A DNA stretch of 64,000 bases. Origin: an uncultured Nitrososphaerota archaeon (lineage in GTDB: Archaea; Thermoproteota; Nitrososphaeria; Nitrososphaerales; Gagatemarchaeaceae). The notes beneath the pieces were generated by a model. It did not search any database. It saw only the letters and a program-made list of their open reading frames with translations, and had not been told where the DNA came from. A program made the position numbers and the translations under genes. Of the stretch, positions 1-64,000 are shown piece by piece. How positions within the stretch are numbered: position 1 is the first letter of the stretch; the number at the start of each line of letters is the position of its first letter. The stretch spans positions 32,001-96,000 of the forward strand of contig CAWISW010000003.1 of NCBI GenBank assembly GCA_963838925.1, given 5' to 3'.

Positions 1-1066
1 GCGGACGGCGAGGCGTCCTCGTAGATGAGCAGCAGGGGCTTCTCGGCGATCACCGCGGCCATCTTCTCGTCCTCGAGCTCCCTGAGGCCGGTGACCACGA
101 AGTCGGAGTTGCTCACGACCTCCTCGATCTCCCTCGATGACGAGGCCACCGAGCAGGACATGACGGCGTCGGCCATCTCGCTGATGTCCCTGGCCCTGAT
201 GTGGGTCATTCCGAGGAGGCGCTCCTCCTCGCTCTTCCCGCTCACGTGGGTCGAGTGGTAGTGGATCGTGACGCTGGCGCCCATCTCGAAGACCTCCTTC
301 CCGACCTGCCCCAGCGCTTCGCAGAGCATGTCTACCCACGCGGCCCGCTCGTCGCCCCTCTCAGCGAACTGAACCACGCCCACCCTGACGACGTCCCTCA
401 CGCTCGCCTCCCTCACCCTCGCCATGAGCGTCTCGTCGGCGGACTTCGCAACGCGCTTCCAGATGATGTCCTTCGTGTCCATCCCGGTGCTGTACTCGTC
501 GAGCCCGTAGAGCTCCTGCCCTGGCCCTGGGTAGCCTGTCGGCTGCTCCCCGAACCCGAAGACAGTCAACCTGCGCGGGATCACGGGCGTGACAAGCGAG
601 AGGGGGAGGGTGTCGAGGACGAAGTCGCTGTAGACGACCTGGTCGAGCCTCTTGAGGAGCTTCAGCGGGTCGGTGAGCGATATCCCGACCTTGACGCCCT
701 CCGACCTCCCCGCGTACTTGCCGAGGAACGTGAGCCTCATCCTCCCCTCTCCGAGGGGCTCGATCTTCATCAGCTGGCCCGTCTCTATCTTGAAGGTGGT
801 GGGTATCGAGCCTATCCAGTCGGTCCCCCTGGACTCGACGGCCAGCGTGGTCTCGTACTCCTCGCCCTTGAAACGTCCTGACGTGCCCGCTCTCCATGGA
901 GATGCTGACGCCGCCCTTGATCGCGAACTCGAAGATGAGGATGGAGATGACCCCCATCATTGCGAGGGAGATCCCGAGCGACCTGCATGAGCCTGATGTT
1001 GAGCAGGTCGGCTGCGACTAGGATGAGGACCGTGGCTATGAGGTAGTCTCTTCCGCGCGTGGTTAG
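1..1066 (-). CDS. DUF58-family (MoxR-associated) protein; runs off the window edge; apparent frameshifts near 872 and 985
   Basis: Joined frames give an N-terminal TM (RGRDYLIATVLILVAADLL) and the DUF58-like GPGQELYGLDEYSTGMDTKDIIWKRVAK motif; directly downstream of a MoxR gene; start approximate. Confidence 0.7.
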
Positions 1067-2014
1067 CGTGGGGGCTCCACTCTGTCAAGTATGGCCGTGA
1101 GTATCGCTTCGGGGTTCCGCGAGACCCCCTTCAGGGCCGCCGCGCGGTCGATCGCGAGCCGGTGGGTGAGGACGTCGTTGGCGATGGACTTTATGTCGTC
1201 GGGCGTGACGTACTTCCTGCCCGCGAGGAGCGCCTTGGCGCGCGCGCAGTGGACGAGCTGCACCATCGCCCTGGGGCTCGCTCCGAGCACCAGCGACCCC
1301 TCGTTCCTCGTCGCCTCCGCGACCCTCGCGAGGTAGGCGAGGACCTCGTCGGAAACCTTCACCTCGTCGACCTGCCTCACAAGCGCGTCCAGCTCGCCCG
1401 CGGTGAGGACGGTCTTGACCTCGTTGATGTCGATGGCTCGAGAGGTTCCTCTTCAGGATGCCTGCCTCGACCTCCTTGCTCGGATACTTGAAGCTGACCT
1501 TGACCATGAACCTGTCGAGCTGCCCCTCGGGCAGCGGGTAGACGCCCTCGAACTCCAGCGGGTTCTGCGTCGCGATGACCATGAACGGGAACGGGAGCTT
1601 CTCGGTGTGCCCCTCGACGGTGACCTGCAGCTCCTGCATCGACTCGAGCAGGGCGCTCTGGACCTTCGGCGGGGCGCGGTTTATCTCGTCTGCGAGGAGG
1701 ATGTTGGTGAATATCGGGCCCCGCCTGAACTCGAACTCCCTGTCCTTCATGTTGAAGACGAATCCGCCGACGATGTCTAGCGGGAGGATGTCCGGGGTGA
1801 ACTGGACACGCTTGAACTGCAGGCCCAGGCACTTTGAGAACGCGTTCGCGAGCAGGGTCTTCGAGACGCCAGGGACGCCCTCGAGCAGGACGTGCCCCCT
1901 CGCGAGGAGGCACATGAGGAGGAGGTCGACCTCCTTCTCCCGTCCGACGACTAGCTTCCCGACCTCGGCTACCACCTTGTCCCTTATCTCAGCGCCCAAG
2001 GCTCGCGCCTCCAC
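1063..2014 (-). CDS. moxR: MoxR-family AAA+ ATPase (frameshift near 1439)
   Basis: GHVLLEGVPGVSKT, RVQFTPD, LADEINRAPPKVQSALLE, ATQNPLE, LPEGQLDRF; C-terminal lid (GASPRA...YVTPDD) in ORF 1063..1380. Confidence 0.9.
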
Positions 2015-2369
2015 TCTTCCCGGTTATCCCTCCGAGCATGTTCGCGACCTTGACGACCTCGCGGAAGTCGAGGTCTGGGAGGGGAGAGCCGCCGTATCGA
2101 TACTCTTCGTAGCTCCTCAGCGCCGCACCCATCCCTTCGGTCTTGACGCCTGAAGACTGCAGGCGCGCGATGGCCTCCTCCCAGGTGAAGCCTGCAGGGA
2201 GGTCGGGGACGGCCTCCTTGAGGGCCATCTCGAGGCCGTTGAAGGCGTCGGCGAGGTTCGCGGCGCTGACCTTGTGCCTCCTGCGCCTGAGCGCCATGAG
2301 GACGAGCGGCGCGTAGAGCGCGATGTTGAGCGCCAGGAGTGCTCCCAAGATGAGCTGGTTGCTTACCAT
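1989..2369 (-). CDS. Small membrane-anchored protein, DUF4129-like
   Basis: N-terminal TM, GFTWEE...YEEYRYGG pattern; first gene of the MoxR operon. Confidence 0.6.
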   Translation of the reverse strand: MVSNQLILGALLALNIALYAPLVLMALRRRRHKVSAANLADAFNGLEMALKEAVPDLPAGFTWEEAIARLQSSGVKTEGMGAALRSYEEYRYGGSPLPDLDFREVVKVANMLGGITGKSGGASLGR

Positions 2370-2452
2370 TAGAGCGTCTTCAGGTTTGGAGCGGTGGCTT
2401 AAGAACTTGCAATACCTTCGCTTGAAACGTTTTTAGTCCCCGGCGCGCGCTT

Positions 2453-3258
2453 TTGAAGACGAGGAGAGGGGTTTTGCGCGCGGCCAAGACGTCCAAGCTA
2501 GTCAGCGCTCTGGCCATCCTGGGCCTCATCCTGGTCTCGCTGTTCTCCGTCCTGGTGCTCGACTCCTCGTCGCTCGTGAACCCCGTGATACCGCTCCAGC
2601 CCGGCAACCCCAACGGGACCCCGGGGCTCACCGGGGTCCTGGTGGTGCAGCTTCACGCCAACCAGAACGAGACCGACAAGCTGTCCAACCCCACGGGGCT
2701 GCTGTTGGCGCTCGCCCAGTGGCCGGTGACCGTCACGCAGGCGACCAACTCGAGCAACCCCGCCACGTACGCCATGATCACTGACAACAGGGGCGGCTCG
2801 CTTCAGGAGCTGCCCCAGGGGGGTACGTCGTTAGCTTCAAGGTCGAGTCCCTGAACGTCAAGATCCCTGTCCAGGTCTCCGTCGGAAACGAGACCAAGGT
2901 CCAGGTCAGGGTCTACGGGTCGGCGTACTCCCTGCTCTACAGCGAGGCGTCGGGCGTCCTTCCGACGGGTGGCACCGCCCAGTCCGACGTGTTCGTCAGG
3001 GTCAACTCTTCGTCCCCCGTCGCCAACGCGAGCGAGCCGATAGTTCTCAAGGTGCACCAGGGGGCGTCGTCAGGGTACCTCGTCAACGCGACCGTGATCT
3101 CGGGACAGCCTCCCTCGCAGGGGACGCAGTGGCTGGAGCTTGGGAGCTCTGCAGCGCTCGACCCGGTCAACGCGACCTCCATCGTCCTCACGACCTGGAC
3201 CTACTCGACGTTCATAACCGTGGGGCCCACCGGGATCTCGGTCTCGGCCGACGACTGA
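2453..3258 (+). CDS. Membrane-anchored/secreted beta-rich protein (frameshift in G-run near 2820)
   Basis: Hydrophobic N-terminus; ORFs 2453..2854 and 2989..3258 join across a G homopolymer. Confidence 0.6.
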
Positions 3259-3264
3259 GCGCCC

Positions 3265-3711
3265 CTATCTCTTTCTGCTCTTCCTCTTGGCGGGAGCGGA
3301 CTCTTGGTCCTTCTCTGCGAGGTACGCCTTGAGCGGCTCCCAGTAGGCGCTCATCCAGCCGCCGGTGTAGTCCGCGACCTGCTCGGCGGGGACCTTCGAG
3401 TGGACCATCTTCAGCTCCGTGCCTCCCTTCTTCGGGGTGAGCGTGAACTCAAGCCTTGAGACCGGGTATCCTGTCGGCCACTCGGTGGTCTTCCACTCCT
3501 GGACGATCTTCTTCCCCTTGACCAGCTCGAGGTTCTTCCCGGTAATGTAGCCGTCCCACGCCGTGAAGCTGGCGCCGACCTTGGCGCTCGTGGTGGCCGG
3601 CGAGCCCGTGAAGACGGCGTGCTTGCGCGGGTCGAGCAGGGCGTCGTAGATCTCGTCGGGTGAGGCCTTGAAGAAGACTGTCTGCTCGATGGTCCCGAAT
3701 TTCAATGGCAA
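3265..3711 (-). CDS. SRPBCC/AHSA1-like domain protein
   Basis: ASPDEIYDALLD...KIVQEW...GWMSAYWEPLKAYL pattern. Confidence 0.85.
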   Translation of the reverse strand: MPLKFGTIEQTVFFKASPDEIYDALLDPRKHAVFTGSPATTSAKVGASFTAWDGYITGKNLELVKGKKIVQEWKTTEWPTGYPVSRLEFTLTPKKGGTELKMVHSKVPAEQVADYTGGWMSAYWEPLKAYLAEKDQESAPAKRKSRKR

Positions 3712-3814
3712 TGGTCTGTCGTGTGGGCGCCGCAGTCTTTGGATTTATGCCTAGCGAGGCCCGCGAGAGTGACCTCGGAATCCGCATGAAGTTCGCCCTT
3801 TAGAATTATTTGAA

Positions 3815-4846
3815 ATGCTGTGGGCGCTTATTAGAAAAATCCAGCTTGGACGCCGATTGTCGCCGGGAAACAGGCAGCAGCTGCACTACATGCACGAGGC
3901 CGGGGACGGGGGCCAGAAGGAGCGGTTCGTGTACTTCTGCTCCGAGTGCTCGTGCATCCTCAACGTGTGCGCGGCGCTCGAGCCCGTGGGCGACACGGTC
4001 GAGTCGCTGGGCAACCGCTGCCCGGGGTGCGGCTCCGCCCTCGAGGCGCGCGTGTCCTGCAGGTCGACCCGCATCCCGGAGGCGTGGTCGGAGATATCGC
4101 GCTCGGCCTACTCCACGCGCGAGAGGGCGGGGGCGATGGCCGCGCTCCCCACCGCCGCGTCCCTCCGCGGCTTCGCGTTCAACTTCGCGCCTCTCGACGC
4201 GCTGGTCGCGCACTACATCGACCCCGCCTGGTCGGTCGCCTTCACGGGGCGCTGCGCGAACGCGGTCGCGGAGTTCATCTGCTTCAGGGCGCAGCTCCCG
4301 AAGGAGGCGGGGGGCTCTGACTCGAGCGTCGTGCTGATCGACGGCGGGAACCGCTCCGACCTCTACCTCTTCTCGTCCTACGCCAAGCTCTACGGGGTCG
4401 CGCCGAAAAAGGCGCTGAGGCGGGTGGTGACGAGCAGGGCGTTCACGATGTACCAGATGGCGAACCTGGTGTCGAGGGAACTCGGGAGGGTGGTCGACGA
4501 GTACGGGGCGAAGGTCGTCGTGCTCTCCGACGTCCTGGGCCTGCTCAACGAGGAGTCGGGGCTCCGCGAGGACGAGGCGAGGAGGCTCGCGGGCGCGGTC
4601 CGGAGGGGGCTGGACGACGTGAGGAGGGAGAAGAAGGTCCTCACGTTCATGACGCTCGTCGCGAGGACGCCCTACGACCGGGTGGTCACCGACCACGCCG
4701 ACGTCCTGGTGGGGCTCGAGGGGTCGGGCGCGTCCATCGAGGGGACGCTGCTGAAGCACCCGTTCGGGAAGCCCTCCTCGCGGCGGTTCACTCTTCGCGA
4801 CCTCCTCTTCCACAACCGCCCCGGCAGGAAGGCGGGAGGCCGCTAG
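3815..4846 (+). CDS. Degenerate RadA/Rad51-like protein with N-terminal Zn ribbon (start may be 3890)
   Basis: CSEC...CPGC; RecA-fold segments RAQLPKEAGGSDSSVVLIDGGN and SRAFTMYQ; Walker A position reads FTGRCANAVA with no GKT. Confidence 0.75.
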   Translation: MLWALIRKIQLGRRLSPGNRQQLHYMHEAGDGGQKERFVYFCSECSCILNVCAALEPVGDTVESLGNRCPGCGSALEARVSCRSTRIPEAWSEISRSAYSTRERAGAMAALPTAASLRGFAFNFAPLDALVAHYIDPAWSVAFTGRCANAVAEFICFRAQLPKEAGGSDSSVVLIDGGNRSDLYLFSSYAKLYGVAPKKALRRVVTSRAFTMYQMANLVSRELGRVVDEYGAKVVVLSDVLGLLNEESGLREDEARRLAGAVRRGLDDVRREKKVLTFMTLVARTPYDRVVTDHADVLVGLEGSGASIEGTLLKHPFGKPSSRRFTLRDLLFHNRPGRKAGGR

Positions 4847-4848
4847 CA

Positions 4849-5085
4849 ATGGGAAGGACGCTCCCCTCGTTCAGAATCGCGGAGGCCCAGGAGACCGAGG
4901 AGTGGAGGCACTTCAGGAGGTCGCTCCCCAAGGGGAAGAGGGCGGCCTTCGACGAGATGCTCAACGCCGCGAGGCTGTACGCCTCCGCGTCCTCCGCGGC
5001 CGTGAGGACCTCGAGGTTCGAGGGGATGGCGATGGCGATCGCCTTCCACCACTTCAAGGCGCTCGCGGGGGTGCGCGACAAGTGA
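4849..5085 (+). CDS. Small helical protein of the PolB2-associated (arCOG07300-like) family
   Basis: MGRTLPSFR...EWRHFRRSL...FDEML signature; lies between the radA-like gene and polB2. Confidence 0.75.
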   Translation: MGRTLPSFRIAEAQETEEWRHFRRSLPKGKRAAFDEMLNAARLYASASSAAVRTSRFEGMAMAIAFHHFKALAGVRDK

Positions 5086-5336
5086 GCTTGTCGGACCGGG
5101 AGATAATGGATGAGCTCGAGAGCTGGAAGGGGTTCGGGGACGCGCTCAAGGCGGAGGACAGGGAGCTCTTCACGGAGATGCTGAGGGAGTGCTACGAGTA
5201 CGTCCCGTCCATGCACGCGAAGGACTCGCCGTTCTCCGCCGAGGCCCTGCTCATGAGCATCCTCTTCGTGCAGCACAAGAGGATCGCACGCCTCACCAAG
5301 GAGATAGGGGAGCTCAGGGAGAAGAAGGCGGTGTAG
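5082..5336 (+). CDS. Second arCOG07300-like paralog
   Basis: GTG start overlaps the previous stop; WKGFGDALKAEDRELFTEML...EALLMSILF aligns with the previous ORF. Confidence 0.7.
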   Translation: MSLSDREIMDELESWKGFGDALKAEDRELFTEMLRECYEYVPSMHAKDSPFSAEALLMSILFVQHKRIARLTKEIGELREKKAV

Positions 5337-5339
5337 CGG

Positions 5340-8300
5340 TTGCGGGGCTGGATACTCGACCTCTACACCGAGAGCCCCGGGAAGATGGTGGTGTGGCTGA
5401 AGCTCGAGGGCGGCGAGACCAGGAGGCTCGTCGACAGGTGGGCGCCCTCGATCTTCGTGGCCTCCGACAGCAGGCGAGACCTGGCCGACCTCGAGAAGGG
5501 GAAGGGGCGGGAGTTCTCCTGGTCGAGGCGCGTCATGAAGCTCGAGAGGGCAACCGACACGCGCGAGAGCGAGGTCCTCGAGCTGGTCGTGGACGACGCG
5601 AAGAAGCTCGCGCCACTCGCCGAGAGCGTCGAGCGCTCGAGGCCCTTCGGGACGTACAGGCTCTACAACGTGGACGTGCCCCCCGAGCAGCTGTACCTCT
5701 ACGAGAACGACCTGTTCCCCCTCGCCTACTGCGAGGTCTCGGAGACCCCCGACGGGCTGTGCTGGGAGCTCCACGACGACATATGGTCGTGCCAGTACTC
5801 GGTCCCTGAGCTCCGCTCGGTCGACATCGAGGTGGCCGTCAGAAAGTCAGGGAAGATGGCCAAGGTCTCCGACCCCATAGAGTCGATCAGCCTGAAGGGC
5901 GGGGACGGCTCCGTCTCGAGGATAGGCGGCGGGTCGGAGCGCGACAAGATCCTCGCCCTCGTCGAGGAGGTCAGGAGGCTCGACCCCGACCTGGTGTTCA
6001 CCAGCGACGGCGACTCGTTCGTCCTGCCCTACCTCGCCTCGAGGGCCGCGGCCAACGGGGTCGCCCAGCGGCTCGTCATCGACAGGGACGGGACGGTCCT
6101 GGAGGCCCCGGCGAAGAAGGGGTCGTCATACTTCAGCTACGGCAAGATCCTGTTCAAGCCCTCGGCGATGAAGCTCCGCGGGAGAATTCACCTCGACAAG
6201 ACCAGCTCCTTCGTCCACAGGGAAACCGGACTTGAGGGGTTTTACGAAGTGAGTAGGGTGTGCAGGCTCCCACTCCACATAGCCAGTAGAGCGAGCATAG
6301 GCAAGGCTCTCTCGAGCCTCCAGTTCTACCACGCGACCAAGGACGGGATCCTCATACCTTGGAAGCCCACCATGGCCGAGAGCTTCAAGAGCAGAGCAGA
6401 GCTTCTCGTCGCGGACCGCGGGGGGTTCATCTTCGAGCCGGAGCTCGGAGTGCATGAGGGGATTGGGGAACTAGATTTCTCCAGTCTATTCCCCAACATC
6501 ATGAGCAAGAAGAACATCTCGCCAGAGACCGTGAGATGTAAGTGCTGCCCCGACTCCACGAACAGAATCCCCGAGCTCGACTGGAATGTCTGCGAGAGGC
6601 GCCCAGAGGGAATAGTCCCCAAAGCGGTCAAGATCATCGTGGAGAAGACGGATGAAATACAAGAGGCTGGAGCAGGTCACCGAGGGCGAGGAGCGGGCAC
6701 GCTACCAGGCTCGGAGAGATGCCCTCAAATGGGTTGGGGTCGCATGCCTTCCTAAGGAATCCCCGGTCTTCATCAGACGAGATGGCATTGACAGATTCTC
6801 AAGGATTGGGGATTTCATAGACGGTCTTGTGGGCGACAGAGCAGGCGTTGTAGAATGTCCGCCTGGAATCTATGTGGCGGGAATGGGTGACGACTACAAG
6901 GCCAAGTTCTGCAAGGTTGCTCGCCTCATCAAGAAGCCGAACAATCGGAAGCTTCTGTCTTTTGTGATGGAAGATGGGCGGAAAATCGTCGCCACGCCCG
7001 ACCATCCGTTCTTTATCCTCAGCGGAGGAGAGATGGAGGTAAAGACGGCGGAGAAATTGCAAGTCGGCGAACTCGTGCCCGTGGCAAAGAAGATTCCACC
7101 GGCCAACGAAATCCAGCAGATTGACCTCATCGAGAAACTGGAAAATTTGCTCACTCCCACGGAGAAACAACTTTGGAGAGTTTCAGGAGAGCAGCTCAAG
7201 GCATCAATCAAAGCAAAGCGCCAAACGCTCGTTGATGCGGCGATTCCCGAAGGATATTCTTACCAAACTGTGGTAACTTGGTGCAAGAGCGGAATCATTC
7301 CTTTGAGGTTTCTTAGCTTGCTCGATATAGCGCCCGAGATTCATCGAGAGCTACGGATAGGATCAGGAAGAAGAAAGGGCGGAAGAGTTGCATGGCTGCC
7401 CGCTGTTCTAGAGGTCGATGGTAGGCTCGGATTTTTCCTAGGCGTGTTCGTAGCGGATGGAAGCGCCACAAACAACGTGGTAAGGCTGGACATAGCACTT
7501 TCTGAGCCCGAGCTACTGGAGACCACAAGAAAGCTTGTGGAATCAGTTTTCAAAATCTCGCCTCATGTTTACAAAGAGAAGAAGGCTCAGATGAATGTAG
7601 TCCAGATAAACAGTGCGAGCTTGGTCAAGGTTCTGGAAAAAGTCTTCGGCCTACCTGGCTCTGCAGACAGAGGCAAACTCAAGGTTCCTGACATCATCTT
7701 CAACTGCCCAGCGCAGACAGCACACAGGTTCATGGCAGGGTTGGTCGCTGGCGATGGGAACGCTGCCAAACGACGCAAGTTCGTCAGCATCGCGACAAAA
7801 TCAAAGAACCTCCAGAATCAAATCTGCGTCCTGGCGGCTAGGTTGGGGTTGGCTTTTCGAATGGGTACAAACCGCGAGGGGACTCAGCCTCTGTACACAG
7901 TCAATTTTGTGGGACCGCAGACACTTGAAAGGATCGGGGATTGGGAGTACTCGAAAGAGGGACAGCGAGATAGAATCCGGTCTTGGTCTGAAGAGATTCA
8001 GACAGGGACTTGCACTCACGCAAGATACGAGAGACTCCCTATAGAGGAATCCGGACTGTTCACTCTCGCGAGGGCTACCAGAACCTCATCTGAACCGCAT
8101 GCGAGAATTGGATTCCGACAATGCCCAGTTCAGGTCGAAAGGAAAATTTCTCGTATTCTTTCAAGAGAGCTGAGCGACAATCAGATGAGGCAGACTATGA
8201 GGATAGAGAGGCTCGTCGGTAGCGATTTCGGATTCGTCAGGATAACGAGGATTGAGGAGCTGGATTCGTGCCCCGAATACGTCTATTGCTTCCAGCTGGC

Positions 8301-9223
8301 AGAAGACGAGGTACCCGGGTTCCTTACCGGGGAAGGTTTGATCTTCACGCACAATTGTTTCGGCTATCTCGGTCACGCCAACGCGAAGTTCGGGCGCATC
8401 GACGCGCACATCGGGGTCTGCGCCTGGGACAGGAAGGTGCTCATCGACGCGGCGAGGGTCGCGGAGAGGCGGGGCTTCAAGGTGATGCACGGCATCGTCG
8501 ACTCCCTCTGGCTTAGGAAGGTCGGCGCGGGCGAGGACGACTTTGAGAGGCTCCGGAGGGAGATAGAGGCGGAGACGAAGTTCGCCATCGCATTCGAGGG
8601 GATCTACAAGTGGATCGCGTTCCTCCCATCGAAGGTGGACGCCGGGGTCCCGGTGCTCAACGCAGTACTTCGGCGCGTACAGGGACGGGAGGCTCAAGGT
8701 CCGCGGAATAGAGGCGAGGCGGCACGACACGCCTGCGTTCTTCTCAAAGTGCCAGCTGGAGATCCTCGAGCTGCTCGCCAGGGCCGACACTGTCGAGGAG
8801 GCGAGGGCGATGGTCGACGGGTGCGTGGGCGTCTTCCTCAAGCACGCGAGGTCGCTCCTCGAGCACCGCGCGCCCATAGCGGGGCTCGTCTTCACGAGGA
8901 ACCTCTCGAGGAAGCCCGGGGAGTACGCGAACAGGTCGCTGACGTCATCGGTCGCTGACCAGCTGGTCAGGGAGGGCGTGGAGTTGCACGCGGGGGAGGC
9001 GGTGCAGTACGTCATCACGGACTATCAGTCCAAGTCCCCGGGAAGGAGGGCGGTGGCGCTCGACCTGGTGGACGAGGATACGGCCTACGACGCGAAGAGG
9101 TACGTGGAGCTCCTCGCTGAGGCGTGCTCGACGGTCCTGAGGCCGTTCAGGGAGGAGTGCGGCGAAGAATGGCTGGTGCGGGAGGTAGAGCGGCGGATCA
9201 TGCATTCCGAGTCCCTGGCGTGA
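5340..9223 (+). CDS. polB2: Family B DNA polymerase, PolB2 type, intein-containing (apparent frameshifts near 6648 and 8663)
   Basis: Motif A ELDFSSLFPNIM, motif B KWVGVA|CFGYLG, altered motif C HGIVDSLW typical of PolB2, KVRGIEARRHD after correcting the frameshift. Confidence 0.88.
6745..8355 (+). mobile_element. Intein (537 aa) with LAGLIDADG homing endonuclease
   Basis: Starts CLPKESPV; block B ATPDHPF; LAGLIDADG motifs FLGVFVADG and FMAGLVAGDG; ends IFTHN followed by Cys+1; more AT-rich than host. Confidence 0.95.
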
Positions 9224-9776
9224 GACTCCCCTGCGAACGGCCCACCTGGGTTCGCGCCGGGACGACGTACAGGTGCACGTTCTCGCGGGTCTCCACGGGC
9301 TTCCAGTCCGGGAACTGGTGCTCGACGGAGACCACCAGCGCCCCAGGAGGCATCTCCCTTCCCGCCTTCTCTTGGAGCTTCCTCATGATGAGCGGGGAGA
9401 GGAAGACGAACACCTTTCTCGACTCGCTCAGGTCGACGTCCAGCAGGTTCCTCCTGAGGACGGTGACGCTCGCGGACAGACCCTGTCTCCTAGAGCTCCA
9501 AATGGAGATCGCCCTGCGCAACGGGTCGATCTCGGCCCCGACGGCGCGGACGTGGTATTCTTTCGCGAAGAAGATGAGCGCTCTCCCGAAGCCTGACCCG
9601 AGGTCGTAGACCGTGTCGCCCTCCTTCAACTGGAGCAGGGCCGCGGCGGCCCGAAGTTGCCTCCTCGAGGTCGGGCCGTACCCTGCGCCCCAGAGCAGGC
9701 TGAAGAGGAAGAGGTAGACCATGAAGGCAGCGAACGCCCACAACACCCAAGCCACCACGAGATTGATGGCGACCAC
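9198..9776 (-). CDS. Class I SAM methyltransferase with N-terminal TM (aKMT/FAM173-like)
   Basis: GAGYGPTS, VYDLGSGFGR, GAEIDP, LYVVP. Confidence 0.8.
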   Translation of the reverse strand: MVAINLVVAWVLWAFAAFMVYLFLFSLLWGAGYGPTSRRQLRAAAALLQLKEGDTVYDLGSGFGRALIFFAKEYHVRAVGAEIDPLRRAISIWSSRRQGLSASVTVLRRNLLDVDLSESRKVFVFLSPLIMRKLQEKAGREMPPGALVVSVEHQFPDWKPVETRENVHLYVVPARTQVGRSQGSLTPGTRNA

Positions 9777-9857
9777 GCTTGAAGGAGGGCGCCCCGTGTA
9801 TAAGGGCTCGGAGCGCCTCCTGAATTCTTAATACGATTCGGCTCGCGAGTCTCACGA

Positions 9858-10250
9858 ATGGGGAGCCAGAGCGCTTTCGGTCCGGGCTTCCAGGCTGCGA
9901 ACTCCAGGCTGTACAGGCTGGAGTACGCGGCTGCGACGCTCGCCATCCTGGCGTACTTGATCTTCAGGTGGCTCCACCTCGGAGGCCTCGACTGGCCGGC
10001 CACGGTGTTCTGGATTGTCTTTCCAGACCTGGCGGCCTTCTTACCGATAGGCCTGTCCTCGAAGAGGAGGGAGTGGCCGCCATGGGGGAGCTACGTCTAC
10101 AACGCGTTCCACAACGCGCTGGTGTGGGGATTCGTGTTCGGTGCGCTCTGGCTGGTCATGGGCGCCCCGTACTGGCCAATCCTCGGGTGGCTGGGTCACA
10201 TCGCCGCGGACAGGGCGTTGGGCTACGGCCTGCGCTCGGCCAGGCGGTGA
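9858..10250 (+). CDS. DUF4260-like membrane protein
   Basis: RLEY...PDL...YNAFH...W-GHIAADRALGYGL. Confidence 0.75.
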   Translation: MGSQSAFGPGFQAANSRLYRLEYAAATLAILAYLIFRWLHLGGLDWPATVFWIVFPDLAAFLPIGLSSKRREWPPWGSYVYNAFHNALVWGFVFGALWLVMGAPYWPILGWLGHIAADRALGYGLRSARR

Positions 10251-10256
10251 ACCTCA

Positions 10257-10742
10257 TCAGGCGCTCGGGGTCGGGACCACGTACAGGTAGATCGAGTGCG
10301 GCTTCTTCCAGCCCGCCGGTACGACCTCTATCTCCTTCGTGGCCTTCCAGTCCGGGATTGGATAGTCGAAGTTCACCACCCTGACGCCCGGCCTGAGCTC
10401 CTTGTTGAACTTCGGTGTGAGGAGGTTCAGGGTGTAGCTCGAGAGGTAGGTGCAGAGGACGTCGACCTTGCGCAGGCTCACCTTCTTGAAGTTCCTGCAG
10501 GTGATCTTGGCCCTGTCGGAGAGGCCCAGCTCGCGGATCTTTTGGCGGGACGCCTTCACGAGGCGCTTCCGGGTCTCCACGCCTACCGCCTTTGCATGGA
10601 AGTCCCTCGCGGCCACTATCACTATCCTGGCGTCGCCGGAGCCCAGGTCGAAGACGGACTCGCCCGGCTTCACGGACGCGAAGGAGAGCATGGTCGGGAT
10701 GATGTCCTCCGGGGTAGGGACGTGCGGCTCGGTGTAGTTCAA
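10257..10742 (-). CDS. Class I SAM methyltransferase, archaeal aKMT-like protein-lysine methyltransferase
   Basis: PHVPTP, VFDLGSGDARIV, KELRPGVRVV, IYLYVV. Confidence 0.8.
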   Translation of the reverse strand: MNYTEPHVPTPEDIIPTMLSFASVKPGESVFDLGSGDARIVIVAARDFHAKAVGVETRKRLVKASRQKIRELGLSDRAKITCRNFKKVSLRKVDVLCTYLSSYTLNLLTPKFNKELRPGVRVVNFDYPIPDWKATKEIEVVPAGWKKPHSIYLYVVPTPSA

Positions 10743-10930
10743 ACGGCCCTACCGATTCCGTGGATTAGATAAGCATCAGGGCGGGAATCGCGTGTCCGTC
10801 CTCAATCCGCTGAAGTCCTTGTAGCGACCGGTCGCCGCTTGCATAACGCTTAAACGGAAACAAGCCCCATTGCATGCGAAGCGGCTTGCTGTTGCTTTGA
10901 GGATTCAGGAGCGAATGAGCTGACGACAAG

Positions 10931-11299
10931 ATGGAGACCACGAGCCTAGAAACAAAGGTGAACCGCATATTCGATTTCGACAAGAGCATATGGTGCGTCG
11001 TGCTGCTCTCCTCCGACGGGAAGTCGCTGGCAAATTTCTGCAAGGCCGGGGTGGCTCCTCTGGAGCCCCAAGACGAGACCGAGACGGTCTACATGAGGGC
11101 GACGATTGCCATGAACATGAGCTCTCCGATGGACAAATACCACGGACGAATCAGGACCGCCATCATTGTCAAGGAGAAGGTCGTGATGATCTGCTTCAGT
11201 CTCTCGCAGAAGATCATGCTGATATCGGCCACGCCGGAGTTCCAGCTTAGGGACGTCGAAGCGCTTGGGCAGCTGATCGACCAACTGGGTATGGGCTGA
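10931..11299 (+). CDS. Small roadblock/profilin-like protein of a Nitrososphaerota-expanded family
   Basis: Length and pattern (IWCVVLLSSDGK...HGRIRTAII.KEKVVMICF...LISAT). Confidence 0.55.
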   Translation: METTSLETKVNRIFDFDKSIWCVVLLSSDGKSLANFCKAGVAPLEPQDETETVYMRATIAMNMSSPMDKYHGRIRTAIIVKEKVVMICFSLSQKIMLISATPEFQLRDVEALGQLIDQLGMG

Positions 11300-11330
11300 A
11301 CGTATAGCCAGCCTCCGCTGCCTGATTGGA

Positions 11331-11418
11331 TGGTGCGGGAGGTGGGATTCGAACCCACGAACCCCTAAGGGATTGGAACCTCAATCCAACGCCGTTGGCC
11401 ATGCTGGGCGACTCCCGC
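11331..11418 (-). tRNA. tRNA-Leu(GAG), intronless, encoded CCA
   Basis: GCGGGAG acceptor, anticodon arm TTGGA-TTGAGGT-TCCAA, long variable arm, GGTTCGAATCC, ACCA end. Confidence 0.96.
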
Positions 11419-11474
11419 GCGAGGTCGACTTGCTTTTGCAGCCTCTAAAATGCTTTCGAGAGCGCGGGTCGGCT

Positions 11475-11876
11475 CTACGCCGAGACTGCCTCTAGCCCGC
11501 ACTCGTGGTCCTCGTCGGAGGTGGCTCCGCTCACGCCGATGGCGCCGATTATCTCGTCCCCCTTCTTTGCGAGCACCCCGCCGGGAAGGAGCACGATCCT
11601 GTTCCCGCTGACCTGAGTGAGGCCGAGCCCCGCGGCAGGCCTGTCCTTCATCCGCTCGGCCATCTCTTTCGAATGCATCTTGAAGGCTATCGACGTGAAT
11701 GCCTTCCCCCTCGCGATGTCGGGCGAGATGATGTTCGCGCCGTCCATCCTCGCGAGCGCGACGGGGTTCCCTCCGGCGTCCACGACGCAGACGGACACCC
11801 TCACTCCGAGCTGCGTCGCCTTCGCGCACGCTTTCTTGATCCACGTCTCGGCCTGCTCCAGGGTTAGGTTCGCCAT
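11475..11876 (-). CDS. GlcG/HbpS-family heme-binding protein
   Basis: VCVVDAGG...RMDGA...IARGKAFTS...PGGV...IGAIGVSGAT...D. Confidence 0.88.
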   Translation of the reverse strand: MANLTLEQAETWIKKACAKATQLGVRVSVCVVDAGGNPVALARMDGANIISPDIARGKAFTSIAFKMHSKEMAERMKDRPAAGLGLTQVSGNRIVLLPGGVLAKKGDEIIGAIGVSGATSDEDHECGLEAVSA

Positions 11877-11937
11877 GTCTCTCGCAGGCCTTCCCTTGGC
11901 GGCCGCGATTATATAGTGATGAGGAGAAAACGCGGAC

Positions 11938-12911
11938 GTGTCGAGAACCCGGGTCGTCACGGATGCCGGCGTCTATGAGGCGGACGCGGACTGGGCGAGG
12001 ATCCCCGACGGCTGGTCCTTTCGCGAGGTCGCAGGCGTGGCAACCGACTCGCGCTCGCGCGTCTACGTCTTCAGCAGGAGCGAGCACCCGATGATGGTGT
12101 TCGACAGGGAGGGCGGGTTCATCTCCTCGTGGGGGGAGGGCGTCTTCACCAAGGCCCACAACGTCCGCGTCTCGCCCGACGGCTTCGTCTTCTGCTCCGA
12201 CCTCCTCGACCACACCGTCCGCAAGTTCACTCCAGGGGGGAGCTACTGATGACCCTGGGGACCGCCAACGTGCCGTCGGACACGGGAGGGGACGGGAAGA
12301 GCTCCAAGATCAAGAGGTCGGCAGGCCCCTTCAACGGGCCCACCGACGTCGCGTTCGGGCCTAACGGCGAGCTGTTCGTCACGGACGGCTACGCGAACGC
12401 GCGCGTCCACAGGTTCTCGGCGGACGGCGAGCTCATCGGCTCCTGGGGGGCGCCCGGGGGCAAGCCCGGGGAGTTCAGCCTCCCGCACGGCGCCCTCATA
12501 CAGGGCGGGAAGACCCTCTACGTCGCCGACCGGGAGAACAACAGGGTGCAGGTCTTCGACCTCAAGGGGAAGTTCGTCTCCCAGTGGACGGACTTCGCCG
12601 GCCCAACGGGGATCTCTGCGTGCTCGGACGGGAGCCTCGTCGTCAGCGAGTTCGGCTACGACCCGGCGATTCCCACGCGGTACTCGGTCCCCGCGCACGG
12701 CAGGAGGATACTGCCAAGAGTGACCGTGCGCTCGCCGGACGGAGAGCTCCTGGCCAAGATCGAGGGGGAGGACAAGTGCGCGCAGGGGAGCTTCTTCGCG
12801 CCCCACTCGGTGTGCGTCGACCGGAACGGGGACATCTACGTCGGCGAGGTCCCGATCACCCGGCGCGCTCCTGGTCCTTGCCACACGCTACAGAAGCTGG
12901 TCAGGCAGTAG
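11938..12911 (+). CDS. NHL-repeat beta-propeller (peptidyl-alpha-hydroxyglycine lyase-like); frameshift in G-run near 12240
   Basis: FNGPTDVAF, FVTDGYANARVHRF, FSLPHG, LYVADRENNRVQVF, FFAPHSVCVD. Confidence 0.85.
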
Positions 12912-12949
12912 CGGATAGACGCTTTTATTTCACGTGAAGTTCCTGTTGC

Positions 12950-13588
12950 GTGAGTGCTCTTTTCGAGTCTGAAAGGGTCTCAGAACTTGTAGGCGCGATA
13001 CTCGGAGACGGAAACATCTACGACAAACGGCCGGACTATGTCGAGATGTGTGGCAATCCGAGGAACGACCTGGCATACTATGAGAACGTCTTGCTTCCAA
13101 TCGTGAGGGAGGAGCTGGGAAGAAATCCAAAGCTCTTCTTGAGAGACGGAGGACTGCGCTTCAGGATTAACCAAAAGTCCTTCGTAGAGTGGCTCAAGGA
13201 TATTGGTCTCCCGGCGGGCGAAGCAAAAGGGTCCGCCGCGATTCCAGACTTCATAGTCTCCCGCGGAAAGTTCCTCGTCCGATGTGTAAGGGGCATCTAC
13301 GACACCGACGGTAGCGTGTACTTTGACAGGCGGTCGGCCTATCTCAGGCCGTATCCCCGAACCGAATTGCAGATGACCAACGAAGCACTCTTAGACCAAT
13401 TAGACAAGATTCTAAGCCAAATGGACATCAAGCACTCGTTCGTAAGACGCAGTGCGTCATTGTCGCTTGAGACGGCTGGCTTGGAGTCTCTGCGCGGTTT
13501 CTTGCAGAAAATAGGCTTCTCCAATAAGTATCATGTCAGAAGGATTGGAAGCGAGTATCCTGAATTAGTTGGGCTCAACTGCGATTAA
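12950..13588 (+). CDS. Free-standing double-motif LAGLIDADG endonuclease
   Basis: ELVGAILGDG and VRGIYDTDGSV motifs; no splicing motifs; AT-rich codon usage. Confidence 0.85.
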   Translation: MSALFESERVSELVGAILGDGNIYDKRPDYVEMCGNPRNDLAYYENVLLPIVREELGRNPKLFLRDGGLRFRINQKSFVEWLKDIGLPAGEAKGSAAIPDFIVSRGKFLVRCVRGIYDTDGSVYFDRRSAYLRPYPRTELQMTNEALLDQLDKILSQMDIKHSFVRRSASLSLETAGLESLRGFLQKIGFSNKYHVRRIGSEYPELVGLNCD

Positions 13589-13598
13589 AGTTTCAGTC

Positions 13599-13606
13599 TT
13601 TAAAAG
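13599..13606 (+). promoter_or_regulatory. TATA box of tRNA-Thr
   Basis: TTTAAAAG about 26-33 nt upstream of the mature tRNA 5' end. Confidence 0.55.
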
Positions 13607-13631
13607 TGTCAATTAAGGTAGGTCGAGCCGT

Positions 13632-13726
13632 GCCGGCGTAGCTCAGCCTGGTAGAGCGAACCACCTAATCGTGGGCTCAAGTCTCTCGTAAGGACTAGGT
13701 CCCGTGTTCAAATCGCGGCGCCGGCT
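13632..13726 (+). tRNA. tRNA-Thr(CGT) with a 21-nt non-canonical intron (13660..13680, position 27/28)
   Basis: GCCGGCG/CGCCGGC acceptor, U73; spliced anticodon arm AGTCT-CTCGTAA-GGACT; BHB-like junction GAGC/GCTC helix with inner CCAC/GTGG stem; followed by T-tract. Confidence 0.9.
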
Positions 13727-13731
13727 TTTTC

Positions 13732-14493
13732 TCATATCTTAGAATCCGCTCTAGACTTTATCGACTTGAGTTTGACATAGACGTTATCCTCTTCCAAGAC
13801 TGCATTCCGAATCGAACTTGGATCCCGGCCTTGCAGAATCATTCGTTTCACTTTCAAATCCAACCAACTAGGCCATTTTCGCGGGAATACTCGAGCATTA
13901 GCTAACTTACGAAGAAGTTTACCTCTGTGAGTATCCACAAATGGACTGAAAATCCAGAGAGTGTTTGCGATGGCAACCGTGATGCTAATCCCGCAACTTC
14001 CACGATGCCAGTATTCCCTGGGGTTCGCATTTAGGGATGTAAGAAGATCCTTGATCAGGCGGACATTTGGTTCGCTAGTTATCGTGACTGTCTTGTTCCT
14101 GATGTTGACTGACCCATCGGAGTCGGCTAGGCCTCGAAGAAACCAAAGCCGGTTCTCGGGTGACGCGAGAAGAAGCCAGTTCATTTTCACAGGATGATGG
14201 GAGGTGACTTCGGTCTCTGCGAGCCCGAGACAGGAGACGTGGAACCAGAGGAATACTTCGGAAAAATATGAGTTCCACTTGAATGCTCCGTGCGGTTCTG
14301 TTTCGTTTGGAAGTGCATCTACAATCCTGCTCCATGGTACTCCTAGTTGAGTGATGCAATCCATTACGGAATTTCCAAGCGCGAGATTCTCCTCATGCCC
14401 TCGACATAGTTGAAGCTGGAATCTGGCCCACTGGTGCCGAGTGGAAAATGTCTTTCCTGCATCGCCTACCATCCACCCCAGAAAGTAATACAT
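13732..14493 (-). CDS. Free-standing double-motif LAGLIDADG endonuclease (frame open upstream to about 14727)
   Basis: YFLGWMVGDAG and FLRGLADSDGSV motifs; AT-rich; stop 5 nt after the tRNA 3' end. Confidence 0.82.
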   Translation of the reverse strand: MYYFLGWMVGDAGKTFSTRHQWARFQLQLCRGHEENLALGNSVMDCITQLGVPWSRIVDALPNETEPHGAFKWNSYFSEVFLWFHVSCLGLAETEVTSHHPVKMNWLLLASPENRLWFLRGLADSDGSVNIRNKTVTITSEPNVRLIKDLLTSLNANPREYWHRGSCGISITVAIANTLWIFSPFVDTHRGKLLRKLANARVFPRKWPSWLDLKVKRMILQGRDPSSIRNAVLEEDNVYVKLKSIKSRADSKI

Positions 14494-14793
14494 GAGTTGA
14501 AGGAATCGGTCCTTATGTTTAGCGTCGCCTAGATGGGCCAGCCTTATCCGAAGAACCCCATTCTCAAACTCTGCGGGGGACCTAATCGGGGCAAAACTGA
14601 GATTGACTGAAGCCCATTTTTTAGTGACCGAAGCGGAGCCCGGTTTCCTCGAGAGAAACCACCTCTCCCTCTCACCTGCAATAAGATGAAGTTGACTTGG
14701 GATGAATGTGATTGGAGAGTGAGACCCTCAAATGCAATAAGAAGTTGTCTGGGAATCTAAGCGCCCACGCTGACCGATTATCCGCATAGTTCT

Positions 14794-14813
14794 TCTTTCT
14801 CGATCGAGAAAGA
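14794..14813. repeat. Perfect 20-bp palindrome TCTTTCTCGATCGAGAAAGA
   Basis: Read directly; abuts the tRNA-like fragment. Confidence 0.85.
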
Positions 14814-14840
14814 GAGGGCTCAAATCCCTCCGTCGGCTCC
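14814..14840 (+). repeat. Isolated variant tRNA 3' end (T-arm plus 3' acceptor strand)
   Basis: GAGGG-CTCAAAT-CCCTC hairpin followed by CGTCGGC-T-CC, versus CCGTG-TTCAAAT-CGCGG-CGCCGGC-T in tRNA-Thr. Confidence 0.7.
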
Positions 14841-14849
14841 TACCTCTTC

Positions 14850-15548
14850 TCACGAAGGGCCCATGCTGATGTAGGGCGCCATCGAGCGGAGGACCTTCCC
14901 CTCGGCCTTGCGCAAGTGCTCCTCGTAGGTGGTCCTCGGCAGCCTGAGCTTGCTGGCCATCTCCTCGGTGGTCACCTTCTTGGGGACCTGGTAGTAGCCG
15001 TTCTCGAGCGCGAAGACGAGCGCCTGCGCCTGCTTCTTCGTTAGCCCGCCGAAGAGCGCGCTCGTTGAGACCAGCATCGTGTCCTTGACCGCGCCCGACC
15101 TGATTGCCCGGCGGGAGATGACCTCGACCTTGCAGTACCCGCCGAGCGTCGCGAAGACGTTGCGCGCGTCCTTCTCGCTGAACGAAATCATCCTGTAGTA
15201 CTCCCAGCCACCCTTGTAGACGCAGGGCTGTAGCTCGAGGCAGTTGTTCTTCTCGAAGACCGGGGTCACGGGCGCCGGTATGCTGTCGCACCCGCAGTGG
15301 TGGATGACGACCTGGAGGTTGCGGACGCTGTTCGACCTGCGGAGGGGCTTGACCTTCATCGCCCTCCAGACCGAATCGATGTCGTCTTGATACCGGTCGA
15401 AGCTCTCTACCCCGCCTCCCTTGGAGATCTCGAGCACGTCGGTGTCCGAGTTGCACCACGAAGACATGACGAGCTCGGGGTGCTGCTTCGAGAGGTCGTT
15501 AAGCGGGCAGTCATGCTGGAGCCTGAAAGCGGTCTCGTAGAGCGTCAT
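14850..15548 (-). CDS. Transcription regulator with C-terminal Bat-type HTH (HTH_10)
   Basis: LTKKQAQALVFALENGYYQVPKKVTTEEMA...TYEEHLRKAEGK. Confidence 0.88.
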   Translation of the reverse strand: MTLYETAFRLQHDCPLNDLSKQHPELVMSSWCNSDTDVLEISKGGGVESFDRYQDDIDSVWRAMKVKPLRRSNSVRNLQVVIHHCGCDSIPAPVTPVFEKNNCLELQPCVYKGGWEYYRMISFSEKDARNVFATLGGYCKVEVISRRAIRSGAVKDTMLVSTSALFGGLTKKQAQALVFALENGYYQVPKKVTTEEMASKLRLPRTTYEEHLRKAEGKVLRSMAPYISMGPS

Positions 15549-15681
15549 ATCGCTGGAACAGAGGCGGGCCGGGTATAAGTGCGGTGCCGTCGCACGACGG
15601 CTCTCCCGAGGAGGCCAAGGCGGCTCGGAAGTCCCGTCGTAAGCCGGCACCAAGGATAAGCCGTCTGGAGACCCTGCGTCC

Positions 15682-16068
15682 TTGGCGGACGCAAAATTGG
15701 AAACGGTCAACGGCAAACTGCAACTCGTGATAAGCAGCAAGAAGGTCCTCGTACGCGTGGAGCGGGTCGAGGACTCGTTCATGACGTGGGACGGGCAGGT
15801 GCGAGTCAACAGGAGAAGGGTGAAGGTCTACGACTACGTATTCGACGACAGCCAGGCGAGGGCCCTGAAGGAGGCCCGCGAACTGGCGAGCAAGTCAGGC
15901 ATGGAGCTCGTGGTGACCGACCTCACCCGGCGGAGCGCCCTAGAGCGCTTCTTTCGGTCCGGGCTGAACATGATCCGCGCGCAAGCGCGCGTGAGGACGG
16001 TCACCGCCGAGAAAGGCACTGGGCCTCGAAGTTCCGACAGTCTCAGGCCGCAGGCCTGCCGGCCTTGA
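15682..16068 (+). CDS. Hypothetical protein
   Basis: Host-like codon usage; no recognised motif. Confidence 0.55.
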   Translation: MADAKLETVNGKLQLVISSKKVLVRVERVEDSFMTWDGQVRVNRRRVKVYDYVFDDSQARALKEARELASKSGMELVVTDLTRRSALERFFRSGLNMIRAQARVRTVTAEKGTGPRSSDSLRPQACRP

Positions 16069-16501
16069 AGTCGGCCTCGAGCGCCTTCTTGTAGATCTTC
16101 CAGTGCTTGATCCCGTCTGCCTCCCACTCGTCCTTGTCCTCGACCTCCCTCTTGCTGTCGTACGTCACCACGAACTTCATGTCGAGCCTGGACTTGTTCT
16201 TGCCCAGTGGTTTCACCTTGTAGTCGCCCACCTCCCTCCCGTCTCCGCAGGTGTCAAGGTGCCACGACTTTGGACGGTTGAGCCACACCGCCCTGACTCC
16301 CTCAAAGGTGTCCTTGCCCTCTTTGTAGGTGACGCGCCAGACGACGCGCTGCGGGCTCTTCTCGAGGATCTTCCTGGTGGTCTTGGACCCTGTGTACTTG
16401 TTGTCGTCCTCCCGGAAGTCCGTGCACCATGAGAAGACGTAGTCCACTGGGGCGTTGACGTCTATTGATAGCTTGTATTTCTGATTGATTGGCCTGGCCA
16501 T
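16043..16501 (-). CDS. SRPBCC/START-like domain protein
   Basis: SIDVNAPVDYVFSWCTD...C-terminal WKIYKKALEAD helix. Confidence 0.6.
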   Translation of the reverse strand: MARPINQKYKLSIDVNAPVDYVFSWCTDFREDDNKYTGSKTTRKILEKSPQRVVWRVTYKEGKDTFEGVRAVWLNRPKSWHLDTCGDGREVGDYKVKPLGKNKSRLDMKFVVTYDSKREVEDKDEWEADGIKHWKIYKKALEADFKAGRPAA

Positions 16502-16555
16502 GTCCTGAATCCAAGCACAGCTTCGAAGTGTTCGAGTTAAGTGTTTCCGGCGCAC

Positions 16556-16568
16556 CGAAAACTTAAGT
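16556..16568 (+). promoter_or_regulatory. BRE plus TATA-like box of tRNA-Phe
   Basis: CCGAAAACTTAAG about 27-39 nt upstream of the tRNA. Confidence 0.55.
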
Positions 16569-16594
16569 GAGCATCGAGTCTGAGCCGGAGTCGT

Positions 16595-16731
16595 GCCAAG
16601 GTAGCTCAGCCTGTCCCTACGGGGGCTATGGAGAGTGCCGCAAGGCCTCTAACACTCGGCTGAAGACCGAGAACAACCGTCACAAGGATTGTTGTCGGGA
16701 TCTGTCGTCGGTTCAAATCCGACTCTTGGCA
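16595..16731 (+). tRNA. tRNA-Phe(GAA) with three non-canonical introns (16614..16629, 16636..16652, about 16672..16701)
   Basis: Removing the three inserts gives a canonical 74-nt cloverleaf GCCAAGGTAGCTCAGCCTGGGAGAGCACTCGGCTGAAGACCGAGCTGTCGTCGGTTCAAATCCGACTCTTGGCA. Confidence 0.9.
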
Positions 16732-16778
16732 CTTTAATCAACGAGCACCCACGCTCGAATCTATGCTCTGACCCGGGA

Positions 16779-17156
16779 CTAGTCGTACGTCTTCACCGTC
16801 GCCCACTCCGCCGAGCTCCCTGGCAATCATTCCTGACATGAAAACGACCGTCGCCTCGACGAACGCGGGGACCACGTGGATCGAGACGAGCGAGTCGCCG
16901 GTCACAGGATAGAGGACGGCCGCGATCCAGGCTATCATCGGCGGAAAGTCGACGTAGCCCAGCGAGAGGTGCTGGGTCCCGCTCACGATGTAGTACAGCT
17001 CGTCGCGGAAGTACCCGTAGTTCCCCGCGAAGACCATGTGGACGGCGAAGTCCGCCATGCCGAGATACGCGAGGAGCGCCGTCGTGCTGGAGCGACGTCT
17101 TCGAGAGGAGGTCTGAGCCAGGCTCCTTGCTGGATCGAGCCGCTCTTGGCTTTCAT
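16779..17156 (-). pseudogene. GT39/ArnT-like glycosyltransferase remnant with a large internal deletion
   Basis: N-terminal YGYFRDELYY...LGYVDFPP...ARELGG joined out of frame to a C-terminus-like EWATVKTYD-stop; start uncertain. Confidence 0.65.
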
Positions 17157-17250
17157 TGGCTCCTTCCGGATTTATCGAAATGAGGATATTATCTTTGTGA
17201 AGACGAGGTCGCACCGCGGCGCCTAGATACAAGAAGGAGCGATGGGAGAC

Positions 17251-17412
17251 CTATCCCTTCGCTCTGTTGCTTTCTCGCTGCTCAGCCTTGCGGCGGCGGT
17301 TGAGCTCGGCGATCTTTTCCTTGTATTCCTTCTTCTTCTTCTTGTTTCCTTGGGTGCGCGCCTGGTCGTAAAGCCTTCTCAGTTCGGCTTCCTCGGCGTC
17401 GCCATCTGACAT
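17251..17412 (-). CDS. Small charged helical protein of about 53 aa (one frameshift)
   Basis: MSDGDAEEAEL joined to EKAYDQARTQGNKKKKKEYKEKIAELNRRRKAEQRESNRAKG; not in the ORF track. Confidence 0.4.
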   Translation of the reverse strand: MSDGDAEEAELRRLYDQARTQGNKKKKKEYKEKIAELNRRRKAEQRESNRAKG

Positions 17413-17600
17413 CTGGGGAGATGTTGTCGCTTGATGTAATTATGTCTTTCAGGGGCGTGCGACAGCTTGACGCCAAGAGGTTCCCCTGCGTAGAGGCGCG
17501 GGTCTCTCGGTTTTGGGCCCTTCGCCGCCTGAGAACGCACAAACGGCGGTCAATCCTTGCTTAAATACTATATATAGGGCCGAAGTTTCACGTCTGCGCA

Positions 17601-18158
17601 ATGCCTCAAACCAAGGCTATCATTAGCATCGAGAATGTTGTCGCTTCCGCTTCCATAAACCAGAAGGTCGACCTGAACCTGATCACGAAGAACTTCGTGG
17701 ACGTTGAGTACCACCCCGACCAATTCCCAGGGCTTGTCTTCAGGCTGAAGAACCCGAAGACCGCCACGCTGATCTTCAGTTCGGGGAAGATGGTCTGCAC
17801 GGGCGCCAAGTCTGAGGACCAGTCGAGGAAGGCCGTGCAGGAGGTCGTCAGGAGGCTGAAGAAGGGCGGCATCCCGATTAAGAACGAGGCAGAGATCGTG
17901 ATCCAGAACATGGTGGCGTCGGCGAACCTCGGGGGGAAGGTCCACCTAGAGGAAGCTGCGAGGCAGCTGCCAAAGTCGATGTACGAGCCTGAGCAGTTCC
18001 CCGGCCTCATCCACAGGATGCCCGACCCCAAGACCGTGATACTCCTCTTTGCCTCGGGGAAGCTCGTCTGCACGGGAGCCAAGAGGGAGGCAGACGTCTA
18101 CAGGTCCGTTAACAACCTCCACGTGATGCTCGAAGAGAAGCATCTCATGGTCTACTGA
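17601..18158 (+). CDS. tbp: TATA-box binding protein
   Basis: Two repeats: IENVVAS...YHPDQFPGLVFR...LIFSSGKMVCTG and IQNMVAS...YEPEQFPGLIHR...LFASGKLVCTG. Confidence 0.98.
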   Translation: MPQTKAIISIENVVASASINQKVDLNLITKNFVDVEYHPDQFPGLVFRLKNPKTATLIFSSGKMVCTGAKSEDQSRKAVQEVVRRLKKGGIPIKNEAEIVIQNMVASANLGGKVHLEEAARQLPKSMYEPEQFPGLIHRMPDPKTVILLFASGKLVCTGAKREADVYRSVNNLHVMLEEKHLMVY

Positions 18159-18198
18159 GCTGTACCGAGCCCTTCCACTCTTTCGGCAGTCGGTCACA

Positions 18199-18732
18199 TC
18201 AAGGGTAGGGGCCGGCCTTGTCTGCGCCGACCGCCATGTTGACAGGAGTGCCCGCTGCCATCCCTGCGGCACCCCACCTCCTCCTGGCCCTGGAAATGTA
18301 GACCATCTGCGCGACGGTGAGGACAATCCAGAGTATGAGGAGGCCGACTACAGCTAGGCTCACATATCCGCTCCTCACTACGAGAATGTTCGACAAGGCG
18401 AGGACGACGACTGAAAGGCCGATGACCATCCTGATCATCCTAATCGCGAACATTCTGCCGCCAAATCCCCAGCCGCCTGTCCCTCCCCCGCGTCCGGCCG
18501 CCCTCTGCTGCTGGACCTGCTGAAGCTTGGCCTCGTCAAGATAGTACTTGCCCCCTACTTCGACGAAGATCCCTGACGCCCCGAGGCGCCTCTTCATCGC
18601 TTCCTCGAACCTCGGCCCCAGCCCGAGCTCTTGGGCCGTCAGGGCCTTCTCAGGGCTCGTCGCCCCCCTCTCCTTGAACTTGGCGACAATCTCCTGGATT
18701 ACGCGCCTGCCTCCACCGGGCGGCCTGAACAT
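18199..18732 (-). CDS. Membrane protein with small soluble N-terminal domain
   Basis: GATSPEKA...GKYYLDE followed by two TM helices. Confidence 0.6.
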   Translation of the reverse strand: MFRPPGGGRRVIQEIVAKFKERGATSPEKALTAQELGLGPRFEEAMKRRLGASGIFVEVGGKYYLDEAKLQQVQQQRAAGRGGGTGGWGFGGRMFAIRMIRMVIGLSVVVLALSNILVVRSGYVSLAVVGLLILWIVLTVAQMVYISRARRRWGAAGMAAGTPVNMAVGADKAGPYP

Positions 18733-18769
18733 GGGCTCTGGAAATGCCGAGTGAGAATTAATGTTTGTC

Positions 18770-19459
18770 CTACGATGCTTCCACGAGCTCGTTCAGGATC
18801 TTCTCGGGGTCCTTGGACTTTGTGAAGGCGGAGGAGACTCCCCACCCGTCCGCCCCCAGCTCTAGCGCCTTCCTGACGTCGCCCGCGTTGCTGATTCCTG
18901 CCCCGACGAGGCGCCTCACCCTGGGCGTGACCTTGCTCACAAAGTCGGTTATCTGGGAGGGCTTGGCGGTGGAGACGGATATGCCCGTGCCGACCAGCTC
19001 CGGCGGCTCGTACGCTATCATCTCCGGGCCTAAGGCAGCGATCTTCATGCTCTCCTCGATGCTGTCGGCGAAGCAGAGGCTCATGAGCCCGTGCGCCTTC
19101 GCTGCCTTGATCCTCTTCCCGACCTCGTCGATGGACAGCCTTCGTTCGGAGTGGTTGAGGAGGGTCCCCACCGCCCCGGCCTCCTTGACGGCGAGCGGAG
19201 AGATCGAGCCCGTGAACTTCCCTATCCCGTCGTCGATGTGCTGGGCGAAGACGGGCGTGTAGGCCGACGACTCGCCTGCTATCCTGTAGATGTCGGTGAA
19301 CTGCGGCGAGATGATTATCCTCTTTCCGTGCTTCATGGCGACGCTCCGGCAGATGCGCCCGAGCCTGACGGCTCGGGCGCCGGTCGCCTCCTCGTAGGTC
19401 TTGAAGTTGATTATGATTATCGGGAGGTGCTCGAGGAGGGAGTTGCGGACGTCGCTCAA
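18770..19459 (-). CDS. tpiA: Triosephosphate isomerase (archaeal type)
   Basis: INFKTY, FAQHID, LNHSERR, IAYEPPELVGTG, VGAGI. Confidence 0.97.
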   Translation of the reverse strand: MSDVRNSLLEHLPIIIINFKTYEEATGARAVRLGRICRSVAMKHGKRIIISPQFTDIYRIAGESSAYTPVFAQHIDDGIGKFTGSISPLAVKEAGAVGTLLNHSERRLSIDEVGKRIKAAKAHGLMSLCFADSIEESMKIAALGPEMIAYEPPELVGTGISVSTAKPSQITDFVSKVTPRVRRLVGAGISNAGDVRKALELGADGWGVSSAFTKSKDPEKILNELVEAS

Positions 19460-19520
19460 GGCAGGTTCGGAGCTTGCCCTGCTGGCGGGCCGCTAAATCC
19501 GTTTCCAGAGCCGTTCCGAA

Positions 19521-20108
19521 CTAGGGGGCCGGCGAACCGACCACGGTCATGTAGACGACGTTCGAGGTCGCCGTCGTGCCATCGGAGAAGGTGATGATCG
19601 CGTAGACATCGTGCTGGCACGGTTGCGGGTTGGGGCACGCGGTCAGGACTGTCTCCCCAGCGTTCCCAAAGCCAAGCACGTAGGTGCGCCCCGTGGAGGT
19701 GACGTTCCATGGGTTGGCGTCCTGAGGGTTCCCGTCGAAGACGGTCTTGATCATGGTCGGGGTGAGCGAGTTGGGTACGGTCACCTGGACGTTGATGGGC
19801 TGCCCGTAGGTGTAGTAGAGGGTGTTGCCGAGATGCCCGTCCGCGCACGTGACCCCCGCCGCCACGTCGCCCGTCGTCCCCACCAGCACGGGGCCGGAGA
19901 CGATCGTGATCGTTTGGCTCGAGCTGCTCCCGGCGCACGTCTGGGTCGTGGTGGTGGTCGTCGTGGAGGTGGCGGACGTGGTGTGGGTCGAGGTCGTGGT
20001 CGTGGAGCCGCCGAGGCTGACCACTAGGACGGCTGCGACGACTATCACGAAGACTACGACGACAGCAATCCAGATGATCGGCCTTCTGCCCGGTGCGGGC
20101 TTCGCCAT
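19521..20108 (-). CDS. Membrane-anchored extracellular protein with Thr-rich linker
   Basis: N-terminal TM, poly-Thr, paired Cys. Confidence 0.7.
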   Translation of the reverse strand: MAKPAPGRRPIIWIAVVVVFVIVVAAVLVVSLGGSTTTTSTHTTSATSTTTTTTTQTCAGSSSSQTITIVSGPVLVGTTGDVAAGVTCADGHLGNTLYYTYGQPINVQVTVPNSLTPTMIKTVFDGNPQDANPWNVTSTGRTYVLGFGNAGETVLTACPNPQPCQHDVYAIITFSDGTTATSNVVYMTVVGSPAP

Positions 20109-20179
20109 CGAGCTTCGACTGGTCAGAGCCGCGTCGATTTATTTAATTCTATCCGAACTCGCCCGAAGGGACCTCCGGC

Positions 20180-20437
20180 TCACTTGCCGGGGTTCTGCTC
20201 GACGACCCTCGCGACGACGTACGTCCTGACCAGGGTCGTGCCCGCGGAGAGCATCACGAAGCCGATGACAGCGGAGAGCAGCGCGGCTACCACCGCCTGG
20301 CCGCCCGAGGGGGAGATCAGGGTGACCGAGGCGAGGAAGAAGTAGATGGATATCGCTATCAGCGCGATGCCGACCCACAGCGAGACCGCCGCGAACCTCC
20401 TCTGGGTGCTCCCGCTCGCTCCGCTCGTCGCCATCAA
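20180..20437 (-). CDS. Small two-TM membrane protein
   Basis: Two hydrophobic segments. Confidence 0.65.
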   Translation of the reverse strand: MMATSGASGSTQRRFAAVSLWVGIALIAISIYFFLASVTLISPSGGQAVVAALLSAVIGFVMLSAGTTLVRTYVVARVVEQNPGK

Positions 20438-20497
20438 GCATCGTCCTCGGCTGTCACTTTGAGGCGGTCCAGCATATAAAAACAGGGCGCGGCCATT

Positions 20498-21547
20498 TCA
20501 ACCCCAAAGAAGCTTGATCAGGTCGCGGAGGTAGTCCTGCGACTGGGCGAAGAGTATGTCGACCCTGACTATCGCGCTCTGTATGGTTGTCTGGATGAGG
20601 ACCTCGAGCGGCGTCGGGGAGGGGGTCTGCAGGTTGAAGATCGCGAGGAGGTCGCGAGAGAACTGCCCCCTGGGCAGGAACAACGCGAGGGCGGCTATGA
20701 GCCCGGCGCAGTAAGCGACCGTCAGGAATCCCCACGCCCTGCCCCCCGACGGCTTGTAGCGCGCGATCCTCCGGACCGTCTTCGTGGTCGGCTCTATCTC
20801 CCCCAGGAGCTCCATCTTCGCGTCGGCTGCGTTCAGCGTGAAGTGGAGGATCACCGGCTCGAGGAACTCGCGCATGATCCAGATCGCCGCGCCGGCGACG
20901 AAGAGCGTGGTCATTACGAGGCCGATGCGCGTCTGCAGGTACAGAGACGCCAGCCCGGAGAGCGGCGGGGGGAGGCGCGCCGCCTGGACCCCGAGGTCTC
21001 CGACGACGGTCTCGACGACGACCACCAGCGCGAGGGCCGCGGCGAGGGGGACGACCGAGTCGAGGGCCACCCCGAGGATGTTGTAGCCCAGGGGGCCTGA
21101 GGACTTGACGTCGGGGCGCCTCCCGGAGAGGAGCTTCACGCCCCTGCCGTAGGTGAAGCCCGCCAGGGCGAGGAAGGCGGCGGCGATCACGAGGACTACG
21201 GCGTCGCCCAGGTTGAGCGGTATCCCCAGGAACGAGATCGAGCTAGCGACGCTCGCAGCCACGAAGAAAGATGCGATGAGGAGGGTCACGAGGAGCGACG
21301 GGCGGAAGGAGAAGACGGCGTAGAGAGAGGCGAGCAGGAGGGCCCAGGGGAGGACCTGCGCCGCAAGCGACGCCGCGCCGCTCGAGGCGGCCTGGACGAG
21401 GAGGTCTCCGGGGGTCGATGACACGGCTATCGAGAATACCAGCTCGGCGACGATGGCCGGCAGGACGAGGGCGTAGTAGACGAGCGCGCCCCTCGTCGAG
21501 TACCTCGAGAGGAGGGACGGCTGCTCCGGCTCCGCGTCGGGCGCCAC
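20498..21547 (-). CDS. Multi-pass membrane protein, last gene of the second MoxR operon
   Basis: Several TM segments; 2-nt gap to the DUF58 gene. Confidence 0.7.
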   Translation of the reverse strand: MAPDAEPEQPSLLSRYSTRGALVYYALVLPAIVAELVFSIAVSSTPGDLLVQAASSGAASLAAQVLPWALLLASLYAVFSFRPSLLVTLLIASFFVAASVASSISFLGIPLNLGDAVVLVIAAAFLALAGFTYGRGVKLLSGRRPDVKSSGPLGYNILGVALDSVVPLAAALALVVVVETVVGDLGVQAARLPPPLSGLASLYLQTRIGLVMTTLFVAGAAIWIMREFLEPVILHFTLNAADAKMELLGEIEPTTKTVRRIARYKPSGGRAWGFLTVAYCAGLIAALALFLPRGQFSRDLLAIFNLQTPSPTPLEVLIQTTIQSAIVRVDILFAQSQDYLRDLIKLLWG

Positions 21548-21549
21548 GG

Positions 21550-22887
21550 CTATGAGCCTCCCTTCCTTCGCAGCTCCTCGACCTGCAGGACGAGCTTGGC
21601 GAAGAGGTCGTCGGGGCCGACGTCCACGACCGGGATGCCCAGGGCGAGCGCCTGCTTCAGGAGCTTCTTCCTCGTCCTGAGCTCGTGGGACGTCCGGATG
21701 GAGTAGACGGTCCTGTCGAGCCCCTTCAGGCCGTGGGCCTCGAAGAGCCTGGTGTACGGCGACACGACGATTACCTCGTGGTTGATCTCGAGGAGCTGCT
21801 TCAGGGGCTGGAGGTCACGCTCAAGGTCGAGGTCGGTGATCACGAAGAAGAGGGTCTTGCCCTTCACGCCTCCCAGCGCGAGGCACCTGCTCACCGCGCT
21901 CCTGAGGGCGTCCGCCGGGGACGCCTTGGGGCTGAGGCCTCCCAGCGCCCCGAGCAGGCGGTAGGCCTGCACCTCCCCCCTGGCGAGCGGGAGGACGGCC
22001 GCAGGCTTGTCCCCCTGGATTATCGTGAGCCCTATGAAGTCTCCCCGCTTGGAGAGGTAGCTGACCAGGGAGGCGACCGCCCTTGCGGCGTAGTCCAGCT
22101 TCGTCCTCCCCGCCTCCCCGTAGGCCATGCTCTCCGTGGAGTCTAGGATCACCATCACGTTGAGCTGGGTCTCGGCGTTCAGCTCCCTCACCATGAGGCG
22201 GTTGGTCTTCGCGGTGGCGTGCCACTCTATCCGCTTGTAGGGGTCGCCGGGCTCGTAGCGCCTGATGTCCGCGAACTCGAGGCCCTCGCCCTTCCTCCTC
22301 GAGGTGAGGCTCCCCCCGTACGTCGACATCGCGACCGCGGTCAGGACCCCCTTCGTGAGCTCCCTCCCGGCTGGAGTCACCTCGACGGTGCTCGGGACGG
22401 CCTCAGCGACGCTCCTCTCGTAGAAGAAGAGCCCGGCCATGTCCCTCGTGACGACGCGGAGCGGTCCGAACGCGTTGGAGCCTATCGAGGTGGGCTTGAC
22501 TCGGTAGCGCACCTCGGCGTAGCCCTTCGCGGGGACGTTCACCACGCCGGCGTTCGCGCCTGACTTTATCCTGAAGAAGGGAGGGTACGTGTCCAGGAGC
22601 TCGAGCGGGAGCCTGACGAAGGTCTTGTTGACGAACGAGAGCTCGACCTCGAGCTGCGCGCCCTCGTTGACCCGCGGGGGGAACTTCCGCGTTATCTCGA
22701 GCGTGTCGAGCGCCTTGACCTTGAGCTGGAGGAGGAGCTTCGAGGCGTAGTAGAAGAGGAAGAGGCCCACCCCGGCGTAGAGGAGGAAGGACTGCGACTC
22801 GAGCGCTCCGACTATCCCGAGCGCGATGAGGACGGCGGAGAGCAGCAGGAGCGTGTTACCCCTCGGCGTCCTCCGGAAGACGGTCAA
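21550..22887 (-). CDS. DUF58/vWA-like protein
   Basis: GEGLEFADIRRYEPGDPYKRIEWHATAK, ILDSTESM, FVITDL. Confidence 0.9.
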   Translation of the reverse strand: MTVFRRTPRGNTLLLLSAVLIALGIVGALESQSFLLYAGVGLFLFYYASKLLLQLKVKALDTLEITRKFPPRVNEGAQLEVELSFVNKTFVRLPLELLDTYPPFFRIKSGANAGVVNVPAKGYAEVRYRVKPTSIGSNAFGPLRVVTRDMAGLFFYERSVAEAVPSTVEVTPAGRELTKGVLTAVAMSTYGGSLTSRRKGEGLEFADIRRYEPGDPYKRIEWHATAKTNRLMVRELNAETQLNVMVILDSTESMAYGEAGRTKLDYAARAVASLVSYLSKRGDFIGLTIIQGDKPAAVLPLARGEVQAYRLLGALGGLSPKASPADALRSAVSRCLALGGVKGKTLFFVITDLDLERDLQPLKQLLEINHEVIVVSPYTRLFEAHGLKGLDRTVYSIRTSHELRTRKKLLKQALALGIPVVDVGPDDLFAKLVLQVEELRRKGGS

Positions 22888-22890
22888 TCG

Positions 22891-23838
22891 CTACGGGACC
22901 TTCGTCGACTGGAGCACCTGGCCGACGACGGTGGATTGCGTCACGCCGTCGAGGATGGCCTCCTGCCTGAGTACCAGCCTGTGCGAGAGGACGTAGGGGG
23001 CGACCCTCTTCACGTCGTCTGGGATGAGGTATCCCCTCCCCTCCACGAGGGCGATGCCCGCGGACCCCACCTGGAGCGAGGTCGCGGCCCTGGGTGACCC
23101 GCCCAGCCTGACGGCGGGGTGCGCCCTCGTCGCCTCCACGATGTCGGCGATGTACCCGCGGATGGACTCGTCGATGTTCACGCCCCAGACCGCGGAGGGT
23201 ATGAGGCCCTGGAGCGACTTCTCGTCCGCGACTGGCTTGACCTTGGTCTCCATTATGCCCCTCAGGTTCTTGAGCATCAGCATAGTCTCCGCCCTGGATG
23301 GGTAGCCTATCTCCACCCTCATCAGGAACCTGTCGATCTGCGCTTCGGGCAGGGGGTACGTCCCCTCGAACTCGATCGGGTTCTGGGTCGCGAGGACGAT
23401 GAAGGGGGCGGGAAGGGGCATTGTCGTCCCCTCGATCGTGACCTGCCGCTCCTGCATCGCCTCTAGGAGGGCCGACTGCGTCTTGGGGGAGGCGCGGTTG
23501 ATCTCGTCGGCGAGGATTATGTTCCCGAAGATGGGCCCCTTCCTGATCTTAAAGTCGGACACCTTCTGGTCGAAGACGTAGGTCCCGATTATGTCCGATG
23601 GGAGGAGGTCGGGGGTGAACTGGAGGCGGTCGAACTGGAGGCCGAGCGAGCTCGCGAGCGCCTTGGCCATGCTCGTCTTCGCGACCCCGGGGACGCCCTC
23701 GAGGAGGACGTGGCCCCCGGCGAAGAGGCACGCCTCGATGAGCTTGAGCTCCTGCGTCTTTCCCACGATTACCTTGGAGACCTCCGCGAGGATCCTGTCG
23801 GAGAGGTCCTTGACCTGGGCGGCCTGGCTCATCGTCAT
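22891..23838 (-). CDS. moxR: MoxR-family AAA+ ATPase
   Basis: GVPGVAKT, FTPDLLPSDI, DEINRASPKTQSALLEAMQE, LPEAQIDRF. Confidence 0.95.
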   Translation of the reverse strand: MTMSQAAQVKDLSDRILAEVSKVIVGKTQELKLIEACLFAGGHVLLEGVPGVAKTSMAKALASSLGLQFDRLQFTPDLLPSDIIGTYVFDQKVSDFKIRKGPIFGNIILADEINRASPKTQSALLEAMQERQVTIEGTTMPLPAPFIVLATQNPIEFEGTYPLPEAQIDRFLMRVEIGYPSRAETMLMLKNLRGIMETKVKPVADEKSLQGLIPSAVWGVNIDESIRGYIADIVEATRAHPAVRLGGSPRAATSLQVGSAGIALVEGRGYLIPDDVKRVAPYVLSHRLVLRQEAILDGVTQSTVVGQVLQSTKVP

Positions 23839-23873
23839 CTAGGTGACGCTCCACCATCGAGGCCCGTCCGCAA

Positions 23874-25352
23874 TTAAGCTCTCACCCTCTCCCTCATGAG
23901 CTGCTCCATCCTCTGGCCGGACGGCTCCTCGTCGCCGGCGATGGTGATCCCGAGCCGGTTGAGGAAGGCCTCGGCGTCGGCGGTGGTCCTCGCCGTGAGG
24001 GCGCGCCATCGGAGGACGGGCGGGAAGAGGAACCTCCTGTCGCCCGAGGCGTAGTGGCGGAGCCTCGACAGCGAGAGGAAGAGCTTCTTCGCGCGCTTGG
24101 CGTCGTCGGCGCCTATCCTTTGGGCGAGGGCGCTCTCCGTGACCGTCGAGATGCCCGCCCCGAACTCGCCTGCGACTATCGAGTCGAGGACGTCGTAGAG
24201 CTGGGCGAGCGTCGCGACGTAGCCGGCCTTGGAGCGAGTCGCCTGGAGGAAGTCGGCCCTCGCCCTGGACTGGGCGACGATGGTCCGCTCCACGTTGGGG
24301 ACGGGCTGGTCGTCCTTGCCCTTCTTCTCGGGGGCGAACCACCTGGTGACTGCCCCGTAGACCGAGATGAGCAGGATCAGCGCGACGAGGGCGCTGGCGA
24401 CGCCGTCGGAGATGTGGAGGCCGAAGCCCCCGAGGAACCCGCTCACCTGCGACGGGAAGCTCGCGTAGTAGCTGTTGAGCCCCGAGAGCGACTGCTCGAT
24501 GCTGTAGGCCACGAGGGGCCCGATAGGGAGGCCCGCCTCGAACTTCGGGGGCTTGGCCCCGACGTACTGCGAGTTGTCTAGGAGTATCGTCACGCCCTTC
24601 CCCGGGTCGACGTAGCTCAGCATCGCCGCCACGAAGGCCCTCTCGTTGATGCCCGCCTGGGGCTGGGTGTAGTTGAACAGGAAGTTGGTGAAGGGCGCCG
24701 AGTCGGAGATCAGGAGCGCCTGGGCGCCAGCCGGTGAGCTTCCGGCCGCGACGACCGTCCTTGTGCCGACGCTCGGATCCCCGAGGTCTGAGGAGAGCGC
24801 AGAGGTCGAGGCCGCGGAGTGGAGCGGAGATGAAGATGAGAGCATGATCGGCGAGGCGATGTCGATCACCCCCTGGGTGCTGGTGGAGCCGAGCGAAAGG
24901 TCGACCGCGAAGACCCGCTTGTCCACGAAGGTCGAGGTAGGGTCGACGACCGGGTGCCCCGAGACCTGTGCCCCGAACGCGCCTAGCACTGCCGAGTTGG
25001 TGGTGTTCCCTTCCGCTATCAGCGAGGAGATCTTTCCGCTGTCGAATCCCCCCTTCACGGCCGAGACCTCGATGTTGCTCATGGCGAGGTCGGGGCCGAC
25101 CAGGAGGTAGACCAGCTTCTGCTGCCCGAGGAGGCTCGTCACGACGTCGTTCGTGGTGTTCGCCACCGTGACCTGGTAACCTGCCTGGTGGAGGTAGGAG
25201 ACGAACATCGAGGTCCCGGACGCGGAGGTGTCGGTAGGGCCCGTCCCCCCGTCGCCCCCGGGGGATGCGGAGAAGCCGATGGTGGAGGGCGAGTAGATCA
25301 CGGCGACGAGCGCCACCACGCCGAGTATCGAGAGGAACTGGCGGAGCTTCAT
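23874..25352 (-). CDS. DUF4350-like secreted/membrane protein
   Basis: Signal peptide MKLRQFLSILGVVALV, SGTSMF, ISDSAPFTN, C-terminal TM; operon context. Confidence 0.65.
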   Translation of the reverse strand: MKLRQFLSILGVVALVAVIYSPSTIGFSASPGGDGGTGPTDTSASGTSMFVSYLHQAGYQVTVANTTNDVVTSLLGQQKLVYLLVGPDLAMSNIEVSAVKGGFDSGKISSLIAEGNTTNSAVLGAFGAQVSGHPVVDPTSTFVDKRVFAVDLSLGSTSTQGVIDIASPIMLSSSSPLHSAASTSALSSDLGDPSVGTRTVVAAGSSPAGAQALLISDSAPFTNFLFNYTQPQAGINERAFVAAMLSYVDPGKGVTILLDNSQYVGAKPPKFEAGLPIGPLVAYSIEQSLSGLNSYYASFPSQVSGFLGGFGLHISDGVASALVALILLISVYGAVTRWFAPEKKGKDDQPVPNVERTIVAQSRARADFLQATRSKAGYVATLAQLYDVLDSIVAGEFGAGISTVTESALAQRIGADDAKRAKKLFLSLSRLRHYASGDRRFLFPPVLRWRALTARTTADAEAFLNRLGITIAGDEEPSGQRMEQLMRERVRA

Positions 25353-26467
25353 CGGTCCACCTTCTCGATGGCCATGAAGGAGGACGCGGCCATGTAGGCG
25401 TCGGACGCCTCCACCTCCTCGCCCGAGAACTTCGCCTTCTCGTAGAGGGAGGATATCGTGCCGACGGCCGCCGCCTCGGGCCTCCCCTCGCACTTCGAGG
25501 TGAACTCTCGGTGGGTGTCCGAGTCGAGCTTGGGGACCCCCCTCCGCGCCATGAGCCTGACCGCGCGCCCGAAGTAGAACTCTATCCTCTTCCTCGGGTC
25601 GGAAGGCGCCTCCCCGCCCTCGTCCTTCCCTCCCCTGAACATGGTCATTCCGGGGAGGCTCTGCGAGCCGGCGAGCGTGACGATCCTGCCCCTTGAGAAG
25701 TAGAAGGCGGCCACCGCCGCGACCGCGAGGAGCGGAAGAGCGAAGTCGGCGAGCGGGATGGCCGGGAGACCCGCCGAGGGCGAGCCCACGGAGAAGGATG
25801 GCGCGCCGATGGAGGGGACCGAGAGCCCCGGGACCCCGGAGATCCCGGGGAGCTTGATTGGCGCGCCGCCCGAAAGCCCGCTGCTGCCCACGAAGGCGCT
25901 CTGGCTGAGGAGGCTGGAGTTCTGCAGGAGCTCGCTCGCCATCGTCGCGTTCGCGAACTGCATGAGGCTGGCGAGGCTCTGCATGTCCACGGAGAGCGTC
26001 TGCTTCGACTGGCTCGAGGCGCCGTTCTGGGACCCGGAGCTCTGGCTGAGGAGGCTCGCCAGCGTGTTCGCGTTGACCGACGCGCCGTTGCTCCCGACGG
26101 AGAGGCTCTGGAGGAGTGCGCTGAGCGACTGCGAGGCTCCGCTGCTGGGGTTCGCCGAGAGCCCCTGGAGCTGAGCGAGGGTCGAGGCCGCGCCGTTGTA
26201 GTTCCCGCTGTTCAGCTGCGACTGGAACTCCGAGAGGAGCTGCTGGAGCTGGGTGTCGTTCGTCCCCTGGGAGAGGGTGCTGAGGGCCGAGCCCAGCTGC
26301 TGGGGGCTGACCGTCGGCACCTGGGTGAGCTGCCCCGCGTTCGAGTCGTCGGCTGCGTGGGCGGGCGCCGCCACGACCCCGGCCAGGGCGAGAAGGACGA
26401 GGGCGCCGGCGAGCGATAGGGCGGCCGCCCTGCGCCCAATACCAGCTTCCGCTGATGCTGCTGGCAA
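25349..26467 (-). CDS. DUF4129 domain membrane protein
   Basis: Signal peptide, Ser/Gln-rich region, TM, SDTHREF...LYEKAKFS. Confidence 0.75.
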   Translation of the reverse strand: MPAASAEAGIGRRAAALSLAGALVLLALAGVVAAPAHAADDSNAGQLTQVPTVSPQQLGSALSTLSQGTNDTQLQQLLSEFQSQLNSGNYNGAASTLAQLQGLSANPSSGASQSLSALLQSLSVGSNGASVNANTLASLLSQSSGSQNGASSQSKQTLSVDMQSLASLMQFANATMASELLQNSSLLSQSAFVGSSGLSGGAPIKLPGISGVPGLSVPSIGAPSFSVGSPSAGLPAIPLADFALPLLAVAAVAAFYFSRGRIVTLAGSQSLPGMTMFRGGKDEGGEAPSDPRKRIEFYFGRAVRLMARRGVPKLDSDTHREFTSKCEGRPEAAAVGTISSLYEKAKFSGEEVEASDAYMAASSFMAIEKVDR

Positions 26468-26546
26468 CGGTCGCCTTGTGCGACCCCCGAATCATTTAAC
26501 CTTGCTAGAGCCCCAATCCATCTCCGCCGAGCGCCGTCGCGGCAGC

Positions 26547-27716
26547 TCAGCCGAGCGCCTGGTCGAGGTCCGCCTGGAGGTCTAGCAGGTCCTCGAGCCC
26601 GAGGGCGAGCCTGAGGAGGTTCTCGCCTATCCCCAGCTCCTTCCTCACCGCGGGGGAGATCGTCTTGGAGGCGCTCGTCAGGGGGTAGTTGAGCAGGGTC
26701 TCGGTCCCGCCGAGGCTGGGGGACGGCTTCACGAGCCGGATCCGCTTGAGGACCTCGATGGCCTCCGCCTTGCCTCCCCTCACCTTGAAGCTCAAGACCC
26801 CGCCGTAGCGGCCTCGCTCGAGGAAGAGCCTGTCCGCTATCTTGTGGTACTCGCTGTCCTTGAGGCCGGGGTAGTAGACCTTCTCGACGTTGGGGTGCTC
26901 GTCGAGGAACTTCGCGAGCGCGAGCGCGTTCTTGCACTGGACGTCGAAGCGCGCCTTCAGCGTCGCGACGCCGCGGAGCGCGAGGAAGGCCTCGAACGGC
27001 CCCATGATCGACCCCAGCCTCCTCCGGAACTCCCAGAGCTCCACTAAGTCGATGGGGTCGTTGAGGGCGATGGCCCCGCCGACGACGTCGTTGTGGCCCG
27101 AGAGGTACTTTGTGACGCTGTGCACCGAGAGCCAGGCGCCCCGGTCGAGCGGGCGGTAGAGGAGGGGCGTGGCGAACGTGTTGTCCACGACGAGCCGCGC
27201 CCCGACCTCCTGGCACCTCTTGGTGATGGCGGGGATGTCGACCACCCTGACTAGGGGGTTGGTTATCGTCTCGACGAGGACGAGGGCGACCCCGGGCTTG
27301 ATCTTCTGGAGGAAGTCCTCGGTGTCGGGCCCTGCGAGGACGGTCTTCACCCCGAACTTCGAGAGGTTGAGCGCGAGGTCCTGCGTCGTCCCGTAGGACT
27401 CCTTTGTTATCACGATGGTGTCGCCGCTGGCGAGCGATGAGAGGTAGACCGCCGCGATGCCGCCCATCCCGCTGCTGAAGGCCAGGGAGTGGTCGGCCCC
27501 CTCCAGCTTCGCGATGACCTTCTCGAAGCCCCTTACCGTCGGGTTCTCCTCCCTCGAGTACTTCTGCTCGAAGCCCCTGTCGCTCTTCCTGGCCTCCCCC
27601 GTCCTGCGGTCGGGGTGCTCGAAGATGGTCGAGAGGTAGAGGGGGACTCGGAAGGCGCCCGTCTCCACGTCGTAGTAGTCGTGGCCGTGGACGCTGTCCG
27701 TGGAGGGCTTCGGCAA
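26547..27716 (-). CDS. Cystathionine gamma-synthase/lyase family PLP enzyme
   Basis: YSREENPT, AFSSGM, ETITNP, VDNTFATP, HSVTKYLSGHND, SLGGTETL. Confidence 0.93.
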   Translation of the reverse strand: MPKPSTDSVHGHDYYDVETGAFRVPLYLSTIFEHPDRRTGEARKSDRGFEQKYSREENPTVRGFEKVIAKLEGADHSLAFSSGMGGIAAVYLSSLASGDTIVITKESYGTTQDLALNLSKFGVKTVLAGPDTEDFLQKIKPGVALVLVETITNPLVRVVDIPAITKRCQEVGARLVVDNTFATPLLYRPLDRGAWLSVHSVTKYLSGHNDVVGGAIALNDPIDLVELWEFRRRLGSIMGPFEAFLALRGVATLKARFDVQCKNALALAKFLDEHPNVEKVYYPGLKDSEYHKIADRLFLERGRYGGVLSFKVRGGKAEAIEVLKRIRLVKPSPSLGGTETLLNYPLTSASKTISPAVRKELGIGENLLRLALGLEDLLDLQADLDQALG

Positions 27717-27812
27717 GCTGCTAGCTACCGTCGCGTCCCAGAATCATCGAATTCATAAGCTTGCCGAAGCGCAAAGTCGGATAGGAATAGTGAGGAGCGA
27801 GGGCTCTTCGAA

Positions 27813-29300
27813 TCAGCCGGCGGGGCCGCCCATGGATATCGGGGCACCGACCTCAACAGGTGCGAAGAGCGTCATGCTCGCGCTGCCCACCTGGACCTCG
27901 ATTACCAGCGTGTATCCGCCGAGCGGAGCGGAGGTCGCGGTGTAGTCGCCAATGGCGAACTCGAGCGGCTGGTATGGGGCGATGGACAGGTTGGTCGAGG
28001 ACTGGGGGACAGTGAACTGGAGCCAGGACGGTAGCGGGACTATCGCGCCTCCCGCCTCATACAGGCCCGCGATGGAGACGACGACCGGCAGGGACTGGTT
28101 GGCTGGAGGGCTCGGAGGGTCGTAGATTAGCGACACGCCGCCGAAGTTCGTCTGGTCGGCCGCGGACAGCCCCCAGGTGGGGGTCTCGAAGTCCTGGCCG
28201 GAGGCGAGCGAGTGGAAGACCACGGCCCCGCCGGCGCCCTCCAGCGGCAGCCCCACCTCGCCGACGCTCCCACCGCTCGCGGACGCCTGGATTATCATCG
28301 TGACGTTGCTGATGTCGTTGTTGACGAAGGGCCTGACCGCGCCGGAGAGGAGCATGTCAGCCTCCGTCCCGTTGGGGCCCACCTCTGGGAGGAACGAGGG
28401 GAGGAACCTCACCCAGTCCCCCCTTATCACGCTGATCGAGCTCAGGTTGACGCTGCGGACCACGGTGGGCGAGGTGAGAGTCAGCGGCCACGTCTCGAGG
28501 TCGGGGCCGCTTACGGTCGTCTGGCCCTGCGAGCTAGGTGCAGAGCCACCTGCGGGCTGGGTAAGCGATGTCATCCGGACCGAGGGTGAGCCTATCGATA
28601 TGGAGATGCTTCCCTCGGTAAAATTGACGGACTCTATCTGCTGGATCCCGAAGTAGTCAACCGTGTAGGAGTGGCCCCAGGTCGCGTTGACCTTGAGGAT
28701 GTAGTCGCCGGCAGGGAGGATGCCGAGCGCGAATCCAGAGATTGAGGAGGGGTTTGACGCGACGAGGCTCATCGACCCCGACTGGAAGAGTGAGGCGGCC
28801 AGGGTCAGCCCCGTCATGCTGACGAAGGACGCTCCGCCAAAGCCCACGTAGATGTCCTCGGGGAACTGGAATCCCAGCGTGGCGTTGGGGTAGACTGCAA
28901 TCGTCGGGAGACCGCTCATCTCCGTTGGGGAGGCGGCGGAGTGGCATCCTAAGGCCGCGGTCGTTCCAGCCTGGACGGTCGTCGCGTTCCCGGCCCAGCA
29001 GTAAGGACCTTGCTCGCCCGCGAACGGCATGTTGTCGTACTCCGCCACTATCTCCGGGGCGTTCCCCAGGAGCGAGGGAGGTAGAGGCGGTACGCCACGC
29101 TCGGAGGGCGGCGCCGTCCCGGTCTGGGTCCCCGTCTGGTTTGTCTCAGTAGAATAGGGTCCAGGGGCTGTCGTCTGGGCTGGGGAGGGGTGGTTGGTCA
29201 CGAAGAAGACGCCGCCGGCAACGGTCACCCCGACGAGAATCGTGAGCACGAACAAGGTCGGGCCGGTCAGGCGGGGACGGGGCGGGGGCGCGGTGTCCAA
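27813..29300 (-). CDS. Membrane-anchored extracellular beta-rich protein
   Basis: N-terminal TM, many NxS/T sequons. Confidence 0.65.
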   Translation of the reverse strand: MDTAPPPRPRLTGPTLFVLTILVGVTVAGGVFFVTNHPSPAQTTAPGPYSTETNQTGTQTGTAPPSERGVPPLPPSLLGNAPEIVAEYDNMPFAGEQGPYCWAGNATTVQAGTTAALGCHSAASPTEMSGLPTIAVYPNATLGFQFPEDIYVGFGGASFVSMTGLTLAASLFQSGSMSLVASNPSSISGFALGILPAGDYILKVNATWGHSYTVDYFGIQQIESVNFTEGSISISIGSPSVRMTSLTQPAGGSAPSSQGQTTVSGPDLETWPLTLTSPTVVRSVNLSSISVIRGDWVRFLPSFLPEVGPNGTEADMLLSGAVRPFVNNDISNVTMIIQASASGGSVGEVGLPLEGAGGAVVFHSLASGQDFETPTWGLSAADQTNFGGVSLIYDPPSPPANQSLPVVVSIAGLYEAGGAIVPLPSWLQFTVPQSSTNLSIAPYQPLEFAIGDYTATSAPLGGYTLVIEVQVGSASMTLFAPVEVGAPISMGGPAG

Positions 29301-29473
29301 GCAAGCTCATGGGGAAATGAGCCTCCGTTTTGTATAAGGGTTTGTCCGAACGGGACCAGGGCTTCACCGGGTTGGGTGTCTCGAACTGTCCCATCGAGTA
29401 CCTGATGCCCCGGCCCGGACGCGAACTTTGCTCCACAACCTCTAATTGTCTCCTCGCGTTCAAGCGGCAAGTC

Positions 29474-30139
29474 TTGAAGCCTGGGTCAAGGACGGGCATC
29501 TCATCTCGACTCGCACTTCTGGCTTTAGTGATCGTTCTTCTTCTAGCTTCAGCCGTCGGAGCGTACGAGTATGTCATAGCCAACAACCTGCAGAGCGAAA
29601 ACAGGACTCTCAGTTCTGAGGCCTCGAGCTACAGCAGCGATTACAGCGCCCAGCTTTCAGCCTATAGTGCCAACTCGGCTGCTTTGGTTCAGACATTAAT
29701 CTCCCACGTGCTTAATCTTCAGTCGGTAAACGGTCACTTCTTCAACAGAACCAAGGCTCTGGAAGACTATCTCGCCAACGCCACTATGACATGGTCCGGT
29801 ACCATGACAATGTCGGGTACCAATGTCACTGGGGGCATAGGAGATACTGATGTGGGCACTTCTGATATTGGTGGTACGCTCCGCACCTTCTTTGGAGAAG
29901 CCACCAGCCTCTACATTACTATAGATTCCTTCAACGTCACGAATGTCTCAAGCGGTACGGGAGACATCAGAGCCAACCTCTCTTTTGCAGGCTCCACCGC
30001 CATATGGGGAGCTATCAACGGGACCGTGTCCGCGAGTTACCAATTCGTTCACGAGAGTGGTGGCTGGTTGATTTCCAAGGAGGATTGGGATTTCGAGACC
30101 TTCGACGTCCAGTTCGCCCAGGGCATCCTCGGTCTTTGA
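29474..30139 (+). CDS. Membrane-anchored protein with NTF2/SnoaL-like C-terminal domain
   Basis: TM, short coil, ...GWLISKEDWDF C-terminus; AT-richer than host. Confidence 0.55.
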   Translation: MKPGSRTGISSRLALLALVIVLLLASAVGAYEYVIANNLQSENRTLSSEASSYSSDYSAQLSAYSANSAALVQTLISHVLNLQSVNGHFFNRTKALEDYLANATMTWSGTMTMSGTNVTGGIGDTDVGTSDIGGTLRTFFGEATSLYITIDSFNVTNVSSGTGDIRANLSFAGSTAIWGAINGTVSASYQFVHESGGWLISKEDWDFETFDVQFAQGILGL

Positions 30140-30184
30140 TGAGCTACTAGGTTGGCAGCTCTGGGTGGACCGTGTCAGTTACCG

Positions 30185-31624
30185 CTAGTACATCTGGATG
30201 GTGGGGTCGACCTCGTGGCCCCAGGCCTTGATGCCGCCCTTCAGGTTCTTCGCCTTCTTGAAGCCCAGACCGTTGAGGAACCTGACGGCCTGAGCGGACC
30301 TCGAGCCCATGTGGCAGTATACGACGATGGGCCTCGCGGTGTCTAGCTCGTTCACGTGGGCGGCGAGCTGCGCCAGCGGGATGAGCTTGGCGTTGTTCAG
30401 GTGGGCTATCTCGTACTCGAAGGGCTCCCTGACGTCGAGGAGCACGACGTCCCTGCCGCCGTCGATCTCCTTCTTCAGCTCCTTCGGCGTCACCTCGAAC
30501 TCCGCGCCCAGCTCCTCCTCGACTCCGCAGAACGCCTCGTAGTCGATGAGCTTGGTCACCGTCGGGTTGGGGCCGCAGATGGAGCAGTTGGGGTCCTTGC
30601 GGAGCTTGAGCTCCTTGAAGGTCATGTCGAGCGCGTCGAAGAGCATCAGCCTGCCGACGAGCGGCCTCCCCTTGCCCAGTATGATGTCGATCGCCTCCGC
30701 CGCCTGGATGCTCCCCATGATCCCTGGGAGGACCCCGAGCACGCCTCCCTCGGCGCACGAGGGGACGAGGCCGGGCGGCGGTGGCTCCGGGTAGAGGCAG
30801 CGGTAGCAGGGCCCCTCCCTCGCGTAGAAGACCGACGCCTGCCCCTCGAACCTGAATATGCTCGCGTAGACGTTGGGCTTCCCTAGGAGGACGCACGCGT
30901 CGTTCACGAGGTAGCGCGTGGGGAAGTTGTCGGTCCCGTCCATTATGACGTCGTAGGCGCCGAGTATCTCCAGGGCGTTGGAGGAGTCGAGCCTCACCTT
31001 GTGGACCTCAACCTTGATGTTCGGGTTGATCTCGAGGAGCCTCTCTCTCGCGATGTCGGCCTTGCCCTTCCCGATGTCCTGCTCTGTGTAGAGCACCTGG
31101 CGGTGGAGGTTGCTCTTCTCGATGACGTCGAAGTCGACTATCCCTATCCTCCCGACCCCGGCCGCGGCAAGGTAGGTGGCGGAGGGCGTCCCCAGGCCCC
31201 CGGCGCCGATTATCAGGACGCTCGCCGACTTCAGCTTGCTCTGGCCCTCGAGCCCGACCTCCGGCATGATTAGGTGGCGGCTGTAGCGCGCGAACTCGGA
31301 GCTGGAGAACGAGACCTTCGGCCCGGGCTCTTTGTCGGCCGAGGCGTGCGCTCCCCCGGCGACGGCGGGGATGATCATCAGGGTGTCGCCGTCCTTGAGG
31401 GCGGTGCTCTCTCCCTCCTTGTACCTGATGTCCTCCTCGTTGAGGTAGATGTTGATGAAGCTCCTCAGCCTCCCGCTGTCCGAGTAGAGGTGCTTCCTGA
31501 GGTTCGGGAAGGCGGTCACCAGTTCCTTCAGCGCGTCGCTGACGGTCCTGGCGTTGAGCTTGAGCTCGTCCTCGTTGTCGGTGTGCTGCCTCAGCGCGGT
31601 CGGGATGATTACGGTGACGGTCAT
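30185..31624 (-). CDS. Fusion of MoaD/CysO-like ubiquitin fold, MoeB/E1 adenylyltransferase and rhodanese
   Basis: Ubl ends IIPAVAGG at residue 91; GAGGLG, SNLHRQ, CYRC, PSCAEGG, CSIC; rhodanese VYCHMGSRS. Confidence 0.93.
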   Translation of the reverse strand: MTVTVIIPTALRQHTDNEDELKLNARTVSDALKELVTAFPNLRKHLYSDSGRLRSFINIYLNEEDIRYKEGESTALKDGDTLMIIPAVAGGAHASADKEPGPKVSFSSSEFARYSRHLIMPEVGLEGQSKLKSASVLIIGAGGLGTPSATYLAAAGVGRIGIVDFDVIEKSNLHRQVLYTEQDIGKGKADIARERLLEINPNIKVEVHKVRLDSSNALEILGAYDVIMDGTDNFPTRYLVNDACVLLGKPNVYASIFRFEGQASVFYAREGPCYRCLYPEPPPPGLVPSCAEGGVLGVLPGIMGSIQAAEAIDIILGKGRPLVGRLMLFDALDMTFKELKLRKDPNCSICGPNPTVTKLIDYEAFCGVEEELGAEFEVTPKELKKEIDGGRDVVLLDVREPFEYEIAHLNNAKLIPLAQLAAHVNELDTARPIVVYCHMGSRSAQAVRFLNGLGFKKAKNLKGGIKAWGHEVDPTIQMY

Positions 31625-32073
31625 GCCTTCTGGCTCACTCCGTTGTCTGCGGGCGCGCCGTCGTGTATCTCAATCTTCTCCTCGGCGACGGAACTGCGCT
31701 CCTGGTTGGGGAGCCAAGACCGCGTGTCCCCCGCCTCCCCCTTCGGGACGGAGACCACGACGTAGGAGTAGAACGGGAAGGAGTGCTCGAGGTCGAACTT
31801 CGAGAGGGTCGCGGGGTAGTCGGGGTGAGAGTGGTAGATGCCGGCGATGGCGAGGCCCTTCTTTGCGGCCTCCCTGTCTGCCCTGAAGAGCTCGAGGGGG
31901 TCGATGTGGTACCTGTCGTGCTTGGGCCCCGCGAACGCGTTCCTCATCTTGACCGCATCCACGACATCCTTGCTGCCGGAGCTGGCGATGAGCAGGCCGC
32001 AGCACTCCTCGGGGTACGTCGACTCGGCGTGGGCGTGGATGTCCTCGAAGGTCCGTCTGCCTATCCTGATCAA
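31621..32073 (-). CDS. JAB/MPN+ (Mec-like, M67) metalloprotease
   Basis: YPEECCG and YHSHPDYPATLSKFD (HxH-x7-S-x2-D). Confidence 0.92.
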   Translation of the reverse strand: MIRIGRRTFEDIHAHAESTYPEECCGLLIASSGSKDVVDAVKMRNAFAGPKHDRYHIDPLELFRADREAAKKGLAIAGIYHSHPDYPATLSKFDLEHSFPFYSYVVVSVPKGEAGDTRSWLPNQERSSVAEEKIEIHDGAPADNGVSQKA

Positions 32074-32277
32074 GTCCCCTTCGTCACGCCCCTACAGATT
32101 GTCGGATATGGTGTTTCGAGGCGAAAGAAATGCTCGTCAAAACGCCCTTCCATCATGACTAGAATCGGGTCCTCGGACCCGACCCAGTTCATAAATGTGA
32201 TGGTGGGGTATTCCTATCAGAATTATGTAGGAGGCTGAGCGTGCGCGTCCGTCGGGAGGAATGGGTATGTGCCCGCT

Positions 32278-33927
32278 TTACATTCCGGGCATGCCGCCCA
32301 TTCCGCCCATCCCACCCATGCCGCCTCCACCGCCGCCCGGTGGGGCCGACATCTTGCTGGATGCGATGACGTCGTCGATCCTGAGGAGCATCGACGCCGC
32401 CTCGGTCGCGGCCTTTAGTATCTGGAGCTTCACGGCGAGAGGCTCGACCACTCCCCTGGTCATCATGTTGGAGACCTTTCCGGAGAGAGCGTCGACTCCT
32501 GCCCACTTCTCGCCCTTGGCGTGCCTTGCCCTCAGCTCCACCTGGGTGTCGATGGCGTCCATCCCCGCGTTCTCTGCGAGGATCGTCGCGATGATCTCGA
32601 TCGCCTCCGAGAACTTGAGCGCGGCGAGCTGCTCCCTGCCGGTGAGCTTGCCTGCCCACTCCCTCACCTGGTACGCGACCTCGACCTCTGGCGCTCCGCC
32701 TCCCGCCACGATGGCCGGGTTCTCGATGACGTCCTTTGTGACCATTATCGCGTCGTGCATCGACCTCTCAGCCTCGTCGACGACGCGCTGCGAGCCTCCG
32801 CGGATGAGCAGTGTCACTGCCTTCGGGTTCTTCGCTCCCTCGATGAAGACCCACTTGTCGTCCTCTACCTTCCTCTCCTCCGCGATCTTGGCGTTGCCAA
32901 GGTCCTTCGTAGAGAGGTCGTCGAGGTTCGTGACTATCCTGGCTCCCGTGGCCTTTGATATCTTGGTCATGTCGCTCTCCTTCACTCGCCTGACCGCCAT
33001 GATGCCCGCCCTCGCGAGGTACTGCTGGGCGCTGTCGTCGATGCCCTTCTGGCAGACGAGCACGTTCGCCCCTGAATCGGAGATCTTCTTGACCATGCCC
33101 TTCAGGATGTTGTTCTCCTCCTCGAGGAACTCCTGCATCTGGCTGGGGTCGTTTATCCTAATCTCTGCGCTGAACTCGGTCTTCTCGATCTCAAGTGGCG
33201 AGTTGACGAGCGCGATCTTTGCGCCCTCGATCTTCTTGGGCATCGCCGAGTGGACGACTTCCTTGTCGAGCGCGACTCCAGAGATGAGCTTGGTGTCCAT
33301 CATGGAGCCTCCGGGCTTCTTCTCGACCTTCACGTTGTCGATGTCCACCCTGTAGGTGCCGTCCTCTTGCTTCTCCGCGACCTGCGTGACCGCGTCCACG
33401 ACGAGGCCTGCGAGGAAGGGCGCGTCGTCTGAGACGAGCTTGGTCTGCATGCTGGTCGTCGCCACCTTGATGAGGTCAGCCCTCGAGGTGGGGTCGACCT
33501 TCTCGGCGATCTTCTGGAGGACCGCCTCCGCCTTCTCGAGCGCCTTCATGTATCCGTCCACGACCACGGTCGGGTGGACGTCCTGGTTGATCAGCTCCTC
33601 GGCCTTCTCGAGAAGAGAGCCTGCGAGGATGACGCCGGAGGTGGTGCCGTCGCCCACCTCGTTGTCGGTGGCCTTGCTGATCTCGACCATCATCTTCGCG
33701 GCTGGGTGCTGAACGTCAATCTCCTTCAGCATCGTCGCGCCGTCGTTGGTAATCGTCACGTCGCCGAGCGAGTCGACGAGCATCTTGTCCATGCCCCTGG
33801 GACCCAGGGAGGTCTTCACGAGCTCAGCGATGAGCTTCGCGGCCTGGATGTTGTTGCGCTGCGCTTCCCTGCCCTTCGACTCTGAACTGCCTTCTTTTAG
33901 AATGATATACTGCGGACCGTTCGACAT
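32278..33927 (-). CDS. ths: Thermosome (group II chaperonin) subunit
   Basis: [28 protein letters not shown]-rich tail. Confidence 0.98.
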
Positions 33928-33945
33928 CTAATAATGCACTGGCGG

Positions 33946-33966
33946 TATACAACTTACCGTTGTATA
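33946..33966. promoter_or_regulatory. Inverted repeat overlapping the thermosome TATA box
   Basis: TATACAAC-N5-GTTGTATA; TTATATAC on the minus strand. Confidence 0.5.
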
Positions 33967-34066
33967 TAATCGTTACGCGGGGCGGTTTCAGGGCATTTTA
34001 CAGAATCGGGCGACATCTGGAGGCGGCCTTCCCCTTATCAATGACCTCATTCCTCGCAGGCAGGCT

Positions 34067-34441
34067 TTGGGCATCGCGTACGGAGGGCTGGTCGAGGTGA
34101 GGCCGTGCCCGCACGGGAGAGGGCTCTTCGCGACCAGGGACATCGAAGAGGGCAGCGTCATTCGCGAGTTCGAAGACCTAGTCCTGACTTCCAGCCCGAC
34201 CTCGACCCCGGAGGGGAGGTACGCCCTGCAAATAGGCGAAAACGAGTACTGGGACGGGTTTCCAGCGGGAAGCACGGACTATTGGTCGAACTTCATCGAC
34301 CACAGCAGCGACCCCAACGCGGCGTTCGTCATCGACGGCGACAGGAAGAGGGCGCGGTTCAAGGCGACGAAGCGAATAGAGAGGGGCCAGGAGCTATTCG
34401 TCGATTACAGGGCTTACCATCATACCAACCCCGTCTTCTGA
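34067..34441 (+). CDS. Minimal SET-domain protein
   Basis: HGRGLFATRDI, FIDHSSDPN, GQELFVDY. Confidence 0.85.
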   Translation: MGIAYGGLVEVRPCPHGRGLFATRDIEEGSVIREFEDLVLTSSPTSTPEGRYALQIGENEYWDGFPAGSTDYWSNFIDHSSDPNAAFVIDGDRKRARFKATKRIERGQELFVDYRAYHHTNPVF

Positions 34442-34896
34442 GGGACCGGTGGCTCCTCGCTCAGGTCTTTGGGAGCCCTGGACATCAGGGCGACGAAGGT
34501 GAGAAGGTAGTTGATGCAGTAGAGCGAGATGCAGACGAGGCAGTACACGCCGTGGAGGAGCGTGAACTCGATGTACCACGGGTAGAGCGTGAAGATGTTC
34601 CCGATCATCAGGAACGGCACCAGGACGGACCCTAGGGGGTTCCCGTACTTGCGGATGGCCAAGAGGCCGGCGAGGATGCAGACCGGGAACCATACGACCC
34701 CGTAGACCCAGAAGTCGATGCCGAGGACCGTAGTGTAGCCGCTCGCGAAGACCGCCTGGCAGCTGAACACCGATGAGAAGCTGCAAGACGTTAGGGTGAA
34801 CGTTATCTCTCCGTAGGCGTGGTAGACGGCTACCGCGACGCCCATGACTGAGAGGGCGATGAAGGCTTTGGAGCGCCAGTCGTAGGCCAAGGCCAA
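34420..34896 (-). CDS. VKOR-family disulfide oxidoreductase
   Basis: Loop cysteines SC...SC, four TMs, CLVC motif. Confidence 0.88.
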   Translation of the reverse strand: MALAYDWRSKAFIALSVMGVAVAVYHAYGEITFTLTSCSFSSVFSCQAVFASGYTTVLGIDFWVYGVVWFPVCILAGLLAIRKYGNPLGSVLVPFLMIGNIFTLYPWYIEFTLLHGVYCLVCISLYCINYLLTFVALMSRAPKDLSEEPPVPQKTGLV

Positions 34897-34900
34897 GCGC

Positions 34901-35845
34901 CTAGACCCAGTAGGTGAGGCGTGTCGGCGCGAGCCTGGTGACAGAGGCCGAAGGCGCGGGCCCGGTCAGCACGGCATCCGAGGCCATGAGCTGCGAGCCG
35001 CTCGAGGGCGACGGCCTGGTGTAGCTCGCGGTCTGCGCGAGGCCCTGGGAGCAGATGCTCGTGGGCGCGCCTCCGTCGATCTTGCATATGATCGAGATCA
35101 GCCGGTTGGCGGCTCCGTCGATGTACAGCGCGTAGGTGCTGCTCGGCGTGTTTAGCTGGGAGGCGATCTGCGTCCAGTTGGCGTTGGCGAGGGTCGGAGG
35201 GGTGTACTGGGAGCCAGTTAGGATGTACTGGTTCGCAAAGTCCACGAACGGGATCGATTGGGCGTTGTCATACTTGTTCATGAGCGCGGTCGAGTTCGCG
35301 TCGGGGGTCTGGAGCGCGAGGTGGTTCCGGTCGACTTGCTCGAACTCCTTGAAGGTGATGTACTTGCTCACGTAGGTCGCGTCCTTGAGCGTGAAGGTGT
35401 CGGTGTTGGGGTAGCTCTCGGGGGCCGGGGCCGACTGCATGTACTCGATCCGGGTGAAGTTCCCGAACTTGTCCAGAGCCACGATCATCGCCCAGCGCTC
35501 CGCCGCGCAGAACGGGCAGTACTCGGCGCCTACGTAGAGGACCTCGGGCTTGCCGTCGAGGAGGAGCGGCGAGGTGGGGGTGACGGCGCTGGTGGTCGTC
35601 GAGGTGGGCGACGAGACGCCCGTCGGGCCAGAGCCCACCTGGTCGAGGGTCGCGACGCTCACGTCGTTGAGCTCGTTGAGCACGGGGTTCTGGGGGACCG
35701 CCTGCCCGATGAGCGGGCTGCCGGAGGCGGCGCCCGAGGTCGTGAAGATGTAATAGCCGACCACGCCAGTGACAACTACCAACCCGAGTATGATGTATGG
35801 CGTGTAAGACCGCTTGGTCCCGGACCTTCGGCCCTTTCGACTCAT
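34901..35845 (-). CDS. DUF929 thioredoxin-like membrane-anchored protein
   Basis: GKPEVLYVGAEYCPFCAAERW, IPFVDF. Confidence 0.85.
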   Translation of the reverse strand: MSRKGRRSGTKRSYTPYIILGLVVVTGVVGYYIFTTSGAASGSPLIGQAVPQNPVLNELNDVSVATLDQVGSGPTGVSSPTSTTTSAVTPTSPLLLDGKPEVLYVGAEYCPFCAAERWAMIVALDKFGNFTRIEYMQSAPAPESYPNTDTFTLKDATYVSKYITFKEFEQVDRNHLALQTPDANSTALMNKYDNAQSIPFVDFANQYILTGSQYTPPTLANANWTQIASQLNTPSSTYALYIDGAANRLISIICKIDGGAPTSICSQGLAQTASYTRPSPSSGSQLMASDAVLTGPAPSASVTRLAPTRLTYWV

Positions 35846-35895
35846 CTTTCCGGTGCACCGACCCCACGGCGTAATATAACTTGTGGAAAGATTGG

Positions 35896-36465
35896 CTATT
35901 CCGTCCGCTGGCGGTGGCGGGCCCCGCCCTTAGCGACGAGGACGTCGGTGGACTTTACTATGGCCTCCACCTCGTCGCCCTCCTCCAGGGCGAGGTCTTC
36001 GACCGCATCGTTCGTGATGATCGAAGTCAGCGTGTTGGCCGAGACGAGGCGCATCTTCACCTGGGAGGTAACCACCCCCCTCTTGACCTCGACCACCTTC
36101 GCCCGGAGCCTGTTTCGCGCGCTAAGCCTGTAGCCGACGTCCTCCCAGGCCTCCTTGTCGTCGAGCATGTTGAAGAGCATCTTCCGCGTCTTCCTGAACT
36201 CCTTCAGCAGCTGCACCCCGTCCGGGGTCAGGGTCGCGCCTCCCCCTGTCTTGCCGCCCACCTTCGTCTCTACGAGGCGCCGGTGGAGCTTCTCCTCCAT
36301 CGCCTTGACGCGGTCCCAAGCGTTCCGGTAAGATATCCCGACCTCCTTCGCCGCCTCGGTGAGGGAGCGCGTCTCGTCGACCCGCCTCAACAAGAAGGCG
36401 TCGGTCTGGTCGAGCATCACCTCGCTCTTCGCATCCTCCATCCAGAGGCGAAACGCGGGCGTCAA
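35896..36465 (-). CDS. modE: ModE-like molybdate-responsive regulator (wHTH plus TOBE)
   Basis: SLTEAAKEVGISYRNAW...GGKTGGGATLT; SARNRL...SIITNDAVEDL...AIVKS. Confidence 0.9.
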   Translation of the reverse strand: MTPAFRLWMEDAKSEVMLDQTDAFLLRRVDETRSLTEAAKEVGISYRNAWDRVKAMEEKLHRRLVETKVGGKTGGGATLTPDGVQLLKEFRKTRKMLFNMLDDKEAWEDVGYRLSARNRLRAKVVEVKRGVVTSQVKMRLVSANTLTSIITNDAVEDLALEEGDEVEAIVKSTDVLVAKGGARHRQRTE

Positions 36466-36568
36466 AGGCGGTTCGGGCTTCTTTGGCGTTGGCTTGGCAC
36501 CCTCGCGACCAAGGGTGGCGGCTCGGTATAAACGGTTGCGCGAGCGCGAGGGGCTCGGCCTCTGCCTG

Positions 36569-37342
36569 CTACCTCTTCCGGATGAAGTGTGCGGCCAACG
36601 CGATGGGCAGCGAGACGAGGATCATCATGGCGGACGCCGTCACCGACGCGTTGAGGCCTCCGGGGAGGCCTCCAGTGAAGAGCTCGTAGATCGAGACCGA
36701 TGCGGGGCTCACGCCGTAGAAGGGATACTGCAGCACGTAGTACGCGATGATTGAGATGGAGCCGAACTCGCTGAGGGCCCTGCTCATCGAGATGAGCGAG
36801 GCGCTCTCCACGCCCGGGACGGAGCTCGGAAGGACGACCGAGAATAGCGTGCGCAGCCTGGACGCCCCCAGCCCCATCGCGAACTCCTCGGGGGAGGCGT
36901 CCCTGGACTCTAGGTATGGCTGCAGGGACTTTACGTAAATGGGCGCGGACATCACGACCAGCGCCACGACGAGCCCGAGGATCGTGTTGTAGAAGTTGAT
37001 CCCGATGGACAGCAGGAACCTCCCGCTCGGGGTCAGCGGGCTGTCCAAGATCAGGAGGGCCACGCCGATGATCGGGTGAGGCACGCTCACGGGGATGTCG
37101 ACGAGGGTCTCGGCGACCCTGTCTCGGCTCCTGGCGAGGTAGTACGCGAGCGGGGTGAAGAGCAGCACGTTGACCACCACTGCCAGCGCGGAGGAGACGA
37201 ACGAGAGCTCGATGGAGCGAAAGATCTGGACGGAGTAGCCCGCGGGGTTCCTGAGAGGGCCTAGACCGTAGTACAGGATGACGGCTATCGGGATAAGGAG
37301 GAGGAGGACCACGATGAGGGAGACGGCTCTGAGCCCGTTCAT
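36569..37342 (-). CDS. Molybdate/tungstate ABC permease (ModB/WtpB-like)
   Basis: PLAYYLAR, DIPVSVPH, EEFAMGLGAS, RALSEFG. Confidence 0.88.
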   Translation of the reverse strand: MNGLRAVSLIVVLLLLIPIAVILYYGLGPLRNPAGYSVQIFRSIELSFVSSALAVVVNVLLFTPLAYYLARSRDRVAETLVDIPVSVPHPIIGVALLILDSPLTPSGRFLLSIGINFYNTILGLVVALVVMSAPIYVKSLQPYLESRDASPEEFAMGLGASRLRTLFSVVLPSSVPGVESASLISMSRALSEFGSISIIAYYVLQYPFYGVSPASVSIYELFTGGLPGGLNASVTASAMMILVSLPIALAAHFIRKR

Positions 37343-37352
37343 GATGGGGAGC

Positions 37353-38483
37353 CTACGGAAGTTCTCCGGCTTCGACTACAAGGCCCTGCGAGACAAGGGC
37401 CTGGACGGCCGCGGGGGGCGGGACGTTGTTGTACAGCATCGCGACTGCGAACGGCTGCAGGCCGTAGGAGGAGAGCGTCTTCGCGTTCTGGACGACGTAC
37501 TGGACGAACTGGAGCGCCTCGGCCGTGTTGACCGAGCTCAGGGGAACGGTGATGCACAGGATGATCGCCGCTCCAGCGGTCTTCCCCGCCGAATCGGTGT
37601 ATGAGAAGTTCGAGTAGAATGTGCCCAGGCTCGGGCTCCCCAGGTTGACGTGGCTGTCCAGGGCGATGAACTTGAGGCCGGCGGCGACCGCGGCCGACTT
37701 GTAGATGAAGAGGAACTGGATCTGGCCCGCCTGGAGGGGGGCGACGAGGGCGGCCGCGTTGGTGCCCGTCACGTTCGCGTTGTTCTGGAGCAGCGGGCTC
37801 ACGTAGGCCTGCTGGTCTCCGCCCGAGTAGAGGTGGCCGGCCGCCTCAAGGACGAGCCAGCCTCGGAGGCCCGCCGGGTCGGCGACCGGGTTCGAGATGC
37901 CCAGCTTGACGCCGCCGGAGGTCAGGGCCAGGTAGAAGGCGTTCCAGTCCGACGTCGCGTTCGACTTGGCCGCCGTGCTCGCCAGGCTGATGACGTTGGC
38001 GGCCGCGGAGGTCTGCGTGGCGTTCGAGTAGGCGAGGACCATCTGGTCCGAGGCGAAGCCGACCGCCCAGTTCGAGGTGAGGTTCTTCAGGTACTGCGCC
38101 GAGGTCGCGGCGAGAGCTACAGACACGAAGACGTCGTCGGGGGCCCCCGCGGCGATCTGGTTGGCGTCGGCGAACGAGCCGGCCGACTTCACCGGCGCTA
38201 CCTGCGCGCCGGTGCTGGTGGCGAACCCGTTGAGGAGGGAGGTGACCTCGGCGGCGTAGGCGTCGGCGGAGTACGAGATCATCGGGGCGCCCGTGGTGGT
38301 CACGGATGTGACGACCGAGGTCGTCACAGAGGTCGAGACGGACGTTGCCGTCGTGGTGGAGACCGACGTGGAAGTCTCCGCGGGCTTCGTGTAGACGACG
38401 TAGCTCGCCACCAGGATCACCACCATGACCGCGGCGACCGAGCCTGCGGCGACGGTTGAGACTCCAGCCCTCCGCATCTTCAT
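37353..38483 (-). CDS. Molybdate/tungstate ABC substrate-binding protein (ModA/WtpA-like)
   Basis: TM anchor plus Thr linker, AGS, DVFVS, SNPVADPAGLR, FIYKS. Confidence 0.85.
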   Translation of the reverse strand: MKMRRAGVSTVAAGSVAAVMVVILVASYVVYTKPAETSTSVSTTTATSVSTSVTTSVVTSVTTTGAPMISYSADAYAAEVTSLLNGFATSTGAQVAPVKSAGSFADANQIAAGAPDDVFVSVALAATSAQYLKNLTSNWAVGFASDQMVLAYSNATQTSAAANVISLASTAAKSNATSDWNAFYLALTSGGVKLGISNPVADPAGLRGWLVLEAAGHLYSGGDQQAYVSPLLQNNANVTGTNAAALVAPLQAGQIQFLFIYKSAAVAAGLKFIALDSHVNLGSPSLGTFYSNFSYTDSAGKTAGAAIILCITVPLSSVNTAEALQFVQYVVQNAKTLSSYGLQPFAVAMLYNNVPPPAAVQALVSQGLVVEAGELP

Positions 38484-38490
38484 GGGTTAA

Positions 38491-38514
38491 CGATATGCAT
38501 GACGTTGCATAACG
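38491..38514. promoter_or_regulatory. ModE-box-like operator
   Basis: CGATATGCA-N6-TGCATAACG matches the ModE layout CG-N-TATATA-N6-TATATA-N-CG. Confidence 0.7.
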
Positions 38515-38549
38515 CTATTTATCTTTTGGGAGAAAGGCGCGAGCTGGGC

Positions 38550-39155
38550 TTGATCGAGGCGTCAGTGCAGAAGCGGTTCGGCCAGTTCTCGCTCGACGCG
38601 AGCATTAGCGAAGGCGGCTTCATCTGCCTGGCGGGGAAGAACGGCTCTGGCAAGACCACCTTCCTCAGGATCGTGGCGGGCCTGACCGCGCCCGACGGCG
38701 GGCACGTGAAGATCAACGGCAGGGAGGTCACGGGCCTGCCCCTCGAGAGAAAGGGCGTGGTGATGGTGACGCCGGAGTCTTCCATTCCCAGCCTCGAGGT
38801 GGACGGGCACCTCCGATGGGGCGCTAAGCTGAAGCGCGTAGAGATCGGCGAGGAGAGGCTGGAATCGGTCAAGGCGAAGTTGGGGCTGGACTTCCACGGG
38901 AAGGTCGGCAAGCTGAGCCTCGGGATGCGTGAACGGGTCTCGCTCGCGACGGCGCTCCTCTCGGCGCCGGCGGGGATTCTCGTAGACGAGGCTTTCTCAA
39001 ACCTGCACGAGCGCGAGGAGTTCATCGCTTCCTACCGGAAGCTTACGACTGAAGCGGGGATTGACGTGGTCTTCTCCACGCAAGACGAGTCTGACGGGAG
39101 GCTCGCCGAGCACCTTTACCTGATGGAGGAGGGCAGGATGGCTAGGAGGTTCTGA
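38550..39155 (+). CDS. ABC ATPase (ModC/WtpC-like), divergently transcribed
   Basis: GKNGSGKTT, LSLGMRER, LVDEAF. Confidence 0.85.
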   Translation: MIEASVQKRFGQFSLDASISEGGFICLAGKNGSGKTTFLRIVAGLTAPDGGHVKINGREVTGLPLERKGVVMVTPESSIPSLEVDGHLRWGAKLKRVEIGEERLESVKAKLGLDFHGKVGKLSLGMRERVSLATALLSAPAGILVDEAFSNLHEREEFIASYRKLTTEAGIDVVFSTQDESDGRLAEHLYLMEEGRMARRF

Positions 39156-39161
39156 GGGCGC

Positions 39162-39359
39162 TCAGACCTTCTGCGCCTGGGGCCTAAACTCGTAGCCGCA
39201 CCTGATGCAGATCCGGCGCCCTGGGGCTTCGGAGATGATCTGCTTGGTGCCGCACTTCGGACACTCCACCGGCGTCTGGGCCGGGCCCACGGAGATGCTG
39301 TGCTGCTCTCTGACCTTGTCGATTGCCTTCGCGTAAGCGTCACGGTGTGATCTTGCCAC
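39162..39359 (-). CDS. Small Zn-ribbon protein
   Basis: CPKC...CIRCGYEF. Confidence 0.6.
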   Translation of the reverse strand: MARSHRDAYAKAIDKVREQHSISVGPAQTPVECPKCGTKQIISEAPGRRICIRCGYEFRPQAQKV

Positions 39360-39449
39360 TTTGTGATATACCTGAAGAAGGGCCTTTCGCCACCATGCTA
39401 TAAGGCATGTGCATCTGCCACGAGGACCTCGTTGGGCCCCTCGGCACGG

Positions 39450-40139
39450 CTAGATGTGCGACAGCTCTGCGGGGGAGATGTAGTCCAGCTCCTTCTCCCT
39501 CTGCCTGTAGTCGGGGCAGACGCGGGCCAGCTTCCTCTTGAACGCGGGCGAGTGGTTGAACTCCTCGAGGTGCGTCACCTCGTGGAGGACGACGTATTCG
39601 CGCAGCCGTTCGGGGAGCGCGATCAGCTGCCAGCTGAATGAGATCCTGCCGGTCCTCGTGCAGTAGCCCCAGTTCTTTATCTCCCTCACGTCCGCCCGCT
39701 TGTAGGCCGCGGGCAAGGTAGGGGCTAGCTCGCCGAGCTTCTTCATCACGTATCTCGACGTCTCCTTCAGGAACCACCTGCGAACGAGCTCCCGCACCCT
39801 CGACGGGTCGCTGGCTCGGACGACGAGCGTCCCGCGTTCCAGGTCGGGGAGAAGCTCCTCCCTCTCCCTTCCTTCTTCGTGGATGATGTCCAGGAACCTG
39901 CCGTCGAACATCACCCTGCGGTCGTCGAGTATCCTCTTGGTGCTCCGCATCTCCTCGTACTTCTCCAGTATCCATTCGCGCCTTTGGCTGATCGACCTGC
40001 TGGCGTCGCCGAGCTGCCCCCGGGGTAGGACGACCTCGAGCGTCAGATCCGGCCTGAACCTGAAGTACGTGTAGCGCCTGCTCGTGCCACGCAGCACCAG
40101 GTACTCGATGCGCCTCCCGCCTATCTCGAGGGTGGGCAA
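39450..40139 (-). CDS. YgjP/DUF45 metal-dependent hydrolase
   Basis: WGYC...YVVLHEVTHL...NHSPAF. Confidence 0.88.
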   Translation of the reverse strand: MPTLEIGGRRIEYLVLRGTSRRYTYFRFRPDLTLEVVLPRGQLGDASRSISQRREWILEKYEEMRSTKRILDDRRVMFDGRFLDIIHEEGREREELLPDLERGTLVVRASDPSRVRELVRRWFLKETSRYVMKKLGELAPTLPAAYKRADVREIKNWGYCTRTGRISFSWQLIALPERLREYVVLHEVTHLEEFNHSPAFKRKLARVCPDYRQREKELDYISPAELSHI

Positions 40140-40335
40140 GAGATGTTCGCGACGTTGCTCGGGCCGTTCGCTTTTAACCCTGCGACTGACTCGGGGCCTT
40201 TCGACGGCTGTTCCAGTTGCTTTTTGAGCCGGACCGGTAAAGCAGGCTTTACTTGATATGGTGCGTAATACCTACTTGGTAGCAAATTACTACTAGGTTT
40301 ATATGCGGTACTGTTTTACTACTAATTGACCGAAA

Positions 40336-40752
40336 ATGACCGCGATATTGGATCCGTTAATTCCGTACACAGGATACCTCGCCTTGATCCTGAGGGTGTG
40401 GGTGGGAGCGAACTTCGTCATCCACGCGCGCCCGAAGATACAGAGCATGCCGCAGACCATCCAGAGCATGAAGGGACTAGGGGTCCCAGCGGGAGCGACC
40501 TACGCCGCGACCGCGCTGGAGCTAGGCGGAGGGATAGCGCTGATATTGGGGCTGCTCGTCCCGATAGTGGGCCTGTTCTTCGTCCTCTTCATGGTGTCCG
40601 CCTCTGTGATGAAGAAGCGCAAGATGCACGCTGACTACATCTCCGCAGGGAAGCCCTCCTACGAGGTCGACATCCTCTACGTGGCTCTGGCCCTCGTACT
40701 CGTGTTCCTGGGCGCCGGTGTGCTCTCTCTCGACGGGGCTCTAGGCATCTAG
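40336..40752 (+). CDS. DoxX-family membrane protein
   Basis: LRVWVGANFVIH...ELGGG..LILG...GAGVLSLD. Confidence 0.88.
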   Translation: MTAILDPLIPYTGYLALILRVWVGANFVIHARPKIQSMPQTIQSMKGLGVPAGATYAATALELGGGIALILGLLVPIVGLFFVLFMVSASVMKKRKMHADYISAGKPSYEVDILYVALALVLVFLGAGVLSLDGALGI

Positions 40753-40873
40753 GGCTGGAAACCTCCAGCCTTAGGCCCCGTCGAGGGCGTTTTTTCTAGG
40801 GTCCGTTGCCGTTGGACCAATCGCGAAACCCTTTTTGTCTATTGGTCCCTGCCTGCCAAACCAGTCAGCTCGC

Positions 40874-41797
40874 ATGGCCAAGAAGATTAGCATCGCCGTC
40901 AACATGTACAACTTCCAGTGGACATTCCCAGAGATGGTCGCTGACGAACTTGGACTCTTCGCGAAGCACGGCCTGGAAGCCAAGTGGCTGGACGTAACGC
41001 CCTCCGGGACTGCCGACAAGGCCGCGCTCTACACCGAGCTCCTCAAGAGCAAGAAGACGGACATCTACCATGCCGGGGAGTGGGTGTGCATCAACAGGGT
41101 CCTAGGCTCAAAAGGCTCTTGGATACTCTCAAAGTCGCTCCCATCGCCGGGGACGCTGAACTCCACGTTCTCGCTCTTTGTCAGAAAGGAGTCGGGCTAC
41201 ACCGCCCCGGGCATGCTCAGGGACAAGCCCGTCGCGATCGAGATGGGGACGGGGGCGTACTACACCACCGTGAGCGACCTCGAGCGCTTCATGCCCAGGG
41301 AGTCCGCGAAGCTGGTGCAGGTGGGAGAGCCGCACAAGCGCTTCTTGGCGCTCATCAACAAGGAGGTCGAGGCCGCCTCGCTGCTCAGCCCTTGGGCCGA
41401 CTTTGCGAAGGCCGCGTCGCTGGTGGAGATAGTCAAGACGACCAGGTCGAATCCGACCACCATCGTGGTGCGTAAGGACGACGACGTCGACAAGCTCAGG
41501 CGCTTCTTCGTCGCGACGAACGCAGCGATTGACAAGATGAACAAGAAGCCCGACGACTTCCGGGAGCTCTACTTCGAGAAGGTGGACCGGGCTATGCGCG
41601 AGATGCCCGCGAAGGTCAAGAGGATGGGAGCCGGCATGAGGAAGACCATCCCCGTCCCCAAGTGGAACCACTGGGTCGCCTACGAAAAGAGGGACTTCGA
41701 CCAGACCTACGAATGGATGGTCGAGAGGGGCCTTGCGCCGAGCGGGCACGCGAGCAGAGAGGTCGTCGCCGCCAACGCCGACAAGGTCTTCGGCTAG
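40874..41797 (+). CDS. NMT1/SsuA/TauA-like solute-binding fold protein without signal peptide
   Basis: ADELGLFAKHGLE, LRDKPVAI, EVEAASLLSPW. Confidence 0.7.
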   Translation: MAKKISIAVNMYNFQWTFPEMVADELGLFAKHGLEAKWLDVTPSGTADKAALYTELLKSKKTDIYHAGEWVCINRVLGSKGSWILSKSLPSPGTLNSTFSLFVRKESGYTAPGMLRDKPVAIEMGTGAYYTTVSDLERFMPRESAKLVQVGEPHKRFLALINKEVEAASLLSPWADFAKAASLVEIVKTTRSNPTTIVVRKDDDVDKLRRFFVATNAAIDKMNKKPDDFRELYFEKVDRAMREMPAKVKRMGAGMRKTIPVPKWNHWVAYEKRDFDQTYEWMVERGLAPSGHASREVVAANADKVFG

Positions 41798-42921
41798 TGC
41801 GAGAATTCCATCCGCTGGGGGACGGGTACCTGGCTTGCCTTTCCGGCGTTGGGAGGATACGTCATGGCCATGATGCGGTTCTTGAGCTGGCGCAGCCCGT
41901 CGCCCCTCACCGCTGAGATCTTGACTATGGTGAAGCCCGAGAAGAGGTCGTCCTCCTCGACTTGGCGAAGCGCCGCCCCCTCAAGCAGGTCCACCTTGTT
42001 GAGGACCAGCACGGTCTTCTTGGGGTCCACCTTGAGGGCGTCCAGGATCTCCCGGCAGCTGTTGAGCTTGATCGCCATGCTCTCCCTCTCCTCGCTTGCG
42101 TCGACCATCAGTAGGACCATGTCAGAGTAGGTCAACTCCTCGAGCGTGGACTTGAACGACTCCACCATGTAGGTGGGTATGCGCGAGATGAAGCCCACGG
42201 TGTCCGAGAGCATTATCTTCCTTCGCGGGTCGCCCAGGCTCACGGACCGCATGGTCGTCGTGAGCGTGGTGAACAGCTTGGGCGACTCCTCCCTCGCCTC
42301 GGCGGCGAGCTTGTTGAACAGGGTCGTCTTCCCGCTGCTGGTGTAGCCCGCGAGCGAGACGAAGGGGAGCCCCAGCTTCTTCCTCTCGGTGCGGTGAAGG
42401 TTCCTGTTGGCCTGCGCCCTCTCGAGCCTCTGGTTGATGAACACCATCCTCTTCTTGAGGGCCCTGAACTTGATGTCGACCATGGTCTCCCCCATGCCCA
42501 TGAAGCCCGCCCTCTCGCCGTTGGCGGAGTAGCGGACCGCGTCCCTCGCGCGCGGCATCTCGTACTTGAGCTCGGCGAGCTGGACCTGGAGCTTGGCCTC
42601 CGTCGTGGTCGCCCGCCTCGCGAAGATGTTCAAGATGAGCCTGTCCCTGTCGACGATCTCGCAGCGGGTGACCATGGCGAGCTTGTTCGCCTGCGAGGAG
42701 GTGACCTCCTCGTCTATGATCAGGATCTTGGAGCCGTTCTTGCTCACCATGTCGCGGAGCTCCTCGGCCTTGCCCACGCCGACGCCGTACTCGGACTTCA
42801 CGACCCGCTTCTGCGTGATCATGCCCACCACAGTGTAGCCGGCGCGCTCGGCTAGCTCCCTGATCTCCTGCTTGGAGAACTCGTCTGGGTAGGTCACGAT
42901 GGTGGCCTTGTCAGCGGGCAT
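41794..42921 (-). CDS. hflX: GTPase HflX
   Basis: ILNIFARRA.T.EAKLQVQLA, GYTSSGKTT, DTVGFI, NKVD, ISA. Confidence 0.95.
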   Translation of the reverse strand: MPADKATIVTYPDEFSKQEIRELAERAGYTVVGMITQKRVVKSEYGVGVGKAEELRDMVSKNGSKILIIDEEVTSSQANKLAMVTRCEIVDRDRLILNIFARRATTTEAKLQVQLAELKYEMPRARDAVRYSANGERAGFMGMGETMVDIKFRALKKRMVFINQRLERAQANRNLHRTERKKLGLPFVSLAGYTSSGKTTLFNKLAAEAREESPKLFTTLTTTMRSVSLGDPRRKIMLSDTVGFISRIPTYMVESFKSTLEELTYSDMVLLMVDASEERESMAIKLNSCREILDALKVDPKKTVLVLNKVDLLEGAALRQVEEDDLFSGFTIVKISAVRGDGLRQLKNRIMAMTYPPNAGKASQVPVPQRMEFSH

Positions 42922-43035
42922 CTTTCTTCGTGCCAGCGTGCGCTCCGTGCGTTATAAGGAGGTGGTGCGGGCTGCTTCTGTCTAGTCAGCGCTTGGTGTG
43001 ACTGATTGAATGGCCTGTCCAAAACAGCTCAGGGA

Positions 43036-43335
43036 TTACGAACTCAATGTACAGATGGTACCCTGTTGCGGGGGAGTGCCGGTCACATAACAGCCAATGT
43101 GCAAGATCTCGAAGCGCCCGTCGTGCCATGCTCCGCCAACTCCGAACAACCTGTGAGTGACCGAGACATACCCGGGCAAGCGACTGACCATGTCGCTGCC
43201 GCAGAGCCCAACATACCCGGGAGGACAAATTGGGGAACTACTCTGGCTGATGTAGACAGGGACAAGAGGAACGAAGAACGAGAACATGAGAGCAATCCCT
43301 AGAGCCAGGAGTATGACGAGGGCCTTGCGCCTCAT
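43036..43335 (-). CDS. Small secreted/membrane Cys-containing protein
   Basis: Signal-like N-terminus; AT-richer than host. Confidence 0.5.
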   Translation of the reverse strand: MRRKALVILLALGIALMFSFFVPLVPVYISQSSSPICPPGYVGLCGSDMVSRLPGYVSVTHRLFGVGGAWHDGRFEILHIGCYVTGTPPQQGTICTLSS

Positions 43336-43452
43336 AGTCGCCTTCTTTCGCGCTTAGACTAATGTCTTACGTTGAATCATTTGTCTATCGCCGATTCTCT
43401 ACTCGCATTCCGAATGTCCTAACCAAACGAAGAGAGGACAGAACCTGCGGGC

Positions 43453-44052
43453 TCACAGCAGCGGGACGTTCGGAGGCGTGTCGGTGACCGGCTCCTTCCC
43501 CGCCAGGATGGCGCCGTACCTCTTCATCACCCGCAGGTTTCTCCCGACCAGCAGCCCCACGCCCAACGAGAGCAGAACGTCGGTCGCGATTCCCGCATAT
43601 ATCGCAGTCGAGGACAGCGCGGGCGAGGCCCCGACAAAGGTGAAAGTGAAGGCCTGCGGGCCGATGAAGGCCAAGTCGATCGCTATCCTCGCGAAGAGCC
43701 CCACGATGTAGATCACGTAGACGACTATAGCCCCCTTGAAGTAGATGGAGCCGTCTGCCCCCTTCCAGAAGCCTATCCGCGCGTCCGAAAACTGGTATGA
43801 GCCGTACGCGCCTGCCGCCCCGACCAGCGCGTAGAGGACTAGGTCGACCGAAGAGACGCCGCCCGCGACCACGGACACTGCTATGAGAAGGCCGGCGAAC
43901 CCGAGGTAGTAGATCGAGAAGAGTATCGTCCTCCCCTTGCTGACCTTCGACCCCCGGATGACCCTGGTGAACCGTCGGATGACCAGGAGCATGAGTATGC
44001 CCAGGAAGACGTAGACCGAAGAGTAGTCAGCGCCGGTGCCCCCAGAGGCCAC
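43453..44052 (-). CDS. DUF1453/CcdC-like membrane protein
   Basis: Five to six TM segments with GSIYFKG loop. Confidence 0.6.
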   Translation of the reverse strand: MASGGTGADYSSVYVFLGILMLLVIRRFTRVIRGSKVSKGRTILFSIYYLGFAGLLIAVSVVAGGVSSVDLVLYALVGAAGAYGSYQFSDARIGFWKGADGSIYFKGAIVVYVIYIVGLFARIAIDLAFIGPQAFTFTFVGASPALSSTAIYAGIATDVLLSLGVGLLVGRNLRVMKRYGAILAGKEPVTDTPPNVPLL

Positions 44053-44103
44053 GCCTCCGGCTGGCTTCGAAAGTTTAGATGAAGTTTTCCGTCGAAGCCA
44101 AGG

Positions 44104-44412
44104 TCAGGGGCCGTCTTCGCCGAAGACCGCGAGGAACCCCTTCATCTTCCAGTAGATCTCGAGGAACTCGAGCCCCCGGGAGGTCACGCCGTAGTAGAAG
44201 ACGCCCGCCTCGTCGCCCTCCTCATCCTCGGCGGCTATCTTCCTCACGAGCCCGTTCGCGGTGAGGGCCTCGACCATGACCTTGAGCCTGTCCACGGGGA
44301 CGCCCACGCCGTAGGAGATCCTCGTTATCCGGCCCCCCTCAGGATAGCGGCGGATCACCTCGAGGATGGTCGCGTAGAGGTCGACCTTCGTCCTCTTCGC
44401 TCTGCCGGTCAC
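44104..44412 (-). CDS. Winged-helix transcription regulator
   Basis: RTKVDLYATILE...ITRISYG...YGVTSRGLEFLE. Confidence 0.8.
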   Translation of the reverse strand: MTGRAKRTKVDLYATILEVIRRYPEGGRITRISYGVGVPVDRLKVMVEALTANGLVRKIAAEDEEGDEAGVFYYGVTSRGLEFLEIYWKMKGFLAVFGEDGP

Positions 44413-44495
44413 GACGCGGACCCCCTCACGCTGCGAGCCTCCACCGCGGTTGCGCTTGCAGCTCAACGCCAGGGACGCTCGAAGTCGTCACTCCC

Positions 44496-45741
44496 TCAAA
44501 GCGGGAAGGCGGGGAGCTCAGTGACCTTCACTGAAGGGCGAGTCAGGAACTGGCGGCCGCCGCTCCTGCGCAGTTCTTGCGTGTATGTCACTTGGTCGAC
44601 CGTGCAGCCGTCGCCCAGCTCGACCCTGTCGGCGAAGATTCTTCCGCATCTCGAGTTCGAGCCGAGCGCCACCTCCGCCCCGTAGATGTCTCCCGCGTCG
44701 GTCATCTTGCCTATGCCGCGCATGACCAGGGATTGTCCGGCCCAGCGCGCGCCCCAGTTGGCTAGCACGAGGCCGCTCTTCCCTAGCTCGACGCGCTCGC
44801 CGACGAGTGCGCCCCTGCACCTGGTCCCGGTCCTGATGACGACGGACTTGGCCTTGAGGCCCTTCTCGGTCTCGACCTCTCCCGCTATGTCCGCCTGGTT
44901 GGTCAGCACGGCCTTGCTGGCACTGAACCTCCCCCCGACGCGAAGGTCCGAGCCCTTCAGCTCTGCGCCTACCTCGCAGGAGCCGTTGACGTCTAGCATC
45001 CCCTTCACCGAGAGCGAGCCTGAGACGTCGAGCTTCCCGTTGACGAGCACCTCTGACGAACTCAGGTCGCCGCGGACGTCGGTCATGCCTCCCACGTCCA
45101 CCTGCTCGCAGGAAAGGTCGCCCTCGACTGACAGCTTGCCGAACGTCGAGAGCTTCTTGCCGTCGCTGCCCGCGGGAAGGGTGCACTTGCCGTAGACCTG
45201 GAGCTCCCCGAACTCCAACTTCGCGGTGCTCGAGAATATCCCGCCGACCCTCGTCTGCCCCTTGATGATGCCGCCCCCGACGTCTGCCTTCCCGCCTACG
45301 CCGAGGTTGGTCAGCCTCACCGCTCCGGCGACGGAAGACCTTCCCTCCCACTTCGACGGATTCGGCCTCCAGCGTCTCATCGACGTCCACGAGTCCGCCG
45401 ACCCGCACTGAGCCCCCGCACGATATCGATCTGGCGATCATCTTGCCTCCCACGTCGATGTCGTGGGCGCTTATCCTGCCGCTCGCCTCCACTGTGTGGG
45501 CGACGTCCAAGCTCTTGTGGACGGTAAGGTTGCCCGAGACGGTCAGCTTGCCCATTTCGACCTTGAGGGAGTCGCACTCGAAGTCGCAGTCTATCTCCGC
45601 GTCGCCTTCGAAGTAGGCGCCCCCGGCGACGGTCACCGCCTTCCCCTTGGCGGCTATCTTGGCGCCCCTGCCCACCTTGAGCTCGCCGTCGACGTCATCG
45701 AGCCGTGTTGTGCTCCCCTTCTCGACCTGCGTGTCGGGCAT
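44496..45741 (-). CDS. Bactofilin-like (polymer-forming) beta-helix protein; frameshift near 45336
   Basis: Continuous V.G.L.V repeats; ORFs 44518..45741 and 44496..45380 join after removing one base. Confidence 0.7.
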
Positions 45742-45756
45742 GGTTTCCCCGCCAGC

Positions 45757-46605
45757 CTACTCGGGCTTCATCGACCTAGCCGCGGCCCAATAGCCAAGGA
45801 TGGCCATGACGACCACGAATCCCACGAGGTAGAGCATGTCGCCCACGAAGGTGCCCATCATGCCGTTCGCGGCCGGGTTGCCGCTGACGATGAGGATCCT
45901 CGCCGCCTCGTCCGCCTTTGAGATGGGGTTGACGCTGGAGATTGACTGCAGCCAGCTCGGGAAGGAGCTCGACGGGAAGAGGGAGCTGCTCATGAATATC
46001 AGCGGGAGGTTGATGAAGTTCACCACGGCGATGAGGGAGTCGATGCTCCTTGCGAGGAGCGCGAGGGAGGTGAAGATACAGGAGAGGCCCAGGCCCAGGA
46101 GCGTGAACGCGGCGAAGGCCCCGAGCAGCTCGAGGATGCCGAAGCTCGAAGTGAGCTTGAGGCCGTCAGGGATGACGAGGGCGATGACGAAGGTGAGGAC
46201 CGCGAGGAGCATCGCCTTCGCGAGGTTCTGGAAGACCCCCGAGAAGTAGATGGAGGCCCGGGGGATTGGCGACGTCAGCAGGGTGTTGAAGTAACCGAGC
46301 TGCCTGTCGAGGACGATGTCGATCCCGCCGAAGGACATGTTGAAGACGATGATGAGGCAGATCACCCCCGCCGTGAGGTAGGTGATGTAGGTCGCGGCTC
46401 CCCCGAAAGTACTGTTGAGTATCGCCGACTTGATGGCTGTGCTTGAGCCGCCCGCCGAGGCGGGGACGAGGTTGGTTGGGTTGAACGAGTTCCCGAACAG
46501 CGCGAGGTAGAACGCGGCCGTCGCTAGGCCCGGGATGATGGTGAAGGGGTTCCTGACCCACTTCTTGAGCGCCCTGTTGGTGAGTGCTAGAGTCTCGTCA
46601 AACAT
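45757..46605 (-). CDS. ABC-2 type exporter permease
   Basis: DRQLGYF..LLTSPI, PLIFMSS.LFP, NPIS. Confidence 0.9.
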   Translation of the reverse strand: MFDETLALTNRALKKWVRNPFTIIPGLATAAFYLALFGNSFNPTNLVPASAGGSSTAIKSAILNSTFGGAATYITYLTAGVICLIIVFNMSFGGIDIVLDRQLGYFNTLLTSPIPRASIYFSGVFQNLAKAMLLAVLTFVIALVIPDGLKLTSSFGILELLGAFAAFTLLGLGLSCIFTSLALLARSIDSLIAVVNFINLPLIFMSSSLFPSSSFPSWLQSISSVNPISKADEAARILIVSGNPAANGMMGTFVGDMLYLVGFVVVMAILGYWAAARSMKPE

Positions 46606-46611
46606 GGTGAC

Positions 46612-47610
46612 TCACTTCATCCTCTCCGTGATGATGTTCTGGATGTAGGACTCGCTCTCCCCGGCGGCCTCGTCGCGCATCGACTTGCCGGTGACCTCGA
46701 GGAAGACCTCGTCGAGCGTCGGCTTGGTGAAGGCTATCTCCTTGATCTCGAGGCCCTTCTTCGTGATCCCCTCGACTATCGCGGGGAGGGCCTTCTCGGT
46801 CTTCGGGAGCTTGATGCGGTACGACTGGTCGGTCTTGACCACGTCGTGGACGTCGGGGATCGACCTCAGGAAGTCGGTGATGTCGGGCCCTGCGGTCAGC
46901 TCGATCGTCAGGACGTCCCCTCCCACCCTCTCCTTGAGCTGGGAGGGCGACCCGGACACCTTGATCACGCCGTGGTCGATGATGGCGACGCGGTTGCAGA
47001 GGCCGTCCGCCTCCTCGAGGTAGTGGGTGGTCATGAAGATGGTAAGGCCCTGCTCCTTGTTGAGCTTGCCCATGTACTCCCACATCTTCGTCCTCGTCTG
47101 GATGTCCAGGCCGAGGGTGGGCTCGTCCAGGAAGAGGATCTTGGGCGTGTGGATGAGGCCTATCGCGAGCTGGAGGCGCCTCCGCATCCCGCCGGAGTAG
47201 GTCTTGACCCGTCTGCGCGCGGCGCCGTCTAGGTCGACCAGCTTCAGGAGCTCGCCCGCCCTCTTCTTCGCCTCGTCTCCGCGGACGTGGTGGAGGCGGG
47301 CGGAGAGCAGGATGTTCTCCATGCCGTTGAGCTCGTCGTCGGCGGTCAGCTCTTGAGGGACCACGCCTATCACGTCCCTGACCTTCGCGGGGTGCTTGGT
47401 CACGTCCTGCCCCGCTACGGTCGCCCTGCCGCTGGTTATCGACGCGATCGTATTGAGCATCTTGATCGTCGTGGTCTTCCCGGCGCCGTTGGGGCCGAGG
47501 AACCCGAAGATCTCCCCCTCCTCGACGGAGAAGGAGATGTTGTCGACCGCCTTGATCTTGCCCTTGTAGACCTTCGTGAGGTTCTCGGCCTCGATGATCT
47601 TCCCTGTCAA
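46612..47610 (-). CDS. ABC exporter ATPase (DrrA-like)
   Basis: GPNGAGKTT, YSGGMRRR, LDEPTLGLD, TTHY. Confidence 0.93.
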   Translation of the reverse strand: MTGKIIEAENLTKVYKGKIKAVDNISFSVEEGEIFGFLGPNGAGKTTTIKMLNTIASITSGRATVAGQDVTKHPAKVRDVIGVVPQELTADDELNGMENILLSARLHHVRGDEAKKRAGELLKLVDLDGAARRRVKTYSGGMRRRLQLAIGLIHTPKILFLDEPTLGLDIQTRTKMWEYMGKLNKEQGLTIFMTTHYLEEADGLCNRVAIIDHGVIKVSGSPSQLKERVGGDVLTIELTAGPDITDFLRSIPDVHDVVKTDQSYRIKLPKTEKALPAIVEGITKKGLEIKEIAFTKPTLDEVFLEVTGKSMRDEAAGESESYIQNIITERMK

Positions 47611-47857
47611 TTGCCACTCACGCGTTCAAACCTGTTCTTATCCTTAATCCGGACGCGAAGGCTGCTGCCATCGGGTCGGTGTTCGATAGCCTCGTCGCGG
47701 ACAAGTACGTCTCGTCGGTGGAGCGCGCCTCGGCGCCTTTCGGGTTGGGCTTCTTGCCAAACATCACGCTTTCACGACGAGCCGAAACGCTCCAGCTCGT
47801 ATATACTCGGCTCACGGCTTGTAATCACAGGATGTTAGCGGGCCCGGAGGGAGCGAG

Positions 47858-48196
47858 CTAAGGCCGCTTGATGTTTGTCACGAGCAGCCTGAACTGCAGC
47901 GTCTTTCCAGCCATCTGGTGCCTCCCGGTCTTCCCGTACGCCTTCTCCGGCGGGATCGTCACTTCCTTGGTCTCGTTGACCTTCATCCCGACGAGCGCCT
48001 CCTCGAAGCCTGGGATGACCTGGTGCGCCCCCAGGACGACCTGGAGGGGCTTGTAGTCGCGGGCCCGGTTGAAGATGCCGGCCTTCTCCGCCTCGGCCTT
48101 CATGCTCGTGTCGAAGACCTTCCCTCCCGGGAACTTCCCAAGGTAGTGGACCGATATGGTGTCCCCGTTCTGGGCGGACAGCGCGCTCGTTGACAT
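47858..48196 (-). CDS. FKBP-type peptidyl-prolyl isomerase
   Basis: VHYLG...VFDTS...VIPGFEEALVGM...IPPEKAYG...GKTLQF. Confidence 0.92.
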   Translation of the reverse strand: MSTSALSAQNGDTISVHYLGKFPGGKVFDTSMKAEAEKAGIFNRARDYKPLQVVLGAHQVIPGFEEALVGMKVNETKEVTIPPEKAYGKTGRHQMAGKTLQFRLLVTNIKRP

Positions 48197-48284
48197 CGGA
48201 GCCTGACGACCCCGAGGCATCCCTTTAACGATTTTGCACATAGCGTTATTATTGACCGGCCAGTCAATCCAAGAGTGATGGGAG

Positions 48285-49031
48285 ATGAGGAAGGTCGCAG
48301 TGCTCGCAGCAGCGGCTTTGCTGCTGATCCTGATAGGCGTCTTAGTGGTGGACAGTGCTTTGTTTGGCGGCCCACGGCAGCAAACGACTGAGAGCGGTGC
48401 GTCAGAGACAACCAGTTATTCGTTAGTCGGGACAAACGAGACAGCGTCGGTTTCCTCAATCGAAGGGCTGAGGCTTTCGCTTAGCGTCAACACCACAGAA
48501 GTTGTGCCGGGCAGGCCCATTTTGATTTCTGTCGAAGAGCATAACACATCTCCTCAAGCCGTCAACGTAACCGCTGCGGACGACTGGGCCACCGAATCTT
48601 ATGGTAGCAATGGAGGGTGCTCGGGTCCTGACGTGGCAGGGTACGCCATCTTCGCGGGGAACCTTACGACCAGAGAGCTTTCGCACGAGACCAGGTTGCA
48701 ATTGTTTGGCATTGGAGGTTGCCTTCCCGCCGACAACGCGTACTCCTACCTCTTCCAACCGGAAAGCTCGAATGCGACGGAGGCCCACGGTTGCATCCCA
48801 AACGACAATGGCAACGGGGAAGCGAATTCGTGTTACGGCTGCGGTAGCCCGACACCGGGACCTTGCAACTACCTCAAGCTTGAGCCGATCCAAGCACGAG
48901 TGTCTAACTCTGTCGAGTCATACTATCTCAGTGATTCGGGCCCGTCACAGTTCGCTCTTGGTGCTTACACGGCCGTAGGCGTCGACGAGTGGGGAGCCAT
49001 CGTAATCATTCACTTCAGCGTCATGAGCTAG
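48285..49031 (+). CDS. Membrane-anchored Cys-rich extracellular protein
   Basis: N-terminal TM, C-terminal GAYTAVGVDEWG; AT-richer than host. Confidence 0.65.
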   Translation: MRKVAVLAAAALLLILIGVLVVDSALFGGPRQQTTESGASETTSYSLVGTNETASVSSIEGLRLSLSVNTTEVVPGRPILISVEEHNTSPQAVNVTAADDWATESYGSNGGCSGPDVAGYAIFAGNLTTRELSHETRLQLFGIGGCLPADNAYSYLFQPESSNATEAHGCIPNDNGNGEANSCYGCGSPTPGPCNYLKLEPIQARVSNSVESYYLSDSGPSQFALGAYTAVGVDEWGAIVIIHFSVMS

Positions 49032-49040
49032 GTTTCTAGC

Positions 49041-49430
49041 TCAGGACTTCGCGAACTTTAACGAGGCGGAGTTTATGCAGTAGCGCAGGCCGGTCGGCTC
49101 GGGCCCGTCGTCGAAGACGTGACCGAGGTGACTTCCGCACTGTCCACATTCTGCCTCCACCCTGTGCATGTCGTAGCTGTAGTCGTCCTCCTCCTTGACG
49201 TTCTCCTTCTTCGCGGGCTGCCAGAAGCTGGGCCACCCCGTGCCGGACTCGAACTTGGTCGAGGAGTCGAAGAGCTCCGCGCCGCAGACCGCGCACCGGT
49301 AGACGCCCTTGTCGTGGTTGTTGAGGTACTCTCCCGTGAAGGGCATCTCCGTCCCCTTGTTGACGCAGACGTCGGCCTGCTCGGGCGTAAGCTTCGCCCT
49401 CAGCTTCGCTATCTCGTCCTTCTTGAGCAT
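49041..49430 (-). CDS. msrB: Peptide-methionine (R)-S-oxide reductase
   Basis: [40 protein letters not shown]. Confidence 0.97.
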
Positions 49431-49532
49431 CGCGGATGACGGCCGCCCGGTCCCTGTTAAGCCGTTCGGCTCAGTCAGCCGATGGTTAAAGCGTTGGGTT
49501 GGGCTTAATAGTCTCCCCGTGTCTAGACACTT

Positions 49533-50435
49533 ATGCGACGGAGCGCGATGGGCGCGGCCGCAGCCGTCGGGGCGGCGATTGTCGTCGTTCTGGTTGTCGG
49601 CGCGGCGGCTTACTTCGTGTTGTCAGCAGGGGGCGGGACTACGTCGGTCTCAACCGTCCCTCCTGCTTCGAGCACGAGCAGCGCCACGTCGTCCGGCGCC
49701 GCGTCCGCCGCTTCTTCGACTATGGCTTCCAGCACGTCCTGCCCTTCCGAGTCGATTCCGTCTACTCTTCCGACCCTCAACGCTAGCTCGCTCATCACTC
49801 CCAGTGTGGTGACTGACTACGCGGCTTTGCTCGGAAACTTCTCGCAGATGTCCATCTCGCTACAGACAAACTCGTCTGCGGCGATTTCTTCGATCACTCC
49901 TACGGGCGCCTTGACCTTGGTCTCCTCCTACCAGGTCGTGGGCAAATCGGGCTCGGGGCCGGCAGAGGTCTACCAGGTCAGCGTGAATCAGCAGGTGCCT
50001 GGCTCGATGAACGAGACTCTCACCGCGTGGGTCCAGGCCAATGGGACGGTGAACGATGTGAACTTCCTCGGTCAGAACGTCACCGGTTCGGAGGGGACGG
50101 ACACCTTTGCGGGCTTCATGTCAGCCTTCACCATCGAGTTGCAAGAGCATGACAACCTCACCGAGTTCACCTCTTCCCCAGCCTCCCATATCGTCAACCA
50201 GACGACGGTGACTCTCGGACCGTCCACCCTGAACGTAACCAACTACGAGGAGACCGGGGCTCCGGTGGCGTTGGCCTCGTGCGTGGCGATTAGCAGCTTC
50301 GTGGTCCAGACAGGGACGCTTCCCGGAATCCCCTTCATCCTAGTGACGTACGAGAACCTTCAGGCCTCCGTCCAGACATCTTCCGGGACCGCGAACACAG
50401 GCCTCATCCTCAAGGTGCTTTCGGTCTCCAAATAG
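49533..50435 (+). CDS. Membrane-anchored Ser/Thr-rich extracellular protein
   Basis: N-terminal TM, Ser/Thr linker, many sequons. Confidence 0.7.
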
Positions 50436-50509
50436 AAAGCATCCTCGGGTCCCTCGTTTTGACCAGACGCCCAGTTCCTCCGGTGTGGTCAGAGCCAAGC
50501 ATTGCCGGG

Positions 50510-52330
50510 TCAGGAAGAGAGATACCTGCGGAGCGTGTCCTCGTTGTTCTCGGCGTGGAAGAAGACCGGGATGTTCTGGGTCGCGGTCGCCTTGAAGCTC
50601 GTAATCAGCCAGTCGCCGTTCTGGAACGCGAGCGTCCGGTCGATGAACGCGTCTCCTATCGCGAAGGTATCGGCGACGAGCTGCCTGTCGTAGGGGCGGG
50701 GCATGGTCGAGATGAAGTAGCTGTGGAGCTGCTGCAGCGCGTTGGTGTTGAGGTGGGCGACTCTCTGCGTGCTGACCCAGCAGAAGAGGTTGTACTTCCT
50801 CCCGTGCCTCAGGAGCCTCTCGACGGCCCTGCTCGACTCGTAGGCGTTGTCGCCCTTCCTAGCGTCCTGAGGGATGAACTCCTGGGCCTCGTCGATGATG
50901 AAGAGGACCTTCGGGGTGAGGCTGAAGCTCTTCTTCCTCCTCCTGAAGACCTGATTGATGACGTCGGCGGTCTGCGCCCTCGCGTCCTCAGCCTCGGGGA
51001 GGTTGATCACGAAGACTCGCGGGGAGTCCTTTTCTGCGGACATTATCTCGTCGGGGAGGGTCTCCCACGGCGACTTTTCCACCGCGTCCGCGGGCGCCGT
51101 GTCCTGAACGACCTTGCTGAGGCCGTCGAAGGTCTTCTTCAGCTGGCTGTTGGCGGGCAGGTCCGCGGTCAGGGTCTCGATCTGCGAGATCAGCTTCTTG
51201 GTCCTCGAGTCGAACCTGCTCTCCGCGGTGAGCCCCTCCTTGGACATGAAGTCCTTGATCCTGCTGATCACGAGGGGCACCAGTATCTTCTGCTGGACAG
51301 CGCCGTACTTGTCGTTGAGGGTGCTCGTGAGGATCTCGACCAGGCCGCCGTAGGTGCTATAGTGCTCCACCTCCTCGTGCCCCTCGCTGGGGAGCTCGGC
51401 GAAGACGACCTTGCCGTCGTCGAAGAGCTTGGCGATCTTCTTCTCGAACTCCTCCTCGAGGTCGGAGACCGCCTCTGGGCAGACGTGCCGCTTGAAGTAC
51501 TCGCCCGCCTTGTCCTTCGAGTCCGCGAAGGAGTCGGTGAAGAAGACCTTGCTCGGGTATTCGTTGAGGACGTCTATGATGTGCATGCCGTACTCGGAGG
51601 AGACGTCGAGTATCACGACCTTAAGGTCGGGGATGACCTTCAGGGCCTTGCGGATGACCGTGGCGGTGAGGTTGGACTTGCCGCTTCCCGTGAACGCGAA
51701 CACCCCAACGTGGAAGTGGATGAGGTGCTCGATGTCCATCGTGAAGGGTATCGTCTCGTCGATGACCCCGAGCAGGTGGCCGAATTGGTAGTCCCGGGGC
51801 TCCTTTCCCGCGGGCACCCTGTAGCAAATGAGCCTCTCGACGAAGTCGCGGCTCAGCAGCCTCACCGGGCTCCCGGTGAGCGGGGCGTAGGGCTTCCTCT
51901 CGAACGCCAGGGACCCGTCGTCCTTCTCCTTCATCACGTACCCGACCGGGGCGGCGACTATCTCGATCCAAGTGCTCTTCGAGCCCTTCTCCCACTCGCT
52001 CTCGATGAGCTCCATGAACTCCCGGCGTATCGCGGAGGGCTGGGACATGTCGAGCGTGAGCATCGAGTAGTGCATGGGGAAGACGTCGGCGATTTCGTAG
52101 ATCGAGTAGAAGTTGTCCGTCCCGATGGTCTGGACGTTGGGGACGGCGACCAGCTGCCCGGTAGCCAGCTTCTTTATGACGGCTGGGGTGTATTCGCACT
52201 CTATCCTCGCGGTGCTGAAGGTCACCGTCGAGTCCCCGTCCGCCGACTGCCTGGTCGTGGAGACTATCTCTCTGAGCTTCGCCCTGAACTCCCCGCCCAG
52301 GTCGTCAAAGACGGCTTTGGAGGCCGGCAA
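50510..52330 (-). CDS. HerA-like ATPase/helicase
   Basis: N-terminal barrel-like region, HVGVFAFTGSGKSN, ILDVSSEY, FIIDEAQEF, RHGRKY, STQR. Confidence 0.88.
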   Translation of the reverse strand: MPASKAVFDDLGGEFRAKLREIVSTTRQSADGDSTVTFSTARIECEYTPAVIKKLATGQLVAVPNVQTIGTDNFYSIYEIADVFPMHYSMLTLDMSQPSAIRREFMELIESEWEKGSKSTWIEIVAAPVGYVMKEKDDGSLAFERKPYAPLTGSPVRLLSRDFVERLICYRVPAGKEPRDYQFGHLLGVIDETIPFTMDIEHLIHFHVGVFAFTGSGKSNLTATVIRKALKVIPDLKVVILDVSSEYGMHIIDVLNEYPSKVFFTDSFADSKDKAGEYFKRHVCPEAVSDLEEEFEKKIAKLFDDGKVVFAELPSEGHEEVEHYSTYGGLVEILTSTLNDKYGAVQQKILVPLVISRIKDFMSKEGLTAESRFDSRTKKLISQIETLTADLPANSQLKKTFDGLSKVVQDTAPADAVEKSPWETLPDEIMSAEKDSPRVFVINLPEAEDARAQTADVINQVFRRRKKSFSLTPKVLFIIDEAQEFIPQDARKGDNAYESSRAVERLLRHGRKYNLFCWVSTQRVAHLNTNALQQLHSYFISTMPRPYDRQLVADTFAIGDAFIDRTLAFQNGDWLITSFKATATQNIPVFFHAENNEDTLRRYLSS

Positions 52331-52332
52331 GC

Positions 52333-54195
52333 CTACGCTCCGCTCCCGCTTCGTCGCTTCGCCTCCACCTGGCTCCGGTAGTCCCTGAACCGCTGGGAGA
52401 AGAGGACCTGCTGGTCGAGCTCCGACTTCGCCATCTCGACCGCGACCGCGCCGGCGTAGGCCTCCTTGTTCTGCTTGAGGACGAACTTCGCCTTCTTGTC
52501 AGCGAGGAAGAGGGGGTAGTTGTGCCCCAGGGCCTCGGGTATCACCTCCCCCGACATCTGGAAGAGGATGGTCATCGCCAGATTGGTCATTCGCGACTCC
52601 TCACGCAGGTTGAGGACTGGGCTGATCTTCTCGTCGATTTGATTGTCCTCGTTGTGGACCACGAGGTCGCCCCAGTGGTCGTACGCCGCGTATGCGGGGC
52701 GGTCGAAGGTGAAGACGTGGCTCCTCACGCTGGGGTCGTTCTTGCTGCTCCAGAGCTGGATGTACGTCTTCACGAACAGCCGCTCGGGATAGATCACGTT
52801 CCTGTACGCGCCGCGCACCCGCGCCTCCCCCTTCGGGAGGGCGTCGTCGGGGACGGGCACCATCGTCCTGAACGCGGCGTCGATGTCCAAGCTGTGCCAG
52901 GGCGTGGGGACTTCCCCCGAGTTGACCACGCTGTTGGTCTGCAGGAGCATCTTGTCGCTGTTGAAGTTGGGGAGGTCGTGGTCCAGCTTCGCCAGGCCGG
53001 ACGCCCTCAGGACGGGGACAACCGTCTTCACCAGCTCCGACGCGCCCGAGTCCTTCGTGAGCCCTACCGGGAGGAGGTGCTCCGACCAAGCCCTGCGCGT
53101 CAGCTCGAGGACGAGGACGAGGACCATGAAGTCGAGGTCGTCCGCCGTGATCCAGCGCTCCTCTGCGCCTCCCGTCTTGATCCTCAAGGGGTGCTCGGCC
53201 TTCGGGTTGAACACGTGTTCGCAGACGTCGAGGGCGGCACCGACCACCCTGCCCCAGTAGTCCTTGACGCCGCGGTCTAGCTTGAACTTTTGTTCGCCCT
53301 CTGCGGTCCCGCTCCTCCCGAAGAGGTGGAACTCCGCGTCGAGCTCCCTGAGCTCCTGGCGCAGGCGCGGGACGTGGCTGTCGTCGACGGCCAGCCGCTC
53401 GGCAATCTGGCCGAGTGTGAGCTCCTCTCCCCCGAAGAGGCACGAGACGGCCGCGAACTTCAGGAGCTGGCTCCTCGGCGAGGGGATCTTGAGGTCCTTG
53501 TTCGCCACGAGCATCCTCGCGAGCTCGAGGTCGAAGCCGGTCACGCTCCCGAAGCGAGTGACCCTCCCCTCCAAGACGGAGAGGTGGTTCCTGACGAGGT
53601 CCCTGGTGCTCCAGACGAGGTGGGCGACGTCCCCCGCGAGCGGCCTGTCGAGGAGGACGACCTTCAGCCTGGGGTCGGAGGAGACCGCCTTGACCGCGAT
53701 GTAGTACTCTGCGAGGTGCATTATCGCGTTGGGGAGGCGCTCCGTCTCGACCTCGGTGCCGGACTCCGTCCTCTGCCCGAAGACGGTGGCCGCGTCCTCC
53801 TCCGAGAGAGGGATCGACGCCGAGACCGCCTCGGAAGACTGGTTCATGGGAGCAGGGTCCCCGACCTCGACGCGGTCATCTAGGAAGCTCAACCGTCCGG
53901 AGTATCCAAAAGCGCCCACGTAGAACACGAGGAGGTCAAGCTTCTGGTCGACCGAGTATGTCCCGTCGATGGCGACGTACTCGACGGAATCGCCTCCGAA
54001 GAAGGTCCGCGCGGTGGAGCTCGCCGAAGCCTGGTCGACTCCGAAGCGCAGGAGCTCCCTGACGTCCTCGCCGGCGGTCAGCTTGAGCTGGTCAGTCTTC
54101 GCCTTGAACGACTTTAGGAGGAAGCGCGTGGAGTTGCGGACCTCCTCTATGGTCCTCGCCTCGAGCCCGGGGAGGTCGGAAGAGCCGGAGGACAA
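52333..54195 (-). CDS. Large NurA-like nuclease with internal HTH-like insertion
   Basis: YVAIDGT, VVLLDRPL, VGLTKDS, GHNYPLFLADKKA; directly upstream of herA. Confidence 0.75.
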   Translation of the reverse strand: MSSGSSDLPGLEARTIEEVRNSTRFLLKSFKAKTDQLKLTAGEDVRELLRFGVDQASASSTARTFFGGDSVEYVAIDGTYSVDQKLDLLVFYVGAFGYSGRLSFLDDRVEVGDPAPMNQSSEAVSASIPLSEEDAATVFGQRTESGTEVETERLPNAIMHLAEYYIAVKAVSSDPRLKVVLLDRPLAGDVAHLVWSTRDLVRNHLSVLEGRVTRFGSVTGFDLELARMLVANKDLKIPSPRSQLLKFAAVSCLFGGEELTLGQIAERLAVDDSHVPRLRQELRELDAEFHLFGRSGTAEGEQKFKLDRGVKDYWGRVVGAALDVCEHVFNPKAEHPLRIKTGGAEERWITADDLDFMVLVLVLELTRRAWSEHLLPVGLTKDSGASELVKTVVPVLRASGLAKLDHDLPNFNSDKMLLQTNSVVNSGEVPTPWHSLDIDAAFRTMVPVPDDALPKGEARVRGAYRNVIYPERLFVKTYIQLWSSKNDPSVRSHVFTFDRPAYAAYDHWGDLVVHNEDNQIDEKISPVLNLREESRMTNLAMTILFQMSGEVIPEALGHNYPLFLADKKAKFVLKQNKEAYAGAVAVEMAKSELDQQVLFSQRFRDYRSQVEAKRRSGSGA

Positions 54196-54224
54196 GGCGT
54201 GGATTACGAAGAAACCAATCCGGT

Positions 54225-54704
54225 TTAAGCTTTGGTCTTCTTGGAAGGGGCCTTCTTCGTCTTTGTCGTCGCCTTCTTCTTCGAGCGGAAGACGAACTTG
54301 AGCAGCGGCTCGCTGATCCCGATGGCGTCCCGCGTCGAGATGATTCCCACGGGCGTCCCGTTCTTCTCGATCACCGGAAGATGCCTGACGTTCTCCTTCA
54401 TCATCCTCTCGAGCGCGGTGAGTACGCTCTCGTTGGGCGTCGCCATGATGGACGTCTTGGACATTATTCCCGAGACGGGCACCTGCCGACCGATAAGCGA
54501 CTTGGTCACGGCGAAGACGATGTCGCTCGCTGTGAGTATGCCTGCCATCTTGCCTTCCTTGTCGACCACTATGACGCTGCCGATTCTCTTTTCCCACATC
54601 GTCGAGGCCGCGTCGTCGATGATCGTGTCTTCGCTGACGACTACTGGGGGCGCCTCCATGAAGTCCCTCACCTTTGCGCTGAGATGGTCTGGGCTCTTGG
54701 ACAA
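54225..54704 (-). CDS. CBS-pair protein
   Basis: VRDFM...IGSVIVVD..GILT; VRHLPVI..VGIISTRD. Confidence 0.9.
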   Translation of the reverse strand: MSKSPDHLSAKVRDFMEAPPVVVSEDTIIDDAASTMWEKRIGSVIVVDKEGKMAGILTASDIVFAVTKSLIGRQVPVSGIMSKTSIMATPNESVLTALERMMKENVRHLPVIEKNGTPVGIISTRDAIGISEPLLKFVFRSKKKATTKTKKAPSKKTKA

Positions 54705-54757
54705 CTGAGCCCCAAGGGGGTTTTGTCACATATAATAGTTCGTCCCCCGCAAGGCGC

Positions 54758-54940
54758 GTGATGAGGTCCCAAGCGATCCTCGGGGTCGTCCTGGTCCTTG
54801 CTGGACTGGGGGTCCTCTACCTGCTGCGCAAGGTCTTCCTCGACCTGATACTGCTCGTCCTGGGCTTCATCGGGGTCCTTGTGGGCCTTGGCCTGGTCGC
54901 GGGCGGGCTTGCGATGCTGTTCTGGTCCCAGCGCCGCTAG
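54758..54940 (+). CDS. Small two-TM membrane protein
   Basis: Hydrophobic 60-aa ORF with upstream TATA-like box. Confidence 0.6.
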   Translation: MMRSQAILGVVLVLAGLGVLYLLRKVFLDLILLVLGFIGVLVGLGLVAGGLAMLFWSQRR

Positions 54941-54948
54941 CGGGGCGC

Positions 54949-55791
54949 CTAGGTCACGCGCTTGGCGACGTCCATGTTCCTGAAGTAGGCCAGGGCTATG
55001 CACACCGTGGAGAGGAAGTAGACCGCTATCAGGAGGGCCGAGACGCCTATCGAGGGCTCTACGGGCGTCGCCGCGAACCGGAATATGGTCTGGACCGCGC
55101 TCGGGAACTTCGGCTCGGCGAGGAGCAGCGGGAGCGCGTCCACCGGCGACGTCGGGAGGTAGTAGTTTGCCACCTTGTAGATGCCGGTCCCCGTCAGGGT
55201 GTAGAGTATGTTGAGGAACGTGCCGACCACCTCGCTGGTAAGGAAGACGGAGGCGGAGAGGATGTAAGAGAGGGACGACCTCCTCATCAGCTCTCCGACC
55301 ATGAAAGCGAACGAGTAGAAGACCAGCGCGGCGAACACCTGGGCCACGAGGATCGTTGGCAGGATGCCCAGCTCCTGCTGCGGGCCGAAGACGAAGGTCG
55401 CTGATGATATGCTGAGGATGACGTCCAGGAGCACTATCCCGACTACGAGCGAGTAGCCCCCGAGGTACTTGCCGAAGAAGTACTCCTCCCTCGATACGGG
55501 CTTCGAGAGGAGGACCTCGGCGGTCCCCTGCTCGTACTCCTCGGACATCGAGCCGGCGGCGATGAGGAGCGCGGTGAACTGGAGGAAGAACGCTTGGGGG
55601 AGGAAGACCCCGAGTATCCACAGGTAGGGGCGGAGGGGAGGCGTGATCAGGGAGGTGTGGGTCGCGTCCAGGGCGTAGTAGGGCGCGATGGCGATTAGGA
55701 CTGTGAGCGCGACGAGCGCGAGGACCTTCTTCCGCGCCACGGCGCGTCGGACCTCGTAGCGCGCAAACGTGAGAACCCTGGCGGCCCTCAT
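54949..55791 (-). CDS. ABC-2 type permease
   Basis: SEEYEQGTAEVLLSKPVSR...GKYLG. Confidence 0.88.
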   Translation of the reverse strand: MRAARVLTFARYEVRRAVARKKVLALVALTVLIAIAPYYALDATHTSLITPPLRPYLWILGVFLPQAFFLQFTALLIAAGSMSEEYEQGTAEVLLSKPVSREEYFFGKYLGGYSLVVGIVLLDVILSISSATFVFGPQQELGILPTILVAQVFAALVFYSFAFMVGELMRRSSLSYILSASVFLTSEVVGTFLNILYTLTGTGIYKVANYYLPTSPVDALPLLLAEPKFPSAVQTIFRFAATPVEPSIGVSALLIAVYFLSTVCIALAYFRNMDVAKRVT

Positions 55792-56741
55792 GGGGTCGGC
55801 GTCCCCCTTATCGCGCTGATGTATGCCTCGTCCAGCTCGCTCCTGGAGTAGCCCAGGCCGACGAGCTTCGCCCCTGACTCCACGACCAGCCTAGAGATCT
55901 CGGCCCTCGGGTCGGAGTTGGTCTCCACCTCGACCAGGAGGCCGGCGGAGGTAGCGGTGACGCTCTTCACCCCGCCCAGCGATGAGATCCGCCCGAGGAG
56001 GGGGCTGCCCGTCGCTGCCGTCGCCGGAGCGTCCTCGATCTCGACCAGGATGGAACGCGAGCTCAGTCGTTCGCGGATGAACGCCTGGATCCCTCCCCTG
56101 AAGAGGATCTTCCCGGAGTGGATCACGACGAGGCTGGTGCAGAGCGACTCCACCTCTGAGAGGATGTGGGAGGACATCACGATCGTCCCGCCGCCCTTCA
56201 CGAAGTCCCTGAAGATCGACCTGAACTTCACGACCCCGGCGGGGTCGATGCCTATCATGGGCTCGTCGAGGATGAGCACCTTCGGGGACCCCATCATCGC
56301 CTGCGCGACGCTGAGCCTCTGGACCATCCCCTTGCTCAGCTTGGCTATCTTGTAGTCCTGGTACTGGATGAGGCCGACGTCCTCGAGGAGGACGGGGAGC
56401 TGGTCGCTGGTCTCCTTGCGGCCGAGCCCGAGCTCCTTCGCCGTTAGCCTGAGGAGCTCCTTGGGCGTCAGGAAGGACTGGAGGTTCGGCAGCTCGGGCG
56501 AGTATCCCACGAGCTCTAGGGCGCGGACGTGGTCGTGGAGGGGGTCCCTCTGCATCAGCCTCACCGTCCCCGAGGTGGGCTTGATCAGGCCTAGGAGCAT
56601 CCTGATGGTGGTGGACTTGCCCGAGCCGTTGGGGCCCAGGAACCCCACTATCTCCCCGCTCCCCACGGAGAAGGAGACGGGGCCGATCTCCTTAGGGCCG
56701 TAGTCCTTGACCGCCTCGTCGAAGCTGATCACGGCGTCCAT
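55788..56741 (-). CDS. ABC transporter ATPase
   Basis: GPNGSGKST, LSKGMVQR, LDEPMIGID, SSH. Confidence 0.92.
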   Translation of the reverse strand: MDAVISFDEAVKDYGPKEIGPVSFSVGSGEIVGFLGPNGSGKSTTIRMLLGLIKPTSGTVRLMQRDPLHDHVRALELVGYSPELPNLQSFLTPKELLRLTAKELGLGRKETSDQLPVLLEDVGLIQYQDYKIAKLSKGMVQRLSVAQAMMGSPKVLILDEPMIGIDPAGVVKFRSIFRDFVKGGGTIVMSSHILSEVESLCTSLVVIHSGKILFRGGIQAFIRERLSSRSILVEIEDAPATAATGSPLLGRISSLGGVKSVTATSAGLLVEVETNSDPRAEISRLVVESGAKLVGLGYSRSELDEAYISAIRGTPTP

Positions 56742-56805
56742 GGTCGTTGCTCTCTCAATCTCGGGATGACTGCAAGTAGGCTCGAGGATGCGGCCGGTCC
56801 GTCCT

Positions 56806-57519
56806 TCAATCTACCCAGTGGTCGGGTTTCGAGGTTCCGGTGGAGGCTTGCTTCCTCTTCATCCTGACCCCCAGTGAAAGCGCGACGGCTCCAGCGGCGA
56901 GGGATGCCCCTATGCCCACAGTAGCGGCCTGGAGCGCGGGCGCCGCCGCTGCGGCGCTCAAGCCGAGAGAGGTCGAGGTCAGGGTCGCAGAGACGCTTCC
57001 GCTGGTCGACTGGGCAGAGACCGAGTAGACCAGGTCAGACGGGAATGCCGAGACGGTGCCGCTGATGGTCTGAGTCCCGTTGGCGGAGGTGACGGTGGCC
57101 GAGAAAGCGTAATCCGAGAGGGTGTATGCCTTGCCCTGGAAGGTCGCCTGCGAGGTGCCTTGCTGCGAGATCTTCGCCGCGACGGAGTAGGACTTGCCCG
57201 CGTAGGTGTAGTTCTCGTTCGAGATGGCAGGTAGGTAGGGGAAGAGGGTCAGCGAGGCGTTGACGACGTGAGAGTAGGTGAAGTTGCTCGCCGTCCCCTG
57301 CACCGCCAGCAGGATGATCGACTCGCCCGCCGTCGAGCTTGGGCTGACCGTCTCAGTCACTGAAGCGGTCAGCGTGGTCCCGTTCTGGGTCGCCTGGACG
57401 CCATAAGTGACGTATCCGGACGACTGCGAAGAGGCGCCGGTCGTGCTCGCCGCCTGGGCAATCGGCACCAGGGCGAGAAGCGCGATGGCTGCGAGCATTA
57501 GGCCTACGCTGAGCTTCAA
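56806..57519 (-). CDS. Secreted protein with C-terminal TM and KPDHWVD tail
   Basis: Signal peptide, beta-rich body, C-terminal anchor. Confidence 0.65.
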   Translation of the reverse strand: MKLSVGLMLAAIALLALVPIAQAASTTGASSQSSGYVTYGVQATQNGTTLTASVTETVSPSSTAGESIILLAVQGTASNFTYSHVVNASLTLFPYLPAISNENYTYAGKSYSVAAKISQQGTSQATFQGKAYTLSDYAFSATVTSANGTQTISGTVSAFPSDLVYSVSAQSTSGSVSATLTSTSLGLSAAAAAPALQAATVGIGASLAAGAVALSLGVRMKRKQASTGTSKPDHWVD

Positions 57520-57575
57520 ACTGGCCCTGCACGTCGTCGGTCCCTGATAAGGGTTGGGGACGGGGCTCGTGCCGC

Positions 57576-58088
57576 CTAGCTTGGGGGAATGAGCGCGGGC
57601 TTCAGATGGGGGGCTGCCACCATCACGGCGGCGATTACCGCGAAGAGGATTATTGCCAGCGACGCGGCGGGGAACTCGGGCGCCGGATTGGTGGAGGCGC
57701 CAGTCACGATGACTGTTCCCGACATCCAGGAGTGGTAGGCGCACGTGTACGTGTAGGTGCCGGGGACGGTGAACGTGAAGGAGTAGGACTTGCCCGCGGG
57801 AATCTCGCCCGACCCCGTCCCCCACCCGCTGCCGGCTGGCACGTTCTCGGGGCTCACCGTGTGTGCATCTACGTCTGTGTTGTTCCACGTCACGGTGTTG
57901 TTCACGCCGATGACGACGGTGATCGTGTCGGGAGAGTAGCCGGGGGCCCCGCTCGCTTGGCCTGCCCCGTTGGGTATCGTCACCACCACCGTGGACTGGG
58001 CGTGCGCGAAAGGCAGCGCGAGCGCAAGCCCTGAGAGGACAAAGAGCGCCAGAGCGCCAATCATGAGAGAGACTCTTGCTGTCGTCAT
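57576..58088 (-). CDS. Cupredoxin (plastocyanin/azurin-like) with PEF-type C-terminal sorting signal
   Basis: VTWNNTDVDAHTV, YTCAYHSWMSG type 1 Cu ligands, APEFP followed by TM. Confidence 0.88.
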   Translation of the reverse strand: MTTARVSLMIGALALFVLSGLALALPFAHAQSTVVVTIPNGAGQASGAPGYSPDTITVVIGVNNTVTWNNTDVDAHTVSPENVPAGSGWGTGSGEIPAGKSYSFTFTVPGTYTYTCAYHSWMSGTVIVTGASTNPAPEFPAASLAIILFAVIAAVMVAAPHLKPALIPPS

Positions 58089-58210
58089 CGAAGCCGTCCA
58101 GGAACGCTGGGGTCGTTTATTCTTTTTGCCCCGAATCTGCCAATCTTAACACGGACGAGGCGTCGCAGCCGCGAAGGGCTAATAGAGGGAAGGTGCCCGA
58201 AGAGGCAGCC

Positions 58211-58825
58211 ATGAAGAAGAAGACCCCTTTGCGGCGACGCAAGGTCCTCAAGGCCAGCGAGCAGGACCTGGTCAAAGAGACAGTCTCGAAGGCGACGGGG
58301 GTTCACTTCGAGGTCGTCGCGCCCCACCCGGCATTCCCCCTCGCGGTCGACCGGCTCGACTGGTTCATGAGGTGCCGCAACAGGGACGAGATCCCGCTGG
58401 CGCCCTACCTCAACGCCATATGGAAGGAGAGGGGCGTGGGCATCTGGCTCGAGTCGCTCGCCCTGGGCGACACGATAGACTGGATCGAGCTCGCGTACGG
58501 GGAGGAGCAGGCCGGCAAGTCGCTCGACCTGGACTACTCGCGCTTCGACGACCCCGCATTCCAGGCGGAGTTCAAGGAGAAGTTCCCGATAGTCCTGGAG
58601 AGGATCAGGGAATACGAGGCTGTCGCGGCAGGAATCTCGAAGAAGAGGGGCGTGCACGTCGAGATTCGGCGCGCGGGCTCCAAAGGGATGCTGGTCTTCG
58701 CGGTGGCGGCCCGCGTGGAGACCGCCAGGGGCGCGTCCCAGGCGGTGCAGCGAAACGCCCTCCGTAAGGGCGTGTCCGCGCTCAGGGAAGCTTACGCAGA
58801 GATATCGAAGCCCTCGACGCTGTGA
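58211..58825 (+). CDS. Hypothetical protein
   Basis: Host-like codon usage; no recognised motif. Confidence 0.6.
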   Translation: MKKKTPLRRRKVLKASEQDLVKETVSKATGVHFEVVAPHPAFPLAVDRLDWFMRCRNRDEIPLAPYLNAIWKERGVGIWLESLALGDTIDWIELAYGEEQAGKSLDLDYSRFDDPAFQAEFKEKFPIVLERIREYEAVAAGISKKRGVHVEIRRAGSKGMLVFAVAARVETARGASQAVQRNALRKGVSALREAYAEISKPSTL

Positions 58826-58835
58826 CGCGGCGCGC

Positions 58836-60602
<1,767 letters not shown>

Positions 60603-60637
60603 CTAAGTTATCGAAACGACATAGTTTCTCGGGAATC

Positions 60638-61660
60638 TCAGGGCTTTGCGACTATTCGGTTCCTCAGCGTCCCCCCGATTCTCTTGGAGGAGACCTCCAC
60701 CACGTCTCCGACCTTAAGGAACCTCTCCGGGCGCGGGTTCCCGTCCTTGTCCCGCTCGCTGGAGTCGGCGGCGGTCCCGGCGCAGGTCCCCGACGCGATG
60801 ACGTCCCCGGGGTTGAGCTCCGAGTCCGCCGAGAGGAACTCGACCCACTCCGCGAACCCCCTGATCATGTCCTTGGTGTTCCCCCTCTGCCTGACATCCC
60901 CGTTGACCGAGGTCGAGAAGTCGATGTCCTGCGGGTCGGGCGCCTCGTCCTTGAGCGTCACTATCGGGCCGAGCGCTCCCGAGCCCTGGAAGTTCTTCAC
61001 CCGCGCGAAGTTCATGACGCCCTTGTCCATGTTGTCCCGCAGGGAGAAGTCGTCGAAGAGCGTGTAGCCGAGGACGTGCTCGAGCAGGTTCTCGCGCTTG
61101 ATGTCCTTGCCGCGCTTCCCTATCATCAGGGCGACCTCACCCTCGTAGTCCAGGAGCTTGGTCCTGGAGGGGTACGGGACGCCCTCTTCCGGGTTGCTTA
61201 CGCTGCTCCCCATCTTGTAGAATCCCCAAGGAGGGGTGCTCAGCGCCTGGGCCCTCGCGCCCTCGAGGGTGAGGGCCTTCTTCTCCCCGCCCATCGCGGC
61301 GGCCATGTTCGAGGCCAACCCGACGAAGTGGTCCGCGAAGTTGGCGCCGATGCACATGACCTTGAACTTCGAGCTGTCGGTCACGGGGGCGGCGAGCCTC
61401 GCTTCGCCAATGCCGAAGACGGCCCGCTCGCCCCTGGCCCCCCTGAGACGGGGAAGGTCATCGCTCGCGAACCTTAGGACCTTTCGGGCGGTCTCGATGG
61501 CCCTGTCGCCCCGCTCGAGGAACCCCCTGAGCGTGTGACCCACGAGCGCCTCCGCCTCCTCCTCAGAGGATAGGTAGGACGAGGCCGACCTCTGGAGGTC
61601 GACGACGTTGTCGCCGACGACTAGCCCCAGGCGCTGGGGCCCATAAACGGCTAGCTTCAA
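60638..61660 (-). CDS. Fumarylacetoacetate hydrolase family protein
   Basis: CIGANFADH, LDYEGEVALMIG, DFSLRD, LNPGDVIASGT. Confidence 0.9.
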   Translation of the reverse strand: MKLAVYGPQRLGLVVGDNVVDLQRSASSYLSSEEEAEALVGHTLRGFLERGDRAIETARKVLRFASDDLPRLRGARGERAVFGIGEARLAAPVTDSSKFKVMCIGANFADHFVGLASNMAAAMGGEKKALTLEGARAQALSTPPWGFYKMGSSVSNPEEGVPYPSRTKLLDYEGEVALMIGKRGKDIKRENLLEHVLGYTLFDDFSLRDNMDKGVMNFARVKNFQGSGALGPIVTLKDEAPDPQDIDFSTSVNGDVRQRGNTKDMIRGFAEWVEFLSADSELNPGDVIASGTCAGTAADSSERDKDGNPRPERFLKVGDVVEVSSKRIGGTLRNRIVAKP

Positions 61661-61773
61661 GGAATCAACGCCCAGCCGTGCGCGTCTGCTAATGAGTTTT
61701 TCCCGGCACGAAAAAGTCGGCCGGCCGTTCTGCAACTCCGGGACACTTATAGGCGAACTTCGGGCGCGCACTC

Positions 61774-63246
61774 TTGGCGGTTAAGATTCAGTACAAGTGG
61801 ATCGCTCTCACCAACACCACGCTGGGCGCGGCCATGTCGGCCATCGACGCGAGCATAGTGCTGATAGCGCTGCCGACGATAGGGCGGGACCTTCCAAACG
61901 CCTCGCCCTTCGACCTGATCTGGGTCCTCATCGGCTACCAGCTGGTGGTCGCAGCGGTCCTCGTCAACTTCGGGCGGCTGAGCGACATGTTCGGGAGGGT
62001 CAGGCTCTATACGTTGGGGTTCGCCCTCTTCACCGCGGCCTCCGCGCTGTGCAGCTTGTCGCAGTCGGGGCTGGAGCTGGTGGTCTTCAGGATGGTCCAG
62101 GGTCTGGCGGCGGCACTCCTATTCTCAAACAGCGCGGCGATCATCACCGACGCGTTTCCCTTCGAGGAAAGGGGGAGGGCCCTCGGCGTCAACGCGATTG
62201 CCATCACCGCCGGGTCCGTCATGGGGCTGGTGGTGGGCGGGTTCCTCACTGCCGCCGCGGGGTGGCGCGCGATATTCTGGGTGAACGTGCCGATCGGGGT
62301 GGTCGCCACGGTGTGGTCCCACTACCGCCTCAAGGAGCAGTCCGCGAGGAGGGAGGGGCAGAGGCTGGACATCGCGGGCAACGTCGCCTTCGCGGCGGGG
62401 GTCTTCACCCTCCTATCGGGGATCTCCCTCTACGCGGTCTCCGGCCTGAGCAGTTCGTTCACCCTGGGGCTTGCGGCGGCGGGCATCGCGATCCTGTGCG
62501 CCTTCGCCTTCGTAGAGACGAGGGTGGAGGACCCGATGCTCAAGCTCTCCCTGTTCAGGAACCGGCTCTTCGCGGCGGGGACCGTCGCCATCTTCCTCAA
62601 CTCCCTCGCCAGGGGCTGCGTCCTGCTCGTCCTCGTCTTCTACCTGCAGGGGCCCAACATGAACCTCGGGCCCTTCCAGGCGGGCCTGTTCTTGCTCCCG
62701 AACACCGCGATGTTCGCGCTATTCGGGCCGATTGCCGGGTATGTCGCCGACAGGAGGGGGCCGCGGCTGGTCGCCACGAGCGGGCTCGCGCTGACCGCGA
62801 TCGGCCTGACCATGCTCACCCAGCTGCCCACCTCCGCGACCTTCTGGCAGCTCGCCCTCCCGCTCGTCATAACGGGCGCAGGGATGGGGACGTTCGCGCC
62901 CCCCAACAGGGCCTCGGTGATGAGCGCCGTCCCTCCTGAGGACAGGGGCCTCGCGGCGGGGATCAGCACGACGCTGATAAACTTAGGAAACAGCGTGAGC
63001 AGGAGCCTCGCGTTCGTCGTGATGGGCGCATTGGTGCCCGTCGCGGCCCTGGACGACATGTTCGCGGGCAACTACGGTGCGGTCGGCAGCGGCTTCGCGG
63101 GGAGCTTCGTGGGCGGCATCCACCTGGTCTTCCTCGTCTCGACCGGGTTCGTCCTCCTTTCCATCGTGCCCTCGATTCTCAGGGGAGGCCGGGAGATCCC
63201 TAAGGAGGAGCGGGGGGCTCCCCCGCTCGAAGAGGAGCAGGTCTGA
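61774..63246 (+). CDS. DHA2-family MFS transporter
   Basis: AIDASIVLIALP, GRLSDMFGR, WRAIFWVNVPIG. Confidence 0.92.
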   Translation: MAVKIQYKWIALTNTTLGAAMSAIDASIVLIALPTIGRDLPNASPFDLIWVLIGYQLVVAAVLVNFGRLSDMFGRVRLYTLGFALFTAASALCSLSQSGLELVVFRMVQGLAAALLFSNSAAIITDAFPFEERGRALGVNAIAITAGSVMGLVVGGFLTAAAGWRAIFWVNVPIGVVATVWSHYRLKEQSARREGQRLDIAGNVAFAAGVFTLLSGISLYAVSGLSSSFTLGLAAAGIAILCAFAFVETRVEDPMLKLSLFRNRLFAAGTVAIFLNSLARGCVLLVLVFYLQGPNMNLGPFQAGLFLLPNTAMFALFGPIAGYVADRRGPRLVATSGLALTAIGLTMLTQLPTSATFWQLALPLVITGAGMGTFAPPNRASVMSAVPPEDRGLAAGISTTLINLGNSVSRSLAFVVMGALVPVAALDDMFAGNYGAVGSGFAGSFVGGIHLVFLVSTGFVLLSIVPSILRGGREIPKEERGAPPLEEEQV

Positions 63247-63336
63247 ACAGGTTCCTCTCCCGAGTTGAGCCTAGGTCCTAGTAAGTATAATTCTAAATCA
63301 AGCCTTATATTGCCCTCGCCGGGTGATTTTAGATTC

Positions 63337-64000
63337 ATGATGCACATCCATCCAGAGAAGGTGGAGGCAAAGAAGCACGGAAATGAGAACGAGCTGATCG
63401 TATACGGCCCGTTTCACAAGACCTTCTTCGATTTCCTCACGCAGTTTCGCCACAGATACTATGGGCTAGACATAGACCTCACTTACTACGCGGCTCATCC
63501 CGTCGAGGTGGTTCAGAAGGTTAGGGACGAGGTGAAGTACGGCATCCCGACCGCGGACGTCGTGATGCTCCCGCACTACACCACTCTGATGCTCAAGGAG
63601 TCGGGGCACCTTCGTGATTACCGCTCGCCCGAGCTCAAGGCCTACGACCCGATATTCAAGGACAAGGACGGGACGTGGTCCGCCATCGCCGTCGAGCCGA
63701 CGAACTTCATCTACAACCGCCAGTTCCTGGACCAGAAGCTCGTCCCGAACAAACTCTGGGACCTGACCAACCCGGGGCTCAAGGGGCTGGTGTCGATGCA
63801 GTCCGTCCAGGACTGGTCTGATGGGATGTACAGCTTCTTCTACTTCGCGACCCTGCTCAGCATGATCGGGGAGAAGAAGTGGGACGAGTTCGTAAAGGCG
63901 TTCCTCAAGAACACGCAGCCTGCCGTGTTCGCTTGCTACCACAACATGCAAAAGTACGTCTCGAGGGGAGACTACGCTATCGGTCTGCCACTCCCGCTGA
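63337..64000 (+). CDS. Fe3+/thiamine-type solute-binding fold protein without signal peptide; runs off the window edge
   Basis: Open frame MMHIHPEK...ELIVYG...ADVVML...YRSPEL...DKDGTW...FIYN...WDLTNPGLKG; absent from the ORF track because it has no stop in the window. Confidence 0.75.
   Translation, partial: MMHIHPEKVEAKKHGNENELIVYGPFHKTFFDFLTQFRHRYYGLDIDLTYYAAHPVEVVQKVRDEVKYGIPTADVVMLPHYTTLMLKESGHLRDYRSPELKAYDPIFKDKDGTWSAIAVEPTNFIYNRQFLDQKLVPNKLWDLTNPGLKGLVSMQSVQDWSDGMYSFFYFATLLSMIGEKKWDEFVKAFLKNTQPAVFACYHNMQKYVSRGDYAIGLPLPL

Follow-up and report, generated by a model that had tools for sequence, protein, structure and literature searches.

The window, the whole stretch of 64,000 nt analyzed here, stems from a soil archaeon and contains a tRNA-Thr(CGT) gene flanked on both sides by endonuclease genes. 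The gene order of the conserved locus is NHL-repeat gene, tRNA-Thr(CGT) and HTH_10 gene. Analysis of base composition revealed a GC content of 0.46-0.55 across positions ~12900-14850, compared to 0.61-0.69 on either side (flanks ~0.65), in agreement with the AT-rich block in high-GC DNA described by the initial annotation. Every other feature listed there was also found where it had been placed. The first LAGLIDADG frame (ORF1, + strand) stops 43 nt before the tRNA start, the second (ORF2, - strand) is convergent and stops 5 nt past the tRNA, and a second variant tRNA 3' end is located at 14814-14838. The features of the locus are as follows.

12912..12949, + strand: left end of the ORF1 cassette, starting directly 3' of the stop of the NHL-repeat gene (from the sequence)
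12950..13588, + strand: ORF1, predicted free-standing double-motif LAGLIDADG endonuclease gene, 212 aa (Pfam, structural model)
13589..13631, + strand: spacer with TTTAAAAG (13599-13606), common to both ORF1-bearing alleles (window and G018)
13632..13726, + strand: tRNA-Thr(CGT), hybrid gene (Rfam match, anticodon, alignment of orthologues)
13702..14813, - strand: ORF2 cassette, 1,112 bp (comparison with G018, G006 and G022; direct repeat spacing of 1,112)
13732..14493, - strand: ORF2, predicted free-standing double-motif LAGLIDADG endonuclease gene, 253 aa (Pfam, structural model)
14794..14813, no strand: perfect 20-bp palindrome TCTTTCTCGATCGAGAAAGA, which terminates the ORF2 cassette (from the sequence)
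14814..14838, + strand: displaced ancestral T-arm and 3' acceptor, a non-functional remnant (25/25 match to G020)

In the ORF2 cassette, a replacement T-arm/acceptor of 25 nt is separated by 5 nt from ORF2, the only gene present; some 300 nt upstream of ORF2 and the terminal palindrome make up the rest. A palindrome upstream of each ORF had been pointed out in the initial annotation. Both exist; however, the 10-bp palindrome TTCACGTGAA at 12929-12938 is at chance level, as about 60 such palindromes are expected by arithmetic per 64 kb, and it adds nothing to the argument. For perfect 20-bp palindromes the expected number is about 0.06 per 64 kb, and the one observed, TCTTTCTCGATCGAGAAAGA, abuts the displaced T-arm. 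The left end of the ORF1 cassette contains a TATA-like TTTTATT (12923-12929) that may serve as a promoter, and alleles lacking ORF1 carry an unrelated spacer of ~53 nt in its place. Also, the spacer at 13589-13631 is unrelated to the spacer of the ORF1-less alleles, with the exception of the TATA box, and TTTAAAAG (13599-13606) is likely a tRNA promoter that was imported with the ORF1 cassette.

A hybrid tRNA gene with a displaced ancestral 3' end

The sequence at 13632-13726 matched the Rfam tRNA family with 39.9 bits (E = 5.5e-6) and was left unnamed by ARAGORN; its identity as Thr(CGT) follows from the anticodon loop CTCGTAA, read by eye, with the anticodon at 13687-13689. It is the sole full-length match to tRNA-Thr(CGT) in the genome. 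The gene is composed of a 5' acceptor and D-arm, an intron, the anticodon arm and, from 13702 on, a cassette-derived T-arm and 3' acceptor. A 21-nt insertion at 13659-13679, after position 26, represents the putative intron and, together with the anticodon loop, bears out the intron-bearing tRNA-Thr(CGT) of the initial annotation. In the 11 aligned orthologues, the hairpin of this intron shows compensatory changes (CCAC/GTGG, CCA/TGG, CCC/GGG and CCT/AGG).

The remnant at 14814-14838 is identical (25/25) to the functional T-arm and 3' end of the tRNA in G020 and is also part of longer matches to G018, G012, G006 and G022. In G018, G006 and G022 the variable loop of the tRNA runs straight into the sequence that is found from 14814 onward in the window. 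The resident new end (13702-13726) and the displaced ancestral one are identical at 17/25 positions, i.e., the end was recoded at 8/25. The foreign end, the endonuclease ORF and the native end follow each other in this order (13702-13726, ORF2, 14814-14838), and the junction of the ORF2 cassette falls inside the tRNA gene and not in a spacer. A new T-arm and 3' acceptor thus arrived with the ORF2 cassette, and the ancestral one now lies 1.1 kb further downstream. The new 3' strand fits the 5' acceptor strand: acceptor position 5 is a G in the window and an A in the five relatives with the ancestral 3' end, and this change allows pairing with the new C68 of the cassette-supplied strand.

A search with PF00589, the tyrosine recombinase profile, detected no integrase near the locus and none within the element, as the initial annotation had claimed; the single match of the genome (C3:13943-14476) lies ~31 kb off and outside the window. 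An integrase attachment repeat is not a tenable explanation of the variant 3' end, as the two ends agree at only 17/25 positions and the sole tyrosine recombinase match is 31 kb away. For a conserved element downstream of tRNA-Thr(GGT), no Rfam family was obtained at the gathering threshold.

Predicted products of ORF1 and ORF2

Both deduced proteins passed the cut-off of Pfam family PF14528 (22.5 bits) narrowly, with 24.0 bits for ORF1 and 26.1 bits for ORF2. Sequence searches against PDB chains gave one match at E = 0.37 for one protein and none for the other, so that a structure search was needed. Predicted structures were confident (pLDDT of 93.6 for ORF1 and 95.0 for ORF2), and in both models two alpha-beta-beta-alpha-beta-beta-alpha domains are packed via their motif helices, each of which ends in an acidic residue. 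Foldseek matched the models at a probability of 1.00 to I-Tsp061I, I-DmoI, PI-PfuI, I-SceI and I-AniI. The best structural match in the PDB for ORF1 was I-Tsp061I (E = 2.7e-11, TM = 0.71/0.73), and ORF2 matched I-DmoI (E = 3.7e-6) and other LAGLIDADG enzymes (E = 1e-5 to 1e-6). ORF1 contains the motifs LGDGN (D20) and YDTDGS (D120), with D20 and D120 invariant in 22 homologues, and ORF2 contains VGDAG (D11) and ADSDGS (D124, D126), with these residues invariant in 34 homologues. We take the motif aspartates to be catalytic, as is generally the case for the LAGLIDADG family. According to the models, ORF1 and ORF2 have the LAGLIDADG endonuclease fold with both catalytic Asp motifs. The proteins may be active nucleases and, judging from the architecture of the locus, they would be expected to cleave tRNA-gene DNA. 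A recent duplication as the origin of the two genes was ruled out, the likeness between them being at the motif level only (9/28 residues, E = 0.006).

ORF2 comprises 253 aa when counted from the first ATG, and the frame is open up to 14727 (331 codons). The start codon of its homologue P0031 (313 aa, 95% identity) is GTG, and ORF2 has an in-frame GAG at that position. Due to this replacement of the start codon, ORF2 may be N-terminally truncated or inactive and, in this genome, may already be decaying. Pfam searches with the 78-codon open stretch upstream of the ORF2 ATG and with two frames of the G020 inserts gave no match or one at E = 0.17. A paralogue of ORF2 with 437 codons (C1:95475-96785) has homologues across most genomes of the genus and adjoins no tRNA.

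Alleles in relatives and linkage to tRNA genes

Comparison with relatives, which the initial annotation had proposed in search of empty alleles, revealed such alleles. In G006, G022 and G019, both ORFs are missing, so that only a ~53-nt spacer and the tRNA separate the NHL gene from the HTH_10 gene, and G012 has the same ORF-less arrangement on the upstream side. G018 possesses ORF1 and lacks ORF2. In G020, different inserts are found on both sides of tRNA-Thr(CGT), together with a 55-nt remnant of an ORF2-type 3' end. A reciprocal case is provided by G010, where an ORF1-type gene (59% identical) is convergent after the tRNA and where, behind this gene, a displaced 3' end is found whose type is the functional one in the window. 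In the soil run X1, a contig joins position 13714 to 14862 via an ancestral-type 3' end, and loose contig ends with the ORF1-less spacer are present in runs X1 and X2. Decayed endonuclease copies and scars also occur. ORF1 and ORF2 are thus both optional at an otherwise conserved locus, and vertical retention of both genes in all relatives, which the initial annotation had named as the outcome speaking against its proposal, was not observed, as the genes are missing at the locus from most relatives. Since the genomes of the genus are MAGs with a completeness of 54-96%, an absence of the genes elsewhere in these genomes is not proven.

An ORF1-type gene at the same place as in the window was found only in G018. 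The two proteins share 76% amino acid identity, and the nucleotide identity of the genes, also 76%, is slightly below that of the flanking genes (81-84%). No displaced 5' tRNA piece left by ORF1 was detected in the window or in G018. Given this divergence and the missing 5' piece, an old vertical insertion that was later lost elsewhere would account for ORF1 equally well.

An enrichment of free-standing LAGLIDADG genes beside tRNA genes, as anticipated in the initial annotation, was clearly seen genome-wide. Eight of 12 free-standing LAGLIDADG frames in this genome are located within 100 nt of one of the 34 tRNA genes, a number that was reached in none of 100,000 random placements (maximum 4) and that has a tail probability of 1.2e-9 under the neighbour-gene null; the other four adjoin no known tRNA. 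Displaced tRNA pieces beyond the endonuclease gene were found in this genome at tRNA-Pro(TGG), at tRNA(CAT) and at a 'tRNA-Asp'. For 11 of the 16 ORF2-family loci inspected in Nitrososphaerales/Thaumarchaeota MAGs, ARAGORN placed a tRNA at a distance of 16-64 nt beyond the gene; a custom parser found one in three of the remaining five, and in the final two a tRNA 5' end was recognized by eye. For the ORF1 family, metagenome contigs with at least 200 nt downstream (n = 63) had a tRNA start at -40 to +130 nt in 42 cases, compared to a background of 0.079 tRNAs per kb in the far flanks, and a 5'-end remnant was present upstream of the gene at 7 of 41 loci (shuffle p <= 0.01). Displaced 3' ends upstream of ORF2-family genes were sought by a shuffle test with ungapped 25-mers, which gave a weak result, with p <= 0.05 at only one of the nine correctly parsed loci (one further locus was mis-parsed and five were unparsed). 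The cassette architecture recurs at other tRNAs in the genome and among homologues elsewhere, with different endonuclease families sharing one tRNA and one family sitting at different tRNAs.

Two further observations were made in these surveys. The sequence CGCCGGCT recurs 221-250 nt upstream in four loci of the ORF2 family, an observation made post hoc. When no limit was set on intron length, ARAGORN predicted 10 tRNAs whose introns measured 235-1,524 nt. Nine of these were judged to be false calls because they contained no LAGLIDADG-like frame and overlapped with ordinary coding frames; the tenth (C3:415542-416485) combines a full tRNA-Pro with an endonuclease gene and a displaced 5' piece.

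The initial annotation had also suggested that short non-coding BHB introns spread with the endonucleases (collaborative homing), and this suggestion is supported only in part. At locus L092, whose endonuclease is 56% identical to ORF1, the cassette junction is exactly at the intron site (position 26/27), with positions 1-26 followed by the endonuclease gene, a second 5' part with a mini-intron and positions 27-76. Junction and intron site coincide in L155, L158 and L160 too; in the window, a displaced 5' piece from which the junction could be read is missing. Similarly, at tRNA-Pro(TGG) of this genome the displaced 5' piece lacks the two introns of the functional copy. More speculatively, the L092 arrangement might be a transitional form linking introns that encode their own endonuclease to free-standing endonucleases with an ORF-less intron nearby. 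However, the intron is present in 11/11 aligned tRNA-Thr(CGT) orthologues, including those without either endonuclease gene, so that the intron link is only partly supported and co-inheritance of intron and endonuclease gene was not found at the focal locus. Also, an intron-less tRNA-Thr(CGT) neighbours the ORF2-type gene of L081 and that of L086, and the proposed correlation of endonuclease genes with intron presence was not significant in this genome (6/7 tRNAs beside endonuclease genes versus 12/27; Fisher p = 0.09).

Origin of the cassettes and comparison with known systems

We estimate a probability of about 70% that ORF1 and ORF2, which are unrelated, represent free-standing homing-endonuclease cassettes that each invaded the single tRNA-Thr(CGT) locus together with a replacement tRNA piece. 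According to this best reading, which is drawn from sequence comparisons, the cassettes would target tRNA genes and bear a recoded or intron-shielded replacement piece. The enzyme would cut a cassette-less allele inside the tRNA gene and the break would be repaired from a cassette-bearing allele, so that the cassette would end up splitting the recognition site. By supplying a substitute for the displaced part, the cassette would keep the tRNA working, and as this substitute would be recoded (stem base pairs swapped) or interrupted by an intron, the rebuilt tRNA gene would no longer be a target. Target sites are predicted at the junctions, i.e., at ~48/49 for ORF2 and at 26/27 for ORF1, and spread would presumably occur by break repair. 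The proposal of the initial annotation, that the endonucleases are tied to the tRNA and spread with a recoded copy, thus receives strong support of a comparative kind from the empty alleles, the replaced end, the linkage and the absence of a nearby integrase.

Other origins were weighed against this one. Insertion of the cassettes by a site-specific recombinase, with the LAGLIDADG genes as passengers or as leftovers of decayed larger elements, would fit with the fact that tRNA genes are classic integration sites of archaeal integrative elements (viruses, plasmids), and a new end accompanied by a displaced old end is an integrase outcome too. The insert at a tRNA-Thr gene of Caldiarchaeum has indeed been interpreted as a transposable, pNOB8-like element (PMC3293823). 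However, the sole tyrosine recombinase of the genome is 31 kb away, the 1,112-bp ORF2 cassette holds an endonuclease gene only, the tRNA ends are 17/25 identical whereas attachment-site repeats are identical, and the one-gene architecture is repeated at eight loci here and at dozens of homologous loci, which makes insertion by a recombinase improbable. Even less probable, in our view, are domesticated LAGLIDADG-fold factors (tRNA transcription regulators or RNA-binding processing helpers) that were kept beside the tRNAs they serve. Maturases and the regulator WhiA, for which the LAGLIDADG fold has been recruited, are both among the structural matches, a stop 5-43 nt from the tRNA would permit co-regulation, and the 437-codon paralogue of ORF2 (C1:95475-96785) is widespread in the genus with no tRNA beside it; but in the case of ORF1 and ORF2 both catalytic Asp motifs are conserved, most relatives have retained the tRNA without the genes, GC is low, decayed copies and scars occur, and different families are found at the same tRNA as well as the same family at different tRNAs.

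Passive adjacency was the least probable explanation considered. Mobile genes might gather in tRNA spacers that tolerate insertions, and the 'displaced end' might stem from a local duplication; such spacers contain no coding sequence and often vary, and G020 carries other inserts on both sides of the tRNA. Against this, the junction is inside the tRNA gene rather than in the spacer, the displaced end is identical to the functional end of relatives while the resident one is divergent (a local duplication would give the opposite), and the enrichment far exceeds the neighbour-gene null.

If invasion by homing-endonuclease cassettes is accepted, the locus suggests how endonuclease genes, and perhaps also small tRNA introns, spread. 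The odd placement of many archaeal tRNA introns and the existence of split tRNA genes are an old open question, and it is usually suggested that tRNA introns guard against integrating viruses and plasmids. Here, a concrete and testable driver is offered by end-replacing cassettes with a fossil ancestral end and empty alleles in relatives, with predicted cleavage sites at 48/49 (ORF2 type) and 26/27 (ORF1 type) and with matched susceptible and immune substrates at hand. It is a tentative and rather doubtful extension that free-standing LAGLIDADG cassettes might be a main engine of tRNA-gene disruption, intron spread, stem recoding and the supply of raw material for split tRNAs in archaea. If true, short non-canonical tRNA introns would have been seeded and spread as shields of the rebuilt target, displaced 5' and 3' halves would be possible raw material for split and multi-intron tRNA genes, and rapid recoding of tRNA stems would be driven by cassettes. 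Independently of this extension, invasion by cassettes would explain why T-stems are hypervariable even between closely related genomes, and it would offer a way for parts of tRNA genes to be replaced horizontally. Also, new, compact and naturally diverse LAGLIDADG enzymes with inferable targets would be of practical interest as meganuclease scaffolds.

In the main text of openly accessible articles, no account was found of free-standing LAGLIDADG genes that target archaeal tRNA genes. The closest structural matches, the archaeal monomeric enzymes I-Tsp061I, I-DmoI and PI-PfuI, share the predicted fold and the two catalytic motifs with ORF1 and ORF2, but are encoded inside rRNA introns or inteins, whereas ORF1 and ORF2 are free-standing and outside the short intron of the tRNA. 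With respect to the intron, the nearest parallel is F-CphI, reportedly a free-standing endonuclease encoded beside an ORF-less psbA group I intron of cyanophage S-PM2, which is said to cut the intron-less allele at the intron insertion site, while the resident allele is shielded by the neighbouring intron, which is passed on together with the endonuclease (collaborative homing). The ORF1-family cassette of L092, with its junction at a tRNA intron site, resembles this case; however, the introns considered here are short, protein-spliced archaeal tRNA introns and not ribozymes, and the focal intron is also found without an endonuclease gene.

The lineage of Caldiarchaeum is related, being placed in the class Nitrososphaeria in current taxonomy. 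When 201 genomes of this class were sampled, the ORF2 family turned up in just three, one of them with a weak match, which yielded no link to the Caldiarchaeum insert. At the heterogeneous tRNA-Thr(GGU) locus of Caldiarchaeum subterraneum, a 5' piece of tRNA-Thr precedes a 1,868-bp insert whose one ORF spans 813 bp; after the insert comes a new 5' part, in which an extra intron is present, and another copy lies beside tRNA-Thr(CGU) (PMC3293823). The tRNA-Thr fragment, the one-ORF insert and the replacement 5' part with an intron are all reminiscent of the cassettes described here. In that report, though, the ORF was classified as recombinase-like by SVMProt, and not as a LAGLIDADG homing endonuclease, and the insert was read as a transposable, plasmid-derived element (PMC3293823).

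SegB of phage T4, a free-standing GIY-YIG homing endonuclease encoded in the T4 tRNA gene cluster, recognizes a site to which the conserved T-psi-C stem-loop of a tRNA gene belongs, and it carries both its own gene and adjoining tRNA genes over to relatives without SegB (PMC2330249). SegB differs in belonging to another nuclease family and to a phage instead of a cellular chromosome, and neither a replacement end nor a displaced remnant appears in the part of the SegB account drawn on here (PMC2330249).

The fungal mitochondrial mORFs, which form gene hybrids in atp6 of Allomyces macrogynus and in atp6, atp9, cox2 and nad3 of Glomus sp., provide a further likeness: a LAGLIDADG (or GIY-YIG) ORF arrives with a foreign 3' end of the host gene, and the native 3' end, closest to that of related species, is found downstream, while the inserted end is divergent (PMC3630166). 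For an mORF element, endonuclease activity has been demonstrated (PMC3630166), whereas that of ORF1 and ORF2 is a prediction. Unlike with the mORFs, the host gene in our case is a tRNA gene on an archaeal chromosome, base pairs of an RNA stem have been recoded with a compensating change in the opposite strand, and replacement of 5' ends also occurs, as does, presumably, shielding by introns.

Layout of the tRNA-Thr(CGT) locus and its two endonucleases

The archaeal source genome G000 (1.84 Mb, three contigs; the window is C3:32001-96000) carries the two LAGLIDADG genes in an AT-rich block, where the GC content is 0.46-0.55 as compared to 0.61-0.69 in both flanks.

Features of the AT-rich block (window coordinates)
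12911 to 14850: AT-rich block, 1.9 kb, bounded by two stop codons: that of an NHL-repeat gene at 12911 and, on the minus strand, that of an HTH_10/HVO_A0563-type regulator gene at 14850
12950-13588, plus strand: ORF1, 212 aa
13599-13606: promoter-like element TTTAAAAG in the spacer between ORF1 and the tRNA
13632-13726, plus strand: tRNA (Rfam 39.9 bits; detected by ARAGORN but not named)
13732-14493, minus strand: ORF2, 253 aa
14794-14813: perfect palindrome, 20 bp
14814-14838: tRNA-like 3' end

The tRNA was assigned by eye as tRNA-Thr(CGT), since its anticodon loop reads CTCGTAA. A 21-nt insertion follows position 26, and its hairpin covaries in an alignment of 11 orthologues. Every feature described in the initial annotation (both ORFs, the intron-bearing tRNA-Thr(CGT), the 20-bp palindrome and the variant 3' end) is present, and integrases are absent nearby as had been stated, the sole tyrosine recombinase of the genome lying 31 kb from the locus. 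Of the palindromes claimed for both genes, the 20-bp one at 14794 is perfect and real, whereas the 10-bp one at 12929 is at chance level.

ORF1 and ORF2 both pass Pfam PF14528 narrowly, and a sequence search against the PDB gave nothing at the sequence level. Structure models built from alignments of 22 (ORF1) or 34 homologues (ORF2) reached pLDDT values of 93.6 and 95.0, respectively. In structure comparisons the ORF1 model matched I-Tsp061I (E 2.7e-11, TM 0.71/0.73) and the ORF2 model matched I-DmoI, PI-SceI and I-SceI, and both predicted structures match the fold of monomeric LAGLIDADG endonucleases. The aspartate ending each motif helix is invariant among the same 22 and 34 homologues, and ORF1 and ORF2 are related to each other at the motif level only. 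The ORF2 frame has 331 open codons, with no ATG, GTG or TTG ahead of the ATG at 14493. Because the GTG start of a metagenomic homologue (P0031; 95% identical, 313 aa) reads GAG in the window and most family members have about 300-320 aa, the window copy of ORF2 may lack part of its N-terminus or be in early decay.

Optional insertions and replaced tRNA pieces

With the tRNA as query on 23 genomes of the genus, eight loci were compared. In G006, G022 and G019 neither ORF is present: roughly 53 nt of spacer, containing a TTTAAAAA box, separate the NHL gene from the tRNA, and the HTH_10 gene comes directly after the tRNA; G012 has the same upstream side and a different downstream side. G018 carries ORF1 at the same site (76% amino acid identity) without ORF2. 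G020 lacks ORF1 and has a different downstream insert of about 0.95 kb, the first 55 nt of which resemble the ORF2 3' end. In G010 an ORF1-type gene is present in a differing arrangement, and G002 has the tRNA alone in common with the window locus. The initial annotation had pointed to related genomes as the place for empty alleles, and these exist, three lacking both ORFs and one carrying ORF1 only; both ORFs are thus optional at this locus. ORF1 and its G018 counterpart share 76% identity, as compared to 79-86% nucleotide identity of the flanking genes to all these relatives, and ORF1 therefore looks like an old insertion, not a recent one. Among public soil sequencing runs in which pieces of the window occur exactly, run X1 has one contig that joins 13714 to 14862 via an ancestral-type 3' end, and X1 and a further run, X2, show loose ends with the ORF1-less spacer; these alleles come from co-occurring relatives and not necessarily from the same species.

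Two of these loci show further peculiarities. In G019 (L054, about 1501-1610) the tRNA-Thr(CGT) seems, by eye, to hold a further insertion of some 20 nt in the T-arm, the region that ORF2-type cassettes (endonuclease gene plus replacement tRNA piece) replace elsewhere. In G020 (L052) the tRNA is preceded by an insert (1172-1500) with a small ORF (about 70 codons) that has many acidic and basic residues, and followed by another (1594-2540) with two overlapping plus-strand frames of 141 and 176 aa; a Pfam search of both frames gave no significant match (none, or E 0.17), and one contains a LAGLIDADG-like 'LLYVTEGT' stretch.

The T-arm/acceptor sequence GAGGGCTCAAATCCCTCCGTCGGCT ends the tRNA in G018, G020, G012, G006 and G022. 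In the window it lies at 14814-14838 (25 of 25 positions), detached from the tRNA and followed by the same downstream gene, and the functional tRNA ends in CCGTGTTCAAATCGCGGCGCCGGCT (13702-13726), with 17 of 25 positions in common; T-stem base pairs are swapped, and one T-loop base and acceptor position 68 are changed. Because the ancestral 25-mer is displaced and a new end occupies its place, the inserted segment is 13702-14813 (1,112 bp), and the direct-repeat spacing, found separately, is the same 1,112. The cassette consists, in order, of the new 3' end, 5 nt, ORF2 on the opposite strand, the ORF2 upstream region and the palindrome. At acceptor position 5 the window has G and the five relatives that retain the ancestral end have A; the hybrid gene is kept base-paired, since G5 pairs with the new C68, and this preserved pairing speaks for the hybrid as the working copy. 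No other full-length Thr(CGT) gene was found in G000. Among 11 orthologues from close relatives, variation in this tRNA is highest in the T-stem, and the D-arm is invariant. Reciprocally, the ORF1-type gene of G010 (59% identical) lies convergently just past tRNA-Thr(CGT), with a displaced 3' end about 126 nt beyond the gene start whose T-arm (CCGTG/CGCGG) is of the type functional in the window. Together, both cases indicate that two unrelated endonuclease families inserted near the same point of one tRNA, each bringing a replacement end.

ORF1 itself lies upstream of the tRNA on the same strand. In both alleles bearing it (window and G018) the whole spacer from the NHL stop to the tRNA is swapped for ORF1 and a different promoter-like spacer, and no displaced 5' tRNA piece is left in these two. 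Such a piece is kept in metagenome contig L092, where tRNA-Thr positions 1-26 are followed by an ORF1 relative (56% identical) and a complete tRNA-Thr(CGT) with an intron directly after position 26. In L155, L158 and L160 the remnant stops where the intron of the functional copy starts; L133 and L157 have no intron, and several bases are changed in their new 5' part. One would predict such a pattern for an enzyme whose site straddles the junction, with an intron or recoding protecting the rebuilt gene.

Association of LAGLIDADG genes with tRNA genes, and a possible link to introns

Of the 12 free-standing LAGLIDADG-like frames found in G000, eight have one of the 34 tRNA genes no more than 100 nt away (two tRNA-Cys, 'tRNA-Asp', tRNA-Gln, tRNA-Thr twice, a CAT-anticodon tRNA and tRNA-Pro(TGG)). 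The remaining four lie at distances of 2.4-51 kb from known tRNAs. Random placement never gave eight in 100,000 trials (maximum 4) and a conservative neighbour-gene null gave 1.2e-9, demonstrating the genome-wide enrichment for which the initial annotation had proposed a test. Displaced tRNA pieces are present also at the CAT tRNA and the 'tRNA-Asp'. In the ORF2 family a tRNA adjoins the gene in 16 of 16 MAG loci (11 by ARAGORN, 3 more by our own parser, 2 by eye), convergently in 15, and is mostly Thr(CGT/TGT) or Met(CAT). For the ORF1 family, a downstream stretch of 200 nt or more was available at 63 of 80 metagenomic loci. At 42 of the 63 the start of a tRNA falls between -40 and +130 nt relative to the match end (same strand in 40), against a background of 10 tRNAs in 127 kb of distant flanks, and 7 of 41 tRNA-adjacent loci keep a significant 5' remnant.

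Also, sufficient upstream sequence was available for 53 loci of the ORF1 family, and in 18 of these (L100-L120, L131, L154 and others) a tRNA (Thr, Tyr or Phe by ARAGORN labels), nearly always on the opposite strand, ends 400-520 nt upstream of the match, so that several of these genes are sandwiched by two tRNAs, as in the window. ORF2-type genes (45-47% identical) lie just after tRNA-Thr(GGT) in G012 (two copies) and G009 (L037, L038). The corresponding G000 spacer of about 110 nt (C3:233216-233328) has no endonuclease gene and, by eye, a short stretch like the 3' end of an ORF2-type gene, which may mark the scar of a deletion. Downstream of tRNA-Thr(GGT) there is also a 191-nt element (L037 2554-2744; G000:C3:233026-233216) with 97% identity between G012 and G000, far above its flanks; an Rfam search with it gave no family at the gathering threshold.

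Other LAGLIDADG proteins are encoded in G000. A 780-codon frame (window 6616-8958, plus strand) probably represents an intein containing a LAGLIDADG domain, because two PF14528 matches (C3:39423-39644, 39726-39932) sit in a frame with DNA-polymerase-like ends; seven more long frames of the genome contain LAGLIDADG domains, e.g. MCM-like and aIF2-gamma-like ones, all of these protein names being read from the translations. A 437-codon ORF2 paralogue (C1:95475-96785, minus strand; about 30% identical) adjoins no known tRNA, gave no match in a Pfam search, has homologues of 400-500 codons in most genus genomes and may be domesticated or differently targeted. A separate family of 350-400 codons combines an N-terminal helix-turn-helix-like region with two LAGLIDADG motifs (C2:97199-98287, C2:217389-218447, C3:558750-559955, C3:751066-752190); one of these genes overlaps the beginning of tRNA-Gln(TTG) and three adjoin no known tRNA.

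With regard to introns, the tRNA-Pro(TGG) locus is informative:

C3:415542-416485 (outside the window; L167/L168): displaced 5' piece, HTH-LAGLIDADG gene (259 codons), complete two-intron tRNA-Pro(TGG)

With unlimited intron length, ARAGORN reported here a tRNA-Pro(tgg) with an 865-nt intron, a call rejected in favor of this arrangement; its tRNA-Glu(ctc) with a 646-nt intron (window 16006-16732) is probably also false, given its overlap with a minus-strand ORF of 170 aa and the presence of an ordinary tRNA-Glu(CTC) at another place in G000. The displaced piece upstream of the endonuclease gene has no introns and the functional downstream copy has two; the native upstream flank of the piece matches the intron-less gene of G006. 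Across the genus this tRNA has 0 to 3 introns, with endonuclease genes in G000 and G002 only (two introns each), 2-3 introns without such a gene in several genomes, and none in G006. The initial annotation also suggested that these enzymes would be a route for spreading short BHB introns, and proposed to test whether intron presence correlates with LAGLIDADG adjacency. In favor are the coincidence of junction and intron site in L092, L155, L158 and L160 and the intron-less displaced Pro(TGG) piece; against it, tRNA-Thr(CGT) has its intron in 11 of 11 aligned orthologues regardless of an endonuclease gene, ORF2-type genes adjoin intron-less tRNAs in L081 and L086, and in G000 the excess of intron-bearing tRNAs next to these genes (6 of 7, against 12 of 27) was not significant (p = 0.09). 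The occurrence data are compatible with a cycle in which the endonuclease gene would be lost, e.g. by recombination between duplicated 5' parts, and the intron retained.

Proposed cut-and-repair mechanism and known systems

The best-supported reading of the cassettes is one of cut and repair. The endonuclease would cut, inside the tRNA gene, an allele lacking it, and the break would be repaired by copying the cassette from a carrier allele. The cassette would split the recognition site and supply a recoded or intron-interrupted substitute piece, and the displaced native piece would stay as a fossil and, in later transfers, act as a homology arm. Architecture, polymorphism and linkage uphold the proposal of free-standing endonucleases tied to tRNA genes; for their spreading with a recoded copy we infer cleavage, site positions and repair. 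Shielding of the rebuilt tRNA by an intron would correspond to the idea of 'collaborative homing', where an intron at the cleavage site shields the allele.

Our literature searches returned no account of free-standing LAGLIDADG genes targeting archaeal chromosomal tRNA genes. For Caldiarchaeum, a study of 2012 reported a 5' fragment of tRNA-Thr, an insert of 1.9 kb containing a single ORF, and a new tRNA-Thr with an intron, which its authors attributed to a transposable, plasmid-like element (PMC3293823). A precedent for the tRNA T-arm as target of a free-standing endonuclease is SegB of phage T4, as described in PMC2330249. The window cassette has the same architecture as mobile endonuclease ORFs of fungal mitochondria, which, according to PMC3630166, form gene hybrids of inserted end, ORF and native end left downstream.

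What the first reader, a model, noticed from the sequence alone, without database searches (positions are those of the whole stretch)
16595..16731. tRNA-Phe with three non-canonical introns and a 6-nt exon
Seen: introns of 16 nt (18/19; full BHB with AGCC/GGCT and CTC/GAG), 17 nt (24/25; GGAG/CTCT helix, GCAA-capped stem) and about 30 nt (43/44; relaxed junction, boundary uncertain by 1-2 nt); none at canonical 37/38. Exon 2 is only GGAGAG and is needed in the splice structures of both intron 1 and intron 2, so removal should be sequential. Known: triple-intron tRNAs are described mainly in Thermoproteales. Standard annotation may miss this gene.
Basis: partly seen in the sequence, partly recalled or inferred. 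Interest (0 to 1): 0.7.

Follow-up and report, generated by a model that had tools for sequence, protein, structure and literature searches.

The report
Three-intron tRNA-Phe gene, soil thaumarchaeon
This is a real phenylalanine tRNA gene broken by three short protein-spliced introns, one pair leaving only a six-base exon between them; it is a well-made new example of a known archaeal oddity, found here in a soil thaumarchaeon rather than in the hot-spring archaea where such genes were first described.

Summary
Window 16595-16731 (+) is a tRNA-Phe(GAA) gene in four exons of 19, 6, 19 and 30 nt. The introns are 16614-16629 (16 nt, position 18/19), 16636-16652 (17 nt, 24/25) and 16672-16701 (30 nt, 43/44). 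Joining the exons gives a 74-nt tRNA-Phe.

Introns 1 and 2 have 4/4-paired bulge-helix-bulge (BHB) cores. Intron 3 is relaxed (3/4, one A.G). Orthologs that lack one intron or another fix every boundary, including the third.

ARAGORN and Rfam at its curated threshold both miss the gene. No other tRNA-Phe was found in the 87%-complete genome. The genome encodes a two-subunit EndA and RtcB.

The host is a soil or peat thaumarchaeon (Nitrososphaerales-like), not Thermoproteales. In its genus, 8 of 18 tRNA-Phe genes carry three introns, spread over six positions.

The GGAGAG micro-exon between the 18/19 and 24/25 introns recurs in other families. It pairs in both BHBs, so the two cannot be complete at once. 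Stepwise splicing is inferred, not shown.

Multi-intron tRNAs and splicing in a required order are already in print. Verdict: new member of a known kind, modest interest.

The parts
16557..16570 (+). Promoter-like box (GAAAA-CTTAAGTGA); TTAAGT lies at -32 from the tRNA 5' end
   Evidence: TTAAGT is present at -31 to -34 in 16 of 18 genus orthologs, while the rest of the upstream sequence diverges. Reading it as an archaeal BRE/TATA element is an inference.
16595..16613 (+). Exon 1 (19 nt): acceptor 5' strand, U8 A9, D-stem 5' strand, D-loop up to G18
   Evidence: Orthologs without the 18/19 intron read ...CAGCCTG-GGAGAG directly.
16614..16629 (+). Intron 1, 16 nt, position 18/19, full hBHBh' motif
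   Evidence: H 4/4, inner helix 3 bp, outer helix 3 bp, one possible boundary. Across the 15 unique genes carrying this intron class, H is 4/4 in 12 and 3/4 in 3.
16630..16635 (+). Exon 2, the 6-nt micro-exon GGAGAG (G19 G20 A21 G22 A23 G24)
   Evidence: The same hexamer lies between the same two introns in G031 and G033 (other families) and in the 14 stretches, parsed.
16636..16652 (+). Intron 2, 17 nt, position 24/25, HBh'-type motif (outer helix 1 bp)
   Evidence: H 4/4 (GGAG/CTCT), inner helix GCC/GGC with a GCAA loop. Across the 23 unique genes with this class, H is 4/4 in 20 and 3/4 in 3. G020 has a TTCG loop on the same stem.
16653..16671 (+). Exon 3 (19 nt): C25, A26, anticodon arm with loop CUGAAGA (anticodon GAA, G37)
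   Evidence: (the Rfam tRNA model aligns this arm).
16672..16701 (+). Intron 3, 30 nt, position 43/44, relaxed BHB (H 3/4 with A38.G)
   Evidence: The inner helix covaries across the genus (ACAAC/GTTGT, ACGAT/GTCGT, GCAATTATC/GATAATTGY). The boundary is fixed by orthologs without this intron, which read CCGAG-CTGTC.
16702..16731 (+). Exon 4 (30 nt): variable loop CUGUC, T arm, acceptor 3' strand, discriminator A73; no encoded CCA

Best explanation
Window 16595-16731 is the functional tRNA-Phe(GAA) gene of an uncultured soil or peat thaumarchaeon, and apparently its only one. It is transcribed as a 137-nt precursor from a conserved TATA-like box about 32 nt upstream.

Three introns are removed by the archaeal protein-splicing pathway. 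A two-subunit (alpha-beta)2-type EndA cuts in the 3-nt bulges of a BHB motif at each junction, and RtcB joins the ends. A CCA-adding enzyme then finishes the 3' end.

Intron 1 (18/19) presents a full hBHBh' motif. Introns 2 (24/25) and 3 (43/44) present relaxed motifs that lack an outer helix, the kind that needs the broad-specificity enzyme type.

The 6-nt exon GGAGAG supplies the outer helix of the intron-1 motif and the central helix of the intron-2 motif. One precursor molecule can therefore display only one of these two complete motifs at a time, so introns 1 and 2 are removed one after the other. A consequence is that the hexamer would never be released as a free piece. Intron 3 uses only the 3' strand of the anticodon stem and can go independently.

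Shown: the gene, the exon and intron boundaries, the motifs, their conservation, and the presence of the enzymes. Inferred: transcription, actual splicing, stepwise removal and its order.
For: (1) Exons joined by coordinates give a 74-nt sequence that ARAGORN calls tRNA-Phe(GAA). It has U8, A14, G18G19, G20, U33, G37, the T-loop and A73, read directly. The significance of these positions for tRNA-Phe is recalled knowledge.

(2) BHB counts for the three introns are H 4/4, 4/4 and 3/4, with inner helices of 3, 3 and 5 bp. Only 7 of 3383 possible (start, end) pairs in the gene reach H 4/4 with an inner helix of 3 bp or more. Introns 1 and 2 are among them.

(3) Eighteen of 23 genomes of the genus yielded a tRNA-Phe gene. 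Each of the three introns is absent from some orthologs, with the exons abutting exactly at the proposed junctions.

(4) Inner helices covary while the intron strand of H stays conserved.

(5) A conserved upstream box is present in 16 of 18 orthologs.

(6) There are two EndA homologs of 190 and 195 aa, each with both Pfam EndA domains. The first matches heterotetramer catalytic chains best (3p1z_B, E 9.6e-42) and keeps Tyr, His and Lys. In the second, the His position aligns with Ala. RtcB is present at 570.7 bits.

(7) No second tRNA-Phe was found by ARAGORN with introns allowed, by RF00005, by an anticodon-arm scan or by blastn of the mature sequence.

(8) Contigs from two peat metagenomes (X2, X3) carry the gene with 2 differences but with unrelated flanks. 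X2 spans all of it (16592-16733). X3 spans 16592-16706 and ends at its contig end, just past intron 3.

(9) In print: Thaumarchaeota have alpha2beta2 enzymes and multiple noncanonical introns. Closely spaced introns may need one removed before the next BHB can form (passages seen).
Against: There is no RNA evidence. No RNA run holds the locus, so transcription and splicing are unobserved.

Nearest-neighbour folding does not give the BHBs as the minimum-energy structure. The whole precursor folds to -59.3 kcal/mol. Enforcing the intron-1 motif gives -50.2 and enforcing the intron-2 motif gives -57.3. The same method also fails to return the cloverleaf for the mature sequence, so I treat this as uninformative rather than contrary.

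Intron 3 has an A.G mismatch in H, and a competing register has a perfect 4-bp H.

Motif-only searching is permissive. Of 4592 BHB-like intron combinations in this gene, 580 give an ARAGORN call (357 of them Phe), and one alternative third intron scores as well as the proposed one. Intron 3 therefore rests on orthologs, not on the motif.

The genome is 87% complete, so another tRNA-Phe could be unassembled.

The stepwise order is pure inference. An alternative BHB-like pairing (16609-16629; H 4/4, inner helix 5 bp) would delete the G18G19 region if it were used.
Confidence: 0.88

Rival explanations
1. Same gene, but the third intron is cut in the other register (16673-16700, 28 nt). This uses the perfect 4-bp helix CCGA/UCGG and gives a mature tRNA with a 7-nt variable loop.
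For: In this register H is 4/4 in 8 of the 10 genus genes that carry this intron, with 3-nt bulges and an adjoining inner helix. G007 fits only this register without a U.U mismatch. It is one of the 7 strict BHB pairs in the gene, and ARAGORN still calls the product tRNA-Phe.
Against: Orthologs without the intron (G006, G012, G022, G018, and other families) all have a 5-nt variable loop, CTGTC or a close variant. The two nucleotides that would be added vary among species (A/T and T/G), whereas CTGTC is invariant. G015 and G011 have A.C in this register, and G015 has a compensating G-C in the preferred register.
Confidence: 0.07
2. The locus is a decaying or unused tRNA-like relic, and the working tRNA-Phe lies in the unassembled 13% of the genome.
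For: The genome is 87% complete. There is no expression evidence. Standard finders do not call the locus.
Against: All cloverleaf pairs and conserved positions are intact after splicing. The splice motifs, the promoter-like box and the gene itself are conserved across 18 genus genomes and beyond. A near-identical copy occurs in two other metagenomes. No other candidate was found. Eight isotypes are missing from ARAGORN's calls genome-wide, and a hidden three-intron tRNA-Tyr was found by hand. Being missed by finders is therefore normal for this genome.
Confidence: 0.03
3. Introns 1 and 2 are not removed stepwise. EndA cuts all four D-arm sites on relaxed motifs in one encounter or in no fixed order. 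The hexamer is held in place by base pairing until ligation.
For: The 5' sites of both introns lie in bulges flanked by H and an inner helix, and these can coexist. A structure with both H and inner-helix sets enforced costs -15.2 kcal/mol locally, against -14.1 for the full intron-1 motif and -17.1 for the intron-2 motif. (alpha-beta)2 enzymes accept hBH and HBh' forms (passage seen).
Against: In that combined structure, the 3' site of intron 1 sits in a 2-nt linker at a three-way junction, not in a 3-nt bulge (reasoned from the sequence). A freed 6-nt exon would probably be lost. Published statements describe closely spaced archaeal tRNA introns as needing removal in order.
Confidence: 0.2

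Closest known systems
Multi-intron tRNA genes of Thermoproteales (Pyrobaculum, Thermofilum), from the SPLITS/SPLITSX screens of Sugahara et al. 2007 and 2008. I saw only reference listings for these, plus a passage in PMC3218864.
   Same: Up to three BHB introns in one tRNA gene. They sit at noncanonical positions, are short, are removed by a heterotetrameric EndA, and are missed by simple tRNA finders.
   Different: The host is a mesophilic soil or peat thaumarchaeon, not a hyperthermophilic crenarchaeon. No similar intron copies were found in other tRNA genes of this genome, so large-scale intron transposition as reported there is not evident here.
Nested or closely spaced archaeal pre-tRNA introns processed in a required order: Tocchini-Valentini et al. 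2009 PNAS (not held; content recalled), and statements seen in tRNAscan-SE 2.0 and PMC3728597.
   Same: One BHB can be complete only when the neighbouring intron's pairing is absent, so cutting and joining must occur in rounds.
   Different: Here the dependency is a shared 6-nt exon used by two mutually exclusive motifs, rather than one intron lying inside another. Either order looks possible.
Thaumarchaeal noncanonical tRNA introns, modelled by a dedicated BHB covariance model in tRNAscan-SE 2.0 (107 noncanonical introns in the genomes they analysed; passage seen).
   Same: Same phylum, same kind of short BHB introns at D-arm and other positions.
   Different: I could not see their supplementary lists. 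I therefore cannot say whether a three-intron thaumarchaeal tRNA-Phe or the GGAGAG micro-exon is already catalogued.
Multi-intron nuclear tRNA genes of the red alga Cyanidioschyzon merolae, including a two-intron tRNA-Phe(GAA) (PMC3728597; passages seen).
   Same: Several BHB introns per tRNA gene. Intermediates were observed in an order that follows motif stability.
   Different: A eukaryotic enzyme, and introns whose motifs fold independently.
[quoted passage not shown]
   Same: D-arm introns that annotators miss, repeated gains at many positions, and introns that sit at BHB-compatible sites.
   Different: A different phylum. That paper contains none of the words Nitroso-, Thaumarch-, sequential or micro-exon.

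Membership tests
Archaeal BHB (EndA-spliced) tRNA intron | Two 3-nt bulges separated by a 4-bp helix at the exon-intron junctions | tested here: met
   Intron 1 has H 4/4 with both flanking helices. Intron 2 has H 4/4 with the inner helix only. Intron 3 has H 3/4 (A.G) with the inner helix only, a relaxed form.
Archaeal BHB (EndA-spliced) tRNA intron | Removal restores a canonical cloverleaf tRNA | tested here: met
   The exons joined by coordinates are called tRNA-Phe(GAA), 74 nt, by ARAGORN. The unspliced locus scores 18.9 bits against the 29-bit Rfam threshold.
Archaeal BHB (EndA-spliced) tRNA intron | Splicing endonuclease of a type able to cut relaxed motifs, plus an RNA ligase, encoded in the genome | tested here: met
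   Two EndA homologs: one catalytic-like, and one lacking the aligned His. RtcB at 570.7 bits. The subunit roles are inferred from alignments, not assayed.
Archaeal BHB (EndA-spliced) tRNA intron | Spliced product and excised (often circular) introns observed as RNA | not testable with these tools
   No RNA run is listed for this locus. The runs laid were DNA contigs.
Three-intron tRNA genes as described for Thermoproteales | Three separate BHB introns in one collinear tRNA gene | tested here: met
   Also met by 8 of 18 genus orthologs and by L031 and L042.
Three-intron tRNA genes as described for Thermoproteales | Host belongs to Thermoproteales | tested here: not met
   Twelve of the 14 genome records sharing the double D-arm intron are titled Thaumarchaeota, Nitrososphaer- or Nitrosopumilales. 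Two of them are identical in this gene to 'same order' relatives G031 and G033. The locus is held by soil and peat metagenomes.
Three-intron tRNA genes as described for Thermoproteales | Similar intron sequences shared among different tRNA genes (intron transposition) | tested here: not met
   blastn-short of the three introns against the genome returned only themselves as significant hits. Power is low for 16-30 nt queries.
Split or permuted tRNA gene | Exons at separate loci or in permuted order | tested here: not met
   All four exons are collinear within 137 nt.

The most novel reading that the evidence does not exclude
The hexamer exon GGAGAG, flanked by the 18/19 and 24/25 introns, is an old arrangement kept across several thaumarchaeal families. 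Its two mutually exclusive splice motifs act as a built-in interlock that forces one-at-a-time splicing, so the 6-nt piece is never set free.

On top of this, the genus shows live intron turnover. One tRNA gene carries introns at six different positions (15/16, 18/19, 24/25, 30/31, 37/38, 43/44) across 18 species. That would make it a compact natural system for asking how archaeal tRNA introns are gained and lost.
Probability: 0.35. Interest if true: 0.5.

Novelty: new member of a known kind. Interest (0 to 1): 0.32.

Why it matters
For annotation: this genome's apparently only tRNA-Phe is invisible to ARAGORN and to Rfam at its curated threshold. ARAGORN calls no tRNA at all for eight amino acids in this genome. 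A three-intron tRNA-Tyr turned up by hand. Completeness and codon-capacity estimates for such soil thaumarchaeal MAGs will therefore be wrong unless an intron-aware finder is used.

For biology: it extends three-intron tRNAs to mesophilic Thaumarchaeota. It also gives a clean case of two splice motifs competing for one 6-nt exon. And it provides a within-genus series of gains and losses at six sites of a single gene. That series bears on the still-open question of how these introns arrive, which the 2026 Asgard preprint abstract also leaves open. None of this overturns current understanding.

Tried and rejected
Thermodynamic folding. Neither the whole precursor nor the local D-arm segment gives any BHB as the minimum-energy structure. 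The local energies are -20.2 unconstrained, -14.1 with the intron-1 motif and -17.1 with the intron-2 motif. They hint that the intron-2 motif forms more readily. The method also fails on the mature cloverleaf, so I draw no conclusion on splicing order.

Intron copies elsewhere. Only self-hits were significant. A loose pattern for the genus-specific 15/16 intron matched at the same rate as its reversed control, apart from the tRNA-Phe genes themselves, so it gave nothing.

RNA evidence. No RNA holder is listed. The four runs laid were DNA contigs.

Lineage by amoA. There was no match, but the control genomes also gave none, so this is uninformative.

The bacterial promoter and terminator scan found nothing. 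It does not apply to archaea.

A strict scan for hidden tRNAs, requiring an intact T arm and a perfect acceptor stem, gave 18 candidates. The only convincing new one was this gene. The other 'new' hit lacks tRNA features by eye.

Brute-force BHB removal plus ARAGORN is too permissive to fix boundaries on its own.

Neighbouring ORFs 16043-16555(-) and 16738-17232(-) have no Pfam match.

Rows dropped or handled specially:
- L049 (G005, contig C48) matched the 15-nt 5' pattern inside what looks like coding sequence, with no anticodon or T arm. I excluded it.
- Five genus genomes (G003, G008, G009, G014, G017) gave no tRNA-Phe candidate.
- L036 is cut by a contig end and duplicates L039.
- L040 and L044 equal the G033 gene. 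L043 equals the G031 gene.
- L042 failed my extraction regex and was read by hand.
- For G007 the aligner misplaced the third intron, and I read it by eye.
- The bracketed H strings printed are shifted by one base. This is a display slip; the counts are right.
- The 14 stretches were selected by a pattern that requires both D-arm introns. They say nothing about how common that arrangement is.

Papers. PMC2787110 and PMC1852824 are not held, and their content is recalled. Supplements of the tRNAscan-SE 2.0 paper, which may list thaumarchaeal multi-intron tRNAs, could not be seen. A search for 'order of splicing' together with multiple introns, archaea and tRNA found 0 papers. PDB entry organisms and the EndA catalytic triad are recalled, not given by the tool. 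tRNAscan-SE and SPLITS are not available here.

Full report
**What is there.** The + strand at 16595-16731 starts with an acceptor strand, U8 A9 and the 5' half of a D arm. It ends with a normal variable loop, T arm, complementary acceptor strand and discriminator A. An anticodon arm with loop CUGAAGA lies in the middle. Three insertions break the cloverleaf. ARAGORN finds no gene here. Rfam at its curated threshold finds none either. With a permissive threshold the Rfam tRNA model aligns only the anticodon and T arms, with a 31-nt insertion between them, at 18.9 bits against a 29-bit cut-off.

**Boundaries.** I used the geometry of the bulge-helix-bulge (BHB) motif: a 4-bp helix H flanked by two 3-nt bulges, each cut after its second base. 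I derived this rule from the canonical 37/38 case and recalled literature.
- Intron 1 is 16614-16629 (16 nt, between G18 and G19).
- Intron 2 is 16636-16652 (17 nt, between G24 and C25).
- Intron 3 is 16672-16701 (30 nt, between G43 and C44).
- The exons are 19, 6, 19 and 30 nt.

Joined by coordinates they give 74 nt, which ARAGORN calls tRNA-Phe(GAA). A splice-aware alignment of that mature sequence back to the gene recovers the same three gaps, each with a single possible boundary. The pairing counts are as follows:

| Intron | H pairs | Inner helix | Outer helix |
|---|---|---|---|
| 1 | 4/4 | 3 bp | 3 bp |
| 2 | 4/4 | 3 bp | 1 bp |
| 3 | 3/4 | 5 bp | 1 bp |

Of 3383 possible start and end pairs in the gene, 7 reach H 4/4 with an inner helix of at least 3 bp. 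Introns 1 and 2 are among them.

**Comparative proof.** A DNA search of 41 related genomes and a pattern search of the 23 genomes of the genus gave a tRNA-Phe gene in 18 genus genomes, including this one. Five genomes gave none, and one chance hit was dropped. These genes carry different subsets of introns at six positions:
- 15/16 in 12 genes
- 18/19 in G000, G019 and G021
- 24/25 in 11 genes
- 30/31 in G022 and G018
- 37/38 in G016, G004, G013 and G021
- 43/44 in 10 genes

Every intron of the window gene is absent from some ortholog, and there the exons abut exactly at my junctions. G011, G006 and G010 lack 18/19. G019 lacks 24/25.

A second register of intron 3 (16673-16700) has a perfect 4-bp helix, but it would give a 7-nt variable loop that no ortholog has. 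This matters because the motif alone cannot decide. A brute-force removal of BHB-like segments gave 580 ARAGORN calls from 4592 combinations (357 of them Phe), including an equally scoring but wrong third intron.

Inner helices covary between species. For intron 3 they are ACAAC/GTTGT, ACGAT/GTCGT and GCAATTATC/GATAATTGY. The stem of intron 2 carries a GCAA loop here and a TTCG loop in G020. The intron strand of H stays complementary to the fixed exon strand throughout.

**Eight of the 18 genus genes have three introns.** The window's combination (18/19, 24/25, 43/44) is unique among the 18 genomes held. It does recur with 2 differences in peat-metagenome contigs whose flanks do not match. Contig X2 spans the whole gene. 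Contig X3 covers 16592-16706, which takes in all three introns, and then reaches its end.

**Whose gene.** The genome is 1.84 Mb in 3 contigs, about 61% G+C and 87% complete. I scanned all species-representative genomes for the double D-arm intron around GGAGAG and found 14 stretches. Twelve are in records titled Thaumarchaeota, Nitrososphaer- or Nitrosopumilales, one is titled Aenigmarchaeota and one 'archaeon'. Some of these genes are identical to those of G031 and G033, which the tool places in the same order as the window genome but in other families. Soil and peat metagenomes hold the locus. The host is therefore a thaumarchaeon of the Nitrososphaerales in the broad sense, not a member of Thermoproteales.

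Two of the 14 stretches, L031 and L042, also have three introns: 18/19, 24/25 and 37/38, around the same hexamer exon.

**Machinery and signals.**
- The genome has two EndA homologs of 190 and 195 aa, each with both EndA Pfam domains.
- The first is closest to catalytic chains of heterotetrameric enzymes (3p1z_B, E 9.6e-42) and keeps Tyr, His and Lys in the aligned motif.
- In the second, the His position aligns with Ala, as expected of a structural subunit.
- This fits the (alpha-beta)2 type that reviews assign to Thaumarchaeota and link to relaxed motifs (passage seen).
- RtcB is present.
- A box containing TTAAGT lies 31-34 nt upstream in 16 of 18 orthologs, amid otherwise diverged sequence. 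I read it as the promoter.
- No CCA is encoded.
- No other tRNA-Phe was found.

**How it most likely works.** The precursor is cut by EndA at six bulge sites and joined by RtcB. Intron 3 pairs only with the 3' strand of the anticodon stem and is independent of the others.

Introns 1 and 2 share exon 2. G36 is the third base of the 3' bulge of intron 1 and also the first base of helix H of intron 2. G37-G39 form the outer helix of intron 1 with C13-C11, and also form H of intron 2 with C55-C53. The two complete motifs therefore exclude each other in one molecule.

If both central helices form together, the 3' site of intron 1 sits in a 2-nt linker at a three-way junction rather than in a bulge (my reading of the sequence). 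I therefore expect two rounds of cutting and joining, which also avoids ever releasing a free hexamer. Either order is structurally possible. Local energies slightly favour the intron-2 motif, but I do not trust them. All of this paragraph is inference.

**What is known.** Passages I saw state the following:
- Archaeal tRNA genes can hold up to three introns, mostly in Pyrobaculum and Thermofilum.
- Crenarchaeota and Thaumarchaeota have tRNAs with multiple noncanonical introns.
- tRNAscan-SE 2.0 has a Thaumarchaeota-specific BHB model. [quoted passage not shown]
- In some archaea the last intron can form its motif only after the others are processed.

The in-vitro study of multi-intron precursors (Tocchini-Valentini 2009) is not held, and I cite it from memory and from reference lists. 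The finding is therefore a new member of a known kind. What may be new is a triple-intron tRNA-Phe in a mesophilic thaumarchaeon, the conserved 6-nt exon, and the turnover within one genus. I could not check the supplementary catalogues that might already list these.

**Verdict.** Interest is modest at 0.32. The gene is real and correctly dissected, but the mechanism class is established.

Noticed in passing
window 13632-13726 (+): ARAGORN's 'tRNA-???' is, by my reading, a tRNA-Thr(CGT) with a 21-nt intron at 27/28. It has H GAGC/GCTC and inner helix CCAC/GTGG. A TTTAAAAGTG box lies upstream and a T-run downstream.
   Followed up: partly
G000:C2:351959-352114 (+), outside the window: A second three-intron tRNA in the same genome: tRNA-Tyr(GTA) with a C1-G72 pair. 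Its introns are at 351982-352000 (D stem), 352016-352059 (37/38) and 352082-352100 (T loop). ARAGORN and Rfam both miss it.
   Followed up: partly
Rfam has 25 matches over its threshold. Many tRNA genes are probably hidden by multiple or noncanonical introns. The genome is 87% complete.
   Followed up: partly
window 16592-16733, in runs X2 and X3: Two peat-metagenome contigs carry the three-intron gene with 2 differences, one being T16701G at the last base of intron 3. X2 covers 16592-16733. X3 covers 16592-16706 and ends at its contig end. The sequence on the covered flanks is unrelated, and the upstream part resembles the promoter region of G001 rather than that of G000.
   Followed up: no
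window 16609-16629: An alternative BHB-like pairing (H 4/4, inner helix 5 bp) overlaps intron 1. If it were used it would delete the G18G19 part of the D loop, so it is a possible mis-splicing competitor.
   Followed up: no
L005 (G010), around 1467-1485: The tRNA-Phe of G010 reads GTAGACTCAG where all other orthologs read GTAGCTCAG. This is an extra A in the 5' strand of the D stem, either an assembly error or a real 1-nt insertion.
   Followed up: no
L075 (G015) and L009 (G001), intron at 43/44: The 43/44 intron of G015 and G001 contains GTGATGA, which looks like a box C motif. Four sister species have GTGATAA at that place, so it is probably just part of the inner helix.
   Followed up: no
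L060 (G022) and L062 (G018): These two species have a 17-nt intron at 30/31 inside the 5' strand of the anticodon stem (H 4/4). They have no intron at 24/25, 37/38 or 43/44.
   Followed up: partly
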